From: Acidimicrobiia bacterium
Lineage (GTDB): Bacteria; Actinomycetota; Acidimicrobiia; Spongiisociales; ZC4RG35
Reading direction: 5' to 3'
NCBI GenBank assembly: GCA_025937235.1
Contig: JAICRU010000001.1
Coordinates: 7,516 to 71,515 of the forward strand
Length of the DNA stretch: 64,000 bases
The translations under genes and the position numbers were made by a program. The notes beneath the pieces are model-generated. The model did no database searches, had not been told where the DNA came from, and was given only the letters and a program-made list of their open reading frames with translations. Below are positions 1-64,000 of the stretch, piece after piece; within the stretch, counting starts at the first letter, position 1, and every line of letters starts with the position of its first letter.

Positions 1-504
1 ACGCTGCTCGGCAGTGGTGTGGCGCTGGCAGCCGCCATCGGCACTGCCCTGGTGGTGAACGCACGCCATCTGATGTACTCGATGGCTCTGGCCCCCATCT
101 TCCAGAGACAGCCTCGGTGGTTCCGCTGGCTCGGCCCCTATCTGCTGATCGACCAGGTCTTCGCCCTGGTCACGATGAGCCCCGAGGATGACGCTGATCG
201 CTTTCGCACCTATTACCTGGCGGCCGGAGCGACGTTCTGGGTGCTCTGGCTGGCTGTGGTGGCACTCGGCCTTCTCATCGGCCCGGTGGTCCCCGAGGAA
301 TGGAACCTTGGATTCGCAATCCCGATCCTGTTCATCGGCTTGCTGGTGGTTGGGACCGAGAACTGGCCCGAGGTGGTGGCGGCGTTGGCCGCGGCGGCTG
401 TGACCTATCTCGCCGCAGGTCTCCCCAACCGGACAGGGCTCCTCGTCGGCTCTGTGGCGGGGGTGACCGCCGGCACCATCGCCGAGAGGGTACGTCGTGG
501 GTGA
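1..504 (+). CDS. azlC: AzlC-family branched-chain amino acid transport protein (5' end off-window)
   Basis: Frame of ORF 19..504 is open from base 1. Hydrophobic product with NARHLMYSMAL and LLIDQVFAL segments typical of AzlC. Overlaps the AzlD-like gene by 8 nt. Confidence 0.75.
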   Translation, partial: TLLGSGVALAAAIGTALVVNARHLMYSMALAPIFQRQPRWFRWLGPYLLIDQVFALVTMSPEDDADRFRTYYLAAGATFWVLWLAVVALGLLIGPVVPEEWNLGFAIPILFIGLLVVGTENWPEVVAALAAAAVTYLAAGLPNRTGLLVGSVAGVTAGTIAERVRRG

Positions 505-805
505 CCTGGCGGCAGTCGTGCTCGTTGGCGCCGGCACCTATTTGATGCGGGCTCTGTTCATCCTTGCCCTGGCCAAGAAGCGGATCCCCGAAACGGTCTT
601 GATCCCCCTTCGCTATATCGGCTCCGCGGTCCTCGCCGCACTGATAGTGGCCCTCCTCACCGACTCCGATGGCAAAGTGAGCATCGGGGTTCCCGAGGTG
701 TCCGGCTTCCTCGCCGGTGGGGTGGTGGCCTACCGCACGAGGAGCCAGGTCTGGACCTTGGTGGCCGGCATGGTGGTGTACTGGGTGGTGCGCTCCCTGT
801 TCTGA
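497..805 (+). CDS. azlD: AzlD-family branched-chain amino acid transport protein
   Basis: 102-aa small hydrophobic protein (GAGTYLMRALFILAL...), overlapping and immediately following azlC as in azlCD pairs. Confidence 0.75.
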   Translation: MGDLAAVVLVGAGTYLMRALFILALAKKRIPETVLIPLRYIGSAVLAALIVALLTDSDGKVSIGVPEVSGFLAGGVVAYRTRSQVWTLVAGMVVYWVVRSLF

Positions 806-913
806 GATCGCGAAGAAGTCCTCGGGATGATGGCGGCGGCGGGTAACCAGTTCTCATTACTTTGGGTCTCATTGGCGATGCCACTGCCCGGCATCCTCGA
901 ACTGGGAGGAGAA

Positions 914-2296
914 ATGACCGACACCGTCGATCGAACGGAGTCGAGAGGACCGGGGGGAGGGTCCGGTCTCGATTCCTACTTCAAGCTCAGTGAGCGAGGC
1001 ACATCCCTAGGCACCGAGATCCGTGCCGGTGTGACGACGTTCCTGGTGATGGCCTACATCATCTTCGTCAACCCCGCCATCCTCTCGGCGGCTGGATTCG
1101 ATGCCCCGGGTGTTGCCGCCGGCACTGCCCTGGTCGCCGGCCTGCTGTGCATCCTGATGGGGGTGGTCGCCAACTATCCCATCGCCATGGCCGCCGGCCT
1201 CGGCATCAACGGGGCGGTGGCGTTCGGGCTCGTGCTCAGCGACGGTCTGACCCCTGCCGGGGCAATGGGGGTGATCGTCCTCGAAGGCTTGATCGTGCTG
1301 GCGCTGGTCGTGGTCGGTCTCCGTGAGGCGATCATGCATGCCGTGCCTCTAGCCCTGAAGCGGGCCATCGGCGTGGGGATCGGGCTGTTCATCATGTTCA
1401 TCGGATTCGTCGATGCCGGTCTGATCCGACAACCCGAAGGTGATGGGCCGGTCCCTGTCGAATTCGTCTTCCCCAACAGCGCGGGAGCGTGGATGGCGCT
1501 GATCGGCCTCCTCATCACGGTGATCCTCTTCGTGAGGAAGGTGCCCGGTGCCCTGATCATCAGCATCCTTCTCACCGCCGCCCTCGGGCTGGTCATCGGG
1601 TTCACCGAGTTCCCGAGTGAGTTCACCGCCACCCCCAGCTTCGTCACACTCGGCGACTTCGACCTGGGCAATGTGTTCTCGACGCTGGGATTCGTGGCCG
1701 CGGCGCTGACCATTTTCAGCTTCATGCTCACCGACTTCTTCGACACCATCGGGACTGCGACCGCCATCGCGGAGCAAGCCGAGTTGACCGACGAGGAGGG
1801 AAACATCCCCGGCGTGGGCAAGCTGCTCTTTGTCGACTCGCTTGGCGCCGCCGCGGGTGGCGCGGCTGGGGTCAGTTCCAACACCAGCTACATCGAGAGC
1901 GCGGCGGGTGTGGCCGAAGGGGGGCGAACCGGTCTCACCTCAGTGGTGGTGGGCGTGCTGTTCCTGCTTGCGATCTTCCTCTCGCCCCTGGCCGCTCTGG
2001 TGCCGGTGCAAGCCGCAGCCCCTGTGCTCATCCTGATCGGGTTCCTCATGGCGGGCCTGTTGAAGGGGATCGATTTCGACGACATCGAGGAGGGTTTCCC
2101 GGCCTTGCTCACCCTGGTCCTCATGCCCCTGACCTTCAGCATCACCGTCGGCATCGGGGCCGGCTTCGTCATGTACGTGCTGATCAAGGTGATCAACGGC
2201 AAGGCGAATGAGGTCCATCCATTGATGTGGGTGGTGGCTATCGCCTTCCTCTTCTACTTCGGTCAGGCGGTGCTGGGCCAGGCCATCTCTGCCTGA
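914..2296 (+). CDS. NCS2-family purine (adenine/guanine/hypoxanthine) permease, AzgA/PurP-like
   Basis: LDSYFKLSERGTSLGTEIRAGVTTFLVMAYIIFVNPAILS is the typical N-terminus of this family, followed by a polytopic membrane protein. Start moved to ATG 914, preceded by GGAGGAG; the longest ORF starts at 827. Confidence 0.85.
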   Translation: MTDTVDRTESRGPGGGSGLDSYFKLSERGTSLGTEIRAGVTTFLVMAYIIFVNPAILSAAGFDAPGVAAGTALVAGLLCILMGVVANYPIAMAAGLGINGAVAFGLVLSDGLTPAGAMGVIVLEGLIVLALVVVGLREAIMHAVPLALKRAIGVGIGLFIMFIGFVDAGLIRQPEGDGPVPVEFVFPNSAGAWMALIGLLITVILFVRKVPGALIISILLTAALGLVIGFTEFPSEFTATPSFVTLGDFDLGNVFSTLGFVAAALTIFSFMLTDFFDTIGTATAIAEQAELTDEEGNIPGVGKLLFVDSLGAAAGGAAGVSSNTSYIESAAGVAEGGRTGLTSVVVGVLFLLAIFLSPLAALVPVQAAAPVLILIGFLMAGLLKGIDFDDIEEGFPALLTLVLMPLTFSITVGIGAGFVMYVLIKVINGKANEVHPLMWVVAIAFLFYFGQAVLGQAISA

Positions 2297-2308
2297 ACCG
2301 TCTGACGT

Positions 2309-2334
2309 GTGCGGGCGCCGAGGGGCGCCCGCAC
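2309..2334. terminator. Bidirectional stem-loop between convergent genes
   Basis: Perfect 11-bp inverted repeat GTGCGGGCGCC-gagg-GGCGCCCGCAC, lying between the stop of the permease (2296) and the stop of the minus-strand YihY gene (2340). Confidence 0.6.
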
Positions 2335-2339
2335 CTGGG

Positions 2340-3269
2340 TCAACCGATGGCCCCCGCTGTCTGGTCGCCGGCCTGATCTCGTTGCCAGATAGTGGCGTTC
2401 AGGGAGACCGAAGCCACCAACAAACGGCTGATGATGTAGAGCCAGGCCAGGAACACCCCGGCCAGCCCCAATCCCCCGTACAGGTCCGGGGCGCTCTCGA
2501 GTCTCGGCGCGAAGTAGACGAGCGTGGCCAGCCTGATGACCAGAAGCCCTGTGGTCATGAGAAGCGCCCCTGGGAGCAGGGCGGTCCAGGGGACATCGCC
2601 GGGGTGGGGGAGCAGCTCGAAGATGAGCAAGTGCATTCCGGTCACGCAGACGATGGCCAGGCCGAGCACGAGAAGGTCGACGTACCACGGCCTGCCCAGG
2701 AACTGGTTTCTCGCCCACTGCACTCCCAGGATGGCCACCACGAATCCGATCACGGCCAGCGATCCGTACATCTTCCGCATCGGCGGGGGTTTCTCCATGC
2801 GCCAGGCCAATCGGCTGGTGAGGGCCAGGGCCCGCACCACGCCGAGACCCGCCCAGAGCAGCAGGACGAGCCCCAAGCCTGCCAGGTACCACCTCGCCCG
2901 GCTCGAGGCCTCGACCGCCTCGCCGATCATGCCGGCGAGGACGGCCGTGAGACCCGAATCACGGGCCACGTCGTCGGCCGGCCGATCGAAACGCTCGGCA
3001 ACGGTCCCGAAGAGGGCGACGAAGGAGAGGGCGAACGGGAGGAACCAGAGGAACAGCTTGACCGAGAGCCCGCCGGCGAGGAGGCTCCCGGCGAACGCCT
3101 GGTCTCTCCTGTAGAAGTCGAAGGCGACCCGCACGCTGGGGCGACGACCGCGTTCTTCCTCGAGACGATCCAGAGCCTTGACCTTGTACCCCTCGTAGCG
3201 GTTTCTCAGCCGCTCGAGAAGCCCGGGTGAGCCCTGGTCGCTTCCCGGTGTGGCGGTCGTGTCGGGCAC
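2340..3269 (-). CDS. YihY/BrkB-family membrane protein
   Basis: 309 aa with FDFYRRDQAFAGSLLAGGLSVKLFLWFLPFAL and multiple TM segments, characteristic of the YihY (formerly 'ribonuclease BN-like') family. Confidence 0.75.
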   Translation of the reverse strand: MPDTTATPGSDQGSPGLLERLRNRYEGYKVKALDRLEEERGRRPSVRVAFDFYRRDQAFAGSLLAGGLSVKLFLWFLPFALSFVALFGTVAERFDRPADDVARDSGLTAVLAGMIGEAVEASSRARWYLAGLGLVLLLWAGLGVVRALALTSRLAWRMEKPPPMRKMYGSLAVIGFVVAILGVQWARNQFLGRPWYVDLLVLGLAIVCVTGMHLLIFELLPHPGDVPWTALLPGALLMTTGLLVIRLATLVYFAPRLESAPDLYGGLGLAGVFLAWLYIISRLLVASVSLNATIWQRDQAGDQTAGAIG

Positions 3270-3318
3270 CCCGTGAAGATACCCGGGAGTCAGCAGCGGA
3301 TCGGGGCCCGCGGCCGGA

Positions 3319-4410
3319 TCAGCGAGGAGTGACGCAGTCGTCCATCGAGCGGGGTGGGGAATCGGGGTCGTAGAGCTCGGGCTCCGGCTCGGCTATGGGA
3401 TAGTCGTCAGTGAGGACGAAGCGCACGAGGGCGCGGTACACGCCTTCGGCATAGGCTTGGCGGAAGGCGCCGGTGGCGATCAGCTCCTCCTCCGATGGGT
3501 TGGAGATGTATGCCCCTTCGATGATCGCAGCCGGGACCTCGGACAAGGCCAGGATGGAGTAGTAATCCTCGCCGTTGGCGTCGACCCTGGCCACGAGGCT
3601 CCTTTGGCCGCCCACCCAGTCCGCCTCGAAACCGGCCAGGGATCGTCTCACCTCGTCGACGAGGAGCCCACCCAGACGTGGTGACTCCTCGTTGGCGACG
3701 GAGACGTATGCCGATGTGCCCGGGCCTTCCGTGTCATGGGTGGGCTGGGTGTTGTGGTGAATCGACACGAGCGCCGTCGCGTCCACGGCATTGCCCAGTT
3801 CGGCGCGGAAGGTGAGCCCCAGCTCGTAGTCACCCCGATTGGGCCCGTCTGTCGACCTGGTCGATACGGCCACGGCCGCGGCGTGATAGGTGGTGCCGGG
3901 GGTGACCGATCCCGACACCCAGTCGATGTCCCGCGACTCAGACAGGAGCTCGATGACCCGTGACGAGACGTCGATGTTGGCCTCGGCCTCCGTCAGGCCA
4001 CCAGGCCCGACCGCTCCGAGGTCGGGAGCACCGTGCCCGGGGTCGATCACGAAGACCGACCCGCCCATGTCTTCGCCCTTGGCGATGGGGACGATCCCGG
4101 ACTCGACGTCGTTTGCAGCGACCCATCCGGTGCGGTTGCAGTTGTCGAGCACCTCGAGTGCTCCCGACTGCTCGCCGGAAACAGGGAAGATGAGGTTGGC
4201 GGCGACCCGAGTGCCCGCTACCCCCGGCTGGGGCGAGAGGGTCGTCCCTTGGCGGGTGACGACATAGCCCACCCGGCCCTGGCCGGCAGGCAGTGAGGTG
4301 CCATCAGGCCCTGCCTCGGGGAGAGGCTCGTCGAGGAGACGCCAGGCCAAGACGCCTCCGAAGAGGACCAGCACCACGAGGATGACCGCGACGAGGCGGG
4401 TGGATCTCAA
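3319..4410 (-). CDS. N-acetylmuramoyl-L-alanine amidase (Amidase_3) with N-terminal membrane anchor
   Basis: C-terminal half has VFVIDPGHGAPDLGAVG, ...LVSIHHN... and ...AAIIEGAYISNPSEE..., typical of AmiA/CwlD-type amidases. The longest ORF (to 5076) overlaps the plus-strand cyclase gene, so the start is set at in-frame TTG 4410, just before the TM helix LVAVILVVLVLFGGVLAW. Confidence 0.75.
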   Translation of the reverse strand: MRSTRLVAVILVVLVLFGGVLAWRLLDEPLPEAGPDGTSLPAGQGRVGYVVTRQGTTLSPQPGVAGTRVAANLIFPVSGEQSGALEVLDNCNRTGWVAANDVESGIVPIAKGEDMGGSVFVIDPGHGAPDLGAVGPGGLTEAEANIDVSSRVIELLSESRDIDWVSGSVTPGTTYHAAAVAVSTRSTDGPNRGDYELGLTFRAELGNAVDATALVSIHHNTQPTHDTEGPGTSAYVSVANEESPRLGGLLVDEVRRSLAGFEADWVGGQRSLVARVDANGEDYYSILALSEVPAAIIEGAYISNPSEEELIATGAFRQAYAEGVYRALVRFVLTDDYPIAEPEPELYDPDSPPRSMDDCVTPR

Positions 4411-4518
4411 GACAAGGCTGACAGCAGGGGAGCCACAGCACAGCAGATCGTTGGCCAAAAGCAAAAGTGCGGCGGTCGGACACGACTCATCTCGTGCTGA
4501 CCCATCTACCGTTCTCCC

Positions 4519-5343
4519 ATGGCAACCCTCGACGCCAAGAAGCGGGCCAGCCTCCCCAACAGTGCCTTCGCCTACATCGACTCCAAGGGCAATCGACGAC
4601 TGCCGATCAACGACGAGGCTCACGTCCGTAACGCCCTCTCGCGGTTCAATCAGGTCAAGTTCGAGAGCGACGAGGCGCGGGAGAAGGCGTTCCGGAGATT
4701 GCTCAAGGCCGCCACCGACTACGGGATCGCCCCGGTCGGATTCGTCACCCGCCGGTTGCGCGAGGCCTCGCAGTCGGGCTCCGCCGACCTGCCTACCGGG
4801 TTGGTCACCCTGCTCCTCACCGACATCGAGGCGTCGACCGGGCTGGTCCGAGAGTTGGGGGACGGGTACCCCGCGCTGCTCGCCGCGGTGCGGGACTTGA
4901 TCAGAAACGCGATCGGTGCCCACGGTGGATATGAGGTCGACGCCCGCGCCGACGAGTTCTTCGCCGCTCACGCGCGGGCCCGCGACGCCCTCGATGCCGC
5001 CATCGAGATCCAGAAGGGTTTGGAAGCGGAGTCCTGGCCGGGCGGGCGTCGCATCCGCGTTCGCATTGGCCTCCATAGCGGCAGCCCGTCGGTCACCGAC
5101 ACGGGCTATGTGGGCCTACCGGTTCATGTGATGGCGCGGGTGTGCAGCGCCGGGCACGGTGGCCAGATCCTGGTCAGTTCAGCCACCCGTGATGAGCTCG
5201 GCGAGCTTCCCATTCAAGTCAGCCTGGAGTCTCTCGGTGCTGTCTCACTTCACGGGATTCCCGAGCCAGAGGAGCTGTATCAGGTCGTGGCTCCGGGGCT
5301 GCAGCGTGACTTCCCCAGATTGCGAGTTGCCGAGACGGAGTGA
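4519..5343 (+). CDS. Class III adenylate/guanylate cyclase-domain protein with DUF6582-like N-terminal domain
   Basis: N-terminus LPNSAFAYIDSKGNRRLPINDEAHVRNALSRFNQVKF. The C-terminal ~190 aa has the cyclase pattern LLLTDIEASTGL...ADEFFAAH...RIGLHSG...GLPVHVMARV...GGQILVS. Confidence 0.75.
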   Translation: MATLDAKKRASLPNSAFAYIDSKGNRRLPINDEAHVRNALSRFNQVKFESDEAREKAFRRLLKAATDYGIAPVGFVTRRLREASQSGSADLPTGLVTLLLTDIEASTGLVRELGDGYPALLAAVRDLIRNAIGAHGGYEVDARADEFFAAHARARDALDAAIEIQKGLEAESWPGGRRIRVRIGLHSGSPSVTDTGYVGLPVHVMARVCSAGHGGQILVSSATRDELGELPIQVSLESLGAVSLHGIPEPEELYQVVAPGLQRDFPRLRVAETE

Positions 5344-5454
5344 CCCGGACCGCCGGCTATATGGCCCGCATACCGTTGTTGCGAGTGCAGCCGTCATCCT
5401 TCCCCTCTCGTCGAGGTCGAGCCTATCCCACCGGCATCCACACCCGCATGGTGG

Positions 5455-5997
5455 AAGGGCCGGGGCTACGGCGCGGCCCTCTCCATGATCCTGGCGCTGA
5501 TCATCCTCGGGTTCACGGTTGTCCAGATGATCCTGACCAGACGGAGCGAGCGATGACCGCCGTCTCTGTTCCGACGCAGACCGGGATCCTCGATCCGGAG
5601 CTCGGCCCTCCCGTCGGCACCCGTGAGCCGGGCCGGTCCTGGTCAGGCCGCACCAAGTATCTCCTGGGGGGGTGTCGATCGTCATCTGCGTCATGATGGT
5701 GACCCCGATCGTGCTCTCGATCTCGGCCTCGTTGAAGACCACCGAAGAGGCGGCCGCGGTGCCGCCGACCTATTTCCCGAGCGAGCCGAGCACGGACAAC
5801 TACCAGAAGCTCTGGGACTACGGGAGTAAAGGCTGCCTCGATACCTGGGCAACAGCATCATCACGGCGGCCCTGACTGTCGCCATGACCCTGGCCCTCGC
5901 CATCCCTGCCGGGTCCGGCCGGGCCCGGTTCCCCATACCGGGCAAGGAGGTGATCTTCGTCTTCTTGCCATGTCCGGGCTGCTCACCGGGGCGGTGA
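5455..5997 (+). pseudogene. Remnants of two carbohydrate-type ABC permease genes (3' stub of one; frameshifted, truncated second)
   Basis: 5464..5556 encodes only the C-terminal tail GYGAALSMILALIILGFTVVQMILTRRSER*. An ATGA-overlapped second gene (5553) then needs three frames to read MTAV... / ...VTPIVLSISASLKTTEEAAAVPPTYFPSEPSTDNYQKLWDYG / RYLGNSIITAALTVAMTLALAIPAG..RARFPIPGKEVIFVFL, and stops early. Confidence 0.65.
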
Positions 5998-6010
5998 AGT
6001 AGGGGGCTTC

Positions 6011-6274
6011 TCAGTCCTCTTCGTCGGTCTCGATCCCGAGGGCCACCAAGATCCGGTGTCTTTCCTCGGTGAAATGGGCCTCGCTGACCAGGTCGGCCGC
6101 GTACCGATCGTTGAGATCGGCGAACTCCTCGAGCAGGACGGTTTCATCGTCCGTGGCCAGTTTGGTCACCGCCTCGCTGCGAGCCTCCTGGCGCTCCTGC
6201 TTGTCCTCCCTCTTCTGCTGCCGGGCAAGCTCTCGCGACCGCTTGGCCATGGCCTCACGCCCTCGTTTGGCCAT
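6011..6274 (-). CDS. Small charged hypothetical protein (87 aa)
   Basis: GC-rich third positions consistent with coding. Lys/Arg/Glu-rich N-terminus and acidic C-terminus. No family recognised. Confidence 0.45.
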   Translation of the reverse strand: MAKRGREAMAKRSRELARQQKREDKQERQEARSEAVTKLATDDETVLLEEFADLNDRYAADLVSEAHFTEERHRILVALGIETDEED

Positions 6275-6584
6275 GTCAGGCCAAATCCGGTGGCTGAGAG
6301 CGTTGGAGCATGAAAGGGCCCTTCGTGGCGGTGCTTCATGACCCTAACCCTCATCGGAGCTTGTGCGAGGTCTTCCGTCTCTCGGCACAGGGGCGTCGAC
6401 CCGCTATCATGAGGACCACAGCGCACGCCTGATGCGTGCTGCGCCTTCTTCGCTACTTCGTTCCGTCGGGTGAAGTCACCGTAGGGCACACGCCGAGACT
6501 CCCCGCAAACACGCGATCGGATCCCGGGATGTCTGCCGGACGGGGCGTGAGCAATACGACGGCACGAGCTCAAAGGAGCATGCA

Positions 6585-6839
6585 ATGTCCACCAACATCT
6601 ATGTCGGAAATCTCACCTTCGACACCGACTCCCGACGTCTCGAGGGTCTCTTTGCCGAGCACGGCACAGTGACCAAGGCCCAGGTGATCACCGATCGGGA
6701 CACCGGTCGCTCACGTGGGTTTGGGTTCGTCGAGATGGATTCGCCAGAGTCGGCCCAGAAGGCGATATCGGCTCTCGATGGCAAGGACCTCGGCGGTCGT
6801 CAGTTGACCGTGAACCTGGCCAAAGAGCGCTCCCGTTGA
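6585..6839 (+). CDS. RRM-type RNA-binding protein
   Basis: RNP-2 IYVGNL and RNP-1 RGFGFVEM motifs in an 84-aa protein. AAGGAG lies 8 nt upstream of the ATG. Confidence 0.9.
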   Translation: MSTNIYVGNLTFDTDSRRLEGLFAEHGTVTKAQVITDRDTGRSRGFGFVEMDSPESAQKAISALDGKDLGGRQLTVNLAKERSR

Positions 6840-7093
6840 TCCAAGCCGTCCCCAAGCCGAGACGCGACGGGGCGAAGAAAAGGGCGGACCGGTGCACCGG
6901 ATGCGGCCATCCCCTCAAGGAGCACCGTCAAACGCTGTGCACCGTCCCCCGTTGTCCCTGCCAGATGACCACGGCGACGGTGGCGCCCCCAGCCCCGGCT
7001 AGCTGAGTCACCCGAGGCCGGTGACGTCGTCATGACGACCGGGGCACATCCCGTTTCATCGCAAACGATTGCTGCCCTAGACTCGCTCCGGAG

Positions 7094-8893
7094 ATGACCG
7101 TAGCTCCCGGCACCGACCGCATCGGTGACGATCTCACCTTCAGCCACGAGGCGGACGGGATGAGGATCGACTACCAGGTGCCGGTGAAGATGGCCGATGG
7201 GGCGGTGCTGCGGGCGGATGTCTTCCGACCCGTCGCCAACGGCCGGTACCCGGTCATCCTCACTCACGGCGTCTATGCCAAAGGTCTCCCGTTCAACGGC
7301 CCGATCTACCAGATGCAGTGGGACAAGCTGGTGGCCAAGGACCCCAGCGTCCTCGAGGGATCGACCAACAGGTATCAGGCCTGGGAGGTCACCGACCCGG
7401 AGCGCTGGGTCCCCCACGGATATGCCCTGGCCCGTGTCGACTCGCGCGGCGCCGGCTGGTCGCCGGGATTGCTCTGGCCCCGCAACCCCCAGGAGTTCGA
7501 CGACATCGCCGATTCGGTCGAATGGGCGGGCATTCAGCCCTGGAGCAGCGGGCGGGTGGGGATCCTCGGCATCTCGTACTACGCAGTCATGGGCTGGGCC
7601 GCGGCCGAGCGCCAGCCCGAGCACCTGACTGCCTTGATCGCATGGGAGGGTTTCACGGACTCGTATCGCGACGCCTATTACCACGGCGGGATACTCAGCG
7701 AGTTCACCAAGCGTTGGCAGGAGCGCCAGATCAACCCGATCCAGTACGGCCAGGGCGATCGGGCGCCGGTCAACCCCAATACCGGCCAGTCCGTGGCCGG
7801 GCCGGTCACACTGTCCGAGGAGGAGCTGGAGGCCAATCGCAACGAGTCTTTCCCCGAGATAAAGGGTCACCCGTTGTTCGACGACTGGCACAGGGCACGC
7901 GCCGTCGACCTCTCCAAGGTTCAGATCCCGTTCCTGTCCGCCGCCAACTGGGGGGGACAGGGGATTCACCCCCGAGGCAACTTCAACGGATTCGTCCAGG
8001 CGAGCTCGGAGCAGAAATGGTTGGAGGCGCATGGCGACACCCACTGGACCCACTTCTATTCGTCCTACGGCCGAGATCTACAGAAGCGGTTCTTCGATCA
8101 CTTCCTGAAAGGTGAGGAGAACGGGTTCGACCGCACCCCGAGAGTGCAACTGAATGTCCGGCACCCGGGGGAGCACTTCGTCTGGCGTGGTGAGGACGAG
8201 TGGCCTTTGGCCAGGACGATCTGGTCCAAGTATCACCTGCAGGCGGATATGGGCCTGAGCGACGAGTCTGCCGAGGAGCAGGGCCGACTCGAATACGAGG
8301 CTCTGGGCGAGGGACTCCGCTTCACCACCGCCCCGTTCACGGCCCAGACCGAGATCACCGGGCCGCTGGCCGCCAAGCTCTTCGTCTCATCCACCACCAC
8401 CGACGCCGATGTCTTCCTCATCGTCCAGCTATTCGACCCAGATGGCGTGGAAGTGACCTTCGAGGGCTCGACCGACCCAAACACCCCGATCGCCAACGGC
8501 TGGCTGCGGGCCAGTCACCGCGCCCTCGACCCGGCACGCTCCCGGCCGTGGCAGCCGTTTCACCCGCACGACCGGGTCGAGCCACTCGAGCCGGGGGAGA
8601 CATACGAGCTCGACATCGAGATAGTCCCCACCTGCATCGTGGTTCCCGAGGGATATCGTCTGGTTCTCTGGGTGAGGGGACGTGACTACGAGTACCGCGG
8701 GCCCCTGGACGAATACGGTCAGAGCTTCTACTACGCCACCAGGGGCACAGGAGGGATGACCCATGCCGATCCCGACGACCGCCCGGAAGATGTCTTTGGT
8801 GGCAAGGTGACCATCCACGTCGGGCCGGAACACCCCTCTCACCTTCTTCTTCCCGTGGTACCCAGACGCCCCGGCGAGGAGGAGCAGAGATGA
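7094..8893 (+). CDS. CocE/NonD-family hydrolase (S15 X-Pro dipeptidyl-peptidase-like)
   Basis: PVILTHGVYAKG...YALARVDSRGAGWSPG...GISYYAVMGW (nucleophile elbow), followed by the family's long C-terminal beta-sandwich region. Confidence 0.85.
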   Translation: MTVAPGTDRIGDDLTFSHEADGMRIDYQVPVKMADGAVLRADVFRPVANGRYPVILTHGVYAKGLPFNGPIYQMQWDKLVAKDPSVLEGSTNRYQAWEVTDPERWVPHGYALARVDSRGAGWSPGLLWPRNPQEFDDIADSVEWAGIQPWSSGRVGILGISYYAVMGWAAAERQPEHLTALIAWEGFTDSYRDAYYHGGILSEFTKRWQERQINPIQYGQGDRAPVNPNTGQSVAGPVTLSEEELEANRNESFPEIKGHPLFDDWHRARAVDLSKVQIPFLSAANWGGQGIHPRGNFNGFVQASSEQKWLEAHGDTHWTHFYSSYGRDLQKRFFDHFLKGEENGFDRTPRVQLNVRHPGEHFVWRGEDEWPLARTIWSKYHLQADMGLSDESAEEQGRLEYEALGEGLRFTTAPFTAQTEITGPLAAKLFVSSTTTDADVFLIVQLFDPDGVEVTFEGSTDPNTPIANGWLRASHRALDPARSRPWQPFHPHDRVEPLEPGETYELDIEIVPTCIVVPEGYRLVLWVRGRDYEYRGPLDEYGQSFYYATRGTGGMTHADPDDRPEDVFGGKVTIHVGPEHPSHLLLPVVPRRPGEEEQR

Positions 8894-10488
8894 CGGTCAC
8901 AGCCGATTTCGTGGTGGCCGGCGGCGGGCACAACAGCCTGATCACCGCCGCCTACCTGGCCCGCGCCGGGTACGACGTGGTGGTCCTCGACGCCCGCTCC
9001 GAGGTGGGGGGCGGTGCGGCCACCGAAGAGATACTCACCCCGGGCTTCCTCTTCGACACCTGCTCTACCGGGCACACCCTGATCCAGGTCAACCCGGTGA
9101 TCTCCAAGGACGAGTTGCGCCTGGTGGGCGAGTTCGGGTTGAGCTATGTCGAGCCCGATCCGGTGGGCCACGTCGTGTTCCCCGATGGCGAGAGCTTCAC
9201 CATGTGGCTCGACGTGGAACGGACCGTGGAGGAGATCAGCAGGTTCTCGGCATCCGACGCCGTCGCGTATCGCAACATGCTCGAGGAGTTCGATCAGGTG
9301 AAGGGGGTGTACAGCTCATATCGATTCACTCCGATCGGATATGGCCCCTCGCTCGACGACGCACTATCCGCGCATCCAGCGGGCACGGTATGGCGGCGTC
9401 GCAACGTCATGTCGGCGTGGGAGGTGATCCGGAGGGAGTTCGAGAGCCGCCACGTCCAGGCCTTCATGACCTGGATGGCGTTTCAGACCGCACAGCCCCT
9501 CGATTCGCCCGGGTCCGGTTACCTCGCCTATTCGCTGGTGGGGGGCAGGCAGTCCCGAAGCTGGTCGGTTCCCGTCGGCGGGTCGGCCAGCCTGCCCCGC
9601 GCTCTCACCGCAGCCCTGGAGGCATTCGGTGGCTCCATCGTCACAGACACTCTGGTCACCGCGCTCATCACCGAGGGCGGGCGTTGTGTAGGCGTGGAGG
9701 CCGAGGAGGGCGAGCAATACCGGGCCCGGGTCGGTGTGGTGTCATCGATCCATGTCAAGACACTGGTCGACATGGCTCCGTCCGAGCTCTGGGGCGATGA
9801 TTTCCTCTATGGCGTGGACACCTACGACGAAGGCCTGTCTTCTTTCGCCTCCTACTACGCCATGACCGAGGCGCCCCGGTTCATCTCGTCCCGTGGCGAG
9901 TCGGTGGCGGCGGTCTCGGCAGGCCCCGCCCCCTGGCCCGAAGACGTGCTCGAATTCGGACGGGGCCTGCGTGAGCGACGGCTTCACCGGCCCGGGACGT
10001 TCCTGTTGTTCGCCACGCCGACCCTGGTCGACGAGACCCGGGCACCCGAAGGAGGTCACACCTTGAAGATCCTGAGCCTGGCGCCCTATGAGTGTCCCGA
10101 TGACCTGGGTGGCGACTGGGCGACAGGAAAGGACGTCCTCGCCGCCGAGCACTTCGGGGCGCTGCTCGATTGCGCTCCGAATCTGTCCGAGGACCATGTG
10201 CTTGCCCGGAATGCGAAGAGCCCGGTCGACATCGAAGCCGGGAACCCCCACATGTGGCGGGGCACGATCCACGGCGGGGACCGTGGCCTTGCCTACGGCG
10301 GGCCACAGCGTCCGGTGCCGGGATGGGCCTCGCACCGGATGCCGATCGAAGGCCTCTATCAGACGGGGGCCACCACCCACCCCGGTGGGTCGATCACCGG
10401 GGGCCCGGGGCGCAACGCCGCCATCGTCATCCTCGACGACCTCGGGATGAGCCTCGACAGCATGGTTGCCAAAGGAGGCAGTGAATGA
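8890..10488 (+). CDS. NAD(P)/FAD-dependent oxidoreductase, phytoene-desaturase (CrtI)-like family
   Basis: N-terminal dinucleotide fold DFVVAGGGHNSLITAAYLARAGYDVVVLDARSEVGGGA. ATGA overlap with the upstream gene. Confidence 0.8.
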   Translation: MTVTADFVVAGGGHNSLITAAYLARAGYDVVVLDARSEVGGGAATEEILTPGFLFDTCSTGHTLIQVNPVISKDELRLVGEFGLSYVEPDPVGHVVFPDGESFTMWLDVERTVEEISRFSASDAVAYRNMLEEFDQVKGVYSSYRFTPIGYGPSLDDALSAHPAGTVWRRRNVMSAWEVIRREFESRHVQAFMTWMAFQTAQPLDSPGSGYLAYSLVGGRQSRSWSVPVGGSASLPRALTAALEAFGGSIVTDTLVTALITEGGRCVGVEAEEGEQYRARVGVVSSIHVKTLVDMAPSELWGDDFLYGVDTYDEGLSSFASYYAMTEAPRFISSRGESVAAVSAGPAPWPEDVLEFGRGLRERRLHRPGTFLLFATPTLVDETRAPEGGHTLKILSLAPYECPDDLGGDWATGKDVLAAEHFGALLDCAPNLSEDHVLARNAKSPVDIEAGNPHMWRGTIHGGDRGLAYGGPQRPVPGWASHRMPIEGLYQTGATTHPGGSITGGPGRNAAIVILDDLGMSLDSMVAKGGSE

Positions 10489-11633
10489 CCACCACCACCC
10501 AGCCCGATCTGGGGTTTGCCCCCAACGAAGATCCGTTCATCGTCGCCCACGGCGGCTTCTATCGCCGCTGGCTCTCGATGATCGACGACATCGAGGAGTT
10601 GAAAGAGGCGGTGTCCAGGGTGGAGGGGACAACGGAGGACAAGTGGGTCCCGGTGTGGGAGGAGATGGGGCGTCGGCATGAGGACGAAGGCGATCGGCTG
10701 GAGGCGTCGGGGGACTACGAGGGGGCCCGGAAGGCCTATCTGAACGCCAAGAGCTATTACGCCATTGGGCGCTTCCCCGGCGAGATCAGCGAGGTCAAGA
10801 CCAGGATCAGCCAGGACTGCGCCCGGGCCTATCTGAAGGCGTGTGCCCATCTCGATCCTCCCATGGAGGTGGTCGACTTCGAGCACCAGGGCCGCACGGT
10901 GCGGGCTCATTTCCGCTCTCCTGTGTCGGACACACCCGTGCCGGCCGTGCTCATCATGTGCGGAGCCGACGTGTTCAAGGAGGACCGCGGCTTCGCCCAG
11001 GACCTGTGCATGGAGAACGGCCTGGCGTCTCTGGTGATGGACGGTCCCGACACCGGGGAGAACCCGTTCCCGTGGGCACCCGAGTCGGTGTCTGCCTGGG
11101 AGGCGGCGGTCGACTACCTGGCATCGCGACCCGAGGTAGCGGGTGATCGCATCGGCGCCTTCGGGATCAGCCGAGGCGGCTACTCGGTGATGCAGCTGGC
11201 CGGGACCGCGCCGGAGAAAGTGAAGGCCGTGGTGGCCAACGCCGGCCATCCCTTCGGGTACGTGATGGGAGATGAGGAGTTGGAGGAGTTCGTCCGGGTT
11301 CGCAACGAGCGGGCGACGTGGCGCTTCGGCGGAGTGGACGACCCTCCCTCATTCCCGGCGACCTCGGTGGAGAAGGAGAAGGAGGACTTCAAGCGGTGGG
11401 CCCTGTCCGAGCAGGGGATCCTGGACAACATCACGATGCCGGTGCTGATGATCAACGGGAAGCTCGACCATCTGGCCCCCATCGGCAACATCTACTTCAT
11501 GCTCGAGACCGGCCCGGCCACCGGCAAGGAGGCACGGGTGTACGCCGACGCCGGACACTGCGCCTTCAAATACCAGTCACACTGGGCCCCGGCCACCTTC
11601 CGGTGGCTGGCGGAGAAACTGGGGCAGGACTAG
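10485..11633 (+). CDS. Alpha/beta hydrolase, FrsA/DUF1100-like
   Basis: 382 aa with GISRGGY nucleophile motif and overall FrsA-like layout. ATGA overlap with the upstream gene. Confidence 0.7.
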   Translation: MTTTTQPDLGFAPNEDPFIVAHGGFYRRWLSMIDDIEELKEAVSRVEGTTEDKWVPVWEEMGRRHEDEGDRLEASGDYEGARKAYLNAKSYYAIGRFPGEISEVKTRISQDCARAYLKACAHLDPPMEVVDFEHQGRTVRAHFRSPVSDTPVPAVLIMCGADVFKEDRGFAQDLCMENGLASLVMDGPDTGENPFPWAPESVSAWEAAVDYLASRPEVAGDRIGAFGISRGGYSVMQLAGTAPEKVKAVVANAGHPFGYVMGDEELEEFVRVRNERATWRFGGVDDPPSFPATSVEKEKEDFKRWALSEQGILDNITMPVLMINGKLDHLAPIGNIYFMLETGPATGKEARVYADAGHCAFKYQSHWAPATFRWLAEKLGQD

Positions 11634-11637
11634 CCCT

Positions 11638-12642
11638 CTAGGGCCGCATGCCCTCCAGGATCCGGGCGAAGTTGCCGCCGAGGATCATGTCTCGCTGCTC
11701 CTCGTCGATACCTGGGATCGACTCGACGGTGCGGACAGGCTCCGGGTCTCCCATCTCGAAGGGGTAGTCGGTGCCCATCATCACCCGGTCGACTCCGACC
11801 TGGTCGACCAGGAAGCGCAGTGCCTTCGAGTCGTGGAGGACGGTGTCGTAGTAGAGACGCAGCGCCAGCTCCGACGGCGGGGTGGAGATGTTCTCGGCCG
11901 TGCGTTGCGAGGCGGCCACGAAGCCTCGCTGCATCCGGCCGATCTGGAACGGGACGAAGCCACCGCCATGCACGACGCAGATGTTCAAGTCGGGGAACCG
12001 CTCCAGGACGCCTCCGAAGAGGAGGCCGGCCACCGCGATGGTGCTCTCGGCGGGACGGCCCACCATGTTGTCCAGGAAGTAGCGGGCGAGATCGACCCCG
12101 GGCAACGGGTTGCAGGGATGGAGCAGGACAAAGCAGCCCAAATGCTCGGCCGCCTCCCAGAACGGGTCGAGCCCGGCCCGGTCCAGGTCGGCGTCGTCGA
12201 TGGTGGTGGCGATCTCAACACCGACCATGCCCAAGTTCTCCACTGCGAACCGAAGCTCTTCCGCCGCCTGCTCCGGGCCTTGCAGGGGGACGGTGCCGAG
12301 AGCGAGGAACCGATCGGGGTGCTCGGCGGCATGATCGGCCAGGATCTGGTTGACCCGCCGCGAGTAGGCGGCGCCTCGCTCGGGCTCGAGGGCGTATGCG
12401 GTGAGATCGACCCAACTCGAGATGACCTGGACCTCGACCCCGCTCGCGTCCATGGCGGCCAATCGGGCAGCGGTGTCGCCGAGGATCGACCGGAAAGGGG
12501 CGAGGCGGACCCGGCCGGCGATGACCGCCGACTCGCCCTTCTCGTCCGACACGACCTCGATCCCGTACTCCGGGCCATCGGCCCTGAGCATGTCGATGAG
12601 GTCCTCGGGGATGCAATGGGCGTGGACGTCGTAGGTGGTCAA
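11638..12642 (-). CDS. Amidohydrolase-2 family protein (ACMSD-like metal-dependent hydrolase/decarboxylase)
   Basis: MTTYDVHAHCIP start (HxH metal site); ...LLHPCNP..., ...VVHGGG... and ...MMGTDYPF... are typical of the family. Confidence 0.8.
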   Translation of the reverse strand: MTTYDVHAHCIPEDLIDMLRADGPEYGIEVVSDEKGESAVIAGRVRLAPFRSILGDTAARLAAMDASGVEVQVISSWVDLTAYALEPERGAAYSRRVNQILADHAAEHPDRFLALGTVPLQGPEQAAEELRFAVENLGMVGVEIATTIDDADLDRAGLDPFWEAAEHLGCFVLLHPCNPLPGVDLARYFLDNMVGRPAESTIAVAGLLFGGVLERFPDLNICVVHGGGFVPFQIGRMQRGFVAASQRTAENISTPPSELALRLYYDTVLHDSKALRFLVDQVGVDRVMMGTDYPFEMGDPEPVRTVESIPGIDEEQRDMILGGNFARILEGMRP

Positions 12643-12652
12643 TGGTCTCCTC

Positions 12653-13825
12653 TCACGGGCTCCACGTCGAAGCGGTCAGTCGATTCGACAGCTCTGAGTC
12701 GGGCTCCAGGATGTAGACGCCTCCGTTCACCCGGTCGGTGACGTACACGGTGTGGTCTTCCGCTACGAAGACATCGTTGATCTGGGCCGCCTTCTGGCCA
12801 GGCGGGCACTCCGGGATCCAGTGGGCTATCTCCGCTGGGCTGTCCGGGTCCGAGAGGTCGTAGACCCTCAGGCCGGCGTTGAAGTATGTGACGAAGACGA
12901 TCTCCTGGCTGCGGTAGCTCCCGGGCCGGTTCTCATGTAGGCAGTGGGCGCCGAAGCGGAGCCCACGATCACAGAAGTCGCCCTCGGGCACGGGGCAGAT
13001 GGCTCGGACGTACGGTGTCGTCTCATCGGCAATGTCGACGACGCGCACCATATGGGGTGGCCCGGCGCAGTCTTCTGTGATGGCTTCGTCGGTCACGATC
13101 ACGAGGTCGCGATCGGGCATGGGAAGACAGGTGTGGGTATGGCCCCCCTCCTCCCAGGCGAGGTGAGAGACACGGGTCGGGGAGGCTGGATCGGAGATGT
13201 TCAGGATGACCATGCCGCTGTCCCACATCCCCAGATAGGCGCGGTCGCCCCAGACCATGGCGTGGTGAGCGATGCGGTCCTCGGTCTCCGGCCAGTCGGG
13301 AACCTCGCCCCCGCCCACCCACATCCCGGGCCACCACCAGCGCCCGACCTCGGCCGGTCGGGTTGGATCGGACACATCGACGATCATCCAGATCCGGCCG
13401 GTATAGCCCTCCGGGGTCACCGAGACATAGGCGAGCCTGCCTCCCTCGTAGACGATGCGATGAATCCCCCTGCCTCCGGTGTCGAAGAAGCCGATCTGAC
13501 GTGGCTCGAAGGGGTTAGCCAGGTCGTAGAGGGCCATCCCGACCGGCGCCGGCCCCTCGGAGCGGAACAGCTCGTGATTCACGATCAGGATCCCCTCGGC
13601 GACCTGCACCTTGTGGGTGTGCGACCCGGGCGGCGCCGGCCACTGATGCACCATCGTCGGATGCGAGGGGTCGGAGATGTCGAGGATCGAAGTGCCCATC
13701 CCGCTCGGGCCGAAATGACCCACGTACAGCGCCTCACCGTTGGGCATGACCTGCATCCCATCGCCATACCCGTCGAGGTCGGAATGACCGATCAAGCGGA
13801 ATCCGGCGCTGTCCTCAGCGTGCAT
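12653..13825 (-). CDS. LVIVD-repeat beta-propeller protein
   Basis: Repeated strand motifs (ILIVNHE, LAYVSV, MVILNISDP, RDLVIVTDE, VYVTD). Start set at ATG 13825 (MHAEDSAGF), which overlaps the ATPase stop by 11 nt; the longest ORF runs to 13966. Confidence 0.7.
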   Translation of the reverse strand: MHAEDSAGFRLIGHSDLDGYGDGMQVMPNGEALYVGHFGPSGMGTSILDISDPSHPTMVHQWPAPPGSHTHKVQVAEGILIVNHELFRSEGPAPVGMALYDLANPFEPRQIGFFDTGGRGIHRIVYEGGRLAYVSVTPEGYTGRIWMIVDVSDPTRPAEVGRWWWPGMWVGGGEVPDWPETEDRIAHHAMVWGDRAYLGMWDSGMVILNISDPASPTRVSHLAWEEGGHTHTCLPMPDRDLVIVTDEAITEDCAGPPHMVRVVDIADETTPYVRAICPVPEGDFCDRGLRFGAHCLHENRPGSYRSQEIVFVTYFNAGLRVYDLSDPDSPAEIAHWIPECPPGQKAAQINDVFVAEDHTVYVTDRVNGGVYILEPDSELSNRLTASTWSP

Positions 13826-15044
13826 CGTCCACCCTGGCGAAGCTGGGCATCTCGTCCGGCCGTGCCGCCAGCGCGGCCGGATCGTCGTGGGCATGGCAGA
13901 CGACCCCATGCTCGAGGGTGTGACGCAGAAAGCGAGGATCCAGCCTCCGGCACACCCCTGCGGCATAGGGGCACCGTGTGTTGAACCGGCACGAGGGCTC
14001 GGGGTCGATCAACTCCGGGACCGAGCCGATGATGGCTGTCAGCGCGCCGCGTCGGTGGGCCGAGGAGGGGACCGCATTCATCAGGCCACGGGTATACGGG
14101 TGCAATGGATCGCTGAACACCTCCTCGGTGAGCCCGATCTCGACGATTCGGCCCGCGTACATCACCGCGACCCGGTCGCACATGCCCCGGACTAGAGCCA
14201 GGTCGTGGCTGATGTAGAGCACCGAGGTGTCGTGCCGATCGAGCAGCTCGGCGATCAGCTCCAGGATCCTCGCCTGAACCGTGACGTCGAGCGCCGTTGT
14301 CGGCTCATCGGCGATGAGCAGGTCTGGATCACATGCCAAGGCCTGGGCGATGAGGACCCGCTGTTTCATCCCGGCGGAGAGCTCGTGTGGATAGCGATCC
14401 ATGATCTTGCCCGGGTTGGGGATCTGGGTATCGGCCAGGGCGGCGGCCACCCGGTCATCCACCGCCGCCTTCACCCTGTTCGCCTGTGAGCGGAGTGGCG
14501 GCACCTTGAGCAGGATCTTCTCGACACGGGTCGCCTCCTGCCTCGCGGCACGGCGGACGACGGCGGGTGTGCCCGGCCCGAGAGGGTCGAGTAGCTCATC
14601 GCTGCGATGCTGGTAGAAGACCTCGGCCAGCTGGTCACCGATGGACAGGGCGGGATTCAACGCCTTGCCCGGATCCTGGAAGATCATCGCGATCCGATTA
14701 CCCCTGATCCCGAGCATCTCGTCCTCGGGAATGGTCAGCAGGTTGACCGGGCCCCCGCCGGCAGCCCTCGTCTCGCTCGACCAGAAGTCGATCCGGCCCC
14801 CGGCATAGACGCCGGGTGGAGTGGCCACCAGGCGCATGAAGGCACGGGCGGTCACACTCTTCCCACAACCGGTCTCGCCAACGAGGCCGAGTGTCTCCCC
14901 GTCCCGGATATCGAACGAGACCTCGTCGACGGCGTGAAGCATCCCCGTCTTGGTCTGAAAGTGGATGCTCAGGTCTTGCACGGAGGCGACCAGCCCGACG
15001 CCGGACCTCCCCGAAGTGGTATCCGCGAAGGCCGTCGCGGTCAC
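13815..15044 (-). CDS. ABC transporter ATP-binding protein, Dpp/Opp type (the only ATPase in this operon)
   Basis: Walker A GETGCGKS, signature LSAGMKQR, Walker B LLIADEPTTALD, and a C-terminal oligopeptide-type tail with CRFNTRCPYAAGVC. GTG 15044 forms a GTGA overlap with the permease stop. Confidence 0.85.
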   Translation of the reverse strand: MTATAFADTTSGRSGVGLVASVQDLSIHFQTKTGMLHAVDEVSFDIRDGETLGLVGETGCGKSVTARAFMRLVATPPGVYAGGRIDFWSSETRAAGGGPVNLLTIPEDEMLGIRGNRIAMIFQDPGKALNPALSIGDQLAEVFYQHRSDELLDPLGPGTPAVVRRAARQEATRVEKILLKVPPLRSQANRVKAAVDDRVAAALADTQIPNPGKIMDRYPHELSAGMKQRVLIAQALACDPDLLIADEPTTALDVTVQARILELIAELLDRHDTSVLYISHDLALVRGMCDRVAVMYAGRIVEIGLTEEVFSDPLHPYTRGLMNAVPSSAHRRGALTAIIGSVPELIDPEPSCRFNTRCPYAAGVCRRLDPRFLRHTLEHGVVCHAHDDPAALAARPDEMPSFARVDDAR

Positions 15045-15967
15045 CTCGATTCGGTCCGGGGATCCAACACGTCCCGCAAGCCGTCGCCGACCAGATTGAA
15101 GGCCAGGGCCCAGAGGAAGATCATCAGCCCCGGGAACGTCGACGCCCACCAGCGGCCGGTCGAGATCCCGACCTGGCCTTCGCTGACGAGCACCCCCCAC
15201 TCGGCCAGGCCGGCCTCGGCCAGCCCGATGAAACTCAGTGTGGCTCCGACGAGGACGATGGAGCCCATGTCCATCGTCGCCTGGACCATGACTGGAGTGA
15301 ACGAGTTGGGCAGCACGTCCTTGGCGTAGATGTGGAACTTCGAGTCACCGATTACCCGCGCCGAGTCGACGTAGTCGTTCTGCTTGATGTGCATGATCTG
15401 GCCCCGGATGATGCGGGCGTACTTCACCCAGTAGACGACCGCCAGGGCCAGGATGATGTTGGTGAAGGACGGGCCCAGCATGGCGGCGATGGCCAGGGCG
15501 AAGATCAGCTCGGGAATGGCCAGGAAGATGTCGACTACCCGCATGAGGAACTCGTCGACCTTGCCACCCAGATACCCGGCGAGGCTGCCGACGATCGTGC
15601 CGATGGTCACCGTCACCCCGACCACGATCAGGGAGAGGCGGAGCGAGGTGCGGGAACCCCAGATGATCCCATACAGGACGTCCCCGCCATGTGCGGTCGT
15701 GCCGAGCGGGTGGCCCGGCGTCCCCGGCGGCTCGTTGAGGGCGCTCCAGTCCCGGGGCATCTGGTACGGGTTCGGCTCGTTGGGAGTGGTGATCACCGGT
15801 GCCAGCAGAGCCATGGTGAACATGAGGACGATGATCACCAGCCCGATCACCGTTACCGGGTTGCGGAGCACCTGACGGACGATCTCGCCCAGTCGTCTCA
15901 GCCGAACCGCCAGTGGGCCGGATACCGGGGTGGTTACGACGGGTGGGTGCTGGGCGACTTCGGCCAT
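15041..15967 (-). CDS. ABC peptide/nickel-type permease (DppC/OppC-like)
   Basis: 308-aa polytopic protein; the binding-protein-dependent transport signature region is around AIPELIFALAIAAMLGPS. Confidence 0.85.
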   Translation of the reverse strand: MAEVAQHPPVVTTPVSGPLAVRLRRLGEIVRQVLRNPVTVIGLVIIVLMFTMALLAPVITTPNEPNPYQMPRDWSALNEPPGTPGHPLGTTAHGGDVLYGIIWGSRTSLRLSLIVVGVTVTIGTIVGSLAGYLGGKVDEFLMRVVDIFLAIPELIFALAIAAMLGPSFTNIILALAVVYWVKYARIIRGQIMHIKQNDYVDSARVIGDSKFHIYAKDVLPNSFTPVMVQATMDMGSIVLVGATLSFIGLAEAGLAEWGVLVSEGQVGISTGRWWASTFPGLMIFLWALAFNLVGDGLRDVLDPRTESR

Positions 15968-15969
15968 GT

Positions 15970-16983
15970 TCAGCTTCCCAGCACGACGCGGCGGTCGAGG
16001 TAGGCATAGATGATGTCAACGGCCAGGTTCACCGTGAGGAACAGCACGCTGGTGAACAAGACGTAGGCCATGATCGTGGCCTGGTCACCACGGAGCACCG
16101 CGTCGGCCAGCCATCTTCCCATTCCCGGCCATTGATAGAGGATCTCGACCACGACGGTGCCCTGAAGGAGAAAGCCGAAGCTGAGCCCGATCACGGTGAC
16201 CGTCGGGATCAGGGCGTTGCGCCGGGCATGCCGCTTCAGTACCAGCCGCTCGGGGAGGCCCTTGGCCCGGGCTGCGTCGACATAGTCCTCGTTGAGCTCC
16301 TCTACCAAGGAGGAGCGCATCATCCTGGTGATGATCGCGGTAGTGGCCAGGCCGAGGGTCATGGCGGGCAGGATCAGGTGCCATATGGCGTCCCGGAGTG
16401 CCTGCCAGCTGCCGGCCATCAGCGAGTCGACGGTGTACAGGCCGGTCGGATGGGCGATCGAGGCCCAGATCGCTGGGTCCGAGCGCCCGATGGGGAACCA
16501 CCCCAGATACACCCAGAAGACGATCAAGAGGAGGATGGCGAACCAGAAGTCGGGCATGCTCGAGCCGCTCACGGAGAAGACCCGGGTGAGATGGTCGGGC
16601 AAGCGGTCCCTCCGCGAGCCGGCGAAGGTCCCCAGTGTGATCCCCAGGGTGACTGCGACGATGCCGGCGGCGGTGGCCAGCTCCATGGTCGCGGTCAGCT
16701 TGTCTCCGAAGACCGCGGTGACCGGGGCTACCGCCACACCGGACCAGCCGAGGTCGCCGCTGAGGACCCCGCCGGCCCAGGCCAGATACTGGACGGGCAA
16801 GGGCTCGTTCAGCCCGTAGCGCTCCTCGAGCTGCTCCACCTCCTCCGGTGTCATCTCGTGGGAGAGATAGATCCCGATCGGGGAGCCACCGATCCGGGTC
16901 AGGGTGAACACGATGATGGAGACACCGATCAAAAGGATCGGCAGGACCATCAGGCGCCGGATCAGGTAGTCCCGTATCTGCAT
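15970..16983 (-). CDS. ABC peptide/nickel-type permease (DppB/OppB-like)
   Basis: MQIRDYLIRRLMVLPILLIGVSIIVFTLTRI is the typical DppB N-terminus; 337 aa. Confidence 0.85.
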   Translation of the reverse strand: MQIRDYLIRRLMVLPILLIGVSIIVFTLTRIGGSPIGIYLSHEMTPEEVEQLEERYGLNEPLPVQYLAWAGGVLSGDLGWSGVAVAPVTAVFGDKLTATMELATAAGIVAVTLGITLGTFAGSRRDRLPDHLTRVFSVSGSSMPDFWFAILLLIVFWVYLGWFPIGRSDPAIWASIAHPTGLYTVDSLMAGSWQALRDAIWHLILPAMTLGLATTAIITRMMRSSLVEELNEDYVDAARAKGLPERLVLKRHARRNALIPTVTVIGLSFGFLLQGTVVVEILYQWPGMGRWLADAVLRGDQATIMAYVLFTSVLFLTVNLAVDIIYAYLDRRVVLGS

Positions 16984-17054
16984 GTGAAAACCGTGAAGCG
17001 TGACTCAGTGTGGCAGGTGGGGGGCCCTTGTCGACAGGGCCCCCCATCCTTCGG

Positions 17055-18800
17055 TCACTTGTCGTAGAAGGCGAACTTCACGCTGGGCCGTGGCCACAGC
17101 GGGTTCATGACAAAACCCGTAACGGTGTCTCGATGTGCGTTCAGTGCCGTCTCGTTGCCGGCGATGATCCACATCGGGTCGTCGTAGAGCATCGGAGCCA
17201 GCTCTTCATACAGAGCCAGCCGAGCATCGGTGTCGAGCTCGGTACCTGCTTCATCGATGAGCCCTGCGATGGCGTCGGGGTCCTGATACATCTCCCTCAT
17301 CCCGTGCACCGTGCCCCATTCCCCGTCGGGATGGATGTAGGCATTCATCAGGGCGTCCGGGTCGGCGAATGGGTCCGAGTTCTTCACCCACATCGCATAG
17401 GGGACCGGGTCCGAGGCGTGGGCCTCGTCGAACTGGGCCTCCGCCTGGGCCAGGACACGGATCTCGAACGCGGGGTTGAGCGCTGCCATCGAGTCACGCA
17501 GCACGAGCGCCGCCACCTCGAACAGGTTCCCTTCCTCGGCGATGACCGAGACCGTGAAGCCCTCGTCCCATACCCCGGCCTCCTCGAACAGGGCCTGGGC
17601 AGCAGCCAGGTCCTGCTCGTACACCGGGTAGTCCTCGCTGTACCCGAGCATCCCTTGGGGGAAGTAATGCGGGACCGTTCCACCCATCCCGCCCAGGGCC
17701 CCGGCGATGAAGCCCTCATAGTCGAACGTGAGGTTGAACGCCCTCCTGATCAGGGGGTCCTGGAAGAAGTCGGGGCCGATGGTGTCCTCCGGCGGCAGGG
17801 AGCCCTCCTCGAACCTGGTGTTGAACCCGATGTGAATCGGTTCGAGCAGGAACTCACCGGAGTAGATCTCGACACCCTCCGCGCCTTCGAGGTCCGGCAC
17901 CAGTGAGGGGTCGATCTCCATCATGTCGTATTCCCCGGCTCGCAAGCCGAGGATCCGGGTGTCGGTGTCGGGGGCGATGTCGATGCGGACGTCGATGTTG
18001 GCCGGTGTCCCCCAGTAGTCCTCGAACACGCCGAGCTGGAAGTTCTCACCCCGGTTCCATGCAGTCAGCTCGTAGGCACCGGTCCCGACCGGGTTGGCGG
18101 TCAGGAACTCGTTCACCTCACCGGCGACCACGCCTCCGTTGGCCTCGACAGCGTCCTGGCTGACGATCGACGCCACCGAGGCGGTGACCACCGCGTTCAG
18201 GAACGAGGCGCTCGGCTCGGAGAGGGTGACCTCGAAGGTGAGGTCGTCGACGACGTTCGTCTCGGCGACGATGTCGGCCAGTAGCCCGGCGTTTCCTTCG
18301 GGGAGGTCCATGGTCATGGCGCGGTCCCAGGAATACTTCACGTCCTCGGCCGTCAACTCGGTCCCGTCGTGGAACACGACGCCTTCCCTGATCGGGAAGG
18401 TGTAGGTGAGCCCATCCTCGGAGATGAGACCGTTGTCGATCGTGGGGACTTCGGTGGCCAGACCGGGGACCAGGTCGGGCCCATCGGGGCCGACCTCGAT
18501 CAGACGCTCGTAGACCTGGGTGATGATGGTCTCACCGCCTTCCCCCGGCTCCACCTGGGCCGGGTCGACAGTGGTTGCCTCGTCGTCGGCGGCATGGACG
18601 AAGACATCTCCGCTCCCTTCGCCTCCCTCGTCTCCCCCTTCGGTCGTGGCCGGGGCCTCCCCTTCCCCGCCAGTGGTGGTGGGGGCCTCTCCATCCTCCC
18701 CCGTGGTCTCGGTGGTCCCGCCGCTGGTGCACGCCACAGCCAGCAGGGCGACAACCACCAGCAGTCTCGACCACTGGGGCGTTCTTCGCCTTGTGTCCAT
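17055..18800 (-). CDS. ABC substrate-binding lipoprotein, family 5 (peptide/nickel type)
   Basis: Signal peptide plus lipobox LLAVAC, an acidic Gly/Thr/Glu linker, then a family-5 SBP body. Start set at ATG 18800, 10 nt from GAGGAGG; an ATG at 18809 is too close to the SD, and the longest ORF runs to 19142. Confidence 0.8.
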   Translation of the reverse strand: MDTRRRTPQWSRLLVVVALLAVACTSGGTTETTGEDGEAPTTTGGEGEAPATTEGGDEGGEGSGDVFVHAADDEATTVDPAQVEPGEGGETIITQVYERLIEVGPDGPDLVPGLATEVPTIDNGLISEDGLTYTFPIREGVVFHDGTELTAEDVKYSWDRAMTMDLPEGNAGLLADIVAETNVVDDLTFEVTLSEPSASFLNAVVTASVASIVSQDAVEANGGVVAGEVNEFLTANPVGTGAYELTAWNRGENFQLGVFEDYWGTPANIDVRIDIAPDTDTRILGLRAGEYDMMEIDPSLVPDLEGAEGVEIYSGEFLLEPIHIGFNTRFEEGSLPPEDTIGPDFFQDPLIRRAFNLTFDYEGFIAGALGGMGGTVPHYFPQGMLGYSEDYPVYEQDLAAAQALFEEAGVWDEGFTVSVIAEEGNLFEVAALVLRDSMAALNPAFEIRVLAQAEAQFDEAHASDPVPYAMWVKNSDPFADPDALMNAYIHPDGEWGTVHGMREMYQDPDAIAGLIDEAGTELDTDARLALYEELAPMLYDDPMWIIAGNETALNAHRDTVTGFVMNPLWPRPSVKFAFYDK

Positions 18801-18868
18801 TCGACTCATTCCTCCTCGTTGCTCGCCCCCTGCCCGCTCGAGGCGGCGATTGGTCACGATCCAGATGC

Positions 18869-18921
18869 CCCACAATCGATTGCCAAACGTTGGATCCCGT
18901 TGCTTCCACAATCGATTGTGG
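18869..18921. promoter_or_regulatory. Two palindromic operator-like sites in a divergent promoter region
   Basis: CCCACAATCGATTGCC (18869..18884) and the perfect 16-bp palindrome CCACAATCGATTGTGG (18906..18921), centres 37 bp apart, between the SBP start (18800, minus) and the LLM oxidoreductase start (18980, plus). Confidence 0.55.
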
Positions 18922-18979
18922 GCTTCGACAGTAGCCAATACGATCTGTCCCCGGCAATAAGTTCGCGAAGGGAGCAGAC

Positions 18980-19822
18980 GTGGCCCGTTTCGCCGTGAAG
19001 ACCCCGACCCATCACACCACCTGGTCGAGCATGTCCGAGGTGTGGAAGACCGCCGACCAGATCGACGTCTTCGAGTCCGCCTGGAACTTCGACCATTTCT
19101 ATCCATTGCGAGGCGACACCTCCGGTCCATGTCTCGAGGCATGGGTCACCTTGTCCGCTCTGGCCCAAGCCACCAGCAGGATCCGGGTGGGCACGATGGT
19201 TTGTGGCATGCACTTCCGTCATCCCGCCGTGACCGCCGCGATGGCCTCCTCACTCGACATCGTCTCCGGAGGGCGGCTGGAGTTGGGCTTGGGCGCCGGG
19301 TGGTACGAGCTCGAGGCGGATGCCTACGGGTTCGAGCTGGGCACGGTCGGAGAGAGGATGACGCGATTCGAGGAGGGCACCGAGGTGATCCACCGTCTTC
19401 TCACTCAGGAGACGACCGACTTCGACGGTGAGTTCTTCACCTTGCGTGAAGCGCGCAACGAGCCGAAACCGCTCCAGGAGCCGCGACCGCCGATCGTGGT
19501 TGGGGGGCGGGGTGAGAAGCGAACCCTGCGCCTGGCGGCCCGGTATGCCTCGATGTGGGACGCCATGTTCATCGAGGACGAGCTCGACGAATGGCGTCGG
19601 CTGCGTGACGTTCTGTGGCAGCACTGCTCGGACGTTGGGCGGGATCCATCCGAGATATCCCTCTCCTCGCACCTCCGGCTCGACCCAGAGCCCGACCCGT
19701 CGGAGGTCGCGGGACGCGCAGAGGCCCTCTTCGACGCCGGCGTCGATGTTGTGCTGCTGGCTTTCACCTCCCAGCACAACGCCTCGACGGTGGAGAAGCT
19801 GGGATCGGGGCTCGCCGGCTGA
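18980..19822 (+). CDS. LLM-class (luciferase-like) F420-dependent oxidoreductase
   Basis: ...FDHFYPL..., ...RIRVGTMVCGMHFRHPAV... and ...SGGRLELGLGAGW... are typical of the family. GTG start. Confidence 0.8.
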   Translation: MARFAVKTPTHHTTWSSMSEVWKTADQIDVFESAWNFDHFYPLRGDTSGPCLEAWVTLSALAQATSRIRVGTMVCGMHFRHPAVTAAMASSLDIVSGGRLELGLGAGWYELEADAYGFELGTVGERMTRFEEGTEVIHRLLTQETTDFDGEFFTLREARNEPKPLQEPRPPIVVGGRGEKRTLRLAARYASMWDAMFIEDELDEWRRLRDVLWQHCSDVGRDPSEISLSSHLRLDPEPDPSEVAGRAEALFDAGVDVVLLAFTSQHNASTVEKLGSGLAG

Positions 19823-19915
19823 CCACCGCTTGGCGCGACGACCCTGATCCCATCGGGGGCTCCCGGGGGTGTTCCCGGATTGAGGTCACTCGTCTCGTGC
19901 GCGACCATCCCGGGG

Positions 19916-20683
19916 ATGGTGGTCAGTCCCGCCGGTTCCGACGATTCCCCCGCTGCCCCCGGGTCTTCGAGGGGTGGCCCGAAGAGAATCCTCTGGCTGC
20001 TCGCATTGGCCACCGTCGCCGTGTCGGCGCTCTTCTGGGATGAGATAGGTCGCTGGTGGGAGCAGTTCTCCTATGTCTTTGGCTCGCCGGCGGAATTCAG
20101 GGCGTGGGTCGAGGGCCTGGGCGCCTGGGGCCCGATCGCATATCTGCTTGCCCTGGCCGCCCAAGTCGTGGTCGTCCCGATCCCGGGGACCCTGTTCCCG
20201 CCTGTGGGCGCACTCGCCTTCGGCCCGTGGCCCGCCTTGGTGCTGAGCCTGGCCGGGCTGGCCCTCGGTTCTGCCCTGGTGTTCCTCGTGGCCCGGCGCT
20301 GGGGCCGCCCCGTAGCGGTGCGACTGGCCGGCGCCGAGCGAATCCGGCGATACGAAGCCGTCATCTCGGCCCGGGGCAGTCTGTTGCTTTGGCTGATCTT
20401 CCTGCTTCCGCTGCTTCCCGACGACGCCGTCTGTGCCCTGGCCGGGCTTTCCTCCATCTCATTCCGCCGCTTCATGCTGATCGCCACCGTGGGCCGGATC
20501 CCTGCGGTCGCTGCCGGGGTCTTTGGCATGGCCGGCCTCCAGGGGGCGCCGGCATGGGTATGGGCTGCTGCGGCCGCTGGTTTCGGGCTGATCGTCTGGG
20601 TAGGGATCAGGTTCGGGCCTGCCCTGGAGCGGCGTCTGGTCGGGCGGCTGAGCCGCAACGATCGGGTGACGGCCGACGAGTAG
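19916..20683 (+). CDS. TVP38/TMEM64 (DedA-related) family membrane protein
   Basis: VVVPIPGTLFPPVGALAFG...LLPLLPDDAVCALAGLS...GRIP is typical. Start uncertain (19880 or 19916). Confidence 0.7.
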   Translation: MVVSPAGSDDSPAAPGSSRGGPKRILWLLALATVAVSALFWDEIGRWWEQFSYVFGSPAEFRAWVEGLGAWGPIAYLLALAAQVVVVPIPGTLFPPVGALAFGPWPALVLSLAGLALGSALVFLVARRWGRPVAVRLAGAERIRRYEAVISARGSLLLWLIFLLPLLPDDAVCALAGLSSISFRRFMLIATVGRIPAVAAGVFGMAGLQGAPAWVWAAAAAGFGLIVWVGIRFGPALERRLVGRLSRNDRVTADE

Positions 20684-20701
20684 AAAAAGTCACATGCCTG
20701 G

Positions 20702-21055
20702 TTAGTCGTCGATAGCGCCCGGCCGGAGACCAGGACCAGGTCGCCGAGCACGAGCCGGGTCTCGATGCGCAACGTGTGCTCTCCCTGAAGTGCTCGGTGG
20801 AACCTGCTCTCCAGGTCCATCAGGTGGGGTGGGCCCGCCATTCGGGTAGTTAGCTGCCGGTCCGAACTCGAGCCTGTCTCCGGTGACCGTGTAGGACCCG
20901 TGGGAGCGATTGACCCCGACCCTCCCACTGACGTGCCCATTGTCGAAACTGACCTCACGTAGTGCCTCCGGGTCGACCTCCGCTCCATCCACCTCCACGA
21001 GGGCCCAGGCGCCATCGAGCTGGGATCGCTCCTGATCTGCTGCGGGGCGATCCTA
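20702..21055 (-). pseudogene. META (HslJ-like) domain gene remnant, frameshifted and lacking an N-terminus
   Basis: One frame gives QLDGAWALVEVDGAEVDPEALREVSFDNGHVSGRVGVNRSHGSYTVTGDRLEFGPAA. The continuation TTRMAGPPHLMDLESRFHRALQGEHTLRIETRLVLGDLVLV is in another frame. An in-frame TAG lies just upstream, and there is no signal peptide or start. Confidence 0.5.
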
Positions 21056-21092
21056 TCGATCGGGTGCGGCCAACTAGCCTCGACTGCCACGC

Positions 21093-21695
21093 ATGGCGAT
21101 CATCTCCCGAGGCTTCACCGGCAGGCGACCTGAGGTCGAATCCAACCGGCTCCCACCCGGTCAATACATCACCCATGATTTCCCGGTCCTCTCCGCCGGG
21201 CCTACCCCACGGATCGATCTCGACAGCTGGAACTTCGAGATCACGGGTTTGGTCGATGAGCCGCGATCCTGGACCTGGGAGGAGTTCAACTCACTCCCCA
21301 TGGAAACGGTGACCCAGGACATCCATTGTGTCACCAAGTGGTCGAAGCTCGACATGAACTGGACCGGAGTCTCCCTCGACGTCCTTCTCGAGAGGCTGGA
21401 GACGGACGCGACCCATCTGATGGCGCACAGCTATGGCGGATACACCACCAACCTGCCCCTCGCCGATGTAATGGGAGGTAGGTCCTGGATCGCCATCGGC
21501 CACGACAACCAGCCACTTGCTCCGGAGCATGGGGGCCCGGCACGTCTCCTCGTTCCCCATCTCTACTTCTGGAAGAGCGCCAAGTGGGTGCGGGGTATCG
21601 AGCTCATGGCCGGCGACAGACGAGGATTCTGGGAGCGCAACGGTTATCACGACTATGGCGACCCGTGGCGGGAGCAGCGGTATTGGGGAGACTGA
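21093..21695 (+). CDS. Sulfite-oxidase-like molybdopterin-binding oxidoreductase (small, YedY/MsrP-related type)
   Basis: LPPGQYITHDFPVLSAGPTP...IHCVTKWSK...WIAIGHDNQPLAPEHGGPARLLVPHLYFWKSAKWV. Confidence 0.8.
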   Translation: MAIISRGFTGRRPEVESNRLPPGQYITHDFPVLSAGPTPRIDLDSWNFEITGLVDEPRSWTWEEFNSLPMETVTQDIHCVTKWSKLDMNWTGVSLDVLLERLETDATHLMAHSYGGYTTNLPLADVMGGRSWIAIGHDNQPLAPEHGGPARLLVPHLYFWKSAKWVRGIELMAGDRRGFWERNGYHDYGDPWREQRYWGD

Positions 21696-22470
21696 TGGGG
21701 AACCGCTCTGTGCACCTCTCCACCGGCGCGGAAGTCTGAGCGGGGCCGCTCTGTACTGGCTCGCGGCAAAGGTCCTCGAAACGAGGGTCGAGACCCACCG
21801 GGTCAAGAGCATCGTCTTCGAGCGCCCGACGTGGGAGCGCCATATCCCCGGCCAGCACGTCGACATCAGGCTCACCGCGGAGGACGGGTACCAGGCACAA
21901 CGCAGCTACTCGATCGCGTCTGCTCCCGAAGACGACCATCTCGTCCTCACCGTGGAACGACTCCCGGAAGGCGAGGTCTCTCCCTACCTCTTCGATGTCA
22001 TCGAGCCGGGGGACGAGCTGGAGATGCGAGGGCCGATCGGTCTCTACTTCGTCTGGAAGTCGGTGATGGCAGAGCCGCTGCTCATGATCGCAGGGGGCTC
22101 GGGGGTCGTCCCTTTCCGAGCGATGCTGCGCCATCGCCTCGCTGCGGGCGTCGAGGTCCCGACCAGGTTGCTCTATTCGGCGCGGACGATCGACGACGTC
22201 ATCTATCGCGATGAGCTCGAGGATCGAGAGAGCTCAGACGAGACGGAGATCGTCCTGACCCTGACCCGGGAGCAGCCGGCGGGCTGGGGCGGTTACGGCC
22301 GCCGCGTCGATCGGACGATGCTGGAACAGGTCGCCTGGGATCCCGACCGGAGTCCCCGGATCTACGTCTGCGGGCCCACATCCTTCGTAGAGAAGGTGGC
22401 GAGCACCCTCGTCGACATCGGGCATCACCCGATGTCGATCCGTACCGAGCGTTTCGGCCCGACCGGTTGA
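21655..22470 (+). CDS. Ferredoxin-NADP reductase-like FAD/NAD(P)-binding oxidoreductase
   Basis: RSYSIAS (RxYS FAD motif), GGSGVVPF (NAD(P) motif) and CGPTSF. Start uncertain: the first in-frame ATG not deep inside the upstream gene is 21655, a 41-nt overlap. Confidence 0.7.
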   Translation: MATRGGSSGIGETDGEPLCAPLHRRGSLSGAALYWLAAKVLETRVETHRVKSIVFERPTWERHIPGQHVDIRLTAEDGYQAQRSYSIASAPEDDHLVLTVERLPEGEVSPYLFDVIEPGDELEMRGPIGLYFVWKSVMAEPLLMIAGGSGVVPFRAMLRHRLAAGVEVPTRLLYSARTIDDVIYRDELEDRESSDETEIVLTLTREQPAGWGGYGRRVDRTMLEQVAWDPDRSPRIYVCGPTSFVEKVASTLVDIGHHPMSIRTERFGPTG

Positions 22471-22483
22471 GACCGAGCGGTGC

Positions 22484-22837
22484 TCAGTCCGCCGTCCAGG
22501 AAAAGACAGGTTCGGGTGGAGCGAGGTGCGGTGGTGTCCGCAGCATGTCGAGGCCGTTCACGTCCTGGACGAAGCCGAGCCACCAGCGGTCGTAGGCGGA
22601 GCCATCCGGCCGCCACTCCCGTTGACGCATCCGGGCCAGACCCTCCTCGGAGATGTCGTAGACGCTGACCCCCAGGTCCCCACGGCGCCCGTGGTTTATC
22701 CAGAAGGCGTGACGGGAGACCTCGAAGCGCCGGTTGAGGTCCCCATATTCGCCCAGATGGGGCTGGAGCTCACGGGCCAGACCCCGATATCTGTCGGTCT
22801 TCCCCGACTCGATGGGGACTGCGCTGGCGAACAACAT
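22484..22837 (-). CDS. Hypothetical protein (117 aa)
   Basis: Coding-like composition. Begins at ATG 22837, 55 nt after the HK stop. The upstream part of the longest ORF (to 23131) is antisense/overlap noise. Confidence 0.5.
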   Translation of the reverse strand: MLFASAVPIESGKTDRYRGLARELQPHLGEYGDLNRRFEVSRHAFWINHGRRGDLGVSVYDISEEGLARMRQREWRPDGSAYDRWWLGFVQDVNGLDMLRTPPHLAPPEPVFSWTAD

Positions 22838-22892
22838 CCTGGGCCTTTCGGTCGACGGTGAATACTGCCATCGGGTCGACCGAGCTCGGTGT

Positions 22893-24059
22893 TCATCCCA
22901 AGGGCACCGAGAACCGGACGTCGCCTCCCGGACCCGCGCCCAGGCTGATCCGGCCACCGTGCGCTTCGACGATGCTCTTGGCGATGGCGAGCCCGAGCCC
23001 GGCGCCGCCCGACTCCCGGTTCCTCGAGTCGTCGGCCCGGGCGAAGGGGTCGAACAGCCTCTCGGCATCCTGCTCGGGGAAGCCGGGGCCCTGGTCGCGG
23101 ACGGTGGTGACCGCCTGATCACCGTCGACACCGACTACCACACGCACTTCCTCTGATGCCGGACTGTGACGGATCGCGTTGGTCAGCAGGTTGCGGAAGA
23201 CACGGCCCAAGGCGGCCGGATCCCCGTGGACCGCCACACGGCCCGGGCTCTCCACCTTCACCTCGATCGACCTCTTGGCTGCGGATGGGGTGATCGCCTC
23301 GACCGCTTCGTCGGCCAGCTCGGAGAGGTCGACTCCGATCGGGGAGAGCTCGAGACGCCCGGCATCGATACGGGCGAGCAGGAAGAGGTCGTCGACGAGA
23401 TGGCGAAGATGCTCGAGGTCGTTGCCCAGCCCGCGCAGATATGCGGGGGGATCGGGGGCAACGCCATCCTGCAGGGCCTCGACGGCAGCCTGCATCGATC
23501 CCATAGGGGTGCGCAGATCGTGCCCGATGGCGGAAAGCAGATTGCGTCGCTCGCTCTCGGACATCTGCAATGCGTCGATCATCTCGTCCAGAGCCCTGGC
23601 TGCCCGACCCAGCTCGTCGGCCCGCTCGACTCCGGTTCGGGCGGCGAGATCGCCCTGCGCCACTTGCTCGGCGGTGTGTGAGATGGCGGCCAGGTCCTTG
23701 GTCAGGGGGCGGGCGATCGCACCGGCGACGACTCCCCCGAGACCGACCCCCAAGCCGATGGCCACCAGGACCAGGGTGAGGTCGTGAGGCTCGATGAACA
23801 TGGTGAGGGCGGCCACGGCCACCACGGCCCCGGTGACGGCCACCGCGGCGAAGGCCACCACCAGCAGGCTGGTGCGCAGCGACCTGAATCGCTTGGCGAG
23901 GCGAAGAGCCACCATCGCGGCGGCGAAGGTGGCTCCGGCCATCACCCCGAAGGTGAGGTAGAGCTGACGCCGCTCTGCCCCGCTCACGTCCATGGTGAGC
24001 TCGGCCAGAAGCAGGACAATGACCAGCACCAGGAGTAGCGCCCAGGTGATCTTTCTCAT
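22893..24059 (-). CDS. Sensor histidine kinase (2 TM, HAMP, HisKA, HATPase_c)
   Basis: H-box SAIGHDLRTPM, N-box NLLTNAIRHSP, G-boxes DQGPGFP and GGAGLGLAIAKSIV. ATGA overlap with the response regulator stop. Confidence 0.9.
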   Translation of the reverse strand: MRKITWALLLVLVIVLLLAELTMDVSGAERRQLYLTFGVMAGATFAAAMVALRLAKRFRSLRTSLLVVAFAAVAVTGAVVAVAALTMFIEPHDLTLVLVAIGLGVGLGGVVAGAIARPLTKDLAAISHTAEQVAQGDLAARTGVERADELGRAARALDEMIDALQMSESERRNLLSAIGHDLRTPMGSMQAAVEALQDGVAPDPPAYLRGLGNDLEHLRHLVDDLFLLARIDAGRLELSPIGVDLSELADEAVEAITPSAAKRSIEVKVESPGRVAVHGDPAALGRVFRNLLTNAIRHSPASEEVRVVVGVDGDQAVTTVRDQGPGFPEQDAERLFDPFARADDSRNRESGGAGLGLAIAKSIVEAHGGRISLGAGPGGDVRFSVPLG

Positions 24060-24754
24060 GAGCCGAGCCGGTAGCCCACGCCCCACACGGTCTGAATCCA
24101 GCGAGGCTCCTGCGGATCGGCTTCTATCTTCTGGCGGATGCGTCGGACGTGGACCGTGACTGTGGCGGGGTCCTGCCAATCGGGCGAAGAGCCCCACACG
24201 CTCTCCAGGAGCTGGCCGCGGCTGAAGACCCTCATTGGGTTCTCGACCAGGAAGGCGAGCAGGTCGAACTCCTTGGCGGTGAAGTCGGCCACCCGGCCCT
24301 CGGCCGTGATCACTCTCCTTGCAGCGTCGACCACGAGCCCGTCGAACTCGATGGGGCCCTCGAGTTGCTTGGAGCCGGTGCGTCGCAGCACCGAGCGGAC
24401 CCGGGCAACCAGCTCCCGGGGAGAGAAGGGCTTGACCACGTAGTCGTCCGCGCCCAACTCGAGCCCGGCCACTCGGTCCGACTCTTCGGCCCGGGCCGTC
24501 AGGACGATCACCGGCAGATCCCCATGCCGTCTGATCTCGGTCAGTATCTCGATCCCCGACACGAGGGGCAGCATCAGGTCCAGGACGACGAGATCTGGCT
24601 TGAAGCCGGCGAGTTCCTTCCGGGCTGTCTCCCCGTCCCCGGCCGTCTCCACGAGGTAGCCGTCCCGGCGCAGGTAGCCGGCGACCACCTCGCGAATGCG
24701 TGGCTCGTCGTCGACGAGCAGGATGCGCTGGCCGCTCGGTGCGGTGCTGGCCAT
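24056..24754 (-). CDS. OmpR/PhoB-family response regulator
   Basis: Receiver ILLVDDEP...DLVVLDLMLP...KPF plus winged-helix tail VWGVGYRL. Start at ATG 24754 (MASTAPSGQR). Confidence 0.9.
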   Translation of the reverse strand: MASTAPSGQRILLVDDEPRIREVVAGYLRRDGYLVETAGDGETARKELAGFKPDLVVLDLMLPLVSGIEILTEIRRHGDLPVIVLTARAEESDRVAGLELGADDYVVKPFSPRELVARVRSVLRRTGSKQLEGPIEFDGLVVDAARRVITAEGRVADFTAKEFDLLAFLVENPMRVFSRGQLLESVWGSSPDWQDPATVTVHVRRIRQKIEADPQEPRWIQTVWGVGYRLGS

Positions 24755-24848
24755 GGCCCTGATGCTAAGAGGCGGCATCATCCCGGGGTCTGACCCGCGC
24801 TCGCGTTTCGGGAAGCTTCACCACTTGCCCCGATCATGTCGCGACACG

Positions 24849-24867
24849 CAACAAACGCTCAACAAAC
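24849..24867. promoter_or_regulatory. Direct repeat CAACAAAC-N3-CAACAAAC (11-bp phasing), candidate response-regulator site
   Basis: Exact 8-mers at 24849..24856 and 24860..24867 in the 184-nt divergent region between the RR gene and the fasciclin gene. Confidence 0.4.
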
Positions 24868-24938
24868 CATGAAACGGGGCCTCTCCGGCCGGTGCTCCCC
24901 ATACCTTTGGTCCGAGTCGACCCGATGGAGGATGAGAC

Positions 24939-25508
24939 ATGAACTCGAGAGCACTGGTCGTACTGGTGATGATCGCCCTGCTGGCGGCTTGTGGTGGCGG
25001 TGATGAGGGAACGACCGACACCACCGTGGAGATGATGGGCGACACCTCGTCCACTGAGGCGATGACGGATGAGGAGATGCTGAGTGAGGATGTCCTCGCC
25101 GTCGCCGAGGCCGAAGGCGACCTTGGCACCTTCCTCACCGCCATCGACTCGGCTGGGATGATGGAAGACCTGCATGGCGAGGGTCCTTTCACCGTCTTCG
25201 CCCCGACCGACAACGCGTTCGACGCATACCTCGAATCGTCGGGGATGACCCAGGAGGAGGCCCTTGCCGGCGGCGAGATGCTCCAGTCGGTGATCGGCTA
25301 TCACCTGGTGTCCATGATGGAAGACTCGGCCATGGTTATGACCATGGACGGGGATTCCCTGACCACTGTCAGCGGAGCGCCGCTCGAAGTCACCGTGGAT
25401 GGCGAGAACGTGATGGTGGGGGATGCCACCGTCCTCCGCTACGACATCGAGGCATCCAACGGGGTGATCCATGTGATCGACACGGTCCTGGCCCCGCCGC
25501 AAAGGTGA
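24939..25508 (+). CDS. Fasciclin (FAS1) domain lipoprotein
   Basis: Lipobox LLAAC, then GPFTVFAPTDNAF...IGYHLV...ASNGVIHVIDTVL. GGAGGA SD. Confidence 0.85.
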   Translation: MNSRALVVLVMIALLAACGGGDEGTTDTTVEMMGDTSSTEAMTDEEMLSEDVLAVAEAEGDLGTFLTAIDSAGMMEDLHGEGPFTVFAPTDNAFDAYLESSGMTQEEALAGGEMLQSVIGYHLVSMMEDSAMVMTMDGDSLTTVSGAPLEVTVDGENVMVGDATVLRYDIEASNGVIHVIDTVLAPPQR

Positions 25509-26068
25509 GCCGGCGCTGGCTCTTCGCCGGGGGTGCCACGGCGCTCGCCTTGGTCGCGTTCCTCCTGTTCCGCCCCGACACATTGTTCACCGAGGTCGAG
25601 ACGAGAGAGAGCCTCGAGGAGGCCTTCACCCCGACCTTGGGCACCGGCGCCTCCACAGGCACGACCACTATCGCTCCCCCGACCACCGAGCTTTCGACAT
25701 CGACGATCGGGGCTACCACGACCATCCGGCCGGCCGAGCCGACGGCCATCCAGTCCGGGCAGTTGTTCGGGATCGACCACAGCGCGCAGGGCACAGCCAC
25801 CATCTATGCACAGGGAGAGGAGTATGTGTTGCGTTTCGAGGACGACACAGACATCCAGAACGGCCCCGACCTCTACGTCTGGCTGCTGGCCGACACCCAA
25901 TACTCAGGCGGGACGCCCACCGAGTACATCGACCTGGGCACTGTGAAGGGGACGGTGGGGAGCCAGAATTATCAGCTTCCTCTCGAGTACGACCCGGCCA
26001 TCCACCGGGCCGTGCTCATCTGGTGTCGCCGGTTCGCTGTCCCATTCGCAGCGGCGCCCCTCGTTTGA
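25505..26068 (+). CDS. DM13 domain-containing protein
   Basis: N-terminal TM, Thr-rich linker, then GQLFGIDHSAQGTATIY...LRFEDDTDIQNGPDLYVWL...VLIWCRRFAVPFAAAPL. Overlaps the fasciclin gene by 4 nt. Confidence 0.7.
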   Translation: MSRRWLFAGGATALALVAFLLFRPDTLFTEVETRESLEEAFTPTLGTGASTGTTTIAPPTTELSTSTIGATTTIRPAEPTAIQSGQLFGIDHSAQGTATIYAQGEEYVLRFEDDTDIQNGPDLYVWLLADTQYSGGTPTEYIDLGTVKGTVGSQNYQLPLEYDPAIHRAVLIWCRRFAVPFAAAPLV

Positions 26069-26129
26069 ATAGCTGAGGTCTGCCAACCTCCGTAACCCTG
26101 CCGCTCGTCTACCTAATCTGGGACTCGGG

Positions 26130-27371
26130 TTGAGGCAGACTGATCACACCGAAGACGCGACCCCGGTCCGCCGACGTCTGACCTCGATCCTGTTCGTCGG
26201 TGTGGCCCTGGGGGCCACCGCCTACATCGCGGCGGTGACTGTGTCGACACTGGCTGCGGACGAGATCCTCGGCTCGGCCACCTTGTCCGGCGTGCCCAGC
26301 GCCACGGCGACGCTGGGCACCGCCCTCGGCGCCACTCTCCTCACCCGGAGTGTGGTCCGCCGTGGCCGCAGACCCGGTCTGGTGGCCGGCTACGCCACCG
26401 GCGTGATCGGTTGCGTGCTGGCGATAGTCGCATTCGGGATCGCCTCGTTTCCTCTCCTCCTGGTCGGGATGGCCCTTGTCGGGCTGGGCAACGCGTCCAG
26501 CCATCTCGCCCGATACGCCGCTGCCGAGATGTATCCCGAGGATCGACGCGGCGCCGCCCTGGGAACAGTGGTCTGGGCCGGGACCGTCGGGTCGGTCCTC
26601 GGCCCCGCTCTGCTCCAGCCTTCGGGGCGTGTCGCCCTCGACATGCGTCGATCAGAGCTGGCGGGCGGTTTTCTGATCGGCCTCGTGTTCCTGGCGGTGG
26701 CCCTCGCCATCTATCTCATCGCTCTGCGCCCCGACCCGGCCACGCTCGCTCTCGACCGTCCCGATCCCGATCAGGGCGCGCCGGCGGCTCTGGGCCCTGC
26801 TTTTCGGTTGCCGATGATCCGGGTTGCCCTGACCGCCATGATCGCCGGCCAGGTGGTGATGGTGATGATCATGACCTCCACACCGCTTCATATCCATCAT
26901 CACGGGTCTGATCTGGGCATCGTCGGATTGGTGATGAGTGCCCACACCCTGGGGATGTTCGCCCTGTCGCCGATCACGGGGCGTCTCACCGACCGATGGG
27001 GTGCGATAAGGGTGATCCTTCTCGGCATGGCACTGCTCGGGCTCTCCGCTCTCGGTGCCGCGTCTGGGCCAAGCGAGTCGACGCCCTGGCTCGTGGCAGT
27101 CCTGTTCGGCCTTGGTTATGGCTGGAACCTCGCCTTCGTCGCCGGGAGCTCCCTGCTCACGGTGGGAGTGGGCATTGAGATAAGGAGCCGTCTCCAAGGA
27201 CGGATCGACTCCCTTACCTGGGTATCGGCCGCCCTGGCCAGTATCTCCTCCGGTGTGATCTACCAAGCGACCGACTACACCATGATCTCGGTGATCGGAT
27301 TGCTCCTGCTAGCCGTTCCCGCCTACGTCGTCGTGCGCAATCGGAAGGCGCCATTGGCCGTTGGGGCCTGA
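26130..27371 (+). CDS. MFS transporter
   Basis: 413 aa, about 12 predicted TM helices, with MFS loop motif around YPEDRRGAALG. TTG start. Confidence 0.8.
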   Translation: MRQTDHTEDATPVRRRLTSILFVGVALGATAYIAAVTVSTLAADEILGSATLSGVPSATATLGTALGATLLTRSVVRRGRRPGLVAGYATGVIGCVLAIVAFGIASFPLLLVGMALVGLGNASSHLARYAAAEMYPEDRRGAALGTVVWAGTVGSVLGPALLQPSGRVALDMRRSELAGGFLIGLVFLAVALAIYLIALRPDPATLALDRPDPDQGAPAALGPAFRLPMIRVALTAMIAGQVVMVMIMTSTPLHIHHHGSDLGIVGLVMSAHTLGMFALSPITGRLTDRWGAIRVILLGMALLGLSALGAASGPSESTPWLVAVLFGLGYGWNLAFVAGSSLLTVGVGIEIRSRLQGRIDSLTWVSAALASISSGVIYQATDYTMISVIGLLLLAVPAYVVVRNRKAPLAVGA

Positions 27372-27376
27372 CCCGG

Positions 27377-28456
27377 TCAGACCCCGGTGTCGAACGGTCG
27401 GGGCGATTGGAGGGCAGGGTCGAACAGCAGCTTTATCTGCCCGGCGTCACCTCGGGCCAACGGGATCAGGCCCGTCTCGACCACTTGGTCCAGCGGGTAG
27501 ACGTTGGGCGCCACGATGGCCCAGACGCCCGGGTCGGCGGCGAGCAGGTCCACGGCAATGGGGAGATCGGTTGCGAAGACATGTGCTTGGGTGCCGATGA
27601 GCTCCAGCTCGTCGAGGGCGACCTGCCTGAAGTCGACGGCCACCGGCTCCGGTTGATGCCCCACCACCACCAAGCGGCCATGATCGGCCACCAGGCTCAC
27701 CGCCCGGATCAGCGATTCGGGCCTGCCGGTGCACTCGAAGACGACGTCGGGTGGTTCCCCGTCGATTTCGTCGATGCCACCGGACGAGACATCGAGCGTC
27801 GTCGATGCTCCCAGACGTCCAGCGACCTCGAGACGTCTGGGGTCGATGTCGACCGCGGTGGCGGCGGCCCCGGCCGAGGCGGCCGCCCTCACGATGAAGG
27901 TGCCGATGCCGCCGACACCGATGACCACAACGCGCTCTCCTTCTGTGACGCGGCCCCGACGGATGGCATGGACTGCGATCGACATGGGCTGGGCGAGCGC
28001 GGCGAGGTCGGGGGTGATCGGGGAGCCGGCGAGGTTCAGGGCGGAGGAGACGGGGACAACCGCCAGTTCGGCCAGCCCGCCATCGCCGTGAAGGCCCACA
28101 GTCCAGTAGTAGATGCACAGATTGGTGGTCCCGGCGAGACACGGGGCGCAGGCACCACAGGAGACCCCTGCCCCTACGGCAACGAGGTCGCCCTGCTCGA
28201 ATCCGGAGACCTCGGGGCCTGTGGCGACCACCCACCCGGAGAACTCGTGGCCCGGTACGGTCGGGCCGAGATGCCCGCTATGAGGATGCTGGCCCTCGAT
28301 CGGGAAGAAATGGGGCTGGTGGACGAACTCGCCCACATCGGTCCCACAGATGCCGGCTGTCGCCACCCGCACCCGGATCTGGCCCGGTCCGGGCTCCGGC
28401 TCGGGTCGTTCCTCCAACCGGACGTCACCCGGCCCGTGATAGACGATCGCTTTCAA
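27377..28456 (-). CDS. Zinc-binding medium-chain alcohol/polyol dehydrogenase
   Basis: MKAIVYHGPGDVRLEE...CGTD...GHEFSG... (catalytic Zn site), structural Zn cysteines CGACAPC, and VIGVGGIG Rossmann motif. Confidence 0.85.
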   Translation of the reverse strand: MKAIVYHGPGDVRLEERPEPEPGPGQIRVRVATAGICGTDVGEFVHQPHFFPIEGQHPHSGHLGPTVPGHEFSGWVVATGPEVSGFEQGDLVAVGAGVSCGACAPCLAGTTNLCIYYWTVGLHGDGGLAELAVVPVSSALNLAGSPITPDLAALAQPMSIAVHAIRRGRVTEGERVVVIGVGGIGTFIVRAAASAGAAATAVDIDPRRLEVAGRLGASTTLDVSSGGIDEIDGEPPDVVFECTGRPESLIRAVSLVADHGRLVVVGHQPEPVAVDFRQVALDELELIGTQAHVFATDLPIAVDLLAADPGVWAIVAPNVYPLDQVVETGLIPLARGDAGQIKLLFDPALQSPRPFDTGV

Positions 28457-28529
28457 AGGCGCGTGCCTGTCATTCGCAGAGGACAGTACGTGGCATCAAG
28501 GGCCGCGGTTGGCGTGCATACTGGTCCGG

Positions 28530-29414
28530 ATGTCGATAACGAGACCCCACTCGGTCGGGTTCGTCGGACTGGGCCGCATGGGCTCCAGGATCGCCGCCAA
28601 TCTGGGCAGGGCCGGGCACCAGGTCACAGTGTGGAACCGCACCCGCGATGCGGCCGACGATTGGGTGGGGGAGAACGGCGGCGCGGTGGCGAGCAGCCTT
28701 CCCGACCTGGGAGCGAGCAGCGAGTTCATCATCACGATGCTGGCCGACGGTGAGGCGCTGGAGGCGGTGTACGACGATGGCGGACTGATCGATGGCATCG
28801 AGGGCAAGACCGCAATCGACATGGGCACTTCGGGGCCAGTGAGCTTCGAGCGGGTCAGGGCAAGGGTCGAAGGTGCGGGCGGAGTCATCATCGATGCCCC
28901 GGTCTCAGGCTCGATTGCGGCGGCCGAGGCGGCCACGCTGCTGATCATGGTCGGGGGCGGCGACGACGACTACGAGAAGGTGGAATCGGTGCTCGACTCG
29001 GTGGGCAACCCGGTACACGTAGGGCCGACCGGCTCGGCTGCGGTGCTCAAGCTGGCGGTCAACTCGGTGCTCTACGGTCTCAGCCAGGCCGTTGCCGAGG
29101 CCGTGGCCCTCGCCGAGATGTCGGGGGTAGCCCCCGAGACGACGATGGACATCCTCGCCAAGGGGGCGGCCGGCGCCCCGATGCTCACCTATCGCCGGGA
29201 GCAGTACCTCCACCCCGGCACCGCGCCAATCACGTTCACCGTTGACCTGGCTCGAAAGGACCTGGCACTCGCGTTGGAACATGCCCGGCGCGTCGGTGCT
29301 CCCACCGGGCAGTTGGAGCGGACTGCGGAGCTGCTCGACGACCTGATCGTCCGTGGCCTTGGCGATCGGGACATGGGGTACGTGGTGGAGGCGGCGCGAG
29401 GTCATCGCGGATGA
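28530..29414 (+). CDS. NAD(P)-dependent oxidoreductase, 3-hydroxyisobutyrate/6-phosphogluconate dehydrogenase-like
   Basis: VGFVGLGRMGSRIAANL dinucleotide motif and ...GSAAVLKLAVN.... Start at ATG 28530. Confidence 0.8.
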   Translation: MSITRPHSVGFVGLGRMGSRIAANLGRAGHQVTVWNRTRDAADDWVGENGGAVASSLPDLGASSEFIITMLADGEALEAVYDDGGLIDGIEGKTAIDMGTSGPVSFERVRARVEGAGGVIIDAPVSGSIAAAEAATLLIMVGGGDDDYEKVESVLDSVGNPVHVGPTGSAAVLKLAVNSVLYGLSQAVAEAVALAEMSGVAPETTMDILAKGAAGAPMLTYRREQYLHPGTAPITFTVDLARKDLALALEHARRVGAPTGQLERTAELLDDLIVRGLGDRDMGYVVEAARGHRG

Positions 29415-29434
29415 TCCAGATCGGCTGAGGGTCT

Positions 29435-30916
29435 TCAGCGTGGTGAGCTGACCATCTCCACCACTTCGGGCTTGATCGTCTTGCCCATGGGGTTGCGGGG
29501 GAGCGAGTCGGCGAAGTGGATCTCCTTGGGAACCTTGTGCGGTGCGAGCCGGGTCTTCAGCCAGTCTCTCAGCTCATCGCTCTCCATCGGGGTCGGCACC
29601 ACCACCATGGCCACCACACGCTGACCCCATTCCGGGTCGTCGACTCCCACGACAGCAACCTCACTCACCGCCGGGTGGCTCAGCAGCAGTTCCTCGATCT
29701 CGAGAGCGGACACCTTCTCCCCACCGGTCTTGAGGATGTCGACCGACGTCCTCCCCAAGATCCGGTAGCGGCCATCCTCGACCACAGCAGTGTCGCCGGT
29801 GCGGAACCAGCCGTCATCGGTGAAGGCTTCGGCCGTCTCCTCCGGTCGTTCCCAATACTCGACGAAAACCGTGGGCCCGCGTACCTGGATCTCGCCCGGC
29901 ACACCCTCGGCCGCCGACTCGCCGTCATCCCCGACGAGACGGACCTCGACCTGAGGCAATGGCATCCCCACCGACCCGGGCACGCGATCACCGCGATACG
30001 GGTTGGATAACCCCATCCCGATCTCGGTCATCCCATATCGCTCGAGCAGGGTGTGGCCCGACAGCTCCCGCCAACGCTCCAGCACCGGCACCGGGAGGGC
30101 CGCACTCCCCGAGACCATCAGACGCAGGGCGCTCACCCCTTCCCTGAAACGGGCCCGGTCCTCCGCGGAGGCCGTGTCGAGGTCGCCGATGAGCCGGTGG
30201 TAGATGGTGGGCACCGCCATGTACAGGGTCAGTCCGCCGTTCGAGAGCCGATCGACCACCTCGGCCGCGTCGAAGCCAGGGAGCATGTCGCATCGGGCGC
30301 CGCTCCAGAGGGCGCAAGCGATCACGTTGACGATCCCGTGTATGTGATGGAGGGGGAGGGTGAGCAGGATGCGGTCCTCTGCCGACCATTCCCATGCCTC
30401 GACGAGTGAGGCGATCTGGGCCTCGATGTTGGCGTTGGTGATCACCACACCTTTCGGCCGGCCCGTGGTGCCGCTGGTGAAGAGGATCATGGCCGGGCGC
30501 CTCGGATCGACCTTGGGGAGGATCACGGGTTCTGCGTCGACATCCTCAACGGCCAGCATCTCTATTTCGCGAGACCGGGCCAGGGGCCCGAGCAGGTCGG
30601 CGTACCGGTCGGAGGTGATGGCGATGCTGGGGCGAACCGTGTCGAGGACGTATTCCAGCTCCGGGGCGGGATGGGTGAGGCAGAGCGGCACCGCCACCCC
30701 GCCCGCCCGCCAGATCCCCCACTGGATACGGACGTAGTCGAAGGAAGGCTCGACCATGAACGCGACCCGCTCACCAGTGAGGTCGGCGGAACCGGCCAGG
30801 AGACGGGCCGCAGCGCGGGCCGAGCCTGTCAGGAGCTGGGCATAGGAAAAGGTCCCTGAGCGGTCCGCGACGGCGATGCGCTCGTCGAAGCCCGCAGCCC
30901 TGTCGATCAACTCCAC
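29435..30916 (-). CDS. AMP-binding acyl-CoA synthetase/ligase (malonyl-CoA synthetase-like)
   Basis: FTSGTTGRPKGV AMP-binding signature, ...YGMTE..., ...GDTAVVEDGRYRILGRTS... and ...PRNPMGKT.... Confidence 0.85.
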   Translation of the reverse strand: MELIDRAAGFDERIAVADRSGTFSYAQLLTGSARAAARLLAGSADLTGERVAFMVEPSFDYVRIQWGIWRAGGVAVPLCLTHPAPELEYVLDTVRPSIAITSDRYADLLGPLARSREIEMLAVEDVDAEPVILPKVDPRRPAMILFTSGTTGRPKGVVITNANIEAQIASLVEAWEWSAEDRILLTLPLHHIHGIVNVIACALWSGARCDMLPGFDAAEVVDRLSNGGLTLYMAVPTIYHRLIGDLDTASAEDRARFREGVSALRLMVSGSAALPVPVLERWRELSGHTLLERYGMTEIGMGLSNPYRGDRVPGSVGMPLPQVEVRLVGDDGESAAEGVPGEIQVRGPTVFVEYWERPEETAEAFTDDGWFRTGDTAVVEDGRYRILGRTSVDILKTGGEKVSALEIEELLLSHPAVSEVAVVGVDDPEWGQRVVAMVVVPTPMESDELRDWLKTRLAPHKVPKEIHFADSLPRNPMGKTIKPEVVEMVSSPR

Positions 30917-30917
30917 G

Positions 30918-31283
30918 TCAGTGGCTCCTGGCCCCGACGATCACGACGTTGCCATCGGGGTCGGTCACCCGGGCTGTTCGCTCCCCCCATGGCTGGTCGG
31001 CGGGTGGCTCCAACACCGGTGTCCCCGCCGCGGCCAAGGCATCGATCGTCGCGTCGCAATCCTCTACATACACCCACAGGGAGAAACGCTGCGTGCCATC
31101 TGCGTCCAGCTCCTTGTCCTCCCCGATTCCCACGTGGGAGGTGCCCAGATCGAGGCCGACGTAGACCGGTGCGCCTCCCTCCGGAAACCGATAGCCGACC
31201 ACGCCACCCAGCTTGTCGACGTAGAAGCCCATGGATCTGGGCAGGTCGGTTGTGGTGATGATCGGGAAGGCGGACTCGATCAT
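30918..31283 (-). CDS. VOC/glyoxalase-bleomycin resistance family protein
   Basis: About 121 aa: FPIITTTDLPRSMGFYVDKLG...WGERTARVTDPDGNVV. ATGA overlap with the upstream VOC gene. Confidence 0.75.
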   Translation of the reverse strand: MIESAFPIITTTDLPRSMGFYVDKLGGVVGYRFPEGGAPVYVGLDLGTSHVGIGEDKELDADGTQRFSLWVYVEDCDATIDALAAAGTPVLEPPADQPWGERTARVTDPDGNVVIVGARSH

Positions 31284-31669
31284 CGGAGCGGGGCGAACAG
31301 ATCGACCGCGTTGCCGTCGTGATCGAGCACCGTGGCGTAGCGCTGACCCCAAGGTGCGTCGAACGGGGCGAGGTGACCGTGGCCACCTTCTGCCAGCAGC
31401 TCCTCATAGAGCCGATCGACATCGCTGGCGTCTTCACACAGAAAGGCGAGAGCGCTGCGGTATCCGCCGCCGACGGGGGGCTGCCAGTCGGAGAACGACA
31501 TCACGGTGGCCTCGGTGTCGAGCATGACACGGAGGCCGCCCGGTCCCTCGGCCTCGGCGTGGACCTGGTCCGGATCGGCCAAGAAGTCGAGGCCGACCTT
31601 CTCATAGAAGGCGACGGCACGGGCCATGTCGGAGACGATGACGCCGATCGCGTCGAGACGGGGCATCAC
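31280..31669 (-). CDS. VOC/glyoxalase family protein
   Basis: LDAIGVIVSDMARAVAFYEKVGL...WGQRYATVLDHDGNAVDLF. Confidence 0.75.
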   Translation of the reverse strand: MMPRLDAIGVIVSDMARAVAFYEKVGLDFLADPDQVHAEAEGPGGLRVMLDTEATVMSFSDWQPPVGGGYRSALAFLCEDASDVDRLYEELLAEGGHGHLAPFDAPWGQRYATVLDHDGNAVDLFAPLR

Positions 31670-31699
31670 CTGATCTTAGGCAGCCGGCCAGCCCGGGTC

Positions 31700-32968
31700 T
31701 CAGACCGGTGACCACACCGCCATCTGGCCCGACGACACCCTCGACGGCTCATCGCCATCCAGGGGCTGGACCCAGATTCCAGCGTCCTCGAGGCTGCTCC
31801 CGCCGGCATAGACGAAGGCGCTGCTGTCCGGTGCCCACAGGGAGAGGCTCAGAGCGAACTGGTCGAAGTAGGCGAGGTACTCCCGCCCGAACACGCCCGT
31901 TGGCGAGAACGCCTGATGTGAAGTCGTTCGCTCACCGTCCCAGGTGTGCAGTCGCAGACGTTCGACACCATCGAGGAACTCGATAGTGGTGTAGAGGAGC
32001 TGGTCCCCGTCAGGGCTCCAGAACCACGCGACGTTGCGAGCCCGGGTGACTTCGACCAGGCTTCCGTCGGCTGCATCCACCACCACGAGCTGATCCGGCT
32101 CGATGATGGGCAGATCGGATTCCTCTACCTGCGACAGCTGCTGGCTTTCCGGCGAACCACGCATCATCACGGCGAGTCGTCCACGGATGTCGTCGACGAC
32201 GAACGCCATGGGGGTGGCATACCGAAGCAACTCTCGCTCGACCTCACCCTCCCGATTGGCTGTGGCCAATGCCTCGCCGATGTCCCGACCGGTCCCAAGC
32301 ACCACCGACTCACCCAGGTGGGCACCGAGCCTGAACTCACCGCTGACCGGCACCGGCGTTCGCCCTGAACCGTCGACTGCGACGTATCCGAACCTCTCTC
32401 CGACCCGGGCCAGCACCTCGGATCCCTCCGGGGCCCAATCGAAGTAGAGGGGGGCACCTTCCTCGATCACGGTCAGCTCGCCCTCTGGGTCGGCCACAAC
32501 GAGGAGGAGGTTTCCGTCCTCGGTGTTGCCGGTGATGGCGATGTGCTCTGAATCCGGGCCCCACGCGATGTACACCGCCTGGACGGGAGAGGGTCGTTCC
32601 ACGATGCCCGACCCGTCGGCGGCAGACATCATCAATAAGGTTTCCTGGTTGTCGCGGCGCTCGGTCCACGCCACCCGGCTGCCGTCAGGAGACCAGGTGG
32701 GCTGGGCCCGCTCGACGGCCGGATCGGGCTCGGCCAGAGTGACCTGGTCGCCCCCGTCGGGCCTAACCGTCATGATCCCGTCGTCCTCGTCCAACACGAG
32801 GAGACGGCCGGGGAGACCTCCTGTGACACCGGTCGTGGCTGTCGGGATCTCCACCGCCGCCTCGGGGAGGGACACTCGCTCGGGCTGCTCCGACCCGGTG
32901 CAGGCGAAGACCATCAAGACGACAGACAGAAACAGGGCCAGATGGGCTCTGGCGAGCCGTTTCCTCAC
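31700..32968 (-). CDS. PD40/TolB-like beta-propeller lipoprotein
   Basis: GTG 32968 gives the signal/lipobox VRKRLARAHLALFLSVVLMVFAC, followed by repeated W(S/A)PDG-type PD40 motifs (WSPDGSRVAW, WGPDSEHIA, WAPEGSEV, WSPDGDQLLY, WAPDSSAFVY). Confidence 0.7.
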   Translation of the reverse strand: MRKRLARAHLALFLSVVLMVFACTGSEQPERVSLPEAAVEIPTATTGVTGGLPGRLLVLDEDDGIMTVRPDGGDQVTLAEPDPAVERAQPTWSPDGSRVAWTERRDNQETLLMMSAADGSGIVERPSPVQAVYIAWGPDSEHIAITGNTEDGNLLLVVADPEGELTVIEEGAPLYFDWAPEGSEVLARVGERFGYVAVDGSGRTPVPVSGEFRLGAHLGESVVLGTGRDIGEALATANREGEVERELLRYATPMAFVVDDIRGRLAVMMRGSPESQQLSQVEESDLPIIEPDQLVVVDAADGSLVEVTRARNVAWFWSPDGDQLLYTTIEFLDGVERLRLHTWDGERTTSHQAFSPTGVFGREYLAYFDQFALSLSLWAPDSSAFVYAGGSSLEDAGIWVQPLDGDEPSRVSSGQMAVWSPV

Positions 32969-32978
32969 CGCGTCGAGT

Positions 32979-33401
32979 CTACGAAGGCCCTCCGGACTTG
33001 TATGCCTCCACCTGGCGGAGCACGCCGGCCGAGTCGAACCAGGCGTTCTCGTAGGCGATGAGCCCGTCGCGAACTCGGAACAGGTGGAGGAGTCGGATCT
33101 CCACCGGCGCTCCGCCACCAGCGACGCCGGCCCATTGCCCCTCGACATGTCCTGTGACGTTGGAGATGTCGAGGACCCATTCCCCGTCGGCGGAGGTGAA
33201 GCGGAGTGTGGAATCGAAATGCACGTCCGGGATGGCGGCGAGGATGTCGGTATAGACGGCCCCGACGGCCTCCTTGCCATGCACCGGGCTCAGGGGATGG
33301 GTCACGTCGTCCCAGACGATGTCGTCGGTATACGTGGCGAGCGTCGCCTCTACGTCATGGGCGTTCTCGGCGGCGAAATGTCGATCGACTATGTCCATCA
33401 C
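32979..33401 (-). CDS. SnoaL-like / NTF2-fold protein (ester cyclase-like)
   Basis: DRHFAAENAHDVEATLATYTDDIVWDD...IRLLHLFRVRDGLIAYENAWFD. Start is GTG 33401 or ATG 33398. Confidence 0.7.
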   Translation of the reverse strand: MMDIVDRHFAAENAHDVEATLATYTDDIVWDDVTHPLSPVHGKEAVGAVYTDILAAIPDVHFDSTLRFTSADGEWVLDISNVTGHVEGQWAGVAGGGAPVEIRLLHLFRVRDGLIAYENAWFDSAGVLRQVEAYKSGGPS

Positions 33402-33443
33402 GTGAACCTAATGCGCGTCATCCCGCCAAGCTGACGCGGTGGC

Positions 33444-34346
33444 TCACCCGTCGATTCCGGTCAGATGTCCGAGCTTGTCGGGGTTCACCACGGCTCGGAC
33501 CGCCTGGACCCTGCCCAGGGAGATGTCGACGGAGACCACTGCCACAGTCTCACCCTCCCGATCGTGCACCAGCGCCCCTGGCTGCCCGTTGACGTCGACC
33601 AGGCTCAGGCCCCACCCCTCGCGGTCGGCACGCGGGCTGAAGGCAGCGAGGAATCGGGCCGTCTCGGCCGCGCCCCGCAGAGGGTCTCTTCGCGCCGGTG
33701 CTTTGCCGCCTCCGTCGCCGTAGAGGACCACCTCTTCGGCGAGCATCTCGGCCAGGCCGTCGGTGTCGCCCTGCTCGACCGCAGCAAAGAACTTCTCGGC
33801 CAGCGCCCACCGCTTTTCGACCGACGTCTCGAAGCGTGGCTTGCCTTCCTGGACCTTCTCCCTGGCGCGAACGGCCAGCTGACGGCAGGCGGCCTCGGTC
33901 CTGCCGATCAGCTCGGCGACCTCGTCGTATCCGTAGCCGAAGACGTCACGAAGCAGGAGAACGGCCCGCTCCGGGGGGGTGAGCCTCTCCAGGAGGACGA
34001 GAAAGGCCATGGAGAGGCTGTCGGAGAGCTCGGCCTGTTGCTCGGGGTCGGTCGTGCGATCAGTGACGATCGGCTCGGGCAGCCATTCGCCGACGTACTC
34101 CTCCCTGCGGACTCGAGCCGAGCGGAGATGGTCGATGGCGAGACGGGTGACCACCGCACAGGCGTAGGCCCGTCGTGACTCGATCTCGGTGCCGCGATTC
34201 TCCGCGTCCTGCATTCGCAGATAGGTGTCCTGGACCAGGTCCTCGGCTTCGGTGACGCTCCCGGTCATCCGATAGGCGATCGAGAAGAGAAGCGGCCGCA
34301 AGGTTGCGTCGGTTTCGTCGGCTGCGGGGACGGCAAAGGCGGTCAT
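33444..34346 (-). CDS. ECF41-group (SigJ-like) RNA polymerase sigma factor with fused NTF2/SnoaL-like C-terminal domain
   Basis: Region 2 LLFSIAYRMTGSVTEAEDLVQDTYLRM, linker signature EYVGEWLPEP, region 4 ...RAVLLLRDVFGYGYDEVAELIGRTEAACRQL..., then a C-terminal extension of about 100 aa. Start set at ATG 34346 because a consensus promoter overlaps the longer ORF's start (34376). Confidence 0.85.
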   Translation of the reverse strand: MTAFAVPAADETDATLRPLLFSIAYRMTGSVTEAEDLVQDTYLRMQDAENRGTEIESRRAYACAVVTRLAIDHLRSARVRREEYVGEWLPEPIVTDRTTDPEQQAELSDSLSMAFLVLLERLTPPERAVLLLRDVFGYGYDEVAELIGRTEAACRQLAVRAREKVQEGKPRFETSVEKRWALAEKFFAAVEQGDTDGLAEMLAEEVVLYGDGGGKAPARRDPLRGAAETARFLAAFSPRADREGWGLSLVDVNGQPGALVHDREGETVAVVSVDISLGRVQAVRAVVNPDKLGHLTGIDG

Positions 34347-34356
34347 GACCCCCTGA

Positions 34357-34383
34357 GACGAGTCGGCAGCGTTCATTGTGACA
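34357..34383 (-). promoter_or_regulatory. ECF41-type promoter TGTCACA-N16-CGTC facing the sigma factor gene
   Basis: Minus strand reads TGTCACA (34383..34377), 16-nt spacer, CGTC (34360..34357). The in-frame ATG at 34346 follows 10 nt later. Confidence 0.6.
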
Positions 34384-34395
34384 CCGATCGGGCGT

Positions 34396-34422
34396 TGTCA
34401 CAGGGGTGGGTGGCATCTCGTC
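34396..34422 (+). promoter_or_regulatory. ECF41-type promoter TGTCACA-N16-CGTC facing the epimerase gene
   Basis: TGTCACA (34396..34402), 16-nt spacer ggggtgggtggcatct, CGTC (34419..34422). It lies 30 nt upstream of ATG 34453. Confidence 0.7.
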
Positions 34423-34452
34423 TTGGGTAGCGGCAAGAAGAAAGGAGATGAC

Positions 34453-35391
34453 ATGAGAGTCTTTCTCGCGGGTGCCACCGGAGCGATCGGGCAACGTCTG
34501 GTGCCGCTGCTGATCGATGCGGGTCATGAGGTGGTGGGAACCACCCGCACTCCGACGAAGGCAGACGGGCTGCGATTGGCCGGGGCTTCGCCCGTCGTCC
34601 TCGACGGAAGGGATGAGGAGGCGGTGAGACGGGCGGTCCTCGAAGCAGGGCCGGACGTCGTGGTCCACCAGATGACCTCACTGAGCGGCAACCTCGACAT
34701 GAGGCACTTCGCCGACAGCTTCGCCGATACCAACCGGCTCAGGACCGAGACCACCGATCATCTGCTGCAGGCGGCGCTCGAGGCTGGAGCCAGGCGTTTC
34801 GTCGCCCAGAGCTTTGCCGGCTGGCCCAACGAGCAACGTGGTGGGCCGATCAAGACCGAGGAGGATCCGCTGAACACGACGCCTCCGCCGGAGGTGAAGG
34901 AGACTCTCGACGCCATCCTCTATCTCGAGGCGGTGACTACCGGCACGCCGGGGATCGACGGTCTGGCCCTTCGCTACGGCGGTTTCTACGGGCCGGGCCA
35001 AGCCCTGGGCAAGGGCGGGGCGATGTTCGACGGGGTGTCTGCGCGTCGAGTCCCGATAGTGGGCCGGGGGACCGGCATTTGGTCGTTCGTCCATATCGAC
35101 GATGCCGCAATGGCGACTGCGCTGGCCGTCGACCGGGGGGCGCCCGGCGTCTACAACGTGGTCGATGATGAGCCGGCGCCGGTGTCCGAGTGGCTCCCTT
35201 ATCTGGCCGATGTGCTCGGCGCCAAGCCACCGCGAAGGGTCCCGGTCTGGCTTGCTCGGATGTTGGTCGGCGAGCCCCTGGTTTCGATGATGACCAGGAT
35301 CCGCGGCTCCTCCAACGCCAAGGCAAAGCGCGAGTTGGGCTGGATGCCGGAATATCCGTCCTGGCGAGAGGGATTCAGGGACGGGCTCTGA
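34453..35391 (+). CDS. NAD(P)-dependent epimerase/dehydratase-family (extended SDR) protein
   Basis: MRVFLAGATGAIGQRLVPLL Rossmann motif. AAGGAG SD upstream of ATG 34453; the longest ORF starts at 34378. Confidence 0.8.
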   Translation: MRVFLAGATGAIGQRLVPLLIDAGHEVVGTTRTPTKADGLRLAGASPVVLDGRDEEAVRRAVLEAGPDVVVHQMTSLSGNLDMRHFADSFADTNRLRTETTDHLLQAALEAGARRFVAQSFAGWPNEQRGGPIKTEEDPLNTTPPPEVKETLDAILYLEAVTTGTPGIDGLALRYGGFYGPGQALGKGGAMFDGVSARRVPIVGRGTGIWSFVHIDDAAMATALAVDRGAPGVYNVVDDEPAPVSEWLPYLADVLGAKPPRRVPVWLARMLVGEPLVSMMTRIRGSSNAKAKRELGWMPEYPSWREGFRDGL

Positions 35392-35476
35392 CGCTCCAAT
35401 CCGCGCATCCCCTGTCTCCGAAGAAACCTGTCCGGGCCCAGGTTGTACGTTGTCGCCATGGGAGCCCGCAAACGGC

Positions 35477-36337
35477 TCACGTTGGATAGCTCGTGTCATG
35501 TGCCGGGACATACTCGGCCAAATCGATCCCGAGCTGTACTCCGGGCATCAAGATTCGGTCGCCTAAGGGCGCGGGGAGCTCTGCCACATAGGGGGTGTCG
35601 GGATTGCCGGGGCAAGTGAACGCCGTCCCCGGTGGCGTCTCGGCGGCAAATGCCATGAAGACCTGGGTCTCGGTCATGACTATCTCGGGAGGCAGAAGAC
35701 GGTCGCGAATCTCCCGACCGTCGACGCATTCCACCTCGTTCAGTACCACACCGATCTCGGTGGACTCCTCGGTCAGCGGCGGGCGCGCGGGGTCCAGGAT
35801 CCATGTGACCGCGTTGATCGATTCGGGGTAGACGAACTCGAGCAAGCAGTGGTCCCCGCCTCCGGACGAACCAGCCCATCGCCAACCAGAACCGTCGTTG
35901 GAGACGTTCATGAAGCTCAGGGATCCTTCCACCTTCACCACCAGCAAGACCTCTTCGTGCGTTTGGTGGAGAACATGCCACCCCTCCTGGGGCCAATATT
36001 GACCTTCCTCACTATCGAGAAACGGCTCGATCGCCTCGGTCACCCCGCCCGGATCCACCTGGTCCAGCGGTTCGATCCCGGCGAGGGCGCTCAGGGGGAA
36101 CGGGCCCGATCCACCACACGTCACCTTGAGGTCGGGTGGATACTCGCCCGCGTCGTCGGGCGGGACGATCACCCCCAGATCGCCTACCGAGATCACTCCG
36201 GCCCGCGGGGCGGAGATCGAGGAGCTGGCGGTGGTTGTGTTCGAGAGGCTGGTGGAAGGAGTCGACCCGGATCCGATCGACTCGCCGCAGGCCGCGACAA
36301 CCAAAACCATCGCCAGGGTGACGGCCTTTCTCTTCAC
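35477..36337 (-). CDS. Hypothetical secreted lipoprotein
   Basis: GTG 36337 gives VKRKAVTLAMVLVVAAC (lipobox), then a Ser/Thr linker. No family recognised. Lies directly downstream of nrdJ on the same strand. Confidence 0.5.
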   Translation of the reverse strand: MKRKAVTLAMVLVVAACGESIGSGSTPSTSLSNTTTASSSISAPRAGVISVGDLGVIVPPDDAGEYPPDLKVTCGGSGPFPLSALAGIEPLDQVDPGGVTEAIEPFLDSEEGQYWPQEGWHVLHQTHEEVLLVVKVEGSLSFMNVSNDGSGWRWAGSSGGGDHCLLEFVYPESINAVTWILDPARPPLTEESTEIGVVLNEVECVDGREIRDRLLPPEIVMTETQVFMAFAAETPPGTAFTCPGNPDTPYVAELPAPLGDRILMPGVQLGIDLAEYVPAHDTSYPT

Positions 36338-36423
36338 CGGGTTGAGACGGGGTTGGGTACGTCCGCGGTTGCCGTTGACTTTGCCTGATATCGGTGGCGA
36401 CGAACCCACCGACATCAAGCAGA

Positions 36424-39400
36424 TCAGCTACAGCCCGTGGTGTCCCCGCAGGTGAGGCAGACATAGCACGAGCCGTTGCGGATGGTCATGTGGCCGCAGT
36501 TGGAGCACACCGGAGCGTCACCCATGTTCTCCCGCAGGGCCGAGTCGACCATGGCTGCCGACCCCGCCAGCACCGTGGCCTTCTCCTCGACCTGGATGGC
36601 AACGGCTTGGCCTGGATCGCTCGAGGGGGCATCCACGAATGCCGCAGCAACCCTCACCGCCTCCACGTCGGACTCGGCGGCGGCATCGGTGAGGTCGAGC
36701 TGGATGCCGGCGTCCACGGCCATGCCCGAGGGCGGCTCAGGGAGCTGCAGGTCGCGGTCCGGCGGCACCTGGGCGAGCTCGTCACGCTCCAGGTACTCCA
36801 CGCCGAGGGCCCGGAACACGTAGTCCACGATGGAGTTGGCCATCTTGATGTTGGGGTGGCCTTCCACCATGCCCCGTGGCTCGAAGGTCTGGAAGGTGAA
36901 AGTATCCACGAACTCCTCCAGCGGCACCCCGTATTGGAGACCCTTGGACACGGCGATGGCGAAGCAGGAGAGAATTCCCTTGAGGGTCGCCCCCTCCTTG
37001 GCCAGGTCGATGAAGATCTCACCAAGGGTCCCGTCGTCGTACTCGCCGGTACGGAGGAACACCTTGTGCCCGCCGATCCTCGCCTCCTGGTTGTACCCGT
37101 TGCGACGGGCGGGGAGCAGGAACCGCGGTGGTTTCATCCCCTGGTGGTAGGCCTGCGTCGGCGAGATCCCCGCGGGGAGGTTGCCCCAGTGGATCGCCTT
37201 CTCCGCCTCCAACGCGGCGGTGATCGCGGGCGCCTCGTCCTCATGGTCATCACCCTCGTCGGAGGTGGAATTGAGTGGCTGAGCCGCCTTCGACCCGTCC
37301 CGGTAGAGGGCCATCGCCTTGAGACCCCACTCCCACGACATCCGGTAGGACTCTTCGATGTCCTCCACCGTGATCTCATGGGGCATGTTGATCGTCTTGC
37401 TGATCGCCCCGGAGATGAATGGCTGCGCCGCCGCCATCATCTTGATGTGGCCGTAGTGGTGGATGAACCGCTCGCCGATCTTGCCGTTCTTGTTGGCCGT
37501 GTCGAAGACGGGGAGATGCTCATCCAAGAGGTGCGGGGCACCCTCGATGGTTTGCCGGCCGCAGATGTGATCGTTGGCCTCGTTGATCTCCTTCGAGGCG
37601 AACCCGAGCGCCTTGAGCAGGTTGAAGTCCCACCCGGTGTACTCGTCGACGCCAAAGCCGAGCCGTTGCAGGGTCTCCTCTCCGAAGGTGAACACGTTGA
37701 ATGCGTGCTTCAGCTCGAACACCGAGGGCAGCGTCTTGTCCAGCTTGGCCAGGTCTTCGTCGTCGAAGCCCTTGGCGGTGAGAGTCTCACGGTTGATGTG
37801 CGGCGCCCCGTCGATGGAGCTGGTGCCGACGATGTACTCGACGACATCCTTGATCTGGCTCTCGTCATAGCCCAGATTCCGCAACGCCGGGGCCACCGAC
37901 TGGTTGGCGATCTTGAAGTAGCCGCCACCGGCCAGCTTCTTGAACTTGACCAGGGCGAAGTCGGGCTCGACCCCGGTGGTGTCACAGTCCATCAAGAGGC
38001 CAATAGTTCCTGTTGGCGCGATCACACTGGATTGAGCGTTGCGATAGCCGTGCTGCTCACCCTGTTCGAGGGCGAGGTCCCACGATGTGCGGGCCGCGGC
38101 GAGGAAGTCGGCAGGGCACAGATCGGGATCGATAGCCATGACCTTGTGGCTGACCCCTTCGTAGTCGTTGTCGCCATAGGCGGCGCGGCGATGATTCCTG
38201 ATCACACGAAGCATCGCTTCTCGGTTCTCGGAGTAACGGGGGAAGGGCCCAACCACACCGGCCATCTCAGCCGAGGTGGCGTAGGAATATCCGGTGAGGA
38301 TGGCGGTCATCGCCCCACTGATGGCCCGGCCCTCGTCGGAGTCGTAGGCAATGCCTTGACGCATCAGCAGAGACCCGAGGTTGGCGTAGCCGAGACCGAG
38401 GGTCCGGTAGTCGTACGAGCCCTGGGCGATCTCCGGAGAGGGGAAATGAGCCATCGCCACCGAGATCTCCAACACGATGGTCCAGAGACGAACCGCGTGC
38501 TGGTACCCCGCGATGTCGAAGACACCGGTCTCGTCGTCGTAGAACCTGACAAGGTTGATCGAGGCCAGGTTGCACGCGGTGTCGTCGAGAAACATGTACT
38601 CACTGCAATTACTGGTAAGAATTCCCAGGGTGAGGTAGGAGTGGTTCTTGGGCTCGGTCAGGTTGTAGGTGGTTTCCCACCCGTCCTCACTTCGATCGTT
38701 GAGACGGACCCAGTGTCGAGTCCGGTACCTGGTCTTCTCGACAAGGACTTGGTGAAGGATGTCGTTCTTGATCGACAGCTCGAAACCGACAGACCCGAAG
38801 AGCCTTTCGACGTCCGACCCCATGATTCGCAAATCGTTGATCTCCGATCGGCCTCGGTAGCCCCGTGTCTCTCCGCCTTTGGTCGTGTATTCGAAAGTCG
38901 AGGCCTCGTGGCGCCGCGACGAGTAGATCGACGCGTGGATGCCGAAAGTGTCGAGTAGTTGCTGAACATCTCGGAGCAGCTCCTTCGAATCGCTGGCCAG
39001 CCCCACATACGTGGTCGTGTTGCCGTAGCGAACGCAACCGTCGGCGTCGTAGAGACCGCGGAGGAAGGCGGCGACGATCGGCTTGGGCGCCTCGAAGATC
39101 GACCACGGCACCCGCTTCTGGCCGGCCTTGGCCTGAGACACACCGAGCGCCTTCAGAAACCCGCTGAAGGCGGCTCGGCTGATGCGCAACTGGTAAGTGC
39201 CATTGCCCATGGCTACGGGCTTGGACGCAAAACCCCCGTTGATTTCTGCGAGCAACTCCCGATGCAGGATCATCGCGGTGTGCTGCTCTTCCTCCGAGCC
39301 GTACACGGTGACGACCGTGTCGTCGGTCATGCTGCCGTCGCCGACTAGCCAGCCCAAATAGTGGGCCATCTCCTCGGTCCACTTCTCGGGGAGTTTGACC

Positions 39401-40995
39401 TCATACCTGCGGCTCGACTTCCGCAGCATGTAACTGTCTGTGTTGGTCGACACCGGCATTGCCCACGAGGCCATGCCGAAATCGATCTCCTGGTCGAGAA
39501 GACGGATCTGGTCGGCCTCGCCGAGCTCGTCGGCGCGGACCCATCCCCGGTTTGCGGTCCAGAGCCGGTGGTTGGGAGTACAGCGAAGGACCCGACCGTC
39601 GGAGAACTCGAGACGGAGGATCTGGTTGGTGCCGGTGACCATGACCTGGCTGGGGGTGCTCAGGTCGATGGTCTCAGTGGGGTGGTCCGGGTTGGTGGCG
39701 TCATGCGTGTACACCTGGAACGACTCACCCTCGGCGACCCTCGTCACCAGCGACTTGAACGGGATCAGACCTCTATCCGTCGCCACTCGCATCTCGCCGG
39801 TGAAGCAGGGGTTGGAGCCGCGGATGCGTCCCCCCGCCGGGCTGGTGTGCCACTCGTTGACGGTGGTGTCGAACTGCAGACCCGGATCGGCGCAGGCCCA
39901 CGCCGCTTCGGCGATTTGGTTCCACAGGTCACGGGCTTTCACCGTCTTCCGTATGGAGCCGTCGGTGCGATTCTTCAACTCCCAGTCGTCGTCGTCGATG
40001 ACCGCCCTGATGAAGTCGTTGCTGACGCGTACCGAATTGTTCGAGTTCTGGCCGGACACGGTGGCGTAGGCATCGCCGTTGAAGTCGGAGGGCAGACCGC
40101 CATGGTTGATCAGGACCCGGGCTTTGTCCTCCTCGACCTTCTTCCAGTCGATGAACTTCTCGATGTCGGGATGGTCGACGTCGAGAATGACCATCTTGGC
40201 GGCCCGGCGGGTCGTGCCTCCGCTCTTAATCGCACCAGCGGCGCGGTCGCCGATCTTGAGAAAGGACATCACACCCGAGGACTTGCCGCCACCGGAGAGC
40301 CGCTCGTTCTCACCGCGGATATGGCTGAAGTTGGACCCGGCCCCGGAGCCGAATTTGAAGATGCGAGCCTCCCGGACCCAGAGATCCATGATGCCGCCCG
40401 GGTTCACCAGATCGTCCTTCACACCGAGGATGAAACAGGCGTGCGGGGCCGGCCGGCTGTAGGAGTCGGGGGAGGCCTCGAGCCGACCGTCGGTCCCGTC
40501 TACGAACCAGAAGCCCTGGGCGGGTCCGGTCAGCCCGTAGGCCCAGTTGAGGCCGGTGTTGAACCACTGCGGCGAGTTGGGGGCGGCCATCTGATTGGCG
40601 AGCATGTACTTGAGTTCGTCCTCGAAGGCATCGGCGTCGTCGGTCGTGGCGAAGTAACCCTCCTTCTCCCCCCAATGCCGCCAGGTGCCGGCCAGGCGGT
40701 CGAAGACCTGTCGTGCCGAGCGCTCCGGCCCGAGCACCGGCTCACCGTCATCACCCACCACCTGGTTGCCCTCGTCGTCGATCTGGGGCACACCGGCCTT
40801 GCGGAAGTACTTCGAGACCATGATGTCGGAGGCGACCTGCGACCACCCTGCAGGGATCTCGGCATCGGTCATCTCGAAGACGATGGACCCGTCGGGATTG
40901 TTGATCCGTGAGTCGCGTCGCGACCACTCGATCCGGTCGTACGCGTCCTTGCCGGCCTCGGTGAAGCGACGGGTGATCCGCAGGCCTTTGCTCAT
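36424..40995 (-). CDS. nrdJ: Adenosylcobalamin-dependent (class II) ribonucleotide reductase, intein-containing precursor
   Basis: Typical long NrdJ: ...ACFILGV..., ...GSGAGSNFSHIRGE..., SNP|C-SEYMFLDDTACNLASINL, ...ISKTINMP..., and a C-terminal Cys cluster CSNCGHMTIRNGSCYVCLTCG. Start at ATG 40995, 8 nt after GAGGAGG. 1523 aa including a 400-aa insert. Confidence 0.95.
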   Translation of the reverse strand: MSKGLRITRRFTEAGKDAYDRIEWSRRDSRINNPDGSIVFEMTDAEIPAGWSQVASDIMVSKYFRKAGVPQIDDEGNQVVGDDGEPVLGPERSARQVFDRLAGTWRHWGEKEGYFATTDDADAFEDELKYMLANQMAAPNSPQWFNTGLNWAYGLTGPAQGFWFVDGTDGRLEASPDSYSRPAPHACFILGVKDDLVNPGGIMDLWVREARIFKFGSGAGSNFSHIRGENERLSGGGKSSGVMSFLKIGDRAAGAIKSGGTTRRAAKMVILDVDHPDIEKFIDWKKVEEDKARVLINHGGLPSDFNGDAYATVSGQNSNNSVRVSNDFIRAVIDDDDWELKNRTDGSIRKTVKARDLWNQIAEAAWACADPGLQFDTTVNEWHTSPAGGRIRGSNPCFTGEMRVATDRGLIPFKSLVTRVAEGESFQVYTHDATNPDHPTETIDLSTPSQVMVTGTNQILRLEFSDGRVLRCTPNHRLWTANRGWVRADELGEADQIRLLDQEIDFGMASWAMPVSTNTDSYMLRKSSRRYEVKLPEKWTEEMAHYLGWLVGDGSMTDDTVVTVYGSEEEQHTAMILHRELLAEINGGFASKPVAMGNGTYQLRISRAAFSGFLKALGVSQAKAGQKRVPWSIFEAPKPIVAAFLRGLYDADGCVRYGNTTTYVGLASDSKELLRDVQQLLDTFGIHASIYSSRRHEASTFEYTTKGGETRGYRGRSEINDLRIMGSDVERLFGSVGFELSIKNDILHQVLVEKTRYRTRHWVRLNDRSEDGWETTYNLTEPKNHSYLTLGILTSNCSEYMFLDDTACNLASINLVRFYDDETGVFDIAGYQHAVRLWTIVLEISVAMAHFPSPEIAQGSYDYRTLGLGYANLGSLLMRQGIAYDSDEGRAISGAMTAILTGYSYATSAEMAGVVGPFPRYSENREAMLRVIRNHRRAAYGDNDYEGVSHKVMAIDPDLCPADFLAAARTSWDLALEQGEQHGYRNAQSSVIAPTGTIGLLMDCDTTGVEPDFALVKFKKLAGGGYFKIANQSVAPALRNLGYDESQIKDVVEYIVGTSSIDGAPHINRETLTAKGFDDEDLAKLDKTLPSVFELKHAFNVFTFGEETLQRLGFGVDEYTGWDFNLLKALGFASKEINEANDHICGRQTIEGAPHLLDEHLPVFDTANKNGKIGERFIHHYGHIKMMAAAQPFISGAISKTINMPHEITVEDIEESYRMSWEWGLKAMALYRDGSKAAQPLNSTSDEGDDHEDEAPAITAALEAEKAIHWGNLPAGISPTQAYHQGMKPPRFLLPARRNGYNQEARIGGHKVFLRTGEYDDGTLGEIFIDLAKEGATLKGILSCFAIAVSKGLQYGVPLEEFVDTFTFQTFEPRGMVEGHPNIKMANSIVDYVFRALGVEYLERDELAQVPPDRDLQLPEPPSGMAVDAGIQLDLTDAAAESDVEAVRVAAAFVDAPSSDPGQAVAIQVEEKATVLAGSAAMVDSALRENMGDAPVCSNCGHMTIRNGSCYVCLTCGDTTGCS
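38608..39807 (-). mobile_element. Intein (400 aa) with LAGLIDADG homing-endonuclease domain inside nrdJ
   Basis: The insert starts with Cys (CFTGEMRV) and has block B CTPNH and two dodecapeptide motifs, LGWLVGDGS and FLRGLYDADG. It ends ...GILTSN and is followed by Cys+1 of CSEY. Removal restores the conserved SNPCSEY. Confidence 0.9.
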
Positions 40996-41088
40996 GAAAC
41001 GTGCCTCCTCGCACTGGGGACGCCTCGCCGGGCAGATGGCGGGGCGGTGTCCAAACCCTCTCGGGTGTTCATCTGATTTGCCAACCGA

Positions 41089-41135
41089 CCACAAGATGTT
41101 GTGGTTGAAGGGGAAGCGACCACGACATCTGGTAT
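41089..41135 (-). promoter_or_regulatory. Tandem NrdR boxes upstream of nrdJ
   Basis: CCACAAGATGTTGTGG (41089..41104; 14 of 16 positions symmetric) and CCACGACATCTGGTAT (41120..41135). Centres are 31 bp apart, between the predicted -10 and the nrdJ start. Confidence 0.7.
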
Positions 41136-41145
41136 GGACTTCAAT

Positions 41146-41174
41146 ACTGTAATTACACATGTGTCACGGGTCAA
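41146..41174 (-). promoter_or_regulatory. Sigma70-like promoter for nrdJ
   Basis: Minus strand reads TTGACC (41174..41169), 17-nt spacer, TACAGT (41151..41146), in a locally AT-rich patch immediately upstream of the NrdR boxes. Confidence 0.55.
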
Positions 41175-41435
41175 GTGTTTCGTATTCCACGGGCCCCGAC
41201 CGGCTCAGAGCGCGAAAATCACCGCTGTCAGGGGAAGTGCGGTGTCCCGGCCACGCTCCGGGAAGCGGCCGCACCCTAGGGTCGGGCGGCGTCACCGAGA
41301 CGGGCGATCGGCTCCACACATTTCGCGGTCCAATCTCGGTCAGCTCCGAGACGTCGTCGCTGCGTGCGTCGCAGACGCTCATCCATCATCGGTTTCGGTG
41401 ACGTGCCCTAACGGGTAAAACGTTGATGGGACCCT

Positions 41436-42212
41436 ATGCAATTTGCCTCGTTCGACGTGTCCGCGCCGGATCCGGTGATCGCCACCGCGGTCCACAACGG
41501 CCATGAGCTGCGCCCGGAACTGGCCATGGTGTCCGCATTGGACGGGCACAGCCGCCTTCGTGAGGAAGACCCTCACACCGGGATTGTTGCTCATCGATTC
41601 GCCAACAATGTGGTGGTCCATCGTTCCCGATTCGAGATCGACCTCAACCGGGAGCGGGACCATGCGGTCTACCTCACTGCCGACGATGCCTGGGGGTTGG
41701 AGGTGTGGCGGAGGCCACTCGAAAAGGAGGAGATTGCCGGGTCCCTGCACCTGTACGACCGGTTCTACGCCGATCTGGCGGCAGCCCTCGACGGATTGGT
41801 TGCCGACAACGGTGGATTCGTCTTGTACGACATCCACTCCTACAACCACGTCCGTTCCGGGCCAGGCGGCGAGCCTGACCCGGCCGAGGAGAGCCCGATA
41901 GTCAACCTCGGCACCGGCTCGCTCCCGGAGCGATGGAAGGCCGTCGCCGACGCATTCGTGGAAAGCGCCCGGGAGTCGACCCTCGACGGGACCAGGCTCG
42001 ACGTCAGGGAGAATGTCCGCTTCGAAGGCCGGCAGGTGGCGGCCTGGGTCCACGGGAGATATGGCGACGTCGGCTGCGCACTCGCCATCGAGTTGAAGAA
42101 GGTCTTCATGGACGAATGGTCGGGTGAAGTCGACCTCCAGCGGCTGGAGAAGCTGGGGGCCGCCCTTCTCGACACCGCCGAACCGGTCCGGCGAGCCTGG
42201 AGGGGCTCGTGA
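41436..42212 (+). CDS. N-formylglutamate amidohydrolase (FGase) family protein
   Basis: 258 aa: ...TAVHNGHELRPE..., ...EEDPHTG..., ...HRSRFEIDLNRE... and ...YDIHSYNH... fit the FGase/HutG-like family pattern. Confidence 0.7.
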   Translation: MQFASFDVSAPDPVIATAVHNGHELRPELAMVSALDGHSRLREEDPHTGIVAHRFANNVVVHRSRFEIDLNRERDHAVYLTADDAWGLEVWRRPLEKEEIAGSLHLYDRFYADLAAALDGLVADNGGFVLYDIHSYNHVRSGPGGEPDPAEESPIVNLGTGSLPERWKAVADAFVESARESTLDGTRLDVRENVRFEGRQVAAWVHGRYGDVGCALAIELKKVFMDEWSGEVDLQRLEKLGAALLDTAEPVRRAWRGS

Positions 42213-43363
42213 GCGTCAGTGATGTCGATCTGGCCCTGGATCGCCGCCTCAGCGAGGTATCCGGCCTGCTTCCGATGCTCCAACTACTGACACCCATCAA
42301 TGTCACCGAGCAGAAGAAGGCCTTCTTCGAGCGAAAGGTCGCCGAGCCCGAGTTCGCCTATCGCGACCTCCCCGACCTCGCCCCCCTCGGAGATGAATTG
42401 GCGGCGATCAACCCCGAGGAAGCCACCGACCCGGTCCTGGTGCACATGATCAGGGGCATGCACCGTGAGCTGGAGCGGCGGATCGAGCTGCTCGCGGCCC
42501 GGAACACGGACCGGTTCCTCCTCGCCGCCGTCGAGAAATGGGGACATGTCGATCAGACCCTCATCGAACTGGCCGAACGGGTCCTCGAGGATGTCCCCCC
42601 CGGGCCCCCTGCCGACGAATATGTCCATGCCCACGAGCTGGCCGGCATGGCCACCATCGAGCTGGATCACTACCGAAAGGCCTTCCCGGAGCTGGCCACC
42701 CTGGTCCATGTGAGCGAGCTGGTCGCCGGGGTGATGGTGGAGAACGGAGATCTCTTCATAAGCACCGAGGCCTCCATCTCCGCGGATCGGGTCCCGCAGT
42801 TGCTCCACCATGAGATCGGGGTCCACGTCCTCACGTTCGTGAACGGCAGCGTCCAGCCGATCCGTATGCTCTCGCTCGGCCTGGACGGATACGAGGAGAC
42901 TCAGGAGGCGCTGGGAGTACTCGCCGAGTATCTCGGTGGTGGTCTTCGACCCAAGCGACTGAGGGCCTTCGCCCAGCGGGTGATGGCCGCCCAATCGGTG
43001 AGCCGCCGCGATAGCTTCGCCCAGACCTTCGAGCTCATGATGTCTCTCGGCGCCGGCCGAAACCGAGCTTTCAACACCACCATGCGGGCTCACCGATCTG
43101 GAGGCATGACCAAGGACGCCCTATATCTCGGCGGGACCACCCGGCTGCTCGCCTTCATCCGGGAGGGTGGCGACCTCGATTCTCTGCTCGTTGGGAAGAT
43201 CTCATTGGCCGACCAGCCTTTGGTCCTTGACCTCCTCGAACGCAATGTCCTCGTCGAGCCCCCGCTCCGTCCCCGCTTCCTCGACTCGGATCAGGCTTCC
43301 GAGCGGCTGGCGAGGATCGAAGATGGCGCCGACGTCCTCGAACTGGTAGGCATTGCGGCATGA
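42209..43363 (+). CDS. DUF1704 / MATCAP-like putative metallocarboxypeptidase ('QEGLA motif' family)
   Basis: HExxH zinc motif in LLHHEIGVHVLT and a QEGLA-like segment GYEETQEALGVLAEY. GTGA overlap with the FGase gene. Confidence 0.7.
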   Translation: MSVSDVDLALDRRLSEVSGLLPMLQLLTPINVTEQKKAFFERKVAEPEFAYRDLPDLAPLGDELAAINPEEATDPVLVHMIRGMHRELERRIELLAARNTDRFLLAAVEKWGHVDQTLIELAERVLEDVPPGPPADEYVHAHELAGMATIELDHYRKAFPELATLVHVSELVAGVMVENGDLFISTEASISADRVPQLLHHEIGVHVLTFVNGSVQPIRMLSLGLDGYEETQEALGVLAEYLGGGLRPKRLRAFAQRVMAAQSVSRRDSFAQTFELMMSLGAGRNRAFNTTMRAHRSGGMTKDALYLGGTTRLLAFIREGGDLDSLLVGKISLADQPLVLDLLERNVLVEPPLRPRFLDSDQASERLARIEDGADVLELVGIAA

Positions 43364-44406
43364 GACTGGGGCTGGTAGTGAACGATGTGGCGACGGAGAG
43401 GCCGGAGTACAGCACCACCCGTCTCGCCCTTGCCGCGCGGAAGCGGGGCCACGAAGTCTGGCTGATGGGGGTAGGGGACCTAGCCCACTCCGCTTTGGGT
43501 CAGGTCACGGCGCGGGCGAGGACAGCCCAGGACAAGACGTACCGATCGTTGAAGAACTTCTTGGAGGACGTCCAGAGCGAGGAGGTCGAGCCCGAGACCA
43601 TCGTGGTCGATGACCTCGACATCTTGATGCTGAGGAACGACCCATCGGACGACGCCATCGACCGGCCCTGGGCACAGACCTCGGGGGTCCTCTTCGGCCA
43701 GCTCGCCGCAGCGGCCGGTGTGCTCGTGGTGAACGACCCGAGTCACCTGGCCAACGCCATCAACAAGACGTACTTCCAGCACTTCCCCGAGGAGGCAAGG
43801 CCCCGAACTCTCATCTCCCGCACCGAGGACGACATCAAGAGCTTCGTCGCCGAGCTGGGTGGTCGGGCCGTGCTCAAGCCGCTGCAGGGATCGGGGGGCC
43901 AAGGAGTCTTCCTGGTCACGGGCAAGAAGGGCCAGAACCTGAACCAGATCATCGAGACGATCGCGCGGGACGGCTATGTGGTGGTTCAGGAGTTCCTACG
44001 TGATGCGGAGAAAGGGGACATCCGTCTCTTCGTGATGAACGGCCACCCGCTCGAGATAGACGGGAAGGTCGCCGCGTTCCGTCGAGTCAACGAAGCAGAC
44101 GACGTCCGCTCCAACATGCATGTGGGCGGCAAGGCCGAGAAGGTCAAGATCACCGACGAGATACTCCGTGTCGTGCACCTGGCACGGCCCAAGTTGATCG
44201 AGGACGGCATGTTCCTGGTGGGTCTCGACATCGTTGGGGACAAGATGATGGAGGCGAACGTGTTCAGCCCGGGCGGCCTCGGCAGCGCCGGCGCCATCCA
44301 CGAGGTCGACTTCGCCGGCGCCGTTATCGAGGCACTGGAGCGAAAGCTGGAGATCAGGGCCAGCTACGGCCCGTCCCTCTCCAACGCCGCCCTGGCCACG
44401 ATGTAG
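43360..44406 (+). CDS. ATP-grasp ligase, glutathione synthetase (GshB)/RimK-like
   Basis: ...ILMLRNDP..., ...VLKPLQGSGGQGVF..., ...VVVQEFL...GDIRLFVMNG..., ...RSNMHVGG... and ...LVGLDIVGDKMMEANVFSPGG... follow the prokaryotic GshB pattern. ATGA overlap with the upstream gene. Confidence 0.8.
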   Translation: MRLGLVVNDVATERPEYSTTRLALAARKRGHEVWLMGVGDLAHSALGQVTARARTAQDKTYRSLKNFLEDVQSEEVEPETIVVDDLDILMLRNDPSDDAIDRPWAQTSGVLFGQLAAAAGVLVVNDPSHLANAINKTYFQHFPEEARPRTLISRTEDDIKSFVAELGGRAVLKPLQGSGGQGVFLVTGKKGQNLNQIIETIARDGYVVVQEFLRDAEKGDIRLFVMNGHPLEIDGKVAAFRRVNEADDVRSNMHVGGKAEKVKITDEILRVVHLARPKLIEDGMFLVGLDIVGDKMMEANVFSPGGLGSAGAIHEVDFAGAVIEALERKLEIRASYGPSLSNAALATM

Positions 44407-44477
44407 GGGCGAGGCCCTCCGATCCCGACGAGCTCCCATCCCGGGCCGGTGTCTTTCGGCCCATAACCCAGTCGCCT

Positions 44478-47400
44478 CTAGACCGGCACCGCGGATGCCT
44501 CGAGCACCATGGCGGCGGCGTCGAAGGGGTTCATCTGGCGTCCGTTGTGACGGGCAGCCTGGAGAGCGGGGTCTTGCAGGGAGTCGGCCATCGAGGAGAG
44601 GGCGTCGAACAGCCACATGATCAGCGGCCAGGGATGGAGCCCGATTCTCTCTCGCACGTCTTCGGCAGCCCCGAGAGCGATCATGCCCAGCTCTGCCTGG
44701 CCCTCGGTGAAGGAGAGTGACGCAGTGGCCTCGAGGGCGTAACACAGACCCTCGCGGTAGTTCATCTCCCTGAACACCTGGAACGATCGACGAAGGGCTT
44801 CCCGGGCCTGAGTCATCCGGCCGGTGGAGATGTAGGTGAAGCCCAATTGGGCTTCGGACAGTCCGATCAGTGCCCCATTGCCCAGCTCGAGCCCGATCTC
44901 ACGGGTGGCCAGCTGGAAGCCCTCTGCCGCTTCGGTGTCACCACTGGATCCGGCCAGGATGCCGAGGGCGATCAGGGCGTAACCCTCACCCCAGCGGTCT
45001 CCGAATCCCCGGAAGCGGCTGAGGGCGACATCGAGCCTCCTCTTCACCTCCGATGGATCGTCACCAGAGACCGGCAGGAGGAGGGCGGAGACGAAATCCG
45101 ACCAGTTGTGACTGTCGATGTCCCCGTTGTCCTCGACAATGGGCAGGGCCAAATCGATCGATTCCTTCGCCTGCACGTATTCGCCCATCTCGTAATGGAT
45201 CCCGCCCCGGAGAAACCAATACCGGCCGGCGAGAAGACCGTCGAGCTTCTCCGGCGACGTGACCGCGGCGAGATAGCGGGCCCCGTCCCGGAGATGGTTG
45301 CCTATCCAGAGATAGACCCACAGGCCGTGCGTCATCCTCACCAGCGAGTCGAAGGCGCCCCGCTCCACCAGCCAGTCGGCGGCCACGTCGATGTTGTTCC
45401 AGTCGGCGGCCAGCCGTTCCACTGTCTCTTTCTGCTTGGGGCCGCGCAGATCCTCGAGAGATGCTTCCGCCAGGCGGACGTAGTAGTCGGCATGACGATC
45501 TTTCACTCGGTCGTGCTCGCCGGATTCGATCAATCTGCGGAGACCGAACTCCCGGATCGGTGCCAGCATGCGCAGCCTGCCGTCGCCGCCTTGCGCCGGT
45601 AGGACCAGGCTGTTCTCGACCAGGACCATGAGTTGGTCGACGACGTCACCCTCCTCGACCGCGACCTCCTGAGCCGATTCCACCGTGAATCCGCCCAGAA
45701 AGACACAGAGCCGGCAGAAAAGGGTCTGTTCCTCCCGGGTCAGGAGTTGGTAGCTCCAGTCGATGGCGGCGTCGAGGGTCTTCTGCCGGCCGGGAACGTC
45801 GGCCGCCCCCGTGCCAAGCGCATCGAGAGACCGAGTGAGACGCTCGGAGAGGGCCTTGGGGCTCAGCATTCGCAGACGGGCCGCGGCGAGCTCGATGGCC
45901 AGTGGCAGCCCGTCGACCTTGCTCACGATCGATGCCACCGGGGAGGCGTTCTCCTCGTCGATCGAGAACCCGGGTATCACCGAAAGGGCCCGATCCAAGA
46001 AAAGTCGGACCGCCGCCGACGCCGAGATGGACTCGATCTGCTCCGAACCGACGGGTGGCAGGCTCAACGGCTCGAGGGTGTACTCGTATTCGCTCATGAT
46101 GCGGAGTGGGACGCGACTGGTCACGAGCACCTTCAAGCCCGGGCTGCGCCCGAGGAGGTCGGCTACTGCCGATCCGCCCTCGACCACCTGTTCGAAATTG
46201 TCGATCACGAGGAGCACCTGTTGATCCTGGAACTCGCCGGAGAGGGCATCGAGCGGCTCTCCCTCGATGGGGATCCCGGCCGCGGTGCCGATGGCGAGCA
46301 AGACCTGGGAAGGGTCGGTGATCGGCGCCAGGTTCACGAAGTAGACCCCGTCGGGGAATGAGGTCGCCGCCTCCTGGGCGACGGAAAGGGCGAGTCGTGT
46401 CTTGCCCACGCCACCGGCGCCGACGATGGTGGTCAGACGGACCTCGGGCCGTCCCAACATCTCCAGGAGCTCGGATAGCTCCTTGTCCCGCCCCACAAGG
46501 TTGTTCTGCGGGGCGGGAAGACGTATCCGGCTCGTGGAACGGGCCCGGGGGAGGGGGAACTCCGCCCTGAGCCCGGGGGCGACGACCTGGAAGAGCTTCT
46601 CCGCCCGGGAGAGGCCCTTCAGCGCATATGAACCGAGCTCGCGCAGCTCCCACCCGGCGTCGGCGACCTGAGCTTCGACCAGTTCCCGGACCGGGGCCGA
46701 GACGATGATCTGGCCGCCGTGGGCCGAGGAGGACACCCGTGAGGCGCGATGCACGTCGAGGCCGACATAGCCCCCGGACCCGATCCGGGCAGTCCCGGTG
46801 TGGAGCCCGAGACGGGCCAGGACCGGAAGCGAGCGAGGCCACTCGGCGCTGCCGAGCTCGCTCTGGATCTGCACGGTCGCGCTCACCGCCTGGAAGGGGT
46901 CGGTGAACACGGAGAAGAGCCGTTCACCTTCCAGGTCGACCACGGTGCCCCCATGCTGGAGCGTGGCTCCGGCGACCACGCCGTGATAGCCGGCGAGGAC
47001 CCGGGCGTATTCGTCACCCAGCTGTTCCACAAGTGAGGTGGAACCAGCCAGGTCGCCGAACATGAACGTCAGGGTCCCCATGGGAAGTGAGCTGGGCGCG
47101 GGCTCGATAGCGGCGAACCCCTCGGCCATGACCACGGCGAGGTCGTCCACGAGCAGCTCGGCCAGCTCGCCTGGCGACTCGAAGGACCTGATCGACATCC
47201 GCCCTTCGGCCCGAATCCGCTCGAGGAGCCGGCTCAGACCCGTCTCGCGCTCTGTGGCCGGCTCCTTGACGTAGACCAGCCCGGGGAGACCGGCGCCTCG
47301 GTCGTAGTCCCGTTCCAGATCGGAATGGTCGTCCCCCGACCAGCCGAGCGTCTGCCAGTAGATGCCGACGAAGATGTCCGCGTCCTCGAGGGTGGGCCCG

Positions 47401-47585
47401 TTCTGACTCGGGCGTGACCCCAGATCTACCCCGGCGGGTCGGAGACGAAGGGTCTTGACCGCCGATTGGGCGGCCTCACGCTCCGAATTGAGCTCGCCGA
47501 GATTCGACGAGATGTAGACGGTCAGCCTGGAGTCGAAGCCAACACTGCCGGCATCCACGCCGGCCCCCTCCCAGAGCGCACTCAC
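44478..47585 (-). CDS. Multidomain STAND protein: DUF4062-like N-domain, class III cyclase domain, NB-ARC/AAA P-loop NTPase, TPR array
   Basis: N-terminus LTVYISSNLGELNSEREAA...DADIFVGIYW. Cyclase domain LTFMFGDLAGSTSL...RLGLHTG...GLDVHRASRV...GGQIIVS. P-loop VGAGGVGKTRLAL with Walker B VLLVIDNFEQV. C-terminal ~400 aa of TPR-like helices. Confidence 0.85.
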   Translation of the reverse strand: MSALWEGAGVDAGSVGFDSRLTVYISSNLGELNSEREAAQSAVKTLRLRPAGVDLGSRPSQNGPTLEDADIFVGIYWQTLGWSGDDHSDLERDYDRGAGLPGLVYVKEPATERETGLSRLLERIRAEGRMSIRSFESPGELAELLVDDLAVVMAEGFAAIEPAPSSLPMGTLTFMFGDLAGSTSLVEQLGDEYARVLAGYHGVVAGATLQHGGTVVDLEGERLFSVFTDPFQAVSATVQIQSELGSAEWPRSLPVLARLGLHTGTARIGSGGYVGLDVHRASRVSSSAHGGQIIVSAPVRELVEAQVADAGWELRELGSYALKGLSRAEKLFQVVAPGLRAEFPLPRARSTSRIRLPAPQNNLVGRDKELSELLEMLGRPEVRLTTIVGAGGVGKTRLALSVAQEAATSFPDGVYFVNLAPITDPSQVLLAIGTAAGIPIEGEPLDALSGEFQDQQVLLVIDNFEQVVEGGSAVADLLGRSPGLKVLVTSRVPLRIMSEYEYTLEPLSLPPVGSEQIESISASAAVRLFLDRALSVIPGFSIDEENASPVASIVSKVDGLPLAIELAAARLRMLSPKALSERLTRSLDALGTGAADVPGRQKTLDAAIDWSYQLLTREEQTLFCRLCVFLGGFTVESAQEVAVEEGDVVDQLMVLVENSLVLPAQGGDGRLRMLAPIREFGLRRLIESGEHDRVKDRHADYYVRLAEASLEDLRGPKQKETVERLAADWNNIDVAADWLVERGAFDSLVRMTHGLWVYLWIGNHLRDGARYLAAVTSPEKLDGLLAGRYWFLRGGIHYEMGEYVQAKESIDLALPIVEDNGDIDSHNWSDFVSALLLPVSGDDPSEVKRRLDVALSRFRGFGDRWGEGYALIALGILAGSSGDTEAAEGFQLATREIGLELGNGALIGLSEAQLGFTYISTGRMTQAREALRRSFQVFREMNYREGLCYALEATASLSFTEGQAELGMIALGAAEDVRERIGLHPWPLIMWLFDALSSMADSLQDPALQAARHNGRQMNPFDAAAMVLEASAVPV

Positions 47586-47665
47586 GAGCAGTCACGCTAC
47601 CTGGAAATTGGGAGCTACAAGTTCGCATAGCGCAGCTCCCGATCCCAATTTCGCAAGGGGGATAC

Positions 47666-48298
47666 TCAGCGGTCGAGATGTTCCCAGGCGCCGGGAACGG
47701 GATGTGGAGAGATGTCCCATCGGGGCAGGAAGAACTGGACCAACGGGCCGATTGCCAGCGCGAAGACGATGGTTCCCAGCCCGAAAGTGCCACCGAGGAT
47801 CCATCCGAGGGTGAGGACGGTGATCTCGATGAGCGCCCGGGTCAGCCTTATCGACGGTCCTCGTCTTGCGATCCCCGTCATCAGCCCGTCACGGGGCCCG
47901 GGCCCGAGGTTGGCCCCGATGTACAGACCCGAGGCGAGACCGATGAGCACGACGCCGCCGAGAAGCATGGCCCATGCCACACCGGTCATCGTCGCTGGAG
48001 GGATGAACAGCCCGGTGAGGTCGATGACGACACCGATGATGAGAGCGTTGAGCAGGGTCCCGAGCCCGTAAGGCTGCCGCAGCGGCAGCCAGAGCACCAA
48101 CACCGCCAGTGAGACGATGATCGACCAGATGCCGACGGTGAGCCCGAACTGACGAGAGAGCCCCTGGTGAAGCACGTCCCAGGGCGGCACCCCGAGACCG
48201 GACTGCAGCATCAGGCCGATACCCACACCGAACAGGACGAGCCCGATGATGAGCTGAGTGATGCGCCGGGCGAGTCGTTCGCCGGCGACCGGGATCAA
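47666..48298 (-). CDS. YczE/YitT-like membrane protein
   Basis: RRITQLIIGLVLFGVGIGLMLQSGLGVPPWDVLHQGLS is typical. Start set at TTG 48298, 8 nt after the EamA stop. Confidence 0.65.
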   Translation of the reverse strand: MIPVAGERLARRITQLIIGLVLFGVGIGLMLQSGLGVPPWDVLHQGLSRQFGLTVGIWSIIVSLAVLVLWLPLRQPYGLGTLLNALIIGVVIDLTGLFIPPATMTGVAWAMLLGGVVLIGLASGLYIGANLGPGPRDGLMTGIARRGPSIRLTRALIEITVLTLGWILGGTFGLGTIVFALAIGPLVQFFLPRWDISPHPVPGAWEHLDR

Positions 48299-48306
48299 AT
48301 ACTTGC

Positions 48307-49233
48307 TCAGGCGGGAACCTCGATCTCCGCGCGGGGGCGCGACGCCAGATAAACACCGGCGGACACGGCGAGCATTCCGATCACGTCCAGCAAGCCCGGC
48401 ACCTCGTCGAGGAATGCCCAGGCCAGCAACCCGATCTGGATCAGCATGGTGTTGTTGATCGCAGCCGATTCGGTGGCCGACAGGTGCTGCAGGCTCCGGT
48501 TCCAGAGGGTGAAGGCCAGGGCGGTGTTCACCCCGGCCAACCACAGAACGATCAGCCACGCCCGGCCCGACATGCCGGGCCACCCCTCGACGGCCACGCC
48601 ACCGACGACCAGCGCCAGCGCACCGATACCCATGCTCACCACGGTCACCACCAGAGGGGGGAGGGTGCGGTCACGGTTGGCCGCCCGGCCGATCAGGGCC
48701 CCGGAGGCATTGGCGAGCAAGCCAACGCCGGCTGCGAGCATCCCAACCGGAGTGAACCCGAGGTCACCCAGGAAGTAGGTGGTGGCACCGAGGACGATGC
48801 AGGCCGCCCCCACCACCTGCCGCGCCCCAGGTCTCTCGCCGAGGGTGAGATTGGAGACGCCGGCTACCAGGAGCGGGGTCAGCGAGAGGATCAGACTGGT
48901 CGTCGCCGCCGGCTGCGAGTCGATTGCCACGAATTGGGCACCCTGGGCCAGGGTCACGAACACGAGCCCGAGCACCGAGAGGGTCACCCAGGACCTGTTG
49001 CTCATGCGGGCGATGGCGAAGCGTGCGCCGGGTGTTGCTGCGGTGATCCCCGCCAAGAGGATTGCGGCCAGGAGGTACCTGATGCCCGCGAAGGTGACCG
49101 GCCGGAGGCCTTCGTCGTCGAGACCCCATCTGATCAGGACCCAAGACGAGGCCCAGAGCATGGTCACGAAGAGAGCGAGGAAGAGGGCGCGGGTGTGCTC
49201 TCGTCTTGCCGTGTGTCCCCGGGCTTCAGGCAC
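48307..49233 (-). CDS. EamA/DMT-family transporter
   Basis: 308 aa, about 10 TM, two EamA-like halves. GTG 49233 overlaps the stop of the upstream LLM gene by 8 nt. Confidence 0.75.
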   Translation of the reverse strand: MPEARGHTARREHTRALFLALFVTMLWASSWVLIRWGLDDEGLRPVTFAGIRYLLAAILLAGITAATPGARFAIARMSNRSWVTLSVLGLVFVTLAQGAQFVAIDSQPAATTSLILSLTPLLVAGVSNLTLGERPGARQVVGAACIVLGATTYFLGDLGFTPVGMLAAGVGLLANASGALIGRAANRDRTLPPLVVTVVSMGIGALALVVGGVAVEGWPGMSGRAWLIVLWLAGVNTALAFTLWNRSLQHLSATESAAINNTMLIQIGLLAWAFLDEVPGLLDVIGMLAVSAGVYLASRPRAEIEVPA

Positions 49234-50074
49234 CGAGCGCCGCCGCCACCCGGGAGGGGAGGTCGGCTCCGGTGGGAGGCATGAAGCTGACCAGGGCGTG
49301 TTGGGCGCCCGACGCCCGAAAGGCCGCCACCCGGTCAACGGTCTCGGCGATGTCGCCCGGGTAGCGGAATTGAGCGGAGACCTCGATATCCGCGCGGTCA
49401 CGCCCCACTTCCTCACACGCTTCGTCGAGCCGGTGAAGGGCTGACAGGAAACCATCCATGTCGCCGGTGAAGTCGGGATAGTTCCATTGATCAGCCCAGC
49501 GGGCGGCGAGGGGGATCGTTCGCCTCGGGCCGGCTCCTCCGACCACGAACGGGGGCCGGGGCTTCTGCGCTGGCTTGGGCTCGAACCTGGCGGATTTGAT
49601 CGTCCGATGCTTGCCCTGGAAGTCGAAGACCTCCACGGTCATGAGCCCGTGCACGATCTCGAAGGTCTCGTCGAGCAGCTCGAACCGGTCCCGGATCGGA
49701 GGCAGATCGATGCCGAAGGCATCGTGCTCTCGCTCGTGCCAGCCTGCCCCCACCCCCAGCTCCAATCTCCCATCGGACATGTGGTCCAGGGTGACCGCCT
49801 GTTTGGCGAGGATGGCCGGGTGCCGGAAGGTGTTGGCGCTGACCATCGTCCCAAAGCGGATGCGGCTGGTCAGGGCGGCGAGACCGCCGAAGAGGGTCCA
49901 GCCGTCCATGATCGGGCGGTCCTCATCCCCTCGCGGCGGGTAGAGGTGGTCGTTGAGCCAGACCACATCCCAGAATCCCTCCCGGTCGGCGTCTACCCAC
50001 ACCTGCCGGATCTCAGGCCAATCGTGGTCCTGGGCCCAGAACTTGAACGAGTGACGGAAGGGACTGTCGGTCAC
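49226..50074 (-). CDS. LLM-class F420-dependent oxidoreductase (paralogue of 18980..19822)
   Basis: ...LNDHLYPP..., ...RIRFGTMVSANTFRHPA... and ...SDGRLELGVGAGW.... Collinear similarity to the other LLM protein in the window. Confidence 0.8.
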   Translation of the reverse strand: MTDSPFRHSFKFWAQDHDWPEIRQVWVDADREGFWDVVWLNDHLYPPRGDEDRPIMDGWTLFGGLAALTSRIRFGTMVSANTFRHPAILAKQAVTLDHMSDGRLELGVGAGWHEREHDAFGIDLPPIRDRFELLDETFEIVHGLMTVEVFDFQGKHRTIKSARFEPKPAQKPRPPFVVGGAGPRRTIPLAARWADQWNYPDFTGDMDGFLSALHRLDEACEEVGRDRADIEVSAQFRYPGDIAETVDRVAAFRASGAQHALVSFMPPTGADLPSRVAAALGA

Positions 50075-51984
50075 GGCCCATCCTTGCTGGTGACGAGGGG
50101 GACGACTGGCAGGTCGTCGTCGGGCTCGAAGCCGAGCACCATGCCGTAGAAGGCCAATTCGGACTCCAGGCTATGGATGATGTTCTCGGCCTTGCGGAAG
50201 CCGTGGTCCTCGCCTTCGTAGGTGATGTGGGCGTGGGGGATCCCGTTCTCGGCCAGGCCTGCGGCGATGACCTCGGCTTGCTCCGGGGGGACCACCTTGT
50301 CGTCGAGACCCTGGAACAGGATCACCGGGACTGTGATCCTGTCCACCGAGTACAGCGGGGAACGGCGCCGCATCTCCTCCCGATCGGTCCCGACCAGGCC
50401 ATCGAGGTATCGCGATTCGAACTTGTGCGTGTCGTCGACGAGCAGACCGAGATCTGCAACCCCGAAGTAGGAGCAACCCGCGCTGAAGGCGTCGCCGAAG
50501 GCGAGGGCGGCCAGGGTGGTGTACCCCCCGGCACTGCCACCGGTGATGATCAGCCGTTGAGCGTCGGCTTCCCCTTGGTTTGCCAGGAACTGCGCGGCGG
50601 CGAGGGCGTCCTCGACGTCCGTGATCCCCCAGTCCATGCGGAGCCGGTTGCGGTACTCCCGGCCATACCCGGTGGAGCCCCGATAGTTGACGTCGACGAT
50701 GGCAAAACCACGTGTCGTCCAGAAGAGGAAGTCGGGGCGAAGACGGGGGACGGAGACCGAGGTCGGCCCGCCGTGGATCTTGACGATTAGAGGTGGGCGC
50801 TCGTCCTCGGGCGAATCGAAGTCGGGATTCGCCGGTGGGTAGTGGACCGCATGGGCCACCTCCCCCTCCCCGCTGGGGAAGGTGATCACACGTGGCGTGG
50901 GGACGTAGGCGGGGTCAACAGGCATCCGGTTGGCGCGGATCGTCACGAGAGCACCGGTGTCGACGTCGAGTTGATAGACAGCGCTCGGGCTTCGGGTCCC
51001 GAAGCCGACGAACCACGCCCGGCTCTCGCCGTCGGTGATCAGGAAATTGTGACAGGTGAGCTCGTCGGGCAGAGGTGTGAGTTGTCCACCCTCCGGGGCG
51101 ATGATCCCGAGATGATCTACGCCGTCCTCCCAGAACGTGGTCAGGATGCGGCCACCGGAGAGAAAACCATACGTCTTGTAGCCGAAGATCCATCCGGGGA
51201 GACCGAAGTCGGCATCCATGGTCAGGAGCGGGGTGATGTCGTTGCCATCCAGCCGGTAGAGGTTCCACCATCCGGTGCGGTCGCTGACGAAGACGATGGC
51301 GCCGTCCGGGGCCCACTCGGGCTGGAACACCGACTCGTCGGGGCCACCGGCGAGCTCCGCGTGGTCGATCAGGCCATCTTCGGCGAATCTCGCCACCATC
51401 AGCCGGGTCCCGTCCCATGGCATGTTGGGGTGGTCCCATTCCAGCCACAGGAGCCGCCCACCGTCCGGGGATGGTCTCGGGTTGGAGTAGAAGTCGCGTC
51501 CGCCGGCAAGGACGCTGACGATCCCGCTCGACGGGTCGATCCTCACGATCTCGTTGACCGGGTCCGCCTCATCGTGGCGCTCCCGGACGCAGACGATGGC
51601 CCCGTCGGGCAGGAATCGCCCGTCGGCATAGCGGAGCCCGCCGGGCGTGCCGGGCCGGGGCGTTATCGGACCGGCCCCGAGGAGATGCAGCCGCTGGTCG
51701 GAGAACTCCGAATATGCCACCTGGCCGCCGCTGGCGACATAGGCGCCACCTCCGTATTCGTGCACGCTGGTGCGCACGTTGACCGGTGCCGCGGTCACGT
51801 CCGATATCGCGCCTTCGCCTTCGCGTTTGACCAGTACCTGGCGCCCGCCCTCCGATGGCCGCCCCTCGACCCAATAGAGGTCGCTGCCGTCGATCGCTAT
51901 CAACCCGAAGTCGACCACACCACCGACGGTGTCGGCAGCCGACATCGGGGACTTCCAGGTCCCGTAGGGTCTCTGTTCGGCCAT
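50071..51984 (-). CDS. S9-family serine peptidase (prolyl oligopeptidase/acylaminoacyl-peptidase-like)
   Basis: N-terminal beta-propeller region, then a catalytic domain with GGSAGGY nucleophile motif and ...GEDHGF.... ATGA overlap with the downstream LLM gene. Confidence 0.85.
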   Translation of the reverse strand: MAEQRPYGTWKSPMSAADTVGGVVDFGLIAIDGSDLYWVEGRPSEGGRQVLVKREGEGAISDVTAAPVNVRTSVHEYGGGAYVASGGQVAYSEFSDQRLHLLGAGPITPRPGTPGGLRYADGRFLPDGAIVCVRERHDEADPVNEIVRIDPSSGIVSVLAGGRDFYSNPRPSPDGGRLLWLEWDHPNMPWDGTRLMVARFAEDGLIDHAELAGGPDESVFQPEWAPDGAIVFVSDRTGWWNLYRLDGNDITPLLTMDADFGLPGWIFGYKTYGFLSGGRILTTFWEDGVDHLGIIAPEGGQLTPLPDELTCHNFLITDGESRAWFVGFGTRSPSAVYQLDVDTGALVTIRANRMPVDPAYVPTPRVITFPSGEGEVAHAVHYPPANPDFDSPEDERPPLIVKIHGGPTSVSVPRLRPDFLFWTTRGFAIVDVNYRGSTGYGREYRNRLRMDWGITDVEDALAAAQFLANQGEADAQRLIITGGSAGGYTTLAALAFGDAFSAGCSYFGVADLGLLVDDTHKFESRYLDGLVGTDREEMRRRSPLYSVDRITVPVILFQGLDDKVVPPEQAEVIAAGLAENGIPHAHITYEGEDHGFRKAENIIHSLESELAFYGMVLGFEPDDDLPVVPLVTSKDGP

Positions 51985-52060
51985 GGTCTGAGGCTATCCG
52001 CGCTCCGGTGCCCTTCTCCAATCATTACCTTTGCCCAATGCGAGGAGATCAGCGGCGGCC

Positions 52061-53134
52061 ATGACCACCCAAATACGAGACGAGGGTCTCTACGACTACG
52101 CCCTCAGAGAGCCCCGGCTACCCGAGCCGGAGAACCGGGACAACGACCGTCTCGACATCCCCATCGACACCCGGCTCGAGATGTACGAGACACAGCAGTT
52201 GCTCCGACAGTTCGAGAAGCGCGCCTACGACCTTTTCATGCAGAACCTGGTCAAGGGCACGTCACATCTCTCTCTGGGCCAGGAGGCGATCGCCACCGGG
52301 TTCGCCCGGGCGCAGCGGGACGGTGATTACACCTTCGCCACCTACCGCGGCCATGCCCACACTCTGGCCCGGGGAGCCGACCCTGGTGCGGTGCTGGCCG
52401 AATTGCTGGGAAGGGAGAACGGGATCCTCAAGGGCAAGGGCGGCTCCATGCACCTCACGTCGGTGGAGCACGGCATGATGGGCTCCTACGCCATCATCGG
52501 TGCCCAGCTGACCATCGCCAACGGAGCGGCATGGTCGGCCCAGATGAGGGGCAGCGGCCAGGTCGCCGTCTGCTTCTTCGGCGATGGGACGACCAACATC
52601 GGTGCGTTTCACGAGGCTCTGAACATGGCCGCCATCTGGCGCCTGCCTGTGGTCTTCGTCTGCGAGAACAATCTATGGATGGAGTACACGCCGATCGACC
52701 TGATCACAGCTGTACCCAACCCGGCCGCGGACCGCGCCGCTGCTTACGGGCTGGAGAGCATCATCGTCGACGGCAACGACGCGGATGCCGTGTATGAGAC
52801 AGCGGCCCGCGTGATCGACCGGGCACGCCGCGGGGACGGACCGTCACTGGTCGAGGCTCACACGTACCGAGAGCAAGGCCACAGCAGGGCCGATCCCGCC
52901 AAGTACCGCCCGCCATCGGAGGTGGAGGCGTGGAAGGCGAGGGATCCGATTCCGATGTACCACGAGCGGCTCCTTCGCCTCGGGGTGCCCGAGGGTGATC
53001 TGAGCGCGATCCAGCAGGATGTCGCCCGGCGGGTCGACGAGGCGACCGAGTTCGCCAAGAGTGGGGCCCATCCCGGCGAGGAGCACCTCATGACCGACGT
53101 CTGGGCAGACGGGGGCTCGGCATGGCGGAACTGA
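52061..53134 (+). CDS. Thiamine-diphosphate-dependent 2-oxoacid dehydrogenase E1 alpha subunit
   Basis: ...YRGH... and TPP-binding FFGDGTTNIGAFHEALNMAAIWRLPVVFVCENN. Start at ATG 52061. Confidence 0.85.
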   Translation: MTTQIRDEGLYDYALREPRLPEPENRDNDRLDIPIDTRLEMYETQQLLRQFEKRAYDLFMQNLVKGTSHLSLGQEAIATGFARAQRDGDYTFATYRGHAHTLARGADPGAVLAELLGRENGILKGKGGSMHLTSVEHGMMGSYAIIGAQLTIANGAAWSAQMRGSGQVAVCFFGDGTTNIGAFHEALNMAAIWRLPVVFVCENNLWMEYTPIDLITAVPNPAADRAAAYGLESIIVDGNDADAVYETAARVIDRARRGDGPSLVEAHTYREQGHSRADPAKYRPPSEVEAWKARDPIPMYHERLLRLGVPEGDLSAIQQDVARRVDEATEFAKSGAHPGEEHLMTDVWADGGSAWRN

Positions 53135-54096
53135 CCTATCGAAACGCGGTTGCCCATGGGATCGCCCAGGAGATGAGGCGAGACCCCAACCTGGTGATGC
53201 TGGGTGAGGACATCGCGGGCGCCGGGGGGGTCTTCAAGACCACGGTTGGCCTCCTCGACGAGTTCGGCCCCGAGCGGGTGCGTGACACGCCGATCTCCGA
53301 ACAGGCGATCCTGGGCGCGGCGATGGGGGCCGCGATGACCGGTATCCCGGTGATCGCCGAGATCATGTTCTCCGATTTCATCGCGGTTTGCTTCGATCTG
53401 TTGGCCAACGAGATCGCCAAGTCCCGGTACATGACCGCGGGCCAGGTCAGCATCCCGATCGTGGTGCGAACGGCCAACGGTGGCGGCTCCAGGTTCGGGG
53501 CCCAGCACTCACAGAGTGTCGAGAACTGGGTGATGATGATCCCCGGTCTGAAGGTAGTTGCACCTTCCACTCCGCTCGACGTGGTCGGGCTGATGGCGGC
53601 TTCGGTGCGCGACCCCGACCCGGTGGTGTTCCTGGAGCACAAGTCGCTCATGGCGGACAAGCAGGATGTCCCTGACGGCGAGATCGTGGATGAGCTCGGT
53701 GTGGCCCGGGTCGTCCGTGAGGGCTCCGATTGCACCATCGCAGCCCTGGCCTTGATGGTCCCTCGAGCGCTCGAGGCGGCGGCTCGCCTCGAGGATCAGG
53801 GGATCTCGGCTGAGGTGATCGACGTGAGGACCTTGGTCCCGCTCGACACCCAGGCCATCCTCGGCTCGGTGACGAAGACCAGTCGGCTATTCACGGTGGA
53901 GGAGAATCCCCGTCTTTGCGGCTGGGGGGCCGAGATCGCTTCGATCGTCTCCGATGAGGTCTTCTGGGACCTCGATGGGCCGGTCGTGCGCATCACCACT
54001 CCGCACATCCCGCTGCCCGCCGCAGAGGCGCTGGAAGACATGGCGATCCCCTCCGTCGACCTCGTCACCGAGACGATCACCAAGCGCATGGGCTGA
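53122..54096 (+). CDS. 2-oxoacid dehydrogenase E1 beta subunit
   Basis: MAELTYRNAVAHGIAQEM...RVRDTPISEQAILGAAMGAAMTG.... 13-nt overlap with the alpha subunit gene. Confidence 0.9.
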   Translation: MAELTYRNAVAHGIAQEMRRDPNLVMLGEDIAGAGGVFKTTVGLLDEFGPERVRDTPISEQAILGAAMGAAMTGIPVIAEIMFSDFIAVCFDLLANEIAKSRYMTAGQVSIPIVVRTANGGGSRFGAQHSQSVENWVMMIPGLKVVAPSTPLDVVGLMAASVRDPDPVVFLEHKSLMADKQDVPDGEIVDELGVARVVREGSDCTIAALALMVPRALEAAARLEDQGISAEVIDVRTLVPLDTQAILGSVTKTSRLFTVEENPRLCGWGAEIASIVSDEVFWDLDGPVVRITTPHIPLPAAEALEDMAIPSVDLVTETITKRMG

Positions 54097-54121
54097 GCCG
54101 TTTCGGCGAATCGGGCTAAAC

Positions 54122-54141
54122 CTCGGCCCGCAACGGCCGAG
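54122..54141 (+). terminator. Short stem-loop after the E1 beta gene
   Basis: CTCGGCC-cgcaac-GGCCGAG (7-bp stem), 26 nt after the stop. No T-tract, so weak. Confidence 0.3.
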
Positions 54142-54152
54142 TAAATCCTTGT

Positions 54153-55133
54153 ATGACCGGTCTTCGACCGCCTCCAAGACAGGAGACGCCCAGCCGCATC
54201 CTGTTCCGAATCGTGTTGCTGGTCGTGCTCGTGGTCGCCGCCGGCACCGCGATCTGGACCGAGGTCACCCGGGACCGGATCGGTCTGATCGAAGACGTCT
54301 CCCTCGATGAGCTCGACATACGACCCATCGTCACCACCACCGGCGCGAGGCTCAACGTGGTGAGACAGGGAGAGGGGGCCGTGCCTGTGGTGCTGCTTCA
54401 CGACGCCGACGTCGCCGGTGGCGTCACCTGGGATGGGGTGGTAGAGGGTCTCGATCCCCGCTTCGCGGTGATGCGGGTGGATCTGCCCGGATTCGGGCTC
54501 AGCGAGAGGGTCCCGGAAGAGGGAAGCCGCCACACCGTCGCGTCGATGGCCGAGGAGGTCTCCGATGTGATCCGTCAGGCCTATGGGGATGGTGTCGTCA
54601 TTGCCGGCGTCGGTCTCGGCGGCGAAGTCGGGGCCGAGATCGCAGCCACCCAGCCCTCGTTGGTCTCGGGTCTGGTGATGGTCGACGTCGACTTCTACAA
54701 GCCCGATGGCTGGGTGGAGTTGGTGGAGAAGCTGCCCTGGGTCGGCACCGCGGCCACATACGCCCTGGAGACGGCGGGTCCGCTGGCCGCGAACCGCTGG
54801 GCCCCGAACTGTGAATCAGGGGGTTGGTGCCCGACCAGTAGCCAAATCGCAGCGCGTGATCTCGCCGAGACCATCGTGGGCACCTCGGAGTCGCTCCGCG
54901 CCTTCCGCCGCACCCCAGCCGCGTCGCAGGTCCCGTCGAAGCTGGGAGACATCAGCGTCCCCACTCAGTACCTGTGGAGTGAGGCAGGGAACGTGCCCCG
55001 AGAGTCGGTGGACCGGGTGCAGGAGGCAATGCCCGGGGCGGCATTCGAAGTGGTGCCCGAGGCCTGGAGGGCCCATCTCGATTCACCCGAGAAGGTGGCG
55101 GCCGCCATCTTATCGCTCGCTCCTCAGGGCTGA
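54153..55133 (+). CDS. Membrane-anchored alpha/beta hydrolase
   Basis: N-terminal TM ILFRIVLLVVLVVAAGTAIW, then an alpha/beta-fold pattern (VVLLHDA... and GVGLGG in the nucleophile-elbow position). Confidence 0.65.
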   Translation: MTGLRPPPRQETPSRILFRIVLLVVLVVAAGTAIWTEVTRDRIGLIEDVSLDELDIRPIVTTTGARLNVVRQGEGAVPVVLLHDADVAGGVTWDGVVEGLDPRFAVMRVDLPGFGLSERVPEEGSRHTVASMAEEVSDVIRQAYGDGVVIAGVGLGGEVGAEIAATQPSLVSGLVMVDVDFYKPDGWVELVEKLPWVGTAATYALETAGPLAANRWAPNCESGGWCPTSSQIAARDLAETIVGTSESLRAFRRTPAASQVPSKLGDISVPTQYLWSEAGNVPRESVDRVQEAMPGAAFEVVPEAWRAHLDSPEKVAAAILSLAPQG

Positions 55134-56149
55134 GCGTCGAACTCCACCTCGTGCACCGCGTTGTTGGCGTAGCCCCTGGCGTTCCAGGGTGGCTGCATCG
55201 GCTGGGTGTCGCCTGAGTCATCGGTCGCCCGGGCCGTCACGATGTGCCGGCCCGGCCCGATATCGAGCTCGCATTGCCATCGGATCGCCGACAACGGCCC
55301 CGAGCCCGGCTCCAGCCCTGCCCGCACCCAGTTTTCGCCATGATCGATCGACACCGCGACCTCGGTGACCGGGGCATTGCCGGACCAGGCCGACCCGGTG
55401 AAGACCACCCTGCCCGCCCTCACCGTCTCCCCGTCCCCGGGCGCCGCGATGAGCGATCTGACCTGGATGGCACCGACCGGTGCGCCCTCGGCGTGTCTGT
55501 CGTCGGCGAGATAGCGATATCTGTCGACGAAGTGCCCGGAGAACGGCCGGGTCACCCCCTCGATCCGAATCACCCACTTGACCGACCTCATCGCGTAGTC
55601 ACCGGGGAGCATGAATCTGATCGGCCCGCCGTGCTCGAGGCCGAGTCGCGCTCCGCCCCATTCGGTGACGAGGAGCGCCGAGCCATCTGCCACTCGTCCC
55701 GTCGGGACGGAGAACTGGTAGTTGACCTCGCCCTCGGGCTGGACCTGGCCCTTGTCGGCTCCGGTCACGACCAGCTCGATCACCCCGGGCTGGAGCTCGC
55801 CCAGCAAATCGCTCAGCCTCACTCCCCGGACCCGGACAGGAGATGCCCCACCGAGACCCCAGGCCAGGCCGTCGACGGCTGGGCGGATCAGCGACCGCCC
55901 GTTCCCGGCGCACTCGAGCACGAAGTCGATCTCCACCGGCTGTAGCCCGGCGAGGTCTTCGACGGTGATGAGGCGCGAGGGCCATCCCGGCATGACTATC
56001 TCGATCTCCCCGGTCAGGGCCTCGGGTGCCGGGGTGGGAAAGCTGTTACGGAGGTAGGCGCGCTCCTGGGAGAGGAGGCGGCCGTCCAGCACTGACAACG
56101 GTACGGCTGCGTTGGGCGGGTCTTCGGTCAGGTAGTCGAGGTCGGACAT
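55124..56149 (-). CDS. Sulfite-oxidase-family molybdoenzyme with C-terminal dimerisation (Ig-like) domain
   Basis: ...LECAGNGR... contains the Mo-ligand Cys; ...GGPIRFMLPGDYAMRSVKWV... follows. 10-nt convergent overlap with the hydrolase gene. Confidence 0.8.
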   Translation of the reverse strand: MSDLDYLTEDPPNAAVPLSVLDGRLLSQERAYLRNSFPTPAPEALTGEIEIVMPGWPSRLITVEDLAGLQPVEIDFVLECAGNGRSLIRPAVDGLAWGLGGASPVRVRGVRLSDLLGELQPGVIELVVTGADKGQVQPEGEVNYQFSVPTGRVADGSALLVTEWGGARLGLEHGGPIRFMLPGDYAMRSVKWVIRIEGVTRPFSGHFVDRYRYLADDRHAEGAPVGAIQVRSLIAAPGDGETVRAGRVVFTGSAWSGNAPVTEVAVSIDHGENWVRAGLEPGSGPLSAIRWQCELDIGPGRHIVTARATDDSGDTQPMQPPWNARGYANNAVHEVEFDAQP

Positions 56150-56170
56150 CGGTTAGAGGATGGCACCTGA

Positions 56171-56803
56171 TCAAGACAGCGTCTTGGCCACCCAACTGGC
56201 CCAACGCTCGGTGAGCTCGTCGATGGCTGCACTGTCGGTTCCGGTGGGGTGAAGTGTGGGGCCGACCACAAGCCGGATCCGGCCCCGACGGAGATGATTG
56301 TCGATCCCGAGGACCCGGTCGGTGCCGATGACGGCCACCGCCACCAGCGGCACCTGTCTCCTCACCGCCAGCCAGGCCGCACCCCTCCTGAAACCGGCCT
56401 CCCCGAATCTCTCCACCCTGATCCCCTCGGGGAAGACACCAACCACGCCACCCTCGTCGAGATGGGCGAGACATGCCCGCACCGTGCCCAGGGGGACCGT
56501 CCCCCGACGCACGGTTATCACGTCCAGCGCGTCGAGCGTCCAGTCGAGCGGCCAGTGATTGCCGTATAGGTCGACCAGGGCGATGAACCGAGCCCGCTTA
56601 CCGTACGCCGCCGCCCCCACCAGCGGTGGGTCGAGAAACGAGTAGTGGTTGGCGGCCAGCACGAACGGCGGCTCGGGGAAGCCCGGGCCGCGGTCGACCC
56701 TGAGCCTCCACAGCAGACGGGCCCCGAGCTTGATGGACGGGATAACGACCGGCCAGAAGAGTCGGCTCTTCAGGGAGCGCTTGGCCGGTGCCGACCGGTT
56801 CAA
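56171..56803 (-). CDS. plsC: 1-acyl-sn-glycerol-3-phosphate (lysophospholipid) acyltransferase
   Basis: HX4D motif in VLAANHYSFLDPP and a FPEGIR motif. TTGA overlap with the upstream gene. Confidence 0.8.
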   Translation of the reverse strand: MNRSAPAKRSLKSRLFWPVVIPSIKLGARLLWRLRVDRGPGFPEPPFVLAANHYSFLDPPLVGAAAYGKRARFIALVDLYGNHWPLDWTLDALDVITVRRGTVPLGTVRACLAHLDEGGVVGVFPEGIRVERFGEAGFRRGAAWLAVRRQVPLVAVAVIGTDRVLGIDNHLRRGRIRLVVGPTLHPTGTDSAAIDELTERWASWVAKTLS

Positions 56804-57771
56804 GGGATGAGCAGGACCTTGCCCGCCGTCTGCCGTCCCTCGAGGGCGCGATGGGCGTCAGCAGCACGATCCAGGGGCAGCTCCTGTCCCACCCGGACAT
56901 CGAGATCGCCCGCCTCCATCCAGGAGAAGAGGTCGGCGCACCGGCCGAGCAGCTCCTCGCGAGTCAGGATGTAGTGCGCCATGGTGGGACGGGTCAGGAA
57001 TAGCGATCCCTTCTGCGAGAGAAGGAGGGGCGATATCTCTGGAACAGGTCCCGAGGCGTTGCCAAAGGTGGCCATCAACCCCCTCGGTCGTAGGAGATCC
57101 ATGCCCTTCATGAAGGTGTCGGCGCCGACCCCGTCGTAGATCACATCGAGAGCATTGGGCCCGGCGATTTCCTCTATCGCCGTCTGGAAGTCCACTTCGG
57201 TGTAGACGATGACGTAGTCGGCACCGGCCTCGCGGCTGAGCCGGGCTTTGTCGGCGGTGCCGACCGTGGTGAAGACCTCTGCTCCGAGCCTCTTGGCGAT
57301 CTGGGTGAGGAGCAGCCCCACTCCCCCCGCTCCGGCGTGGATCAAGCAGCGGTCACCCGGCTGGAGGGGCCAGGTGTCGGTGGCCAGATAGTGAGCAGTC
57401 AGCCCTTGGAGCAGCGCTGCGGCGGCCAGACGCAGCTCCACTGCGTCGGGCAACGGCACCGCGCGGCCCGCCTGGACGAGATGACGCTCCGCATAGGAGC
57501 CAAGCACATTGACCCAGCCGACACGATCCCCGGCTGAGATGCCGTCGACACCCTCGCCCACCGCCACAACGGTCCCCGCTCCCTCCAGCCCCGGGGTGAA
57601 GGGGAGAGCCATGTCGTACAAACCCGTTCGGTGGTAGACATCGACGAAGTTCACCCCGGCGGCGGCCACTTCGACGAGCAGCTCGCCCGGGCCCGGTCCG
57701 TCAGGGTCGGGCAGCTCCTTCGGGATCAGCTTCTCGGCTCCCCCCAGCTCTTCGACGATGATCGCCCTCAA
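56800..57771 (-). CDS. qor: NADPH:quinone oxidoreductase (zeta-crystallin-type MDR)
   Basis: MRAIIVEELGG...AAGVNFVDVYHRTGLY...HAGAGGVGLLLTQIAK. TTG 57771 forms a TTGA overlap with the upstream hypothetical gene. Confidence 0.8.
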   Translation of the reverse strand: MRAIIVEELGGAEKLIPKELPDPDGPGPGELLVEVAAAGVNFVDVYHRTGLYDMALPFTPGLEGAGTVVAVGEGVDGISAGDRVGWVNVLGSYAERHLVQAGRAVPLPDAVELRLAAAALLQGLTAHYLATDTWPLQPGDRCLIHAGAGGVGLLLTQIAKRLGAEVFTTVGTADKARLSREAGADYVIVYTEVDFQTAIEEIAGPNALDVIYDGVGADTFMKGMDLLRPRGLMATFGNASGPVPEISPLLLSQKGSLFLTRPTMAHYILTREELLGRCADLFSWMEAGDLDVRVGQELPLDRAADAHRALEGRQTAGKVLLIP

Positions 57772-58187
57772 GGGTGCTCCACGGTCCAGCCCCGGCTCCG
57801 CAGCTCGTCGGCGAGAACGTGGTCGGGCAGGAACGAGAGGTCGGGTGGGCCCGTGTCCGAACCGAGGCATCGCTCCACGGTGTCACGAAGGGTTCGGGCC
57901 CAGGCCTTTCCCTTGGCCTCGGCTTCGAAGCTGAGGGTCGAGTCCGGGTTCACCGTATAGACGCGGGCTGTGATCTGGGGGTTGGCGCGAGAGCCACGCT
58001 CGCCGTAGACGAGGAGTGTGGCGCCCATGGGGAGGTCCTGGATCCCCCCGGTGGCGACGAACGACCCTCCGTAAGCCCATCCCGAGGCCCTCGCCTGGTC
58101 GACCGAATCGACGACCTTGGCCCAGTTCTTGTGCCGCTCGTCTCCCAACAGGGGGACCTCCACCGGCACCGTCATCGCGTGGCCCAT
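57768..58187 (-). CDS. Hypothetical protein (139 aa)
   Basis: Coding-like composition, translationally coupled to qor. No family recognised. Confidence 0.5.
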   Translation of the reverse strand: MGHAMTVPVEVPLLGDERHKNWAKVVDSVDQARASGWAYGGSFVATGGIQDLPMGATLLVYGERGSRANPQITARVYTVNPDSTLSFEAEAKGKAWARTLRDTVERCLGSDTGPPDLSFLPDHVLADELRSRGWTVEHP

Positions 58188-58253
58188 ATTGCGAGCGTAG
58201 GCGATGCCGATCGGGATCTGCGACGTCGTGCCGGTAGGCTCTAGCCTCGCCCA

Positions 58254-59252
58254 ATGGCCCAGCTCCGCCTCTTTGCCAACCTCAGGGAACTTGCCGGCAC
58301 ATCGCGGCTCGATGTGCCGTCGGACACCGTTGGCGGGGTAATCGCGCTGGCGTCGGAGAAATTCGGCCCCGACTTCGAGCGGGGCGTGGAGACGGCACGG
58401 GTCTGGCTCAACGGCGAATCAGCCACCATGGAGGACAGGGTCACCGAGAGCGACGAGGTCGTCCTCTTGCCCCCCGTATCCGGTGGGGACCAGCCGGCAG
58501 TCTCGTTGTCGGCGGTGGACCTCAAGGCGTTCCTCCCTGCCGCGGTGGCGGTGGTGGCAGTCCTGGCCAACACCCAGGGCCAGGAGATCTGGGCCGCCGT
58601 CCTGGTGCTGATCGCCTCGATATGGGCCGTTGACGTGGGGTCTGCGTTCGAGGCGAGGGGCAAGGACTTCGCCACGCTGGCCGTGGTGGTCACCGCAGCC
58701 GGTTCGGCCATGGCGGCACATGTCGCCGGAGGTGACGGCTATGCCCTCGCCGTGGTCCTCGCAGTGGTGGTGGGCCTGGGATGGGCCGTCGCCTTCGATC
58801 GCTATCGAAAGCCGGACGTGTTCAGCCCCACGGTCCTGGTCGCGCTGCTCGCGGGGCTGGGCACGGCATCCCTCGTTCTGGCTCGTTCTGCCCATTCTCC
58901 CGAGGCCAGCGCGATCGACGTCTTCCTCGTCTCGGTCATCGCCGCCCTGGCCCTTGGCGCCGTCATCGAGCGGATGCCACCGATCCCCATGTTCGACCCA
59001 TTCTCGGTCACAGCCCTCGGGGCCGTGATCGCCGCGGTGGTTGCCGCCTGGATCTGGGATCTCTCCATTGTCTCCTATCTCCTGGTTGGTCTGGGTATCG
59101 CCGTCGCCCTCCTGGCCGGTCGTGGCCTGTCCTCCATGCTCCGTACCGGTCGGGTCTCGCTCACCGAACGAGCCCCGGGCACGCTGGTGAGCCTGGACGG
59201 TGTGGCTCTCGCCGCCGCTGTCTATTACCCGTTGCTGCTGCTGGTCCTCTGA
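58254..59252 (+). CDS. MoaD/ThiS-like beta-grasp domain (ending in PPVSGG) fused to a polytopic membrane domain
   Basis: Residues 1-78, MAQLRLFANLRELAGTS...DEVVLLPPVSGG, make a complete MoaD-type module including the diglycine. The ORF continues without a stop into about 250 aa with 7-8 hydrophobic helices. Confidence 0.7.
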   Translation: MAQLRLFANLRELAGTSRLDVPSDTVGGVIALASEKFGPDFERGVETARVWLNGESATMEDRVTESDEVVLLPPVSGGDQPAVSLSAVDLKAFLPAAVAVVAVLANTQGQEIWAAVLVLIASIWAVDVGSAFEARGKDFATLAVVVTAAGSAMAAHVAGGDGYALAVVLAVVVGLGWAVAFDRYRKPDVFSPTVLVALLAGLGTASLVLARSAHSPEASAIDVFLVSVIAALALGAVIERMPPIPMFDPFSVTALGAVIAAVVAAWIWDLSIVSYLLVGLGIAVALLAGRGLSSMLRTGRVSLTERAPGTLVSLDGVALAAAVYYPLLLLVL

Positions 59253-59269
59253 TCTCTCGATAGCGGGGC

Positions 59270-59283
59270 CCCAATCGATTGGG
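59270..59283. promoter_or_regulatory. 14-bp perfect palindrome CCCAATCGATTGGG upstream of the M23 peptidase gene
   Basis: Lies 16 nt upstream of ATG 59299. Shares the CAATCGATTG core with the two sites at 18.9 kb. Confidence 0.45.
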
Positions 59284-59298
59284 TTAGCCTGATCCGCG

Positions 59299-60390
59299 AT
59301 GCGTGCCCGAAAGAAGCACGTTCGCCACATCAGCCTCCTCACCCTCGCGGCGATGGCCACTCTGTTGTTCCCTGCCCCCGGTTTGGCGATCACCAAGGCG
59401 CAGGTCGAGGAGGCATGCGCCAGTTCGAGGGCCCAGCTCGAGGAATATCGGGCCGCGCAGGCCGCCTTCGAAGACGCGGCACGGGCTTATGAGACGGCGG
59501 TGCTCGAGGTAGAGCGGGTGGAGAGAAAGCAGGCGTCGGTCTCCGGCTCGGTGACCAGCCACACCCAGGAGCTCGATCAGGTCCAGGCAATGATCGAGGA
59601 GCAGGCGGTCGAGCTCTACATGAGGGGCGGCCTGGCGAGCCCGGGGATCATCTTCTCCGCCTCATCGGTGGACCAGTTCATGACGACCTCGGAGTTCCTC
59701 ACGACTGCCGCCACAGGGGGCCAGGAGTCATTGGCCGAGTTGATCGCCGCCCGGAGCGAGTTGCACAGGTTTCAGGCCATCCTCGACGACACCCGGGACG
59801 AGCTCGAGGCGGTGGAAGCCCAGAAGCTCACTGCACGCACCAACCAGGAGTCCGCCATGGAAGCGGAGCAGGCGGCCTACGCCAAGCTGGAAGGTCGTTG
59901 CAAGGACCTGGCGACCGAATACGACCGTCAGCAGGCGGAGCTCGCCGCCCGGGCTCGGCAGCGGGCGGCGGGATCGGTCCAGGTCGGCTCCTTCATCTGC
60001 CCGTTCACCCCCGGGCGGACTTCCTTCATCGATAGCTGGGGAGCACCGAGATCGGGTGGCCGGGCCCACAAGGGCACGGACCTGTTCGCAGCGATGGACG
60101 AGCCGATGTATGCGGTCAGGTCGGGTCGGGTCTCCACCGGGAACGGCGGCCTCGGTGGCAAGACCATCTGGCTGCTCGGTGACAACGGGATCGCCTTCTA
60201 TTACGCGCACCTCTCCGGCTTCAACGTGTCCTCGGGTCAGACTGTGAGCCAGGGCCAGACGATCGGCTACAACGGCAACACCGGAAACGCCACCGGTGGT
60301 GCACCGCACCTCCATTTCGAGATCCACCCGGGCGGGAGGGGCTCCGCCGCGGTCAACCCCTACGCGACGCTGGCAGGGGCATGCAGGTAG
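59299..60390 (+). CDS. M23-family metallopeptidase with N-terminal coiled-coil (secreted)
   Basis: Signal peptide, a long Ala/Glu/Gln-rich coiled-coil, then HKGTDLFA (HxxxD) and [10 protein letters not shown] (HxH). Confidence 0.85.
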
Positions 60391-60400
60391 CCTGCCCGCT

Positions 60401-60931
60401 GTGACCGAGCATCGACGCCGTATCGACACCGTGCTCGAGCCCGGGTACCTGGCTGACCTGTCAGAGGCGGATCTGGATGATCTGCGCCGGCGTCGGGAGC
60501 TGGCCGAGGACGTCGAGACTCAGATCTCCTATTACCGCCGTCTTCTCCACGGTCGCCTCGACCTGCTCAATTTCGAGCTGAGGCGTCGGAACGGGCAGGA
60601 GGAACGGACCCTCATCGAGGCACTGCCCGAGATCCTCGCTACCGGTATGACGGTTGGTGCCGAGCCCAACCTTCGTCATATCGAGACCATGCCTCCCATT
60701 CCGCCGACCACGGGCCGGCGGCTGATCGACAAGATCATGGACGATGGCATCCTCACCCAGCTGCCCGAGCTGACCGATGAGGAGCTCGCCGAGGCGGTCG
60801 ACCGGCTGGAGGAGGTCGAGAAGGAGCTCTCGGTGCAGCGTCGGCAGCTGCACACGGTGATCGACGCCCTCCAGGACGAGATCATCGCCCGCTACCGGAG
60901 CCAGCAGGGCGAAGCACAGTCGGCGGGCTGA
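60401..60931 (+). CDS. RsiG-like coiled-coil protein (putative c-di-GMP-binding anti-sigma factor family)
   Basis: Two copies of E-x3-S-x2-R-x3-H-x3-D (ETQISYYRRLLHGRLD and EKELSVQRRQLHTVID). GTG 60401 lies 10 nt after the M23 stop. Confidence 0.55.
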   Translation: MTEHRRRIDTVLEPGYLADLSEADLDDLRRRRELAEDVETQISYYRRLLHGRLDLLNFELRRRNGQEERTLIEALPEILATGMTVGAEPNLRHIETMPPIPPTTGRRLIDKIMDDGILTQLPELTDEELAEAVDRLEEVEKELSVQRRQLHTVIDALQDEIIARYRSQQGEAQSAG

Positions 60932-60934
60932 GGC

Positions 60935-61882
60935 GTGCTGGCGGCGCGGACCCGCTCGGGCCTCGATGAGACGATGCACGATGGGGCGGTGGCCGTGATG
61001 TCGGCCGACGGCACCTTGATCGCGTCGAGTGGGGACATCGATCAGGCCTTTTTCCTTAGATCCGCCGCCAAGCCGTTCCAGGCGCTCGTGTCCCAGGAGA
61101 GCGGGGCCGGATTGGGTCCGTTGGAGCTGGCGGTGGCCGCCGGGTCCCACCAAGGCGATCCGGTCCATGTGGCCCTGGTGGAGGCCATGCTCACCGGTGC
61201 CGGGCTCACCGACGCAGACCTCCGCTGCCCTCCGAGCCGGCCGATGTCCCAGTCGGCGGTGGCCCGCAATCGGGAGGAAGGCAAGGAGGAGGCCCATCCC
61301 TTGTGGAACAACTGCTCGGGCAAGCACGCGGCCTGGCTCCGGGCCTGTCGCCGGCGAGGCTGGCCGCTCGACGGGTATCTGGCCCCTGACCACCCGATCC
61401 AGGTGCTGATCGGCGATTTGCTCGAGGATCTCGGCGAGTTCCCGGTCTCACCGGTCGGGGTGGACGGTTGCGGGGCGCCGGTCCATCGGACGACCACCCG
61501 GGCGATGGCGCTCCTCTACGCCCGTCTCGCCGCCCGGCCCCGGCTGAAAGAGGTGTTCGCCGCAATGCACCGTTACCCGGCCCTCGTTTCGGGCGTTGGC
61601 AACGGCGACACGGCGATCGCCACCAACCTCAATGCGGCCGCCAAGCGAGGAGCAGCCGGCTGCATCGGTGTCGCAATCGAGGGGAGGCTCGGTGTCGCGG
61701 TCAAGTCCTGGGACGGGATCCAGGAGGTGGCCGATTGCGCGGCCGTCGCGACACTGGCAGCCCTCGGCGAGGTGCCGCCGATCGCGGAGGCTCGGCTGAA
61801 GCAACTGGCCCGACCGAGCGTGTTTGGTGGGGGCCGGGTCGTCGGGGCGCTGGAGCCGAGGGTCTCGCTGCAGTGGGCATGA
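60935..61882 (+). CDS. Asparaginase II family (Rhizobium-type L-asparaginase) protein
   Basis: ...FFLRSAAKPFQAL..., ...GSHQGDPVH... and ...NNCSGKHAAWL... are typical of the family. Confidence 0.75.
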   Translation: MLAARTRSGLDETMHDGAVAVMSADGTLIASSGDIDQAFFLRSAAKPFQALVSQESGAGLGPLELAVAAGSHQGDPVHVALVEAMLTGAGLTDADLRCPPSRPMSQSAVARNREEGKEEAHPLWNNCSGKHAAWLRACRRRGWPLDGYLAPDHPIQVLIGDLLEDLGEFPVSPVGVDGCGAPVHRTTTRAMALLYARLAARPRLKEVFAAMHRYPALVSGVGNGDTAIATNLNAAAKRGAAGCIGVAIEGRLGVAVKSWDGIQEVADCAAVATLAALGEVPPIAEARLKQLARPSVFGGGRVVGALEPRVSLQWA

Positions 61883-62298
61883 GGCAAGTTCTCGAGGGGA
61901 AGATCGAGGCATGGCTCGACGATGCCGGATCCAGTGTGGAGTACGCCGAGGAGGTCGAGGGCCGTTGGGCGGTGAGGATGCGACAGGAGGCGCGCGATGC
62001 CACCACCGTGTGGTTCGACGTCGGGGAGCGAAGCCTGTGGTACGAGGCCTATGTGTTGCCGGTGGCGGAGGCGAGCCGGGATCTACTGGCCCAGGCCTTG
62101 CGTCGGAACATGAAGGGATGGCGTGCTCACTTCGCCCTCGACGGAGAGGGTGGCCTCATCCTGCGTGGCCGTCTCGCCGAGGAGTGCGTGACCGACCAGG
62201 CGCTCGATCTGGTGCTCGGCGAGATGTACGACACCATCGAGGTCAGCTTTCGGCCACTGGCACGGTCGCTGAGCTCAGGTCGCGAAAAATCCGGTTAG
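61879..62298 (+). CDS. YbjN-like (putative sensory transduction regulator / T3SS-chaperone-like fold) protein
   Basis: 139 aa: ...WAVRMRQEARDATTVWFDVGERSLWYEAYV...LLRRNM.... ATGA overlap with the asparaginase gene. Confidence 0.55.
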   Translation: MRQVLEGKIEAWLDDAGSSVEYAEEVEGRWAVRMRQEARDATTVWFDVGERSLWYEAYVLPVAEASRDLLAQALRRNMKGWRAHFALDGEGGLILRGRLAEECVTDQALDLVLGEMYDTIEVSFRPLARSLSSGREKSG

Positions 62299-62576
62299 AA
62301 ACTTGTGAACACGCCCATGTGCACAAACCCTGTGGAAAGCCCCGAATCCTGTTGGTAACCGTCCCCAACGGGTCCGAATCTCACCCTCGGACGGTAGTTG
62401 GCGTTGGTCTGTGTTGCGCGACGCATGGCGCAGGGTCGTTGATTCACCCCCCCTGAAGCCGTACATTCGGCGCAGCGAACGCCCGAGAGGCAGACCGGAG
62501 AACCGTCCGTTCGGGGAAGTGCGGGGGAGACTCTGGTAGGTCACTCGGGCGTTGGCGCGCCCGATTGGCGGCAGCA

Positions 62577-63275
62577 CTAGTCGTGACAGAGGCGGGCGAA
62601 GCGTGTCGCCTGGAGACACGACTGACCCGGGGTCACCGCCCGGTCCGGTGGCACGATCATCGTGGTGGTGGTGGTCGGGGGCAGGGTCGTGGTGGTCGAT
62701 GGGGTGGTCGATGACGGGGAAGCCTGCTGAGCGCCGTCGGAGACAGGAGCGGTAGTCGCCGGCGTGTCTGTCGGTGGAGGGGGCACGGTGGTGTCTGGTG
62801 GTGGGGGTGGTGCGGTGGTGGGTGGCGCCGTGTCACCCTTCTTCATGAACACCACTGTGACGTAGAGGGCCCCGTCGGGGGCGGTGTCGGTCCCGACGCC
62901 CACGTAGTTGTAGTCGCCGAGGATGTTGGCGGCGTGGCCCGAAGAGTTCATGAACGCCGAGTGGAGAGACGTGGGCGACTGGCCGCGGCCTACGTTCTCG
63001 CCCACCCGCGACCAGCCGCTCCCGGCGGCGGCGGCGAGCTCTCCCGAGCTGGAATGGAAGATGTCGCCGGCGGCGATCATCGACGCGGTGTGGTTCCGGG
63101 CGTGGGACTGAAGCCCGCCATCCACCTGCAACGACCCCAGCCCATTGTTGGAACGTGTCGAGTTGATCAGCGACACGAACTCGTTTTCGGACCCTGAATC
63201 GGCTCCGGCGGCCAGGCCAACACCGATCAAGCCGACGACGAGGAGAAGCGACAGCCAAAGCCTCTTTGCGGGCAT
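62577..63275 (-). CDS. Secreted CAP/SCP (PR-1-like) domain protein with Pro/Thr-rich tail
   Basis: Signal peptide, then ...LINSTRSNNGLGSL...HARNHTASMIAAGDIFHSS...GENVG...MNSSGHAANILG..YNYVGVG..., then a PPTTAPPPPPDTTVPPPPTDTP linker. Confidence 0.75.
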   Translation of the reverse strand: MPAKRLWLSLLLVVGLIGVGLAAGADSGSENEFVSLINSTRSNNGLGSLQVDGGLQSHARNHTASMIAAGDIFHSSSGELAAAAGSGWSRVGENVGRGQSPTSLHSAFMNSSGHAANILGDYNYVGVGTDTAPDGALYVTVVFMKKGDTAPPTTAPPPPPDTTVPPPPTDTPATTAPVSDGAQQASPSSTTPSTTTTLPPTTTTTMIVPPDRAVTPGQSCLQATRFARLCHD

Positions 63276-63348
63276 TCATCGGTTATCGGCGTCGGTGGAA
63301 ACTCTCTTTAACCGGCCACCCCAGGAGGCCACAGCTAACAGGTGGCGT

Positions 63349-64000
63349 CTAAATCCCGAACATCACCTCGCGCAGGCTGATGACACTGCTCTCCAGGGTG
63401 ACGGGGTCGAGCTTCATCGAACCGAGCCGTAGTCCCTTCATGCCTTCCCCGGTGTTGGTCATGACTCTCAGCCCGTCCTCCTCATTGGTCAGGATCCCGA
63501 GGCCGAGACAGCCCCCACCTTCGTCCTGAACTCCGACCAGCACGTGATCGAGGCGCCCCAGGTTGAGGCCCATTGGGAGGGTGGGGGCGAATACGGTGGG
63601 GCGCACCTTCCAACGGTCGAGCGGGGGGGCAAGGGCGCGAGCGAAGGCGTCGGTCCGCTTCTGCGCCCGTGCGTCCGGCGACAGCGGCATCACGTTGGGG
63701 TCGGCGGGCGTCACCGTCACCTCGAGACCGAGGAATCGTCGCAGCATCCCGACCACCGGCTCCATCTCACCGCCCCGCTGGAGCGCGATGACCTTGTCGG
63801 GTCGGCACAGCTCGGCCTTGTGGTATTTCAGGGTCTCACCGGCGACCCCCGAGACCACGGCGGTCGTGTCGAGGATCACAAGGTCGGCCATCTCACGAGC
63901 CAGGTCCACCATCGCCGCGGTGGCGACGACCTGTTGAAGGACGAGCCGTGCCGGAGTGATCGTCCCGACGAAGTGGAGCCGATCGGGCGTTCCGATCTCC
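63349..64000 (-). CDS. Clp1/Grc3-like P-loop (polynucleotide kinase family) protein, N-terminus off-window
   Basis: The frame stays open to the window edge. ...LHFVGTITPA... and ...LVILDTTAVVSGVAGETLKYHKAELCRPDKVIALQRGGEMEPV... match the Clp1-family core pattern as I recall it. Confidence 0.5.
   Translation of the reverse strand, partial: EIGTPDRLHFVGTITPARLVLQQVVATAAMVDLAREMADLVILDTTAVVSGVAGETLKYHKAELCRPDKVIALQRGGEMEPVVGMLRRFLGLEVTVTPADPNVMPLSPDARAQKRTDAFARALAPPLDRWKVRPTVFAPTLPMGLNLGRLDHVLVGVQDEGGGCLGLGILTNEEDGLRVMTNTGEGMKGLRLGSMKLDPVTLESSVISLREVMFGI

Follow-up and report, generated by a model that had tools for sequence, protein, structure and literature searches.

A predicted intein with a nested LAGLIDADG domain at the radical cysteine of class II ribonucleotide reductase in an Acidimicrobiia bacterium

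The nrdJ gene and the position of the insert

The window analysed, a 64,000-nucleotide stretch of DNA from an Acidimicrobiia bacterium, contains on its minus strand an uninterrupted open reading frame of 1523 codons, the length given in a preliminary description of this DNA. The frame begins MSKGLRI with an ATG at 40995 and is preceded by a ribosome-binding site, GAGGAGG, at 41010..41004 (minus strand). Its product scored 1210.7 bits with NCBIfam model NF005122, for which the cut-off is 859, and 563.4 bits with TIGR02504 (cut-off 399.95), contained the Pfam domains Ribonuc_red_2_N, Ribonuc_red_lgC and TSCPD, and carried, once the insert described below was removed in silico, both the finger-loop sequence Asn-x-Cys-x-Glu and a downstream redox Cys, as expected of a class II (adenosylcobalamin-dependent) NrdJ. 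The TSCPD domain forms the tail of the protein, which has the Cys-rich end CSNCGHMTIRNGSCYVCLTCGDTTGCS. An Rfam scan of the whole window gave no match, so that nrdJ has neither a cobalamin riboswitch nor any other curated RNA in its vicinity, and a search across the window for nrdR with its N-terminal M-x-C-P-x-C motif found none. Features of the locus, all on the minus strand, are as follows.

36424..40995, minus strand: nrdJ precursor ORF (class II, B12-dependent ribonucleotide reductase), 1523 codons plus stop
39808..40995, minus strand: N-extein, 396 codons, ending ...GGRIRGSNP and aligning to 7B9P and NF005736 up to profile position ~476
38608..39807, minus strand: predicted intein, 400 codons (nrdJ codons 397-796), from Cys1 to Ser399-Asn400
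39493..39807, minus strand: predicted N-terminal splicing (Hint) region, intein residues 1-105, with block A (Cys1, CFTGE) and block B
39568..39582, minus strand: block B, CTPNH, with Thr77 and His80
38773..39390, minus strand: predicted LAGLIDADG homing-endonuclease domain (Pfam LAGLIDADG_3), intein residues ~140-345
39331..39357, minus strand: LAGLIDADG motif 1, LGWLVGDGS (Asp157)
39037..39066, minus strand: LAGLIDADG motif 2, FLRGLYDADG (Asp256)
38608..38673, minus strand: predicted C-terminal splicing region, blocks F and G, TTYNLTEPKNHSYLTLGILTSN, with Asn382 at F:4, His389 as block F His, Ser399 penultimate and Asn400 terminal
36424..38607, minus strand: C-extein, 727 codons plus stop, with the +1 Cys codon at 38605..38607

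The preliminary description placed a 400-residue insert at 38608-39807 without stating the strand. On the minus strand this interval does translate to exactly 400 residues, CFTGEMRVATDRG...NHSYLTLGILTSN, in frame with the upstream flank ...GGRIRGSNP; the two ends of the insert read CFTGE... and ...ILTSN/CSEY, where the slash marks the junction with the C-extein. Restoration of the finger loop by deletion of these codons, also claimed earlier, was evident from the collinear, gapless alignment to a solved intein-free NrdJ (7B9P) that was obtained when residues 397-796 were removed in silico and from the unbroken [ST]NPC[SA]EY motif in 119 of the top 120 database fragments that span the junction. 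Intein-free NCBIfam profiles abutted at the same positions, 472-476, from either side of the insert, and intein-free orthologues had no counterpart of the 400-residue stretch, homologous sequence in them being what the preliminary description had named as evidence against its reading.

After splicing in silico, N-P-C-S-E aligned to residues 320-324 of Thermotoga maritima NrdJ (1XJE), with the +1 Cys of the C-extein opposite Cys322 and the next Cys opposite residue 333; the +1 Cys also aligned to residue 388 of Salmonella NrdE (1PEM). Cys322 of the former enzyme and residue 388 of the latter are the thiyl-radical cysteines. Judged by these alignments, which agree with the earlier designation of the +1 Cys as catalytic, the insert is located directly N-terminal to the predicted thiyl-radical Cys in the finger loop of class II NrdJ. 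The site is already known and is the commonest intein site in these enzymes, being the insertion point of class I and class II ribonucleotide reductases that is most often hit by inteins according to Dassa et al. An intein-containing archaeal NrdJ model, NF006207, aligned to the precursor in a single stretch over both junctions.

Splicing and endonuclease regions of the insert

All of the motifs named in the preliminary description (Cys1, CTPNH, LGWLVGDGS, FLRGLYDADG and the terminal Asn) were present. The N-terminal splicing model TIGR01445 (intein_Nterm) covered intein residues 1-84 with 30.7-32 bits (cut-off 24.5); absence of such a Hint-domain match was another observation that had been named as counting against an intein. 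The nucleophiles were those of a class 1 intein, namely Cys1 (CFTGE) and Cys at +1 (CSEY), block B contained Thr-x-x-His as T77-P-N-H80, and the terminal Asn (block G:7) was Asn400. Block F and G positions were assigned from an ungapped register with the corresponding blocks of the Ssp DnaB mini-intein. Class 2 and class 3 mechanisms were ruled out by the presence of Cys1 and by the occurrence of Asn382 rather than Cys at F:4; class 3 inteins lack an N-terminal nucleophile and have a Trp-Cys-Thr motif, the Cys of which is at F:4.

The penultimate His (block G:6), which is common among inteins although not obligatory, was replaced by Ser399. The score of Pfam Intein_splicing (PF14890) was 30.7 bits, below the gathering score of 35.8, and there was no intein C-terminal domain model among NCBIfam matches of the precursor, presumably owing to the lack of a His-Asn dipeptide. 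This substitution is no bar to classification as an intein since known exceptions splice. Splicing without the penultimate His is documented (Chen, Benner and Perler 2000; the Ssp DnaE structure; references in PMC4031507), and cyanobacterial DnaE split inteins (Ssp, Npu), which have Ala or Ser before Asn (PMC5874633) and Cys at +1, are described as splicing efficiently (PMC5874633; references in PMC4031507), a precedent for ...TSN/C. The DnaE inteins differ from the present one in that they interrupt another host protein, are naturally split, lack an endonuclease domain and have Asp at F:4 as opposed to Asn. Possible coupling of Asn at F:4 with loss of the penultimate His, as a distinct variant, was rejected, given that 37 of 39 relatives on viral contigs combined Asn at F:4 with a canonical His-Asn end; the two features are therefore unlinked, and the wider clade commonly has Asn at F:4.

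Pfam LAGLIDADG_3 (PF14528) matched the intein with 70.8 bits (E = 1.2e-19, cut-off 22.5), and two LAGLIDADG motifs, each with an acidic residue, were recognized, as is usual for double-motif members of this profile family. Residues G156, D157, G158, A255, D256, G257 and K231 were invariant in the intein alignment. On this evidence, the insert bears a predicted LAGLIDADG homing-endonuclease domain, nested within the splicing domain, in which the acidic residues are conserved.

An AlphaFold model of the intein, with an input alignment built from database proteins, had a pLDDT of 93.1 and a pTM of 0.92 and predicted, with high confidence, a Hint fold with a LAGLIDADG domain. Foldseek matched the model to the TliVMA intein (E = 7e-22), PI-PfuI (5e-16), PI-TkoII (1e-14) and PI-SceI (~1e-11) and, in addition, to I-DmoI (target-normalised TM ~0.7) and the Ssp DnaB mini-intein. 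The best structural matches, with Foldseek E values from 7e-22 to ~1e-10, probability 1.0 and TM up to 0.67, were the solved inteins PI-PfuI (1DQ3), TliVMA and PhoVMA (7QSS, 7QSU, 7QST), PI-TkoII (2CW7) and PI-SceI (1VDE and others). The NrdJ intein shares with them a two-domain organisation and two LAGLIDADG helices with catalytic Asp, although sequence identity is just 11-19% and, at 400 residues, it is more compact than PI-PfuI (454), PI-TkoII (537) or PI-SceI (454). The C-terminus of these solved inteins is the canonical His-Asn. Identification of the insert as an intein thus rests on the Hint N-terminal HMM, the predicted Hint plus LAGLIDADG fold and the exact restoration of the host protein on deletion, and the earlier description of a homing-endonuclease intein is upheld by the two profile matches above cut-off and the structural match to a solved intein, which lie well outside what chance would give.

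Two other groups of ribonucleotide reductase inteins were compared. Contiguous 'RIR1' inteins, such as that in NF006207 (PRK08332), are inserted in the same enzyme family at the same point and have the same Hint plus LAGLIDADG architecture, whereas sequence similarity to them is low and detectable mainly in the endonuclease domain and blocks F and G. The split intein NrdJ-1 from the GOS metagenome (PDB 8UBS) also resides in NrdJ and adjoins the radical Cys, and shows weak similarity (E = 2.9e-7) to residues 62-134 in the N-terminal splicing part; it differs in its insertion point, which follows the Cys and is one residue closer to the C-terminus (PMC2677866), and in being split, with a free-standing endonuclease gene.

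Inteins at the same site in Actinomycetota

At least 25 relatives of the intein occupy the same site in Actinomycetota. Matches listed in homologue searches were all shorter than ~700 residues and many were partial or frameshifted, and full-length comparisons were accordingly made from genomic loci; these yielded 19 full-length same-site relatives from GTDB genomes, with more from metagenomes, and an alignment of 20 inteins that diverge down to 44% identity. The closest intein found was 85% identical. Cys1, Thr77, His80, Asp157, Asp256, Asn382 and His389 were invariant across the 20 sequences, and the terminal Asn was present in 19, the exception (L005) ending Ser-His. Five relatives had Leu or Ser in place of Cys76, which lies beside block B. 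An internal deletion has removed the catalytic Cys from another version, P0020. Related nrdJ genes were also seen to hold two to four inteins.

Wherever the C-terminal junction of a family member was complete, the penultimate residue was Ser, Ala or Arg, as opposed to the His-Asn retained by distant same-site relatives, i.e., L027 (...VVHN/CSE; in full, VFDITEPVTHSFVANGIVVHN/C) and P0060 (...SHN/CAE). Of the non-canonical C-terminal junction described earlier, the penultimate Ser therefore stands, but the term is too strong for what is known variation, shared by the family.

One syntenic nrdJ (L022), with exteins 87% identical to those described here, had no intein and retained conserved junction DNA, GGCCGGATCCGGGCATCGAACCCG/TGCAGCGAGTACATGTTCCTCGACGACACC. 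Comparison of this locus with its intein-bearing relatives shows a presence/absence polymorphism. A same-family intein of 45% identity (L026) was located on a contig classed as viral.

Proposed mechanism, alternatives and significance

These findings are best accounted for, very probably, by a class 1 intein with a nested LAGLIDADG homing endonuclease in NrdJ of this bacterium, which would splice and cut intein-less alleles and has been inherited mostly vertically. Splicing and endonuclease activity are what we infer from conserved residues. Following translation, Cys1 would undergo an N-to-S acyl shift, and the +1 Cys, which later becomes the radical Cys, would accept the N-extein on its thiol. 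The intein would then be released by cyclisation of Asn400, a step usually assisted by the penultimate His and here probably by His389, the invariant His of block F, and a final S-to-N shift would restore ...SNP-CSEY.... NrdJ would have no activity until spliced, as the insert breaks up the finger loop; the gene is complete and probably functional, with a requirement for protein splicing. The excised intein would act as a site-specific endonuclease that cuts intein-less nrdJ at ...AACCC/TGCAG... and so maintains or spreads the element, which in this lineage is probably an old resident, transmitted mostly vertically with occasional loss or gain.

Horizontal acquisition had been suggested from AT-rich third positions; that it was recent is very unlikely. 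The reported bias in composition was slight, GC3 being 0.812 in the intein compared with 0.861 in the exteins (Fisher p = 0.023) and lowest, 0.73, in the last 55 intein codons, where the junction reads ATT CTT ACC AGT AAT; GC3 of the intein was similarly 4-10 points under that of the flanks in five relatives, and the intein on the viral-classed contig might also be taken to favour transfer. However, intein and exteins differ by only about 5 points, GC3 was as low or lower in 19% of equally long (400-codon) blocks from this gene, and a stretch of extein (codons 901-1000) fell to 0.70. GC3 of inteins in the relatives (0.71-0.85) tracked that of each host, identity to relatives fell from 85 to 44% for the intein and, in step with it, from 87 to 48% for the extein, the closest intein found was only 85% identical, and nothing points to a recent donor. 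Distances between inteins and between exteins were correlated (Mantel r = 0.957 for all loci and 0.697 within Acidimicrobiia, p = 2e-4), which, together with GC3 that tracks the host, argues that the intein is an old, largely vertical resident of the gene lineage. The same co-variation points to long residence rather than frequent invasion and lends some weight to an intein that splices but no longer homes, its endonuclease being inactive or serving another role, and that persists only because it is seldom deleted precisely and its splicing is needed by the host. With such strong co-divergence with the host gene, present endonuclease-driven mobility is only putative. A non-homing intein is nevertheless judged unlikely, in view of dN/dS values for the endonuclease domain (0.11-0.21) like those of the enzyme, the invariance of Asp157, Asp256, Lys231 and both motifs among 20 sequences, which is unlike a decaying endonuclease, and the position by extein identity of the intein-free allele among intein-bearing relatives, as predicted by a homing cycle.

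Selection bears also on the suggestion that the insert does not splice and that nrdJ is disrupted and non-functional, which we consider extremely improbable. Values of dN/dS, which are approximate with dS near saturation (~0.5-2.5), were 0.09-0.19 for the intein (0.04-0.16 for its N-terminal splicing region) and 0.08-0.29 for the exteins; purifying selection on the same-site intein family is thus as strong as that on the enzyme, and values of this order for exteins of many insert-bearing species are incompatible with a pseudogene. The missing penultimate His, the sub-threshold Pfam Intein_splicing score and the degenerate versions elsewhere (P0020, L005) would be in keeping with a non-splicing insert, but the reading frame is intact, no nucleophile is missing, nor is the His of block B or of block F, and absence of the penultimate His is common to a whole conserved family and is tolerated by other inteins that splice. 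Conditional splicing, for example redox-gated by a disulfide between Cys1 and the +1 Cys, which would place a post-translational switch on dNTP synthesis, is improbable. Circumstantial points in its favour are the location of Cys1 and the radical Cys at either end of the element, maintenance of the intein under purifying selection through long co-divergence, and the several inteins of some related nrdJ genes. No specific sequence feature supports it, Cys76 is variable, and a selfish element whose imprecise loss from this site would be lethal explains retention equally well. It is, likewise, very unlikely that the Actinomycetota NrdJ intein in general is more than a selfish passenger and acts as a conditional-splicing switch, either redox-sensitive or slowed at Asn cyclisation; if it does, conditional splicing would gate activation of ribonucleotide reductase and hence dNTP supply.

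The intein challenges no current ideas on inteins or ribonucleotide reductases; together with about 20 relatives, it is a further example at the best-known intein hot spot of these enzymes. A partial protein in the same 90%-identity cluster is labelled by NCBI only as 'LAGLIDADG family homing endonuclease', and the value for annotation is that the gene is an nrdJ that would need protein splicing rather than a stand-alone endonuclease. The actinobacterial clade of same-site inteins, uniformly without the penultimate His, could serve for the study of His-independent Asn cyclisation.

The nrdJ precursor and its interruption

Translation of the minus strand indicated that nrdJ, the gene for a class II, B12-dependent ribonucleotide reductase (RNR), is an uninterrupted open reading frame of 1523 codons that contains an insert of exactly 400 residues, the N-terminal flank of which ends ...GGRIRGSNP and the C-terminal flank of which begins CSEY.... 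A preliminary description of this DNA had read the insert as an intein; the motifs it named were all found within 38608..39807, and both the observation and its core interpretation were correct.

Features of nrdJ and its neighbourhood
36424..40995, minus strand: nrdJ precursor, start MSKGLRITRRF
40995, minus strand: nrdJ ATG
41010..41004, minus strand: nrdJ ribosome-binding site, GAGGAGG
38608..39807, minus strand: intein, CFTGEMRVATDRG...NHSYLTLGILTSN
39568..39582, minus strand: intein motif CTPNH
39331..39357, minus strand: LAGLIDADG motif LGWLVGDGS
39037..39066, minus strand: LAGLIDADG motif FLRGLYDADG
38608..38673, minus strand: intein blocks F and G, TTYNLTEPKNHSYLTLGILTSN
41436..43363, plus strand: neighbouring gene(s)
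34378..35391, plus strand: neighbouring gene(s)

Two equivalog models of class II RNR were matched by the full protein, NF005122 at 1210.7 bits (cut-off 859) and TIGR02504 at 563.4 bits (cut-off 399.95), and it contained the Pfam domains Ribonuc_red_2_N, Ribonuc_red_lgC and TSCPD. That orthologues lack the insert was evident from alignments. After deletion of residues 397-796 the protein was collinear with 7B9P, a solved intein-free NrdJ, and identical to it in a 22-residue stretch across the spliced junction, while [ST]NPC[SA]EY was uninterrupted in 119 of the 120 best matches, inspected from 4732 proteins found with a 262-residue query spanning this junction. On the intein-free profile NF005736, the N-side piece reached position 476 and the C-side piece began at 472; therefore, no host positions were lost or duplicated. 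In T. maritima NrdJ (1XJE) the +1 Cys corresponded to residue 322 and the next Cys to residue 333; in Salmonella NrdE (1PEM) the +1 Cys corresponded to residue 388. The established RNR literature places the thiyl radical on the cysteines at 322 and 388 and counts 333 as one Cys of the redox pair.

Other observations concern the gene and its records. A Cys-rich tail, CSNCGHMTIRNGSCYVCLTCGDTTGCS, noted after the TSCPD domain (36424..36510, minus strand) resembles the zinc-finger/redox C-terminus known from many class II RNRs. The palindrome CACAACATCTTGTG (41090..41103, minus strand), about 95 bp upstream of the start codon, resembles the consensus of an NrdR operator box; a search of the window for an nrdR-like frame beginning M-x-C-P-x-C gave nothing. 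NCBI already contains the exact 1523-residue protein together with its neighbours, and attributes the product of one neighbouring gene to an Acidimicrobiia bacterium MAG. The sole NCBI annotation of HEU4917347.1, a partial protein in the 90%-identity cluster of the window NrdJ, is 'LAGLIDADG family homing endonuclease, partial'.

Intein class and the C-terminal junction

The insert was identified as an intein carrying a LAGLIDADG endonuclease. Profile searches supported this identity with scores above cut-off for NCBIfam TIGR01445, the intein N-terminal splicing region, on intein residues 1-84 (30.7-32 bits, cut-off 24.5) and for Pfam LAGLIDADG_3 (70.8 bits, cut-off 22.5), while Pfam Intein_splicing remained below threshold (30.7 versus 35.8). 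No intein C-terminal domain model was among the profile hits for the protein, which fits the missing His-Asn. Sequence matches in the PDB were to the Thermococcales V-ATPase inteins 7QSS and 7QSU (about 1e-9), the NrdJ-1 intein (8UBS) and DnaB inteins. A confident AlphaFold model (pLDDT 93.1, pTM 0.92; alignment of 43 sequences) was matched best by Foldseek to the endonuclease-containing inteins TliVMA (7e-22), PI-PfuI (5e-16), PI-TkoII (1e-14) and PI-SceI (about 1e-11), followed by I-DmoI and the Ssp DnaB mini-intein, one for each separate domain. The presence of Cys1, and of Asn instead of Cys at block F:4, assigned the intein to class 1.

An intein at the same site was noted in 21 loci of GTDB species representatives, mostly Acidimicrobiia MAGs (63-85% identity to the window intein) with Actinomycetes, Thermoleophilia and Gaiellales at 43-46%, and in dozens of metagenomic fragments (Dermatophilaceae, Acidothermaceae, Glycomyces, Actinoplanes). 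The N junction of all relatives was ...SNP|CF. Cys1, Thr77, His80, Asp157, Lys231, Asp256, Asn382 and His389 were invariant in 20 aligned inteins, 19 of which kept the terminal Asn. The preceding residue was Ser, Ala or Arg, and never His, in every relative with a complete C-terminal junction; absence of this His is therefore a trait of the clade, not a peculiarity of the window gene. Splicing without the penultimate His is documented by Chen, Benner and Perler (2000) and in the Ssp DnaE structure paper, as cited in PMC4031507, and cyanobacterial DnaE inteins carry Ser or Ala at this position (PMC5874633). Thus, the junction earlier called 'non-canonical' does lack the penultimate His, but the variation is a documented one, common to the whole clade. 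Block F:4 is Asn, not the usual Asp. Coupling of this Asn with the missing His was rejected, since among 39 remoter relatives encoded on viral contigs 37 paired it with the canonical His-Asn ending; within the wider clade that includes them, Asn at F:4 is nothing unusual.

The participating residues were observed in the window intein, and the steps proposed for it follow the established class-1 pathway. Cys1 would effect an N-to-S acyl shift, the N-extein would be transferred onto the +1 Cys by trans-thioesterification, and Asn400 would cyclise without His at 399, probably with help from the invariant His389 of block F. SNP-CSEY would then be regenerated by an S-to-N shift, and not until this point could the finger-loop Cys serve as radical site. 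Once excised, the intein is predicted to cut, at the junction sequence, nrdJ alleles that lack it.

Selection, composition and mobility

Pairwise dN/dS between the window and nine relatives, approximate because dS was close to saturation, was 0.09-0.19 for the intein (0.04-0.16 for its N-terminal splicing region, 0.11-0.21 for the endonuclease domain) and 0.08-0.29 for the exteins. Both predicted functions, splicing and endonuclease, are nonetheless under clear constraint. Distances among the inteins correlated strongly with those among the exteins (Mantel r 0.957 for 13 loci and 0.697 within Acidimicrobiia, p = 2e-4). GC3 was lower in the intein than in the exteins, as the preliminary description had it (0.812 versus 0.861, Fisher p = 0.023), but 19% of equal-sized blocks of nrdJ were as low, and extein codons 901-1000 fell to 0.70. 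In five relatives, intein GC3 was likewise 4-10 points under the flanks but tracked the level of each host (0.71-0.85). Co-divergence, constraint and this tracking indicate that the intein is an old, largely ameliorated resident of nrdJ; recent horizontal acquisition, earlier read from AT-rich third positions, was not supported.

Intein mobility or loss does occur. The neighbours of nrdJ encode an N-formylglutamate amidohydrolase (FGase) family protein, a MATCAP-family (tyrosine carboxypeptidase-like) protein and an NAD-dependent epimerase, and locus L022, with the same neighbourhood (MATCAP, FGase, nrdJ, epimerase) and conserved junction DNA, carries nrdJ without intein, although its extein identity to the window (87%) lies between those of intein-bearing L001 (90%) and L002 (85%).

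Related loci and the insertion site

Inteins were also noted at other loci. Long nrdJ frames in related Acidimicrobiia and Thermoleophilia (L012:2275-10254, L008:4348-10374, L006:3047-8983, L017:3757-8817), of 1687-2660 codons from stop to stop, gave repeated hits to Hint, Intein_splicing and LAGLIDADG models, suggesting 2-4 inteins in each nrdJ, whereas the window copy has a single one. In the nrdJ intein of P0020, a metagenomic protein from a 1.13-Mb contig, a deletion from mid-endonuclease domain into the extein (...ELNGGV|NSEYVF...) takes out the catalytic Cys; this is probably a dead allele left when the intein was lost imprecisely, or else an artefact of assembly. One contig with a viral classification (L026:4001-5197, IMGVR_UViG_3300048592_001209) carried a 45%-identical same-site nrdJ intein of this family ending ...VVRN|CSEY, and could represent a phage vector for the family or a misclassified host fragment. 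The intein at L005:6001-7197 ends ...ILTSH instead of ...SN a few bases before its contig stops, and a further contig from its MAG, SMAG_U3905, begins inside a 79%-identical intein (L019:3-521); the pair would suggest either variants from two strains or an intein split by a break in the assembly.

The most notable by-product was a free-standing LAGLIDADG gene encoding 422-426 aa at L023:5001-6281, L025:5001-6278 (Streptodolium elevatio) and L024:5001-6269 (Yinghuangia seranimata). All three genomes have it just downstream of nrdJ, which there is intein-free (947 aa) and part of an nrdR-nrdJ locus. Identity of the proteins to the window intein was 37-40% across 92-99% of its length; both LAGLIDADG motifs were kept, but Cys1, the Thr-x-x-His of block B and the terminal Asn|Cys were lost. 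Each resembles an endonuclease derived from an intein, now free-standing or domesticated, beside the gene presumed to be its target, in a manner reminiscent of yeast HO.

The insertion site is known, the literature ranking it as the most frequent one for inteins in class I and II RNRs; Dassa et al. describe it and place the split NrdJ-1 intein one residue further on (PMC2677866). RNR is the second most common bacterial intein host, Actinobacteria included (PMC4760082). NF006207, a model of intein-containing archaeal NrdJ, aligned in a single stretch over both junctions of the window protein (N junction, piece residues 20-122 with profile positions 777-881; C junction, residues 3-193 with 1150-1337). 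The window element adds one more ordinary case to a familiar class, at the site for which RNR inteins are best known, and its sole deviation is a documented variation that its whole clade has in common.

Follow-up and report, generated by a model that had tools for sequence, protein, structure and literature searches.

A conserved bacterial module of an FGase-fold hydrolase, a MATCAP-like predicted metallocarboxypeptidase and a GshB-like ATP-grasp ligase, with a possible role in small acidic peptide turnover

Pseudomonas RimK, an ATP-grasp ligase, and a protease that cuts back the tail added by RimK are encoded together, writer and eraser lying within the single rimABK operon, while other RimK-family ligases (MptN, CofF) cap the tails of cofactors. 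In the NAAG cycle an ATP-grasp ligase (RIMKLA/B) is combined with two zinc hydrolases, glutamate carboxypeptidase II and aspartoacylase, around a small acidic N-acyl dipeptide, and VanA, VanX and VanY likewise bring together an ATP-grasp ligase and two zinc hydrolases that swap a C-terminal residue. The activities of the eukaryotic carboxypeptidases TMCP1 (MATCAP) and TMCP2 have also been described (PMC10499314).

Here we compare with these systems a three-gene locus found in a 64,000-nucleotide stretch of DNA (the window) from an Acidimicrobiia bacterium. All three open reading frames of the preliminary description, here termed g1, g2 and g3 (Table 1), were recovered by reading of the sequence at the same coordinates and on the same strand, joined as claimed by GTGA and ATGA overlaps. 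A GGAGG sequence at 42199-42203 precedes the g2 GTG by 5 nt, and this start codon is supported by the N-termini of homologues, which begin at the same aligned residue. The 4-nt start/stop overlap recurs between g2 and g3 homologues in 50 of 81 loci, a count made by taking the nearest start codon, a heuristic that may be biased towards overlaps; its occurrence at this frequency in many phyla suggests that g2/g3 coupling goes beyond chance. A STAND/cyclase gene adjoins the module. The leader upstream of g1 is not conserved, as in relatives with 93% and 73% identity other genes end or start 25-32 nt ahead of g1, and its single promoter-like match points at the ribonucleotide reductase gene. Only chance-level small ORFs are found there, in keeping with the earlier remark that the leader holds no obvious precursor peptide ORF, and zero Rfam matches together with the lack of conservation speak against a riboswitch or leader peptide.

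Table 1 Coordinates of the genes and features discussed, numbered along the window.
Feature	Position	Strand	Details	Assignment or conservation
g1	41436-42212	+	258 aa, ATG start	FGase-fold (M14-like) zinc amidohydrolase, predicted
g2	42209-43363	+	384 aa, GTG start	MATCAP/DUF1704 gluzincin, predicted metallocarboxypeptidase
g3	43360-44406	+	348 aa, ATG start	ATP-grasp ligase, PRK12458 (NF009110) subfamily, predicted glutathione synthetase paralogue
GTGA overlap	42209-42212	+	g2 GTG (42209-42211) over g1 TGA (42210-42212); reads ...ctcGTGAgc...	
ATGA overlap	43360-43363	+	g3 start ATG over g2 stop TGA; reads ...ggcATGAga...	
g2 HExxxH zinc/catalytic motif	42809-42826	+	H201, E202, H206	Invariant in 33 diverse homologues and 86 loci
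g2 QE(A/G)L motif, Q232-E233	42902-42907	+	E233 aligns with second Glu of human TEEGLA	Invariant
g3 D290...E298-x-N300 segment	44227-44259	+	Equivalent to E. coli GshB D273, E281, N283	At least 95% conserved in 80 family members
Intergenic leader	41161-41435		275 nt	Common to divergent class II ribonucleotide reductase gene

Relatives of the MATCAP-like gene gave at least 587 matches among the species-level genomes of the collection, and loci were counted in the best 80 of these, each from a different species-level genome and together covering ~14 phyla. In 77 of these best 80 genomes the ligase gene is the next one downstream of the MATCAP-like gene, in 3 it occupies another place in the locus, and an FGase gene is present in 65 of the 74 loci from this set that have enough flanking sequence. 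Since the remaining 9 of 74 lack the FGase, the core of the system would comprise the ligase and carboxypeptidase only. Pairwise identities of the three proteins co-vary (Spearman 0.53-0.68), which points to co-inheritance of the three genes. Judged from sequence, the trio is a conserved module, and the neighbourhood that the preliminary description had offered for checking is indeed kept across ~14 phyla. The genes around it differ even between close relatives: all-against-all clustering of flanking ORFs returned the three genes, shadow frames and generic families, with no fourth conserved neighbour. Some distant QEGLA proteins occur on their own with no ligase, and in V. vulnificus the pair forms an accessory, clade-specific locus.

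The hydrolases are also found joined in one chain. Three representative proteins (P0121, P0137 and P0161) fuse FGase to MATCAP. The fused domains of Vibrionaceae have both active sites intact, the Photobacterium fusion retaining every FGase and MATCAP catalytic residue, and MATCAP carries a fused, degenerate FGase-like domain in the majority of other phyla (hhalign probability 92%, E 5e-7). g2 is a short form, without this N-terminal domain. These fusions are evidence additional to that of the preliminary description.

Pairs of an ATP-grasp enzyme and a peptidase occur in RiPP clusters which, with the STAND/cyclase gene next door, could suggest a module for RiPP maturation of the graspetide/microviridin type or for anti-phage defence. 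Both readings are extremely improbable. Across 82 loci, conservation of small ORFs beside the module did not extend past the genus, the only clusters being Pontibacter shadow ORFs, and the leader offers no conserved alternative. As for defence, PADLOC gave zero matches for g1, g2 and g3, a search of 2.9 million viral contigs returned only one marginal hit, and the flanks are variable.

Profile searches confirmed all three proposed families. g2 falls well within Pfam MATCAP (PF08014; 240.8 bits against a cut-off of 27, E 3e-71), the match spanning residues 38-370 and profile positions 2-360 of 365, and scores 270.8 bits with TIGR02421, under the cut-off of 338.65, its motif reading QEALG instead of QEGLA. 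The segment TQEALGV had been correctly recognised as a variant of QEGLA (Q232, E233). The other motif, HHEIGVH, was given as HExxH and needs amending to HExxxH (H201-E202-x3-H206), the spacing typical of MATCAP, and in alignment it is in register with HEIGTH of the human enzyme. The second Glu of TEEGLA is presumably the third zinc ligand in human MATCAP. Loss of catalytic residues was looked for on alignment, and all are kept in the three proteins. With the family profile of g2, human MATCAP (7z5g) is found at E 1.5e-18 and the motifs align in register, while the single g2 sequence reaches E 0.12 only. Foldseek searches with the AlphaFold2 model (pLDDT 90.7) matched M32 carboxypeptidases and ACE2-type gluzincins; MATCAP is absent from the top 50, which we read as a prefilter miss because the profile matches it. 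The support for exopeptidase action of g2 is the resemblance of this predicted fold to M32 carboxypeptidases.

A single-sequence search with g1 gave zero PDB matches, so that profiles and structure prediction were needed to place it. It belongs to Pfam FGase (PF05013; 82.2 bits, cut-off 28.9, E 7.6e-23), and its AlphaFold2 model (pLDDT 89.3) matches 2q7s and 2odf at TM 0.66-0.74 and E 1e-10, with M14 carboxypeptidases next. Fourteen residues are at least 98% conserved across 63 loci (H20, E43, E44, D45, R65, E67, D69, N71, R72, D132, H134, R140, E219 and K222), and the conserved Asn-Arg pair among them resembles the carboxylate clamp of M14 carboxypeptidases. Assignment of g1 as a HutG equivalog was rejected, as no NCBIfam family matched at E<=0.01 and there are no hut genes in the neighbourhood. 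Both g1 and g2 carry many invariant Arg and Lys residues, suggesting an anionic substrate.

g3 matches the Pfam families GSH-S_ATP (8e-47), GSH-S_N (3.4e-13) and RimK (2.3e-18), and has the complete two-domain GshB architecture, the R233/N235/GG loop included. In alignment R92, K136, K173, R222 and R242 correspond to R86, K125, K160, R210 and R225 of E. coli GshB, and R250, N252, D290, E298 and N300 to R233, N235, D273, E281 and N283, of which we take E281 and N283 to bind Mg2+. With every GshB catalytic residue present and 'glutathione synthetase' as its public annotation, g3 might be thought the organism's own glutathione synthetase, with the hydrolases as unrelated neighbours or as glutathione-degrading enzymes. 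This is very improbable. g3 scores under both GshB equivalog cut-offs (206.4 against 272 bits for NF003573, 190.2 against 299.05 for TIGR01380) and above that of a separate subfamily, NF009110 (PRK12458; 443.7 bits, cut-off 408, residues 1-348 of 349). The NF009110 cut-off is also passed by the module-linked ligases of Sinorhizobium (495), Photobacterium (480) and Psychromonas (410). Sinorhizobium sp. K101 has a canonical GshB (TIGR01380 415.8, NF003573 459.4 bits) as well as the module-type ligase, and the latter is 45-52% identical between Actinomycetota and Alphaproteobacteria, against ~30% to canonical GshB. No gshA-like gene was found among 16 neighbouring proteins scanned, and Actinomycetota and Bacteroidota generally lack glutathione. 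The preliminary description had named a bona fide GshB as grounds for giving up its proposal; on these scores and alignments g3 is instead a predicted glutathione synthetase paralogue and not GshB. It is also not assigned to RimK by TIGR00768 (91.5 bits, cut-off 143.4).

The system is a widespread orphan that has already been annotated piecewise. Public labels are split by gene, with g1 called 'N-formylglutamate amidohydrolase', g3 'glutathione synthetase', and proteins of the g2 type 'tyrosine/phenylalanine carboxypeptidase domain protein' or 'flavohemoglobin expression-modulating QEGLA protein'. The 'glutathione synthetase' label is probably wrong at the functional level; it can mislead reconstruction of glutathione pathways in phyla without glutathione, and has misled the reading of an RNA-seq study (PMC10308900). 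We found incidental table entries and no functional study of the bacterial module in the literature searched, where the ATP-grasp survey of Iyer et al. 2009 may cover the neighbourhood.

We tentatively propose, with a probability of roughly 0.45, that the module runs a cycle in the cytoplasm in which a small acidic peptide of N-acyl or gamma-glutamyl type is either made and broken down or altered at its C-terminal residue. The three enzymes would form a self-contained cytoplasmic system acting on a small, strongly acidic, peptide-like metabolite, apart from glutathione biosynthesis. g3 would use ATP to turn a free C-terminal carboxylate into an acyl phosphate, the acceptor being an N-acylated amino acid, a gamma-glutamyl amino acid or a short acidic peptide, and would then attach one amino acid to it. 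g2, as a MATCAP-type gluzincin carboxypeptidase, would take the C-terminal residue off the same scaffold, and g1 would split the N-acyl-amino-acid bond that remains. The N-acyl amino acid would thus be a shared intermediate, the product of g2 and a substrate of both g3 and g1, and the outcome either a peptide built and dismantled, as in the NAAG cycle, or a C-terminal residue exchanged, as by VanA/VanX/VanY. We infer the direction and order of these reactions, and a small molecule as substrate, from the chemistry of the three families. Of the writer/eraser cycle proposed earlier, the families, the neighbourhood, the intact residues and a ligase other than GshB all stand, while the cycle itself is likewise drawn from family chemistry. 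Co-translation of a ligase and a carboxypeptidase that would reverse its reaction seems to set up a futile cycle, barring regulation of the two or action on different residues; given the NAAG and Van precedents, such a trio need not be one.

The main alternative is that the module writes and erases a protein C-terminal tail, g3 adding one or more residues as RimK does on ribosomal protein S6 or TTL on tubulin, g2 trimming them and g1 removing a differently linked residue. Indeed, g2 and the tubulin carboxypeptidase MATCAP are true homologues, and RimK models also match g3; among MATCAP-family enzymes, the only ones characterised work on the tails of a protein (tubulin), and RimK, of a sister ATP-grasp family, modifies a protein, both of which count against a small metabolite. 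The evidence nevertheless leans to a small metabolite over a protein C-terminus, given the complete GshB-type architecture of the ligase and the fact that FGase-family enzymes are known to act on small N-acyl amino acids only. g3 is far nearer to GshB (1gsa, E 2e-34, with full GSH-S_N) than to RimK (E 1e-11 to 1e-14), and no candidate target is conserved nearby, although the RimK target is not encoded beside rimK and a missing substrate gene is therefore not decisive. We consider modification of a protein tail unlikely, if credible. Less likely still is its more ambitious form, in which an ATP-grasp writer, a MATCAP eraser and an M14-fold trimmer would reversibly tag one or more proteins with C-terminal amino acids in response to osmotic or nitrosative signals. 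Such a system would be a prokaryotic equivalent of tubulin-code chemistry and, in the case of MATCAP, its evolutionary origin. The MATCAP analogy itself says nothing on tyrosine or tubulin in bacteria.

The one expression lead on the role of the module comes from Photobacterium damselae at 1% NaCl, where the ligase is induced 38-fold and the FGase-MATCAP fusion 27.5-fold, alongside polyamine genes. This low-salt induction could also fit salvage, remodelling or catabolism of a Glu-containing cellular or environmental compound, whose residues the hydrolases would strip while the ligase re-caps or re-routes the product; candidates are peptidoglycan stem peptides (gamma-D-Glu bonds), oligo-glutamate tails of folate or other cofactors, and osmolyte dipeptides. 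The predicted carboxypeptidase-like folds of both hydrolases, invariant basic residues suited to poly-carboxylates, and weak NCBIfam matches of g3 to MptN and CofF are consistent with such a role. It is nonetheless doubtful, as the module has neither a transporter nor a cell-wall gene as a conserved neighbour, purely catabolic routes seldom involve ATP-grasp ligases, and the module is found in phyla of very different envelopes and cofactors.

Should the substrate of the module be found, it would supply a function for bacterial DUF1704 and subfamily NF009110 and show the role of a MATCAP-type enzyme before its eukaryotic use on tubulin, and might reveal a new small peptide metabolite or protein-tail modification tied to osmotic adaptation.

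Set against the described systems, the module is like the NAAG cycle and the Van enzymes in logic only: their hydrolases are of the M28, AstE/AspA and M15 families, and no homology-based link was found. With RimK it shares a bacterial ATP-grasp ligase, in g3 a predicted one, for C-terminal amino acids, and g3 gives weak matches to RimK models and structures, but the eraser of rimABK is a retropepsin-like protease where g2 is a gluzincin, and an FGase-fold hydrolase is present in addition. g2 is of the same family as MATCAP/TMCP1, with the HExxxH...E zinc site and the GG-TKD-YL-G motif of the human enzyme, to which it is ~20% identical, without the microtubule-binding extensions. Together, a ligase, a MATCAP-type and an M14-fold enzyme correspond by class to the enzymes of the tubulin code, in which TTL, MATCAP and the CCP deglutamylases serve the tyrosination cycle and tail trimming, yet the ligase is of GshB and not TTL/TTLL type, the M14-like enzyme of FGase and not CCP type, and no tubulin-like substrate is implied. 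g1 has the fold (TM about 0.7) and Pfam family of HutG, the N-formylglutamate amidohydrolase, but is only 16-17% identical to the solved structures 2q7s and 2odf, and its group consists of tightly conserved orthologues that are always linked to the module. Finally, g3 shares with E. coli GshB (1gsa) the GSH-S_N and GSH-S_ATP ATP-grasp fold, all catalytic and loop residues and an implied chemistry in which an N-acylated amino acid is extended at its C-terminal carboxylate by another amino acid; at ~30% identity it differs in N-domain insertions (around residues 45-75 and 100-105) and a C-terminal extension, and forms part of a subfamily of its own, always linked to a MATCAP-like peptidase and able to occur together with a canonical GshB.

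The three genes of the operon, g1 (an FGase-fold amidohydrolase), g2 (a MATCAP/DUF1704 protein) and g3 (a GshB-like ATP-grasp ligase), each belong to a known family and are already annotated piecewise; with their homologues they make up a module, an ATP-grasp ligase with cognate peptidases, that is uncharacterised as a functional unit. In this Acidimicrobiia MAG the NCBI entries of the three products (HEU4917348-50) are labelled 'N-formylglutamate amidohydrolase', 'tyrosine/phenylalanine carboxypeptidase domain-containing protein' and 'glutathione synthetase', respectively. The three ORFs lie where the preliminary description had placed them, all on the + strand, and the GTGA and ATGA overlaps it claimed were read in the sequence. 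GGAGG stands 5 nt ahead of the g2 GTG, a start that is credible because g2 homologues begin at the identical aligned residue. The operon is isolated between a divergent upstream gene, encoding a class II ribonucleotide reductase (RNR), and a convergent downstream gene for a STAND/cyclase/TPR protein, and the leader ahead of g1 contains no Rfam element and no conservation in relatives. The RNR (domains Ribonuc_red_lgC (Pfam), split over residues 241-1127, LAGLIDADG_3, Intein_splicing and TSCPD) carries an intein with a LAGLIDADG homing-endonuclease domain, which is likely absent in the relative L089, since the product there is just 1133 aa.

Coordinates of the module genes, their junctions and the flanking genes in the window
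Feature	Position	Strand	Remarks
RNR, class II (B12-dependent)	36424-41160	-	1578 aa, intein-interrupted
g1	41436-42212	+	258 aa, ATG start
g1/g2 overlap GTGA	42209-42212	+	sequence read
g2	42209-43363	+	384 aa, GTG start
g2/g3 overlap ATGA	43360-43363	+	sequence read
g3	43360-44406	+	348 aa, ATG start
STAND-type protein	44478-47585	-	1035 aa; DUF4062, adenylate/guanylate cyclase, AAA_16/NB-ARC, TPR repeats

Searched exhaustively, 1.84 billion representative proteins yielded 2163 relatives of g2; the top ones are mostly proteins of 600-650 aa that carry MATCAP as their C-terminal domain. Scanning one genome per GTDB species gave at least 587 relatives, of which the best 80 (L003-L082) were kept; these come from Actinomycetota, Chloroflexota, Bacteroidota, Ignavibacteriota, Calditrichota, Gemmatimonadota, Planctomycetota, Acidobacteriota, Gammaproteobacteria, Campylobacterota, Myxococcota, Thermodesulfobacteriota and Dadabacteria, with Alphaproteobacteria added by rhizobial megaplasmids. 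In local phmmer searches on six-frame ORFs the MATCAP-like gene was immediately followed by a g3-type ligase in 77 of these best 80 loci, the ligase lying elsewhere within the locus in the remaining three, while a g1-type FGase was found in 65 of the 74 with sufficient upstream flank; the triad proposed from a single sequence is a neighbourhood conserved across many phyla. By a nearest-start heuristic, 50 of 81 loci have the 4-nt g2/g3 overlap. The three proteins also diverge in parallel (Spearman 0.53-0.68 between their pairwise identities), with median identities of 47% for g1, 43% for g2 and 56% for g3, the ligase being the most conserved. Flanking genes vary even among relatives of 93%, 73%, 60% and 52% identity, and clustering of all flank ORFs yielded no fourth conserved gene. 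The window copy is a typical representative of this widespread orphan system. A role in RiPP biosynthesis is disfavoured by the lack of a precursor peptide, none having been obvious in the leader in the preliminary description either, and by small ORFs beside the module that are not conserved beyond one genus.

Several loci depart from the simple trio. Two tandem ligase paralogues occur in a Gemmatimonadota MAG (L048, 3118-5266), a tandemly repeated fused MATCAP gene plus ligase in a Planctomycetota MAG (L054, 117-5880) and two tandem FGase copies in Tessaracoccus antarcticus (L073, 4369-5977). A frameshift in L004 divides the ligase homologue (7152-8196) into two overlapping frames, 7152-7574 and 7552-8196, either a pseudogene or a MAG assembly error.

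FGase, short MATCAP and ligase are separate genes in Actinomycetota, including the window. In most other phyla the FGase is followed by an N-domain of about 245 aa fused to MATCAP, then by the ligase, the N-domain lying at roughly positions 5250-6000 in L016, L019, L020, L025 and about 40 other loci. This domain, not recognised by Pfam, aligns with the g1 family at an hhalign probability of 92% (E 5e-7), as a degenerate FGase-like domain; the DIHS histidine is replaced (LEVW), and it apparently lacks the catalytic His and could be a substrate-binding or FGase-docking pseudoenzyme. Direct fusion of FGase to MATCAP occurs in three representative proteins. The gene order is reversed in Vibrionaceae, with the ligase followed by an FGase-MATCAP fusion of 660-665 aa (e.g. 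Photobacterium sp. GJ3, L090, 5974-9001), whose FGase domain is intact (H20, EED, D69-x-NR, DIHSYNH and E219-x-KK kept); the ligase passes the subfamily model NF009110 at 480 bits. Ahead of this variant lie a DUF413/MaoP gene and, in divergent orientation, a LysR regulator (L090; P. damselae RS17015-RS17025). These Rosetta-stone fusions suggest that both hydrolases share one substrate or act in consecutive steps. Stand-alone members also exist in the family, as some distant gammaproteobacterial QEGLA proteins (26-32% identity) have no adjoining ligase, namely those of Vibrio sp. HDW18 (L086) and Pseudoalteromonas sp. JSTW (L087), the latter with a redoxin gene alongside and an AbgT (p-aminobenzoyl-glutamate) transporter near.

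The family assignments of the preliminary description hold for all three proteins. Pfam FGase is matched by g1 at 82 bits; since no NCBIfam model matched, g1 is not a HutG equivalog. Its AlphaFold model (pLDDT 89) shares the fold of 2q7s and 2odf, both FGase structures, with a TM of about 0.7 and, more distantly, resembles M14 carboxypeptidases. Across 63 loci from many phyla H20, E43-E44-D45, R65, E67, D69, N71-R72, D132, H134, R140, E219 and K222 are near-invariant and, by analogy with M14 enzymes, would include putative metal ligands, the catalytic Glu and an Asn-Arg pair that clamps a carboxylate.

Pfam MATCAP is matched by g2 at 3e-71, the TIGR02421 cut-off is missed, and a profile of 33 diverse g2 homologues matched human MATCAP (7z5g) at 1.5e-18, with HEvGtH/HEIGTH, QEGLA/EEGLA and GGlTKDaiYLrG/GCFSKDQVYLDG in register. 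The zinc motif, previously given as HExxH, is in fact HExxxH (H201, E202, H206), and E233, in QEAL, falls opposite the second Glu in the TEEGLA of MATCAP, the third zinc ligand of that enzyme. The g2 model (pLDDT 90.7) is similar to M32 carboxypeptidases and ACE2-type gluzincins. That the module would act on a protein C-terminal tail is conceivable, if doubtful. The module bears on the origin of MATCAP and is a good, directly testable target.

Both GshB domains are present in g3, which matched E. coli GshB at 2e-34, and all alignable GshB catalytic residues are kept in 80 members of its family (R86, K125, K160, R210, R225, R233, N235, D273, E281 and N283); catalytic residues are likewise kept in the g1 and g2 alignments. 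Nevertheless, g3 falls under both GshB equivalog cut-offs (190 bits vs 299 for TIGR01380; 206 vs 272 for NF003573) and, at 444 bits, clears the cut-off of 408 set for NF009110/PRK12458, a separate subfamily model. Sinorhizobium sp. K101 carries both types, a canonical GshB on the main replicon (NF003573, 459 bits) and a module-linked ligase on a pSymB-like replicon (NF009110, 495 bits; only 212 and 208 bits with the GshB models). Module-type ligases of Actinomycetota and rhizobia share 45-52% identity, vs only about 30% with canonical GshB. An S. meliloti gshB mutant reportedly lacks GSH, in which case the paralogue on pSymB would not make up for the loss. No gshA-like gene was found among 16 window neighbours scanned, and the V. 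vulnificus pair VV2_1203/VV2_1204 is listed as clade-specific accessory genes. Having missed the equivalog cut-offs, and with its type found in one genome together with a canonical GshB, g3 was rejected as a glutathione synthetase, and its public name is probably wrong.

The STAND-type neighbour is weakly similar to PycC, a Pycsar cyclase (PADLOC E 1.7e-5). In the close relatives L088 and L089 the module likewise has such a gene downstream, probably as local synteny only. No PADLOC model matches the module proteins themselves, and 2.9 million viral contigs gave only one marginal match. Glutathione synthesis, RiPP and defence roles, even taken jointly, appear very improbable.

In the literature searched we found no study of the bacterial module, though a 2009 comparative-genomics survey may already note the neighbourhood; three incidental hints bear on function. 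On a Shinella sp. plasmid (L083, 4451-13128) the module adjoins an IS30 transposase, a Crp/Fnr regulator, nirK and nnrS, the last two belonging to denitrification and NO response. This context is curious given the NCBI name 'flavohemoglobin expression-modulating', which originates from P. aeruginosa PA3697, cited for an effect on fhp (PMC8070244), and may be coincidence. At 1% vs 3% NaCl P. damselae RS17020 (the ligase, annotated GshB) was up 38-fold and RS17025 (an FGase-MATCAP fusion overlapping the ligase gene) 27.5-fold, both among the top induced genes, with RS17015-RS17025 ranging from 9- to 38-fold; in that study the ligase was regarded as a glutathione synthetase (PMC10308900).

The g1-g2 fusion fits consecutive degradative steps, and a Glu-rich poly-carboxylate as substrate would suit the many invariant Arg/Lys. 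The acceptor of GshB, gamma-Glu-Cys, is in chemical terms an N-acyl amino acid, to whose C-terminal carboxylate the enzyme joins glycine; an N-acyl amino acid is also what FGase hydrolyses, and the product of a MATCAP-type carboxypeptidase is a peptide shortened by one residue. By analogy, in the simplest scheme using all three enzymes, g3 would form N-acyl-aa-aa2 from N-acyl-aa, aa2 and ATP, g2 would return N-acyl-aa and aa2, and g1 would split N-acyl-aa into acid and amino acid. We favour, at somewhat under even odds (roughly 0.45), a module that would act on a small acidic peptide metabolite; that it instead salvages or remodels an existing Glu-containing compound seems quite unlikely. Turnover and C-terminal residue exchange both have precedents, in the mammalian NAAG cycle and VanA/VanX/VanY, and co-translating a ligase with what looks like its eraser is not necessarily futile.
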